17,011 bases of DNA from an uncultured archaeon. GTDB lineage: Archaea > Asgardarchaeota > Thorarchaeia > Thorarchaeales > Thorarchaeaceae. The notes beneath the pieces are model-generated. The model was given only the letters and a program-made list of their open reading frames with translations, searched no databases and was not told the origin of the DNA. The position numbers and the translations under genes were made by a program. Of this stretch, positions 1 to 17,011 are shown one piece after another; position 1 is the first letter of the stretch, and each line of letters starts with the position of its first letter. The stretch lies in contig CAYYQL010000047.1 of the NCBI GenBank assembly GCA_964473825.1, forward strand, positions 1-17,011. Direction: 5' to 3'.

Positions 1-168
1 TGATGCAATGAGGTTCTGCAGACTGATTCTCCTCCCATTATCGCCTGTACAAGGAGCTTGATAGTATTCAAGCTATCGTAACGTATTAACAATCCCTAAG
101 ACAGAAACCGAATGTCGTGATATGAACCGGTTGGTCGATTTCTCGCAGATTCGGTCGATTCATGTAAT

Positions 169-185
169 CAGGAAGGATTTATTAT
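169..185 (+). promoter_or_regulatory. Putative archaeal promoter (purine-rich BRE + TATA box)
   Basis: CAGGAAGGA (169-177) is immediately followed by TTTATTAT (178-185), about 55 nt upstream of ATG 239. An SD-like GGGTG lies at 227-231. Confidence 0.55.
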
Positions 186-190
186 CTAGT

Positions 191-202
191 TGCAGTACTG
201 CA
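191..202. promoter_or_regulatory. Perfect 12-bp palindrome, candidate operator
   Basis: TGCAGTACTGCA is its own reverse complement and sits between the TATA box and the expected transcription start. Confidence 0.4.
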
Positions 203-238
203 GTTGATTACCAGCTTGAGGGAAGCGGGTGTTTGTAG

Positions 239-328
239 ATGAGAATGAGAGAGAGTCTCGTAGCTCTAGCTATGCTTGTATGCTTTCTGTGTGCTTTTGG
301 AACATCTTCAACTCTGCCTGTGAGAGCG
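239..328 (+). other. Sec/SPI-type signal peptide
   Basis: Basic n-region MRMRE, hydrophobic core LVALAMLVCFLCAFG, polar c-region ending P-V-R-A|E. Confidence 0.75.
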
Positions 329-2749
329 GAGTCAGTCCCTGACGGTTCTGGACCGTTTGTTGATGAACTGGTTTTCAAGACCGTCTGGAACGATGATGAG
401 AAGGTCTATGCCCTTCTGAACGATGAGGCGGATGTTGTTGGCGACATGATTCATCCGACCTTTTTGGATACCCTGCAGAGTTCTCAGGACATCGGAATCA
501 TGACCACCCCAAGAAACGGATACGGGTATATGACGATAAACTGTGACAAATATCCCCTGAATATCACTGCCTTTCGTAGAGCAATGGCTTTTGCACTCGA
601 TAAACAAGGAATATCCGATAACGTGTGGGATGGCCTCTCTGAGCCATTGGATGCCGTTGTGCCTAAGATAAACCCGTTCACCATAGAGGGACAGTTGACA
701 TTCTCCTACTACAATCCCAATCCAAGTAAGGGGAATCAACTGCTGGACGCCGCAGGCTTTCTTGATGTTGACGGTGATGGGTATCGAGAGGCGCCTGATG
801 GAACCGATTTCTCAGTAGAAGTTGTATCAGCAGATGCTTCAAGCATAGCTATGCAGATTGGTGACTATGGCGCGGGGGCTCTGCAGAGTCTAGGCATTGA
901 TGCCATCTCTGTGCCCAAGGACTATTTCACTTTCATTCAGACTCTCTATCATCACGGTGACTATGACATTGCATTTCTCGGCTCAACTTTCGACGACCTT
1001 GATGTTGATTGGTTGGCGTACGAATTCTGGTCCGAGTACGCTGACGAGCCGTATTTTAACTTCCCAAACTTCCGAAACGCAACATACGATTCGTGGCGCA
1101 ATCAGCTCCTTCACTCGGCCGACTACCAAGATGTCTACGACGCAGCAATCGAGATGCAGCGAATATTGGCGTATGAATGTCCCCTCATCATTGCGTATGA
1201 GAATAATGTGATCTCTGCGTATAGAACTGACAGATTTGAGGGACACGTCAATGATTTTGCTGATGGAGCAGCCAGCTGGTGGACGAATCAGAGGGTTCAT
1301 CTTAAAGAAAGCCTTGGTGGTCCCTATGGCGGGTCCTTTAGATGGGCATTACCCTTGGATCGAGATAATTTCAATCTACTAATCTCTCTGAGTGTTTATG
1401 ATTCATCCCTCAAGCAAGAGCTTTATGACGGAGTGTTGAAACGCACACCAGACGGTGAACTGATTCCATGGCTCGCCGAATCTTACGTTGCTGAGACATA
1501 TTGGGACAACCCCGCTGTGCCAGAAGGGCATACGCGATTCAAATTCAATTTTGTCACCAATGCTTCTTGGAGTGACGGAATGCCCTTAACAGCCCAAGAC
1601 GCCGCATTCACAATTAACTATTACTTCGAACACGGTCTAGTGGGTGGCGAGTTCTTACAAGAGGGGCTATACGCAGCATATGCTCCAACAGACTATCAGT
1701 TAGTTGTTGAGTTTGTTGGGGAGTCCTACTGGCACCTCACATCACTCGGAAAGCTAGAAGTACTTCCAAAGCATCAGCTGGCCGGAGTTGACCCCTATAC
1801 TTGGAGCCCTAGTTGGGACGAATTAGTCACGTCTGGGCCATTCCGCCTAGCGGAGAGAGTACCTGGCGAATTCATCCGCATGGAGAAAAACTCTCTATAC
1901 TTCAAGACCCCACTGACCGGAGAAACAACTTCGTCTTCACCTTCTGACTCACCCGCCGTCTACTCAACCGATGTGTCACTTCAAGGGTTTGAGGCCGCTT
2001 CATCAGAAACTCTGAAACCACCTGATCAGAAGTACGACGCCGTTTTGCAGGAGTATCTCGAAACTGAAGAGATACCAGATTCCGTAGTGAAGACAGCATG
2101 TGGGGACTCGAATGTGATAGTTTATGTTTCTAGCGAAGATATTGCTGAAGCTCTTGAGGAGGAGTTTGGGGTGAAGTGGAAGATGAATCTAGGACCCGCG
2201 GTCGTTGTTCATGCATCTATCTCATCTGCAAGAGAACTTCGTCGTCTTGGAGAGAACGAAGGTGTGCTGTATGTGAAGGCAGATATCGTGGAGAACAGAG
2301 CAGATTCGCTTGATACCACTGCTTCAAAAGGACTGAACTCGTTAGAGACCCGAGATCTGATAGGAGCAAACGGGATCTACGCATCTGGATACAACGGTTC
2401 AGGAGTGACGGTAGGTGTGGTTGACAGCGGAACCGACTTCAGTCACCCCGATCTGCAAACAGCGATGTCCGTTGACGAATACGGAAGGCCAACCTCCTAC
2501 GATCCAACAGGATGGGGAATCCAACTCATGGTTCGAGCCAATTCTTCGGTACTAGTAGATCCGGATGCTTGGCTCGCTGAGGGCAACGTACTCACCTATC
2601 AGAGTGGAGGAAACTACTATATTAACACCACAGGTTGGGACCCTATTGTGAACAACCAAGGGCGGAACTCGATATCTCATGGGTCTTCTTCCGCCATACG
2701 GAAACGGGTATCCAGAGGGAACCGATTTCGGTTTCATTGGAGCCTATGA
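239..2749 (+). CDS. 5' part of giant frameshifted gene: signal peptide + family-5 ABC transporter substrate-binding domain + propeptide + N-terminal fragment of S8 serine peptidase (catalytic Asp)
   Basis: 836-aa ORF with a hydrophobic N-terminus ending in VRA. SBP family-5 motifs: FRRAMAFALDK, LYDGV..GELIPWLAESY, WSDGMPLTAQDAAFT, SGPFRL..PGEFIRMEKN. Subtilase Asp motif GVTVGVVDSGTDFSHPDL (Asp codon 2423-2425). The last ~28 aa (RNSISHG...WSL) look out of frame. Confidence 0.9.
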   Translation: MRMRESLVALAMLVCFLCAFGTSSTLPVRAESVPDGSGPFVDELVFKTVWNDDEKVYALLNDEADVVGDMIHPTFLDTLQSSQDIGIMTTPRNGYGYMTINCDKYPLNITAFRRAMAFALDKQGISDNVWDGLSEPLDAVVPKINPFTIEGQLTFSYYNPNPSKGNQLLDAAGFLDVDGDGYREAPDGTDFSVEVVSADASSIAMQIGDYGAGALQSLGIDAISVPKDYFTFIQTLYHHGDYDIAFLGSTFDDLDVDWLAYEFWSEYADEPYFNFPNFRNATYDSWRNQLLHSADYQDVYDAAIEMQRILAYECPLIIAYENNVISAYRTDRFEGHVNDFADGAASWWTNQRVHLKESLGGPYGGSFRWALPLDRDNFNLLISLSVYDSSLKQELYDGVLKRTPDGELIPWLAESYVAETYWDNPAVPEGHTRFKFNFVTNASWSDGMPLTAQDAAFTINYYFEHGLVGGEFLQEGLYAAYAPTDYQLVVEFVGESYWHLTSLGKLEVLPKHQLAGVDPYTWSPSWDELVTSGPFRLAERVPGEFIRMEKNSLYFKTPLTGETTSSSPSDSPAVYSTDVSLQGFEAASSETLKPPDQKYDAVLQEYLETEEIPDSVVKTACGDSNVIVYVSSEDIAEALEEEFGVKWKMNLGPAVVVHASISSARELRRLGENEGVLYVKADIVENRADSLDTTASKGLNSLETRDLIGANGIYASGYNGSGVTVGVVDSGTDFSHPDLQTAMSVDEYGRPTSYDPTGWGIQLMVRANSSVLVDPDAWLAEGNVLTYQSGGNYYINTTGWDPIVNNQGRNSISHGSSSAIRKRVSRGNRFRFHWSL
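350..1906 (+). other. Family-5 (OppA/DppA/NikA-like) solute-binding domain, circularly permuted
   Basis: Starts GPFVDELVFK..ALLNDEADVV, has GGSFRWAL at ~1328 and WSDG at 1568, and ends SGPF...EKNSLYFK. Confidence 0.85.
2030..2284 (+). other. Subtilase propeptide-like (I9-like) segment
   Basis: KYDAVLQEYL...NVIVYV...VVHASISSARELRRLGENEGVLYVKAD directly precedes the catalytic domain. The terminal 'L...GV.YV..D' pattern is typical of subtilase prodomains. Confidence 0.6.
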
Positions 2750-4058
2750 GTACTATTGGGATATACCTCAGTTTTCGGAGTTTGTCTACAATGAGATGTG
2801 GAAGCACTGGCAGATACCGGCACCCACCGGGCAAGACTACCGGGTAGGCTGGGTACATGAGCAGAGGCAAGACCGATACGCCAAGGTTTTTGCTCCCGCA
2901 CTCATCATTGACGGACAAGAAGTAGTAATAGACTGGAATGGTTCTATTGCCTGGACTCAGATGTGGAATTGGGCGGCATATGACCGGAGTATAGACCTCA
3001 GTGTCCAAGAGGATCGGGACATGATATCGGGTAAGATGGATTGGAGCTTCGTTGATGACATAAACGAAGGTTACACTTTTACAGTGACGGGAAACAACAT
3101 CCTGAGCGCCGACGTAGATGACGATGGTATCACCGATTGGGGACTGGGCTCGTTAACTTGGGCATACGATGATCCTGGATTCTTTGCAGACGAGCCTTTG
3201 TTCTGTGGCATAAGGTCTGATGCGATGGCTTTCGCTCTGATGTATACCTCTGAGAACAGCCATGGCCAGATTGTTGCATCTGCGCTGGGTTCAAGAGGTG
3301 TGATGGAGCATGAAATCTACCAGAACGGCTCTCTGTACCAGTTACCCGGCATTGCCACTGGTGCGAATCTCATGGCTGTCAAGGGTGTGACCTCAGGATC
3401 GGACTTGGGTGCTCTGTTTTGGTCAGCAGGCTTCCATCTGAACGCTACATCTGGCTACTGGGAGTATACAGGACAGCATAAGGCCGATCTCGTATCCAAT
3501 TCTTGGAACTATGAACAGGGTTCGTATCTTGACCTGACTTTTCTGACTATGACTTGGGACCTCGTGTCCGCACCTGGTTTTGCTCATCCCGACAATCCAG
3601 GCACTCTATTTCTGTTCTCTTCTGGAAACTCAGGCGCCGGGTACTTAACCTCGAGTCCCCCAGCAACCTCTGGCGCAGTGGTCTCGGTCGGATCGGTGTG
3701 GTCTACCCATTCAGCGCTGTCGGAGACTTCAGCCGGATTGAATGCGTACTTTGGTTCGAACGGTCCATCTCTAGTTGGTCTTGTCAAGCCTGATATAGTA
3801 TCTCCTGGTGCAGGTGTTACATCTTCGGCACTGCAGAATGTTCTCTTGGGTGGTCAATCCTACAAGTGGTGGCACGGTACTAGTTTCTCCTGTCCTGTTG
3901 TTTCAGGGGCAGCAGCACTCATCCTCGAAGCCCTCTCTGCCAATGGAATGCCAACTGACTCTCTGACTCTGAAGCAGATTCTCCTGTCAAGTGCACGAGA
4001 CCTTGGATATGATGCCTTTGTCCAGGGCCATGGAATGGTTGATCTTGAAACGGCAATC
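2342..4058 (+). other. S8 subtilisin-family catalytic domain with large Asp-His insertion (spans the frameshift)
   Basis: Asp 2423, His 3261, oxyanion Asn 3627 and Ser 3882 codons occur in canonical order with canonical flanking motifs. Confidence 0.9.
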
Positions 4059-7000
4059 ATGGCAATCGAAACTCGCTCCGCAGGTCACTACTATTTCGAG
4101 TCCAACGAGAGCTACAACAACTACGCTCAGATAATGAATGATGCTTGGTCTGATTGGATGTTCATGAATTGGGCCGGTATTCACCAAACATCTCCCTCTC
4201 ACCCCCAGGACCTTGGTAGTGCCAGCCTATTCTTCGGAAATGTGTATCCAGGCGATTCGGCAACGATGACGATGGAAACCAAGGGATACGACGGATCGGT
4301 CAATAACCTGACTGCATTCAGCTCTGTTACAGCATGGCACTATGTCGGCCAGGGTCCACTCACGTACGAGATAGACAGCTACTGCTACGATGTTGCTGGA
4401 GTAACACATTCCGGTTTCCACAATCTTACAGACGTACTCGAAGCATCCATCCATAACAATCTGATGAGCTCTCCTTATGCAACACTGAGCCTCAGATCCT
4501 GTCCCGAAACGTCCAACTTCTGGATAGAGCTAATAGACTGGGAGGACTCCGATGGAAACGGCGTTGTGAATCACTATGTCGATGATATCAACTTCGGAGA
4601 TCAGATAAGAGTCATAACCACAGACAGACATGATGCAAAAGCGCTATGGCTGCGGATTGCAGATATTGCTTCGATTGATAATCTGTTTGATCATACTCCT
4701 ACACTTGTGGTTCATGACCCTGACACCAGCGGCGGAGGAAGCCACCACCTCTATCTTGAGGTGAGCATCTGGAACCGACAAAGCAGCTCCTCAATGTCGA
4801 TATCTGATGGTGCTGACAACTCCATTAGTTTCCAGCTCAATCTTCCAACTGACGCTGAACCGGGCATCCACCAGGGATTCATCGAATTCTCTGATACAAC
4901 AAGTGGTTTTCTGCATCAGGTGCCGTATTCCTACATGGCAGTCTACAATGCGTCTGCTCAGGAAGGGGTCAGAGACACCATAGTTGACAAGTTTGGCTTA
5001 GAATACACACCATACGAGAACGGAGCTATCATGTCGTCTGTTTCGATCAGATCCGATACACGCGCTGATTGGGGCGGATATCTCTCCTTTGCTATAGATG
5101 TCCCGTATACTCAAGCAGAGGTTCTGGTCTTCAGGACAATATCTGACTCAGGTGGCTCTCCCATAGATATGTATCTCCGGTCAACTAGCTATCACCTCCT
5201 CGCTAGCACGGATGATGGGTACTCTTCAGATGATAATCCTGACACTCCGTTGTTCAGCCCAGAGGGTACAGGAGCAGGTACAAATACTCTCATTTATGAT
5301 CCCGGTAGTTCGGTTGCTGGCAAATACTACCTGATGCTTGCAGCCTATGATTCGGGATATAGCTGTATTCCTCAGCAATTCAATCTGACGTTCGTCTGGT
5401 TGGCGGAGCTCCCTCAACCTAGTCCAGATCTGACATGGTCATCACTATGGGACAGCAATCCATCTGCTGTTTCCGAACATGATATACTAGTGGGCGATCA
5501 CGTTACTGTGAACGGTTCCTGGGCCATGCCCTCGGTCGATGCTGTACCTGAGTACTCCATCAGTCAGACCAATCTACAATTCGCATCTGGCGTCTACTTC
5601 GAGCATACTCAGGATGTGTTGGTTCCCCCCTACTGGGCAGATGTGTTCAGCATGTATCCAATAGACCCAGATCTATTCTCTTGGATGTACGTTGACGGCA
5701 TCAAAGAAGGTGATGAGGTTCGCATAGAGGTGTCTTTTACAAATGCCGATTGTGATGTGATGGTCTGGTGGGCAGACACTGACAGTAGTGAGTGGGCGTA
5801 CTCAAATAATCTTGTGGGAAACCAGATGGCCACGAGCCGTAATCCAGAGGTTGGATCATTCGTAGCTGAGCGTTCGGGTACCATTGCCGTGGGGAGTTTC
5901 GACTACTCTGTAGACGATGGCCTATGGACTCTAGTTGTAGACACCCGTGACTTTGTCGAAACCAGTGCTGAGAATGACTGGCTTACGTTCGATACTGCTT
6001 CATTTGGCAAGAACACGACTCGCGATGTGATACTTGTGGGCCGAAATGATGCAGGGATGCAGTTCGAAACTCAATGGCTAAATATCACATTCCGCAATTT
6101 CTTCGCTCCTGACGTGACGGTAGTTTCCCCAAACGGTGGAGAAACTCTTGTTGGCGCTTACACTATTTCTTGGGCTGCAAGTTCACTCAACATCGATCAT
6201 CAATTCACGCACGATGTTTACATCTCCAATGACTACGGACTCACCTTCCAGCTATACGCGAGAGGTCTAGGAACTACTTCATATGACTGGGATACCTCCA
6301 TATGGCAAGAAATGGACTCGTATATGGTCCAAATACGTACGCATGATCGGGGAATGATTGGGGAAGATCGGTCTGATAATGTCTTTCGGGCGGGAGAGGT
6401 TCCCGTGGTCGATGATACAGCTCCAGAAGTCACGGGCATAGCTGAATATGAATACATGGAGCTTGAAACAGATAACATCATCCAATGGCAAGCCTATGAT
6501 CTACATCCAGACTACTTTGAGATTTGGATTGATGATGTTCTGCATACAGCTTTTGATTGGCGCTGTTCATACGAAGTATTCCAATCGAACATTGATGGAC
6601 TTGAAGTCGGTACCCACAACGTTACAGCAAGAGCCGTAGACCAAGCCGGCAATAGCAAGACTGCGACGTCAACTGTGACAGTAACAGCAGACCTGCCCCC
6701 GATAATCATTGGTCCTGCGGATCTCAGCTACGTCGAAGGAACGACTGGGCATCAAATAACTTGGCAACTGTCAGACTATAACCTGCATGGGTACAAGATT
6801 CTGCTGAACGGGACAGAGATTGTGGAGGGGCTATCGGATTCATCATCTCAAGGAATTGATGTTTCAGGGCATACTGTTGGCGTGTATAATTATACAATAC
6901 TGGTTAACGATACACTTGGTCAGTATTCTAGTGACACAGTTCTTGTTGGAGTGGTCAATGTTGTGGAGATCTACTCCAATGAGGATTTTGCAATCCAAGG

Positions 7001-10000
7001 CTGGCCAGGTAGCGGCACTGCGGTCGACCCATATGTAATTGATGGACTTAGTATCAGCCACAATGGAATCGCCGTAAGAATTGAGAACGTTGATGCTTTC
7101 TTTATTATTCAAAACTCACATTTCTCATCCTTTGGTGGAGGAGGCACAGGAATCTATCTTGTGAACTGCCGGAACGCATTGATAATCTCATGTGAGTTCG
7201 AAACAAGATACGGTATCTACCTTTGGAATTCTTATGCATCTAACATTTCAGATTGTGTGTTCAAATCATCTCGATATGGTGTATATCTTCGCGAGAGCAG
7301 TCAATGCAATCTCAACGGGAATGATTTCACTGGCTGCGGAGTTCGCATATCCGGATCAGATGAGTCTCATGTTGATCATAGTTTTGATGCTAACGTGGTG
7401 AACGGATTACCTCTTGGTTACTTCCATCAGACCTCTAATCTTGTGGTGGATGGGTCATCTTTTGGTCAGGTCATCTTGGCGGAATGTGTGAATGTGACAG
7501 TAGAGGGCGGAGAGTTTCAGGGAGTGGCAATGCAGATACTTTTCGGGTCTCAGTGTTCATTCCGAGATATGACCATCACTGAAAGTGCAGTGGGAGTGGC
7601 TTTGTATTCATCATCACAGTGCACGATTCAAAATGTAGGCATCGATGGCTCACAGTACGGTATTGAGGCTCGTCTTTGCCCTAGCTTGCGTATCCTAGAC
7701 TGTGATGTAACAGGCAGTATGTTCCCGGGCATATCCATATACGATTCAGATCACTCGCTGATTTCAGCTAACAATGTAAGCCATGGTAACCACTGGGGTA
7801 TCCGTGTTGATGTTTCAGAAAACGTTACCCTCATTGGGAATTTGGTTTCCTTCAACCGCTACAAAGGGATTTGGGTGACTTCAAGCTCCAATGTTTTGGC
7901 AGATGGCAACGAGGTGTTCTCTAACCAGGAGTCTGGTCTCTGGTTCGAAGACTGCGAACAGAGCTATGTGTACAACAACTCCCTGTACCTCAATAGCTGG
8001 CATGGATTGTTCGTGTTGCGTTGTGATTCGATGGATATCTCTAACAACACTGTCTATAGCAATAACGAGCATGGGATAGCCGTTGGAGATTCGTTGAGTT
8101 GCTTCATTGAGAATAACCTAGTCTATGATGCTGGTGGTCACGGGATTGAAGTGTGGCACTCAGACCATGTCCGTATAAGCTCGAATGTTATCTATGACAC
8201 TGTGTGGACTGGGATATCTCTATACAGCGGATGGTACTGTAATATCACCCATAACACGGTCTATCTGAATCAAGAAGATGGCATTCGGGTTGGAGATTCC
8301 TATTACTTCCAAGTCAGTGGCAATACCATACACGGAAGTGGCTGGTGGGGCATACGCTCTTATTATTCCGAACACGCTACTCTGAGCGATAATCTGGTAT
8401 ATGCTTGTTCGGAGAATGGAATAGGCATCCATGATTCACTTCACTTCCTGGTTAAGAACTGCACCGTTCTTGACAGTGGATGGTCGTCACTGAGCCTGTG
8501 GAAAGTGAATCACACCCGAGTAGAGGGGGGTAACTACACTGATGCCGATGGATGGGGGCTTGCAATTAGCAACTCCGTCAATGTGACCTTCTTCGGGACC
8601 TATCTCCATAATCGTCCTTCAACAGCTATGCACGTGGGCAATTGCTGGGATGTGAAACTTGTGGAGATGTACATCCATGATGCAATCGGCTTGGCAATAC
8701 ACATTGAAGACACCCATGATAGCTGGATTGAGAATTGTACAATCTACGACACGGGTTACACGGCAGTTCTTGCACAAAGATGCAATAATTTCCGTTTCAT
8801 TGGTAATAGTGTAAATCGGAGTAGACAGGCTGGTTTGATACTCGAATGGTGTACGGGTGCATACGTAGCTGGCAACGCATTTTGTTGCAACAGGTGGGAA
8901 GCCATATCACTCAGCGACAGTGATATGTGTACACTGGTGAATAACATAATAGAGAACAACCGTCGTAGGGGGATTCTTGTTGATTCACGGTCGGAAGCTA
9001 ATCTACTATACATGAACTACATAGGATGGAATGGGGATCAGAATGCGCAGGATGATGGCTTTGACAACCAGTGGGATGATGGCGTATCTCAGGGCAACTA
9101 CTGGAGTGACTACGATGGAGTTGGTTACTATTCCGTCGAGGGAATGGCGGCAAGCGTAGATAGATATCCCACCCTGTGGACCGATGATGTTCCACCGTCC
9201 CTGAATGAGCAAGATGACCTAGGCTTCTACGAAGGCACGACGGGCTTTTCGATAACATGGAATGCAACAGACAGGCATCCCGGGTCCTACAAGGTCTATT
9301 CGGATGGAGCCGTCATACGTGAGGGGGTCTGGTTCTATGATATACTCTCGGTCACTTTGTCGCTTGATGGCTATCCGTTTGGAGTCCATAACATTACCAT
9401 TGTTGTCTGGGACGCTGCAGGAAATGTCGCACGGGACACCGTTATGGTGGACGTAATGGATGGCACCATCCCTGTATTGACCAGTCCTCCAGACATGGCT
9501 TTCGGCAAATCAGAGTCTGGTTACGTCATAGATTGGACAGCGGAGGATGACCATCCATCGAACTACGAAATCTTCCTCGATAGCATTGTCATTGAATCTG
9601 GCACTTGGACCGCAAATATACAGGGATTCTCTGTACTCCTGGATGGACTGGAGGTGGGGATATACAACTACACTCTAGTTGTAATCGACGCTGGTGGGAA
9701 CAGCGCGTTCAATAGCGTGATGGTGGAGGTCTTCGATGATACTATTCCGATACTAAATCATCCCGCTGATGTGACGTACGAACACGGGGAAACCGGTCAC
9801 AGTATCGAATGGTCGCCCTCCGATGGTGATCCAGTTAGTTATGAAGTGTTCTTGGACAGCGCTTTGCTTGTTTCGGGACCATGGAACGTGACTGGAGAAA
9901 CGATTGTAATCTGTGTAGATGGTCACACTCCAGGAGCGTATAACTACACAATCGTTGTAAGTGACATAGGCGGTAATACGGCCGCTGACACTGTCTTAGT

Positions 10001-13000
10001 CACTGTTTTGGACGACTCAACACCTCCTGTAGTAACAAGTCCAGAGGATGTTGAGTTCGCAGAAGGGTCCACGGGTCACACACTGTCGTGGAAGGCCTAT
10101 GATCTGCTACCTCAATCCTATGCAGTCTTTGTCAATGACATAGTCATGACCTCTGGTCTATGGAGTGTTTCTGGACAGACGATAACCTATTCTCTTGACG
10201 GTCTTTTGCTTGGGACACACAACGTGACACTCGAGGTCGTTGATGAAGGAGGAAATGCAGTATCTGATCAGGTGAATGTTCTTGTATTTGACGGAACTGC
10301 TCCGGTCTTGGACAGTCCTTCAGACATAACTTATGAGGAAGGTGCGATTGGCAATGAGATCGAATGGGCCGTTAGCGATGCTCATCCTGCCAATTATAGC
10401 ATCTATAGAAATGACATCAAGATCGAGTCTGACAATTGGGTAAGCGGGTATATCATAGTCTGTGTGGACGGTCTCCTTCCGGGCGTCTATTATTACGGCA
10501 TCGTGATTGCTGACGTAGGCGGTAATGAGGCATCAGATGTCGTTATTGTGACTATTGTGGACACTGTGAAGCCGACAATTGATTCTCCACCCGACATTGA
10601 GTATGAGGCCGAAACTCTCGGCCACAGCATAACTTGGACACCATCAGATGCACATCCGAGTTATTATATCATTCATAGGAATGGGACAATGGTCAAGAGC
10701 GGCGACTGGTCGGGGTCACAGATCACAGTCAGCGTTGACCGGCTAAGCCCAGCACTCTATAATTTCACAATCACCGTGTTTGACGAGAGCGGAAACTCGG
10801 CCTCCGATACTGTCTGGGTGAAGGTCAATCCGACTCCAACAGATGAGGAGCCACCAAAGATTGACAGCCCTACTGATATCCAATATGAGGAGGATATGAC
10901 CGGCAACACAATCCAATGGAATCCTGCAGACGCAAATCCATGCTCATATGAGATTCTACGAAATGGCAGTGCCCTTGAGAGTGGATCGTGGTCAGGCGAA
11001 AGCATCTCTATTTCGGTGGATGGTCTATCTGCTGCGCTCTACAATTACTGCATCGTAGTCCACGATACTTTTGGCAACTGGGCACAGGATTCGGTCTGGG
11101 TTAACGTAACACCCAAGCTTGTTGATACGGTTCCTCCAACTCTTAGCAGCCCATCAGACATCGAGTATGAGGAGGAGAGTACTGGACATTTGATCACATG
11201 GGAGGCCTACGACGAATATCCTCTGTCCTATGAATTACTGAAGAATGGATCAACAATCATCTCGGGGGCGTGGGATGGCGGCGACATCTCGATAGGCGTG
11301 GACGGACTGGCAATGGGGCTATATAACTACACTCTCAGAATTGTCGACGAAGGTCTGAACTCGGCGACAGATACTGTCTGGGTCAATGTAACAGAGAAGT
11401 TTGTTGACAGTGTTCCGCCCTCACTTGGCAGTCCATCTGACATCGAATATGAGGAAGAAACGACTGGCCATTCCATAACTTGGACCGCTAATGATGAGTA
11501 TCCTGACCAGTACCAGATAGTTCGCAATGGAACGCTTCTGGAGTCTGGCACATGGGATGGTCTAGACATCTCAATTGGAATTGACGGACTACTGCCTGCT
11601 CTATACAACTACACCGTCATCGTTTTGGACATCGGAGGCAATAGCGTTTCAGACACGGTCTTTGTAAGTGTTACAGAAAAATTCGTGGATAGCACTCCTC
11701 CCACAATTGACGCTCCGCCTGACATCGAGTACGAAGAAGAAACAACAGGCAATGGCATCACGTGGACACCCTCCGACGAGTATCCTGATTCCTATGATGT
11801 AATACGTGATGGAGTTGTCATCGAGTCTGGCTCATGGACCGGCGGGCAAATCTCAGTCGGGATTGATGGACTCTCGCCAGGTATCTACGTCTATAGGCTC
11901 ATTGTCTACGACATCGCCGAGAACTCTGCTAGCAACTCGGTCACGGTTACAGTCAATGAGAAGTTTGTTGACGAAATAGATCCAACAATAGATAGTCCTC
12001 CAGACGTTGAATATGAGGAGGATTCGACAGGAAACTTGATAACCTGGAACCCATTTGATGACTTTCCCGCGGAATACAAGATTTTCCGGAATGGCACACT
12101 CCTTCATTCTGATTCGTGGAACGGTGACGCGGTCGTCATAGGGATAGATGGTCTTAGTCCGGGCCTCTACAACTACACGGCAGTAGTCTATGACACTTCT
12201 GGGAATTGTGTGAGCGACGCCGTTATGGTTCATGTTACTGAAAGGATTGTGGATTTGACTCCACCTACCTTGACACAACCTGATGACCTCTGCTACGAGC
12301 TCGGAACACCAAGCAACAGCATTCAGTGGGACGTGAGTGACGAGAATCCGGGACAGTACACCATATACCGCAATGGTGCGATAGTGAAGACGGGGAGCTG
12401 GCAATCTTCATCGGTAGGTCTTGGTGTGGATGGTCTCTTGGAGGGCGTCTACAACTGCACGATTGAGGTTTTCGATTCCTTCGGTAACTCAGCAGTTGAT
12501 ACCGTCTTTGTAACAGTAGACCCAAGTATTGCACCCACAATAAATGACATCGAAGAGATCCTCTATGAGGAGGATGAAACTGGTAACAAGCTGAGATGGA
12601 CACCCTCAGACGCTCACCCAGATTTCTATGAGATATTCCGCGATGGAACTCTGATTAAGACAGGAGTCTGGTATGGATTTGGCATAGAGATATCGGTAGA
12701 TGGGCTCTCACCTGACACATACAACTACACCATACTGGTCTATGATAGTGCCGGTAACTTTGCAGTAGACAGTGCCTATGTCGTCGTCACCACGAAAGTG
12801 TCTGACTGGACCCCTCCCACTGTTGACAGTCCGAACGACGTTATCTACGAAGAAGGATTACTCTGTGGATGGATTGAGTGGCATCCTGACGACCTACACC
12901 CGCATAGCTATCGAGTCCTAAGAAACGGAAGCATCGTTCAGTCAGGAACTTGGGATGGCAGCTCTATACGAATAGGCGTTGGTGGACTGCCGGTTGGTTC

Positions 13001-16000
13001 TTACAACTACACCCTCATTGTGACAGATTCCTATTCTAACTGGGCGTGTGACAGTGTAATGGTGATAGTGAACGACGCTGAGATTGATGTGACACCGCCC
13101 TGGATTGAGCCCCATGAGAATGTCACCTATACCGAAGGGAATCTTGGTAATTCGATATACTGGATTATCTGGGAAAGCAATCCTCATTCTTATGAAATCA
13201 AGCGTGACAGTGCCATTATCAGGTCTGGAGTGTGGGACGGTTCCAATATCTCTGTCAACATTGACATGCTGGCTGCAGATATCTACTACTACCAGTTAAC
13301 GGTAGAAGACACCTCCGGGAATGTCAGCAATTCCACTGTCGAGGTAAACGTGATTCCTCAAGGAACAGGAACCGAACAGGACGAGTCCTCGCCTTCACCA
13401 TCAGCGGGTCCAACCATCTCACATCCTGAGGACTTCTCATATGAGGAGAATAGCAAGGGACACTCAATTCTTTGGAGTGCAGGTTCATTGGATCCGTTGT
13501 CTTACGCAATCTACCGAAACGGACTGTTGCTGGAGGGTGGCATCTGGGCTGGAGACGATATAGGAACTGATGTGGATGGCCTTGCTCCGGGCCTCTACGA
13601 ATTCACACTTGTCGTTACCGAGAGCGGTGGGACAAGCGCGAGTGATTCAGTTTTCGTGACTGTTGAAACTTCAACTCCACCTTCAGTAACAGGTCCTTCC
13701 TTCCTTCAGTTTGAGTATGGAGAGAGCGGCCACTCGATATCGTGGTCTGTGTCTGATGCATATCCTGCCACCTATTTGATCACATGTGATGGCTCTGCCA
13801 TTGATTCGGGAATGTGGAGCACAGGTACACTGAGTGTCGATATCGATGAGCTGTCCGCGGGATCCTATGAATATGTCATCACCCTCTATGATGCCTCTGG
13901 CAACTCGGCGGCTGAAACGGTGAGTGTAATTGTCGAAGAGCCCTGCGCGCCCCTATTGGACAGTCCTCCAGATTTGAACTATGATGAGGGAACTACAGGT
14001 CATCTCATTGTGTGGAATCCAAGCGACTCCTATCCAAGCCACTATGTAGTAAAGAGAAATGGTTCTGTACTTGAATCAGCTTCATGGTCTGGCATGAGAA
14101 TAGAATATGCAGTTGATGGAATGCCGCCAGGGTTCTATGTCTACAGTCTGACGGTATACGACCTCGCGGGTCACAGTAGCAGCGACGCTGTGAATGTCAA
14201 GGTCTTCGAGGTCATCATCGACGAGAGTCCCCCACTTCTGGTCGGTCCTGATGATATCTACTTCGAGGAAGGTAGCCTTGGCCACATAGTTACTTGGGAG
14301 GCTTCCGATGATCATCCTACATGCTACGAAATGTGGCATGACGACATCCATGTCGAGTCAGGCTCCTGGGATGGTTCCGATTTTGTAGTAGATGTCAGTG
14401 CGTACATAGCTGGTACTCACAACCTGACGCTGTTGCTTCTGGATATAAGCGGAAACCTGGCTTTTGACACTGTGCTAGTACACGTCTCAGTAGCGACACC
14501 GCCAGACGTTGACCATCCGACAGACGTGACATATGAGGAGGGCGCTCTGGGTAACTCGATAACTTGGAACGCCGCAGACTCCTATCCTGACTCCTACAAG
14601 ATATACCGAAATGAGAGCCTCGTCCGCTCAGGTGATTGGACCGGAGGCTCTATCTCTATTGTTGTCGATGGTCTATCTGCTGGAAACTATGTGTATTCAA
14701 TTTCGGTTTTGGACCTAAGCGGCAATTCAGCATCAGATAGCGTTTTAGTATTCGTTCTAGAGCCGATTGCGCCTAGCTGTTCGAGCCCCGACAATCTTAC
14801 CTTCGAAGAGGGTATGATCGGATTTGTGATTACTTGGTATGCAACAGACAACTATCCTGACTCGTTCACTATCAAGAAGAATGGATCCCACGTAAAGTCG
14901 GGCTTGTGGTCAACGGATGCCATAACGATAAGCCTAGATGGTCTGAGTGCTGGCGTCTACGAGTACATTATCACAGTGAAGGACGAGGCTGGACATCAAG
15001 CCTCTGATATCGTCTATGTGGATGTCATCCCAGGTGTGTCACCTCAGGTCCAACCACAACCCGATGTCTCCTTAGAGCAGGGAACCTCAGGCAGGTACAT
15101 TATATGGGAACCTTCAGATTTGTATCCCGACAGATATGTGATTACGCGGAATGGCAGCATCGTTCGCTCAGGTTCATGGACAGGAGATACAATTCAGGTG
15201 GCTCTTAGCGGTCTGGCAGCAGGGAAGTATCCCTATCGACTGAAAGTCTATGATATGGCTGGAAACTCAGCGTCAGACGATGTAGTAGTACTCGTTGATT
15301 CGTCGAACGCTCCGCTACTGGACAGCCCTGCAGATATTCAATACGAAATCGGCAGCGAGGGCCACATCATCAGCTGGAGTCCGTTTGATTCTTATCCTAA
15401 TTCATACGTGATTAGCAGAGATGGTAACGCCATAAGTTCGGGTGGATGGACTGGCGGATCGATATCAATACAAGTTGATGCTCTGCAGGCTGGAATGTAC
15501 GAGTACGTTTTGACAGTGAAAGATCAAGCTGGTAACACCGCCTCTGATACTGTCACTGTCATAGTTGAACCTAGCAGTCCGCCATCTATCGATTGCCCCC
15601 CGGACATCACTTATGAGTATGGCACGAGCGGAAACAGGATAGTCTGGGCTCCGCGAGATAGATATCCCGCCAGCTATAAGGTTTTACGTAATGGCACTCT
15701 TATTGTATCAGGAGGCTGGAGTGGGCAGAACGTGAGCATCGGAGTGGATGGTCTTCCAGTTGGCAATTACTCCTATCAGCTTGTTGTAACTGATAAGAGC
15801 GGCAATAGTGCTGAGGATACTGTGCTCGTCATTGTTGAGGAACCCTCTGTCATTCTACCAGAGCTCAACGTAGTTGTTTCAGCGCAAACAGAACACATTT
15901 CGGCCGGACAGGACATTCTTTACACAATTTCCTGCATGAATATCGCTGGCGGCAATGCAACACGAGTCGTACTGAGACTGAATATCAGCGACCTCCTCAT

Positions 16001-16652
16001 CTTCGTGAACTCTACGCATAGCTATTCAATAAACGGTACGCAAATGGTATTCCTGCTCGGTGAGATTGCCTCTTACACGACGGAGAATCTTGGGATAGTG
16101 TTCCAAGTCAGCCTTCTAGCCAGTAACGGAACCCAACTCTGGGTTAATGCAACACTGCACTACTTCGACGTCACCGGAACCAGCGAGTTCTTCTCAACTG
16201 ACGCATCTCTGGTCACGGTCCTGACAGATATTCCAACAAATACAGTTCAGAAGGCTATGTGGTGGAAGAAACAGTTCCACTGGGTTGTGATTGGAAAACA
16301 GGCAGAGTACTCTGAGGAATATCTGCTCGATCTGGTTCTTGCGATTGCCTCATCATCTGATGTGTTTAGCCATGTCACAAGTATCAAGGATGCGCTCGCG
16401 GTGCTCAAGCTAGAAACCACAAAGGGTGTGCGAGGATTAGCGATGAGAGAGCTCTATGGTGTGTGGCTCAATCTGGCAAATGATGCACTTACATCTGACA
16501 CCAACGTAGATTTAGGTGACCTCAGCACAGCCGGCACGGTAGGTGAAGTCATTCTTGAATGCGAAGCCATTCTTCTTGACCAGGATGCAACACTAGAGGA
16601 CCTGAGGAGAGTGATGAAGATATGTTCCTCTGTGAACTCGGGGACAGCGTAG
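2679..16652 (+). CDS. 3' part of giant frameshifted gene: S8 serine peptidase (His/Asn/Ser), PPC/Ig-like domains, NosD-like right-handed beta-helix, 24 tandem Ig-like repeats, DUF11-like domain, C-terminal helical domain
   Basis: 4657-aa ORF containing SHGQIVAS (His 3261-3263), FSSGNSG (Asn 3627-3629), GP..VKPDIVSPG, HGTSFSCPVVSGAAALI (Ser 3882-3884) and QGHGMVD. It has no signal peptide and no catalytic Asp of its own, so ATG 2679 is probably not a real start. The frame is open back to 2652 (TGA at 2649-2651). Confidence 0.92.
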   Translation: MGLLPPYGNGYPEGTDFGFIGAYEYYWDIPQFSEFVYNEMWKHWQIPAPTGQDYRVGWVHEQRQDRYAKVFAPALIIDGQEVVIDWNGSIAWTQMWNWAAYDRSIDLSVQEDRDMISGKMDWSFVDDINEGYTFTVTGNNILSADVDDDGITDWGLGSLTWAYDDPGFFADEPLFCGIRSDAMAFALMYTSENSHGQIVASALGSRGVMEHEIYQNGSLYQLPGIATGANLMAVKGVTSGSDLGALFWSAGFHLNATSGYWEYTGQHKADLVSNSWNYEQGSYLDLTFLTMTWDLVSAPGFAHPDNPGTLFLFSSGNSGAGYLTSSPPATSGAVVSVGSVWSTHSALSETSAGLNAYFGSNGPSLVGLVKPDIVSPGAGVTSSALQNVLLGGQSYKWWHGTSFSCPVVSGAAALILEALSANGMPTDSLTLKQILLSSARDLGYDAFVQGHGMVDLETAIMAIETRSAGHYYFESNESYNNYAQIMNDAWSDWMFMNWAGIHQTSPSHPQDLGSASLFFGNVYPGDSATMTMETKGYDGSVNNLTAFSSVTAWHYVGQGPLTYEIDSYCYDVAGVTHSGFHNLTDVLEASIHNNLMSSPYATLSLRSCPETSNFWIELIDWEDSDGNGVVNHYVDDINFGDQIRVITTDRHDAKALWLRIADIASIDNLFDHTPTLVVHDPDTSGGGSHHLYLEVSIWNRQSSSSMSISDGADNSISFQLNLPTDAEPGIHQGFIEFSDTTSGFLHQVPYSYMAVYNASAQEGVRDTIVDKFGLEYTPYENGAIMSSVSIRSDTRADWGGYLSFAIDVPYTQAEVLVFRTISDSGGSPIDMYLRSTSYHLLASTDDGYSSDDNPDTPLFSPEGTGAGTNTLIYDPGSSVAGKYYLMLAAYDSGYSCIPQQFNLTFVWLAELPQPSPDLTWSSLWDSNPSAVSEHDILVGDHVTVNGSWAMPSVDAVPEYSISQTNLQFASGVYFEHTQDVLVPPYWADVFSMYPIDPDLFSWMYVDGIKEGDEVRIEVSFTNADCDVMVWWADTDSSEWAYSNNLVGNQMATSRNPEVGSFVAERSGTIAVGSFDYSVDDGLWTLVVDTRDFVETSAENDWLTFDTASFGKNTTRDVILVGRNDAGMQFETQWLNITFRNFFAPDVTVVSPNGGETLVGAYTISWAASSLNIDHQFTHDVYISNDYGLTFQLYARGLGTTSYDWDTSIWQEMDSYMVQIRTHDRGMIGEDRSDNVFRAGEVPVVDDTAPEVTGIAEYEYMELETDNIIQWQAYDLHPDYFEIWIDDVLHTAFDWRCSYEVFQSNIDGLEVGTHNVTARAVDQAGNSKTATSTVTVTADLPPIIIGPADLSYVEGTTGHQITWQLSDYNLHGYKILLNGTEIVEGLSDSSSQGIDVSGHTVGVYNYTILVNDTLGQYSSDTVLVGVVNVVEIYSNEDFAIQGWPGSGTAVDPYVIDGLSISHNGIAVRIENVDAFFIIQNSHFSSFGGGGTGIYLVNCRNALIISCEFETRYGIYLWNSYASNISDCVFKSSRYGVYLRESSQCNLNGNDFTGCGVRISGSDESHVDHSFDANVVNGLPLGYFHQTSNLVVDGSSFGQVILAECVNVTVEGGEFQGVAMQILFGSQCSFRDMTITESAVGVALYSSSQCTIQNVGIDGSQYGIEARLCPSLRILDCDVTGSMFPGISIYDSDHSLISANNVSHGNHWGIRVDVSENVTLIGNLVSFNRYKGIWVTSSSNVLADGNEVFSNQESGLWFEDCEQSYVYNNSLYLNSWHGLFVLRCDSMDISNNTVYSNNEHGIAVGDSLSCFIENNLVYDAGGHGIEVWHSDHVRISSNVIYDTVWTGISLYSGWYCNITHNTVYLNQEDGIRVGDSYYFQVSGNTIHGSGWWGIRSYYSEHATLSDNLVYACSENGIGIHDSLHFLVKNCTVLDSGWSSLSLWKVNHTRVEGGNYTDADGWGLAISNSVNVTFFGTYLHNRPSTAMHVGNCWDVKLVEMYIHDAIGLAIHIEDTHDSWIENCTIYDTGYTAVLAQRCNNFRFIGNSVNRSRQAGLILEWCTGAYVAGNAFCCNRWEAISLSDSDMCTLVNNIIENNRRRGILVDSRSEANLLYMNYIGWNGDQNAQDDGFDNQWDDGVSQGNYWSDYDGVGYYSVEGMAASVDRYPTLWTDDVPPSLNEQDDLGFYEGTTGFSITWNATDRHPGSYKVYSDGAVIREGVWFYDILSVTLSLDGYPFGVHNITIVVWDAAGNVARDTVMVDVMDGTIPVLTSPPDMAFGKSESGYVIDWTAEDDHPSNYEIFLDSIVIESGTWTANIQGFSVLLDGLEVGIYNYTLVVIDAGGNSAFNSVMVEVFDDTIPILNHPADVTYEHGETGHSIEWSPSDGDPVSYEVFLDSALLVSGPWNVTGETIVICVDGHTPGAYNYTIVVSDIGGNTAADTVLVTVLDDSTPPVVTSPEDVEFAEGSTGHTLSWKAYDLLPQSYAVFVNDIVMTSGLWSVSGQTITYSLDGLLLGTHNVTLEVVDEGGNAVSDQVNVLVFDGTAPVLDSPSDITYEEGAIGNEIEWAVSDAHPANYSIYRNDIKIESDNWVSGYIIVCVDGLLPGVYYYGIVIADVGGNEASDVVIVTIVDTVKPTIDSPPDIEYEAETLGHSITWTPSDAHPSYYIIHRNGTMVKSGDWSGSQITVSVDRLSPALYNFTITVFDESGNSASDTVWVKVNPTPTDEEPPKIDSPTDIQYEEDMTGNTIQWNPADANPCSYEILRNGSALESGSWSGESISISVDGLSAALYNYCIVVHDTFGNWAQDSVWVNVTPKLVDTVPPTLSSPSDIEYEEESTGHLITWEAYDEYPLSYELLKNGSTIISGAWDGGDISIGVDGLAMGLYNYTLRIVDEGLNSATDTVWVNVTEKFVDSVPPSLGSPSDIEYEEETTGHSITWTANDEYPDQYQIVRNGTLLESGTWDGLDISIGIDGLLPALYNYTVIVLDIGGNSVSDTVFVSVTEKFVDSTPPTIDAPPDIEYEEETTGNGITWTPSDEYPDSYDVIRDGVVIESGSWTGGQISVGIDGLSPGIYVYRLIVYDIAENSASNSVTVTVNEKFVDEIDPTIDSPPDVEYEEDSTGNLITWNPFDDFPAEYKIFRNGTLLHSDSWNGDAVVIGIDGLSPGLYNYTAVVYDTSGNCVSDAVMVHVTERIVDLTPPTLTQPDDLCYELGTPSNSIQWDVSDENPGQYTIYRNGAIVKTGSWQSSSVGLGVDGLLEGVYNCTIEVFDSFGNSAVDTVFVTVDPSIAPTINDIEEILYEEDETGNKLRWTPSDAHPDFYEIFRDGTLIKTGVWYGFGIEISVDGLSPDTYNYTILVYDSAGNFAVDSAYVVVTTKVSDWTPPTVDSPNDVIYEEGLLCGWIEWHPDDLHPHSYRVLRNGSIVQSGTWDGSSIRIGVGGLPVGSYNYTLIVTDSYSNWACDSVMVIVNDAEIDVTPPWIEPHENVTYTEGNLGNSIYWIIWESNPHSYEIKRDSAIIRSGVWDGSNISVNIDMLAADIYYYQLTVEDTSGNVSNSTVEVNVIPQGTGTEQDESSPSPSAGPTISHPEDFSYEENSKGHSILWSAGSLDPLSYAIYRNGLLLEGGIWAGDDIGTDVDGLAPGLYEFTLVVTESGGTSASDSVFVTVETSTPPSVTGPSFLQFEYGESGHSISWSVSDAYPATYLITCDGSAIDSGMWSTGTLSVDIDELSAGSYEYVITLYDASGNSAAETVSVIVEEPCAPLLDSPPDLNYDEGTTGHLIVWNPSDSYPSHYVVKRNGSVLESASWSGMRIEYAVDGMPPGFYVYSLTVYDLAGHSSSDAVNVKVFEVIIDESPPLLVGPDDIYFEEGSLGHIVTWEASDDHPTCYEMWHDDIHVESGSWDGSDFVVDVSAYIAGTHNLTLLLLDISGNLAFDTVLVHVSVATPPDVDHPTDVTYEEGALGNSITWNAADSYPDSYKIYRNESLVRSGDWTGGSISIVVDGLSAGNYVYSISVLDLSGNSASDSVLVFVLEPIAPSCSSPDNLTFEEGMIGFVITWYATDNYPDSFTIKKNGSHVKSGLWSTDAITISLDGLSAGVYEYIITVKDEAGHQASDIVYVDVIPGVSPQVQPQPDVSLEQGTSGRYIIWEPSDLYPDRYVITRNGSIVRSGSWTGDTIQVALSGLAAGKYPYRLKVYDMAGNSASDDVVVLVDSSNAPLLDSPADIQYEIGSEGHIISWSPFDSYPNSYVISRDGNAISSGGWTGGSISIQVDALQAGMYEYVLTVKDQAGNTASDTVTVIVEPSSPPSIDCPPDITYEYGTSGNRIVWAPRDRYPASYKVLRNGTLIVSGGWSGQNVSIGVDGLPVGNYSYQLVVTDKSGNSAEDTVLVIVEEPSVILPELNVVVSAQTEHISAGQDILYTISCMNIAGGNATRVVLRLNISDLLIFVNSTHSYSINGTQMVFLLGEIASYTTENLGIVFQVSLLASNGTQLWVNATLHYFDVTGTSEFFSTDASLVTVLTDIPTNTVQKAMWWKKQFHWVVIGKQAEYSEEYLLDLVLAIASSSDVFSHVTSIKDALAVLKLETTKGVRGLAMRELYGVWLNLANDALTSDTNVDLGDLSTAGTVGEVILECEAILLDQDATLEDLRRVMKICSSVNSGTA
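5067..5945 (+). other. Region with two PPC-like (pre-peptidase C-terminal) beta-sandwich modules
   Basis: IDMYLRSTSYHLLASTDDG...AGKYYLML (~5067-5400) and GDEVRIEVSFTNADCDVMVW...NPEVGSFVAERSG (~5700-5945) resemble PPC patterns. Recognised by eye only. Confidence 0.45.
6105..6956 (+). other. SPNGGE-type Ig-like domain followed by two Ig-like repeats
   Basis: VTVVSPNGGE..YTISW..YISNDYG..SYDWDTS (6105-6395), then two units of the same repeat family as the distal array (DDTAP...DQAGNS; DLPP...YNYT...DTV). Confidence 0.7.
6960..9182 (+). repeat. NosD/pectin-lyase-like right-handed parallel beta-helix (~740 aa)
   Basis: N-cap GWPGSGTAVDPYVI and C-cap NQWDDG..GNYWSDY..DRYP. Repeated GI.(V/L)..S....I.NN.(V/I) coils, with an exact 23-aa period from 7659 to 8969. 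Confidence 0.88.
9183..15836 (+). repeat. 24 tandem ~90-94-aa Ig-like (Big/HYR-like) repeats
   Basis: Consensus D..PP.(I/L).SP.D(I/V).YEEG..G..I.W...D..P..Y.(I/V).RNG....SG.W.G..I.(I/V).VDGL..G.YNYT..V.D..GN.A.D.V.V.V. I counted 24 units by eye; they are diverged at the DNA level. Confidence 0.9.
15858..16223 (+). other. DUF11-like domain
   Basis: PELNVVVSA....AGQDILYTISCMNIAGGNATRVVL....LLIFVNS...FLLGEI....VFQV...NATL matches the remembered DUF11 pattern. Confidence 0.65.
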
Positions 16653-16760
16653 TGGATAGCCTCACTAGGATTGATTTCTGAACTGTTTCAGTTGTGGCCA
16701 GATGGCAATATGATGGCAATTAGAATGGCGAACGATGCGTGCAGGACCCGTTTGTTGGTG

Positions 16761-17011
16761 TTAGCGCCATAAAAGATCAATGATGGGTCCGGCGCGCAGC
16801 TTTCCTTCCTGCTCAATGAGGTTTCGAAGCAAGTCTGCAGATGTCTGATAGTGCAAGAACGCCGACTTGACTGATTCATGGTCGTCTTCGTCAATCTCAA
16901 CAATCATGTGTTGAAAGATCTCCTTATGATCTGCGATTGTTGGAGGTATGCCATGCAGAAAGAGAATGGTTTCGGAGGCATGGTTTCTCACAAGATAGTC
17001 TGGATCGTTCG
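16761..17011 (-). CDS. 3' end of a HEAT-repeat-like hypothetical protein (partial, runs off the window)
   Basis: The frame of the listed 76-aa ORF stays open to the window edge, reading NDPDYLVRNHASETILFLHG..., which fits the HEAT motif D.D..VR..A. TAA is at 16763-16761, convergent with the giant gene. Confidence 0.65.
   Translation of the reverse strand, partial: NDPDYLVRNHASETILFLHGIPPTIADHKEIFQHMIVEIDEDDHESVKSAFLHYQTSADLLRNLIEQEGKLRAGPIIDLLWR

Follow-up and report, generated by a model that had tools for sequence, protein, structure and literature searches.

The DNA analysed here (the window) is a stretch of 17,011 nucleotides that makes up the whole of contig C47 in a genome of 3.27 Mb, 103 contigs and 95.7% completeness. 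It is a single gene, whose product is a subtilase of giant size, secreted and heavily acidic; named homologs assign the genome to Thorarchaeota, an Asgard lineage. In its N-terminal part the protein runs from a signal peptide through a complete family-5 solute-binding protein (SBP) and a pro-region to an S8 subtilase, followed by about 800 residues without a family match. The rest consists of two Ig-like repeats, a beta-helix, 24 further Ig-like repeats, a DUF11 domain and a C-terminal domain that is probably helical. The parts are of known kinds; what appears to be new is the architecture that fuses an SBP to an S8 protease, together with the circularly permuted family to which the SBP belongs. 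Our best explanation, put forward tentatively, is that the protein is a cut-and-capture protease whose permuted SBP would bind the products for import by Opp-type transporters, and that the copy found here has been split by a frameshift. The findings are of relevance to work on SBPs, on subtilases and on the physiology of Asgard archaea.

Two open reading frames on the plus strand cover the gene, ORF1 (239..2749, 836 aa) and ORF2 (2679..16652, 4657 aa), with ORF2 shifted into the +1 frame relative to ORF1. They represent one gene split by a frameshift, and the repaired product has 807 + 4663 = 5470 aa; the original prediction had given the same length, which holds after removal of one extra G. 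The SBP had also been predicted to be in frame with the Asp motif of the protease, and no repair is needed to see this, as ORF1 alone holds both the SBP_bac_5 match and the subtilase Asp motif (residues 720-748). The minus-strand ORFs of the window are short and antisense to the giant gene, and a search with Rfam found no RNA family in the window. The window holds this gene alone, in agreement with the earlier statement that it contains no permease or ATPase genes. The features of the gene are listed in Table 1.

Table 1. Features of the giant subtilase gene, with positions in the window and the basis of each assignment.
Feature	Position	Strand	Basis
Putative Sec-type signal peptide, residues 1-31	239..331	+	Translation: basic n-region, hydrophobic core, A-x-A-like site
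Permuted SBP, first part, equivalent to canonical ~200-515 (end of domain I, domain III, C-terminal part of domain I)	344..1288	+	Pfam, PDB phmmer, VIA-align
Permuted SBP, second part, equivalent to canonical ~35-250 (N-terminal part of domain I, domain II)	1316..1918	+	Pfam, PDB, NCBIfam, AF2
Pro-region / linker, residues 561-715	1919..2383	+	Colinear with unfused paralog on contig C12
Peptidase S8 catalytic domain, residues 716-1265	2384..4031	+	Pfam
Frameshift site, GGG in place of the GG expected from intact relatives	2660..2662	+	Alignments with relatives
About 800 residues without family match, kept in all homologs and in unfused protease paralogs	4032..6416	+	Colinear, 33-39% identity
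Ig-like repeats 1-2	6420..6956	+	Repeat profile, E 8e-27 and 6e-31; HYR / OmpL47-type matches
Right-handed parallel beta-helix (NosD / PbH1-type), Cys-rich	6957..9191	+	Pfam, NCBIfam
Ig-like repeats 3-26, K319L-like PKD / Big_13 type	9192..15839	+	Repeat profile, each E 1e-32 to 1e-40
DUF11 domain	15864..16142	+	PF01345, 8e-06, 26.5 bits against a cut-off of 24.6
Conserved C-terminal domain, then stop codon	16143..16652	+	Identity to relatives

Intact relatives establish that the architecture is real. The protein P0299, encoded without interruption on a 106-kb contig, is 5475 residues long and aligns with residues 1-5469 of the repaired protein in a single HSP at 49% identity. Common to the two are the SBP, the pro-region, the S8 domain, the middle part, the beta-helix, the DUF11 domain and the helical C-terminus. 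Over the block of 24 repeats, 2216 residues align with P0299 with one gap column, so that the number of repeats is itself conserved. Residues 1-2240 are colinear with ten intact Thorarchaeota proteins of 2300-2850 residues, which are membrane-anchored, a Thr-rich stalk and a TM helix forming their C-terminal ends. These shorter homologs are missing the beta-helix, which is present in P0012 and P0299. No close ortholog was found with this query in genomes of the same genus. A chimeric join between the SBP and S8 regions, raised as a possible objection in the original prediction, is excluded by the colinear intact relatives together with an identical second, independent assembly, described below. 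Collapse or expansion of the repeats by the assembler is rejected as well: the repeats average 40% identity to one another and no exact DNA repeat longer than 16 nt occurs in the window, which means that the array is not an assembly artefact.

The SBP module departs from the expected order of its family. The Pfam model SBP_bac_5 (PF00496) scores 165.9 bits against a cut-off of 32.4 in ORF1, in two stretches, with profile positions 143-364 at residues 36-267 and profile positions 1-141 at residues 407-555. The same non-canonical order, in which the later part of a profile precedes the earlier part, is seen in phmmer searches of PDB sequences, where query residues 109-348 align with chain residues 268-515 and query residues 363-556 with chain residues 62-248, and in NCBIfam, where OppA positions 60-122 fall at residues 386-458. 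These three sets of alignments identify the module as a circular permutant of the cluster-C (family-5) solute-binding proteins, with the canonical termini joined near residues 350-362. Both its sequence and its model give it the fold and family of DppA, OppA, AppA, NikA and the chitooligosaccharide-binding protein; in contrast to these canonical cluster-C SBPs, its chain runs from about position 200 to the canonical C-terminus, then from the canonical N-terminus to about position 250, and it is fused to a protease. By the domain limits of DppA, the new termini would lie inside domain I, leaving both hinge crossings intact.

A model of residues 30-575, built by AF2 from an alignment of 53 family members, consists of one compact fold (pLDDT 93.7, pTM 0.90), and its top structural matches by Foldseek and VIA-align are all cluster-C SBPs. 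The superposition covers model residues 3-330, which fall on the C-terminal ~300 residues of solved cluster-C SBPs with Z scores of 25-29; in VIA-align, for instance, residues 3-327 are placed on 1dpp 202-507 with a Z of 27.6. Residues 360-560 are matched to the canonical N-terminal part by sequence. Foldseek and VIA-align are both sequential aligners, and they cover about 60% of the model, up to the last residue of the solved chains. A sequential match that is limited to about residues 3-330 and reaches the end of the solved chains is what would be expected of a permutant. The module as modelled is complete and bilobed, a description that draws on the model for the whole, on structural superposition for residues 3-330 and on sequence for the rest. 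The concern that the N-terminal domain might be no SBP at all is not borne out, given the Pfam score and the cluster-C structural matches. The family-5 SBP originally described is confirmed as to its family, with the correction that the module is circularly permuted.

The permuted order is the property of a large family. An exhaustive, profile-free search at E<=1e-30 returned 266 clusters, nearly all of them colinear with the permuted order and 580-750 residues in length. The family therefore comprises at least 266 clusters at 50% identity, operon-encoded members included, and its named members are all from Thorarchaeota or Hodarchaeales. Matches to the permuted SBP occur in 70 of the 76 sampled genomes of the archaeal family. 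The host genome itself encodes five permuted and two canonical family-5 SBPs, along with at least four Opp-type ATPase loci. The closest stand-alone paralog, on contig C4 of the host, is a 624-aa protein with 52% identity, the permuted order and a C-terminal TM helix, and its gene follows oppC and oppB and faces oppD/oppF. The possibility, envisaged at the outset, that oppBCDF would be found elsewhere in the genome is realized in this way, one set lying beside the closest stand-alone SBP paralog. The nearest stand-alone relatives in three other genomes (G005, G281 and G055) abut an oppC that is 67-71% identical to that of C4. Since stand-alone permuted SBPs sit in opp operons, the permuted family represents genuine binding proteins of ABC importers. 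The fused module is derived from permuted Opp-type binding proteins native to the lineage. Such a family lends itself to studying what altered chain connectivity does to a venus-flytrap protein and to its docking on a permease.

Loci that encode the fusion look different. No oppB, oppC or oppD was found at five fusion loci of relatives, covering 14-20 kb each. In genomes G212 and G143 a fusion gene of 2.6 kaa occupies a conserved chromosomal slot, the genes on either side sharing 66-74% identity with their counterparts on contig C32 of the host; the corresponding slot on C32 contains only a stand-alone SBP of 709 aa.

The original prediction had proposed looking for the fusion architecture across genomes, and besides the intact giant P0299, ORFs that span the SBP-protease junction are found in seven of the family's 85 other genomes, representing six genera, with two copies in one genome. 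Most genomes of the family encode the SBP and a protease of ~1600 aa as separate genes. A FastTree phylogeny of the 266 SBP modules groups 11 of the 12 S8-fused ones in a single clade nested among stand-alone SBPs, with an SH-like support of 98 that should be read cautiously; the module of P0012 lies outside this main fused clade. Identity among the fusions is 53-56% for the SBP, 39-53% for the S8 core, 25-29% for the pro-region and 33-39% for the remainder. As the best-conserved large segment of the fusions, the SBP is not a decaying relic. Fusion, in a minority of genomes, of two widespread and otherwise separate families amounts to a Rosetta-stone argument for a functional link, here between anchored subtilases of ~1600 residues and permuted Opp-type SBPs, two abundant Thorarchaeota families that are joined recurrently. 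The nearest relatives by sequence are Thorarchaeota proteins whose annotation is limited to "ABC transporter substrate-binding protein". Neither the fusion, nor the permuted SBP, nor giant surface proteins of Asgard archaea were found described in a literature that included few subscription journals, and that search likewise turned up no characterised protein of this architecture, as the original prediction had stated.

The protease domain is recognized by Pfam Peptidase_S8 in both reading frames, at residues 720-748 of ORF1 (15.8 bits) and residues 189-451 of ORF2 (87.8 bits, 1e-24). The catalytic residues are Asp729 in DSGTD (2423-2425), His1009 in HGQ (3261-3263) and Ser1216 in GTSFS (3882-3884), with the oxyanion Asn1088 in SNSW (3498-3500), and all four are conserved in the ten homologs and in P0299. 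An insert of ~280 residues separates the catalytic Asp from the His; a long Asp-His insert is a trait of TPP II and of the pyrolysin group. By sequence, the closest solved subtilases are SubHal/KP-43, TPP II and Tk-SP (1wmd, 5fax, 3lxu, 3afg; E 4e-18 to 1e-10). Pyrolysin/TPP II and KP-43/SubHal also resemble the giant protein in their long C-terminal extensions. However, the similarity to TPP II and KP-43/SubHal is of low identity and confined to the part between His and Ser, and these enzymes are without an SBP, a beta-helix or a 24-domain Ig array.

A relative of the protease portion is encoded in the same genome. The unfused 1601-aa subtilase on contig C12 is colinear with residues 565-2038 at 31% identity, sharing the pro-region, the S8 domain and the middle part. 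In contrast to the giant protein it has no SBP; it begins with a signal peptide and ends in a Thr-rich stalk and a TM anchor. The pro-region of the fusion is colinear with the N-terminal region of this paralog and, to judge from its position and modelled secondary structure, may be an I9-like propeptide. An AF2 model of the homolog segment P0011:557-1324, built from 12 sequences, has a mean pLDDT of 43.9 and was not used for fold searches; its residues ~30-130, at pLDDT 70-85, show a beta-alpha-beta-beta-alpha-beta order, and the rest is poor. A Pfam search of the pro-region gave no I9 propeptide family match. For residues 1266-2060, no match was found in Pfam (even at E<=1), in NCBIfam or among PDB sequences.

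A beta-helix and a stalk of 24 Ig domains had been predicted for the remainder of the protein, and both are found. The helix is recognized by the Beta_helix/NosD models of Pfam (PF13229, 279 bits, 8e-84; PF05048, 223 bits, 3e-66) and by TIGR03804 (158.7 bits), and its region contains 23 Cys residues. A profile constructed from one repeat identifies 26 Ig-like units of about 88 aa, with two located before the beta-helix and 24 contiguous units after it, and Pfam finds many repeats of PKD/Big_13 type in ORF2. A PPC domain, predicted along with them, was not found: PF04151 is absent at E<=0.01 over the whole protein and at E<=1 in the segments without an assignment. Compared with the C-termini of relatives, the C-terminal domain shows 40% identity for P0013 and 42% for P0299. 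Its ~170 residues have no match in Pfam or NCBIfam and no paralog in the genome, and leads from Atlas are weak, with scores of 0.87 or less.

The signal peptide is probably cleaved after VRA, as read from the translation. Besides it, the 5470-aa protein contains no hydrophobic stretch fit for a membrane anchor. N-x-S/T sequons number 75, against 47 +/- 6 in shuffled sequences. These sequence features, the signal peptide and the excess of sequons, together with the Thr-rich stalk and TM anchor of the homologs, place the protein outside the cell.

In the explanation that we tentatively prefer, the protease would cut extracellular polymers and the SBP carried on the same polypeptide would bind the short products, most likely oligopeptides. 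With SBP and protease on one chain, the products would be held at the enzyme and would not diffuse away. They would then reach Opp-type importers encoded elsewhere, either directly or after release, and the beta-helix and Ig array would supply reach and attachment. Extracellular proteolysis is a public-goods problem because its products diffuse to neighbours; a protease equipped to bind what it releases would solve that problem by simple molecular means, in Asgard archaea that feed on the detrital protein of sediments. Asgard MAGs have been reported with peptidases plus Opp/Dpp transporters (PMC8072921). The cut-and-capture idea, which was part of the original prediction, stands in that the fusion is real, in frame and conserved and that opp genes are present elsewhere in the genome. 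It is weakened in that residues for peptide termini are missing or variable, five fusion loci of relatives are without oppBCD and the present copy is broken.

The lactococcal protease PrtP (lactocepin, S8) provides a familiar parallel, a large surface subtilase that yields oligopeptides which OppA captures for OppBCDF. The logic is the one proposed here, with products of a subtilase captured by a cluster-C SBP. PrtP and OppA are separate proteins, however, whereas the present system combines the functions in one polypeptide of an Asgard archaeon, with a permuted SBP and with neither a PA domain nor an LPXTG anchor. Tethered and even tandem SBP domains still deliver substrate in GlnPQ and OpuA. 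In those systems the permease itself carries the SBP; in the present protein an enzyme does, and the SBP sits at the stalk's far end.

Several features argue against direct delivery to a permease, namely the distance from the membrane, the anchorless giant form, the lost operon context and a pro-region that is possibly cleaved. In the short forms the SBP lies ~2000 residues from the anchor, and the giant form has none, so docking to a permease would be sterically awkward. The pro-region sits between the SBP and the catalytic domain, so that autoprocessing could separate the two. In related giants, P0019, P0013 and P0101, there are two or three SBP modules per protein, or an internal one, an arrangement that fits a generic binding role better than delivery to a transporter.

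The same observations bear on a second explanation, in which the SBP would serve the protease for targeting or regulation and never meet a transporter. Its venus-flytrap fold would be used solely for binding, of a substrate feature or of a small ligand, and would thereby recruit substrate to the active site or switch the enzyme allosterically. Departure of the fusion genes from opp operons, the multiple or internal modules just described and the giant form without a membrane anchor all favor such a role, as does the occurrence of SBP modules with other fusion partners (LamG-type, C11 peptidase and PKD-only). We nevertheless consider it somewhat unlikely: fused modules are still 55-60% identical to operon-encoded SBPs of transporters, they are without accelerated divergence, and no sign of changed function was seen. 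A stricter form of the cut-and-capture explanation is a one-piece foraging device, in which the SBP at the tip hands peptides to Opp and the permutation repositions the chain ends for a function tethered at the C-terminus, whether by a membrane anchor or by a 5000-residue stalk. This form we regard as unlikely. If true, it would for the first time physically couple the degradation of a polymer to substrate capture for an ABC importer, and would represent a natural permutant class of cluster-C SBPs.

The nature of the ligand bears on a further alternative. In NCBIfam the best match of the fused SBP is the oligopeptide binder Opp4A (2.7e-31). Among PDB sequences the best matches are a Vibrio chitooligosaccharide-binding protein and the Thermotoga mannoside-binding protein TM1223 (E 1e-15 to 4e-13), so that binders of chito- and manno-oligosaccharides rank ahead of AppA, DppA, OppA and NikA; in the structural ranking AppA and DppA are tied with the sugar binders. 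Arg383 of E. coli DppA (precursor numbering), a residue for the peptide terminus, falls in a gap of the family profile by hhalign. The column of DppA Asp436 has Asp in this protein (ORF1 residue 252) and P, S, D, E or T across the family.

An SBP that binds oligosaccharides could act with the beta-helix to anchor the protease to glycan-rich particles or cells, making the whole an adhesin-protease. The PDB sequence ranking and the lack of conserved residues for peptide termini are consistent with this, as is the beta-helix fold, NosD/PbH1-type beta-helices being typical of carbohydrate-active proteins. The Opp4A match, the structural parity of AppA and DppA with sugar binders and the identity of the partner enzyme as a protease speak for peptides instead, and leave an adhesin-protease quite unlikely.

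Still less probable, and in our estimate very unlikely, is that SBP and pro-region are cut off at maturation and are then free or non-covalently retained, so that the fusion would serve equal co-expression and co-export. Propeptides of subtilases (S8) are normally auto-cleaved, and the SBP is indeed followed by a region that aligns colinearly with the unfused proteases' pro-region and is predicted to have a propeptide-like order of secondary structure. Against this, no I9 family match was found and the model is of low confidence, and a cell lacking an outer membrane would lose any released SBP that had no anchor.

Whichever role the fusion plays, the copy in the window is interrupted. The sequence reads CAA and then GGG CGG where CAA GGC GGA is expected, that is, with one extra G at 2660-2662. 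The frame without this base reads NNQ GGTRYLMGLLPPYGNGYP, matching the relatives, and these (the ten intact homologs and P0299, as aligned) read straight through as NN(Q/N)-GGTR. When intact homologs are aligned to the window by tblastn, the frame switches at about 2660. Past the break ORF1 is out of frame up to a stop codon at 2747-2749. The extra base splits the Asp of the S8 domain from its His and Ser, and the frame is uninterrupted in all relatives found. Across the 16.4 kb of the gene there is no further stop codon or second lesion.

Programmed +1 ribosomal frameshifting, by which this organism would bypass the split and make the full protein, is rejected as extremely improbable: a +1 shift at GGG-C would restore exactly the reading of the relatives, but the CGG codon that follows is an ordinary one (7.1 per 1000 codons), GGGCGGA is found 306 times in the genome, and relatives show no shift at the same place, all fusion ORFs found being uninterrupted.

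As encoded, the only product that could be exported would be a secreted SBP-pro fragment of 836 residues without His or Ser, ORF2 having no signal peptide. A Logan assembly of run SRR7048218 contains a contig of 17,093 bp with 100% identity to the window over the 12,749 bases compared, the frameshift site among them. The extra G is present in this independent assembly, so the base belongs to the consensus of the reads and was not introduced by a single assembler. Given that the frameshift recurs in a second assembly of that run, this copy of the gene is probably a very recent pseudogene, or else a variant within the population.

In the 5470-residue giant protein, read through its frameshift, N-x-S/T sequons are over-represented, with 75 seen compared to 47 +/- 6 in shuffled sequences, and they occur at two fixed columns of the Ig-like repeat, one occupied in 12 and the other in 14 of the 26 units. 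The protein is also strongly acidic, with 748 Asp plus Glu residues vs. 213 Lys plus Arg. The enrichment and placement of the sequons, together with this acidity, suggest a surface protein with heavy N-glycosylation. The stalk was compared with that of P0299, the intact ortholog, which is 49% identical. Across the block of 24 Ig-like repeats, 2216 residues align with a single gap column. Judged from this alignment, the number of repeats seems to be conserved between the two proteins rather than freely drifting, and therefore the length of the stalk seems to be conserved as well.

Coordinates of features in the window, at other loci of the same genome, and in one relative
Feature	Sequence	Coordinates	Strand
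A/T-rich motif	window	170-190	
S8 core motifs	window	3261-3884	
N-x-S/T sequon enrichment	window	6420-15839	
24-repeat Ig-like block	window	9192-15839	
Possible end of converging gene	window	16780-17011	minus
Locus syntenic with fusion slot	contig C32 (L007)	2790-11603	
289-aa ORF	contig C4 (L006)	11793-12662	
Canonical-order SBP module	P0019	residues 1578-2013	

Residues neighboring the S8 core motifs differ among the fusions of solute-binding protein (SBP) and protease. The giant protein and its relatives P0003 and P0005 show HGQ, HGH or HGV, and GTS-F/L-x-C/T-P, while the other SBP+S8 fusions carry HGTATAAH and GTSQSAPV, a sequence difference that may point to two subtypes among the fused proteases. 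A locus on contig C32 of the same genome is syntenic with the slot that holds a 2.6-kaa SBP+S8 fusion in two relatives (G212, contig C50, L023; G143, contig C110, L022). Flanking genes are 66-74% identical, but the slot in C32 holds only a stand-alone permuted SBP of 709 residues. A caspase-like (Peptidase_C14) ORF adjoins this SBP. Among relatives, the giant proteins P0019 (4308 residues), P0013 (2427 residues) and P0101 (6240 residues) have two or three SBP modules each, or an internal one; P0019 mixes permuted modules with one in canonical order, matching the Pfam profile from 1 to 364.

Elsewhere in the genome, very long adjacent frames whose ends overlap in different frames occur on the minus strands of contigs C14 (2907 and 2586 residues) and C1 (2821 and 2187 residues). 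These pairs may be further giant genes split by frameshifts, or else merely overlapping neighbors. On contig C4, the 289-aa ORF that directly follows the operon SBP matches Presenilin below the family threshold (PF01080; 8.5e-07, 28.5 bits against a cut-off of 34.3). Two features near the edges of the window were read by eye alone. The motif TTTATTAT, about 55 nucleotides upstream of the start codon of the giant gene, could be an archaeal TATA box, and the final 230 or so bases resemble the end of a converging gene truncated at the contig end.
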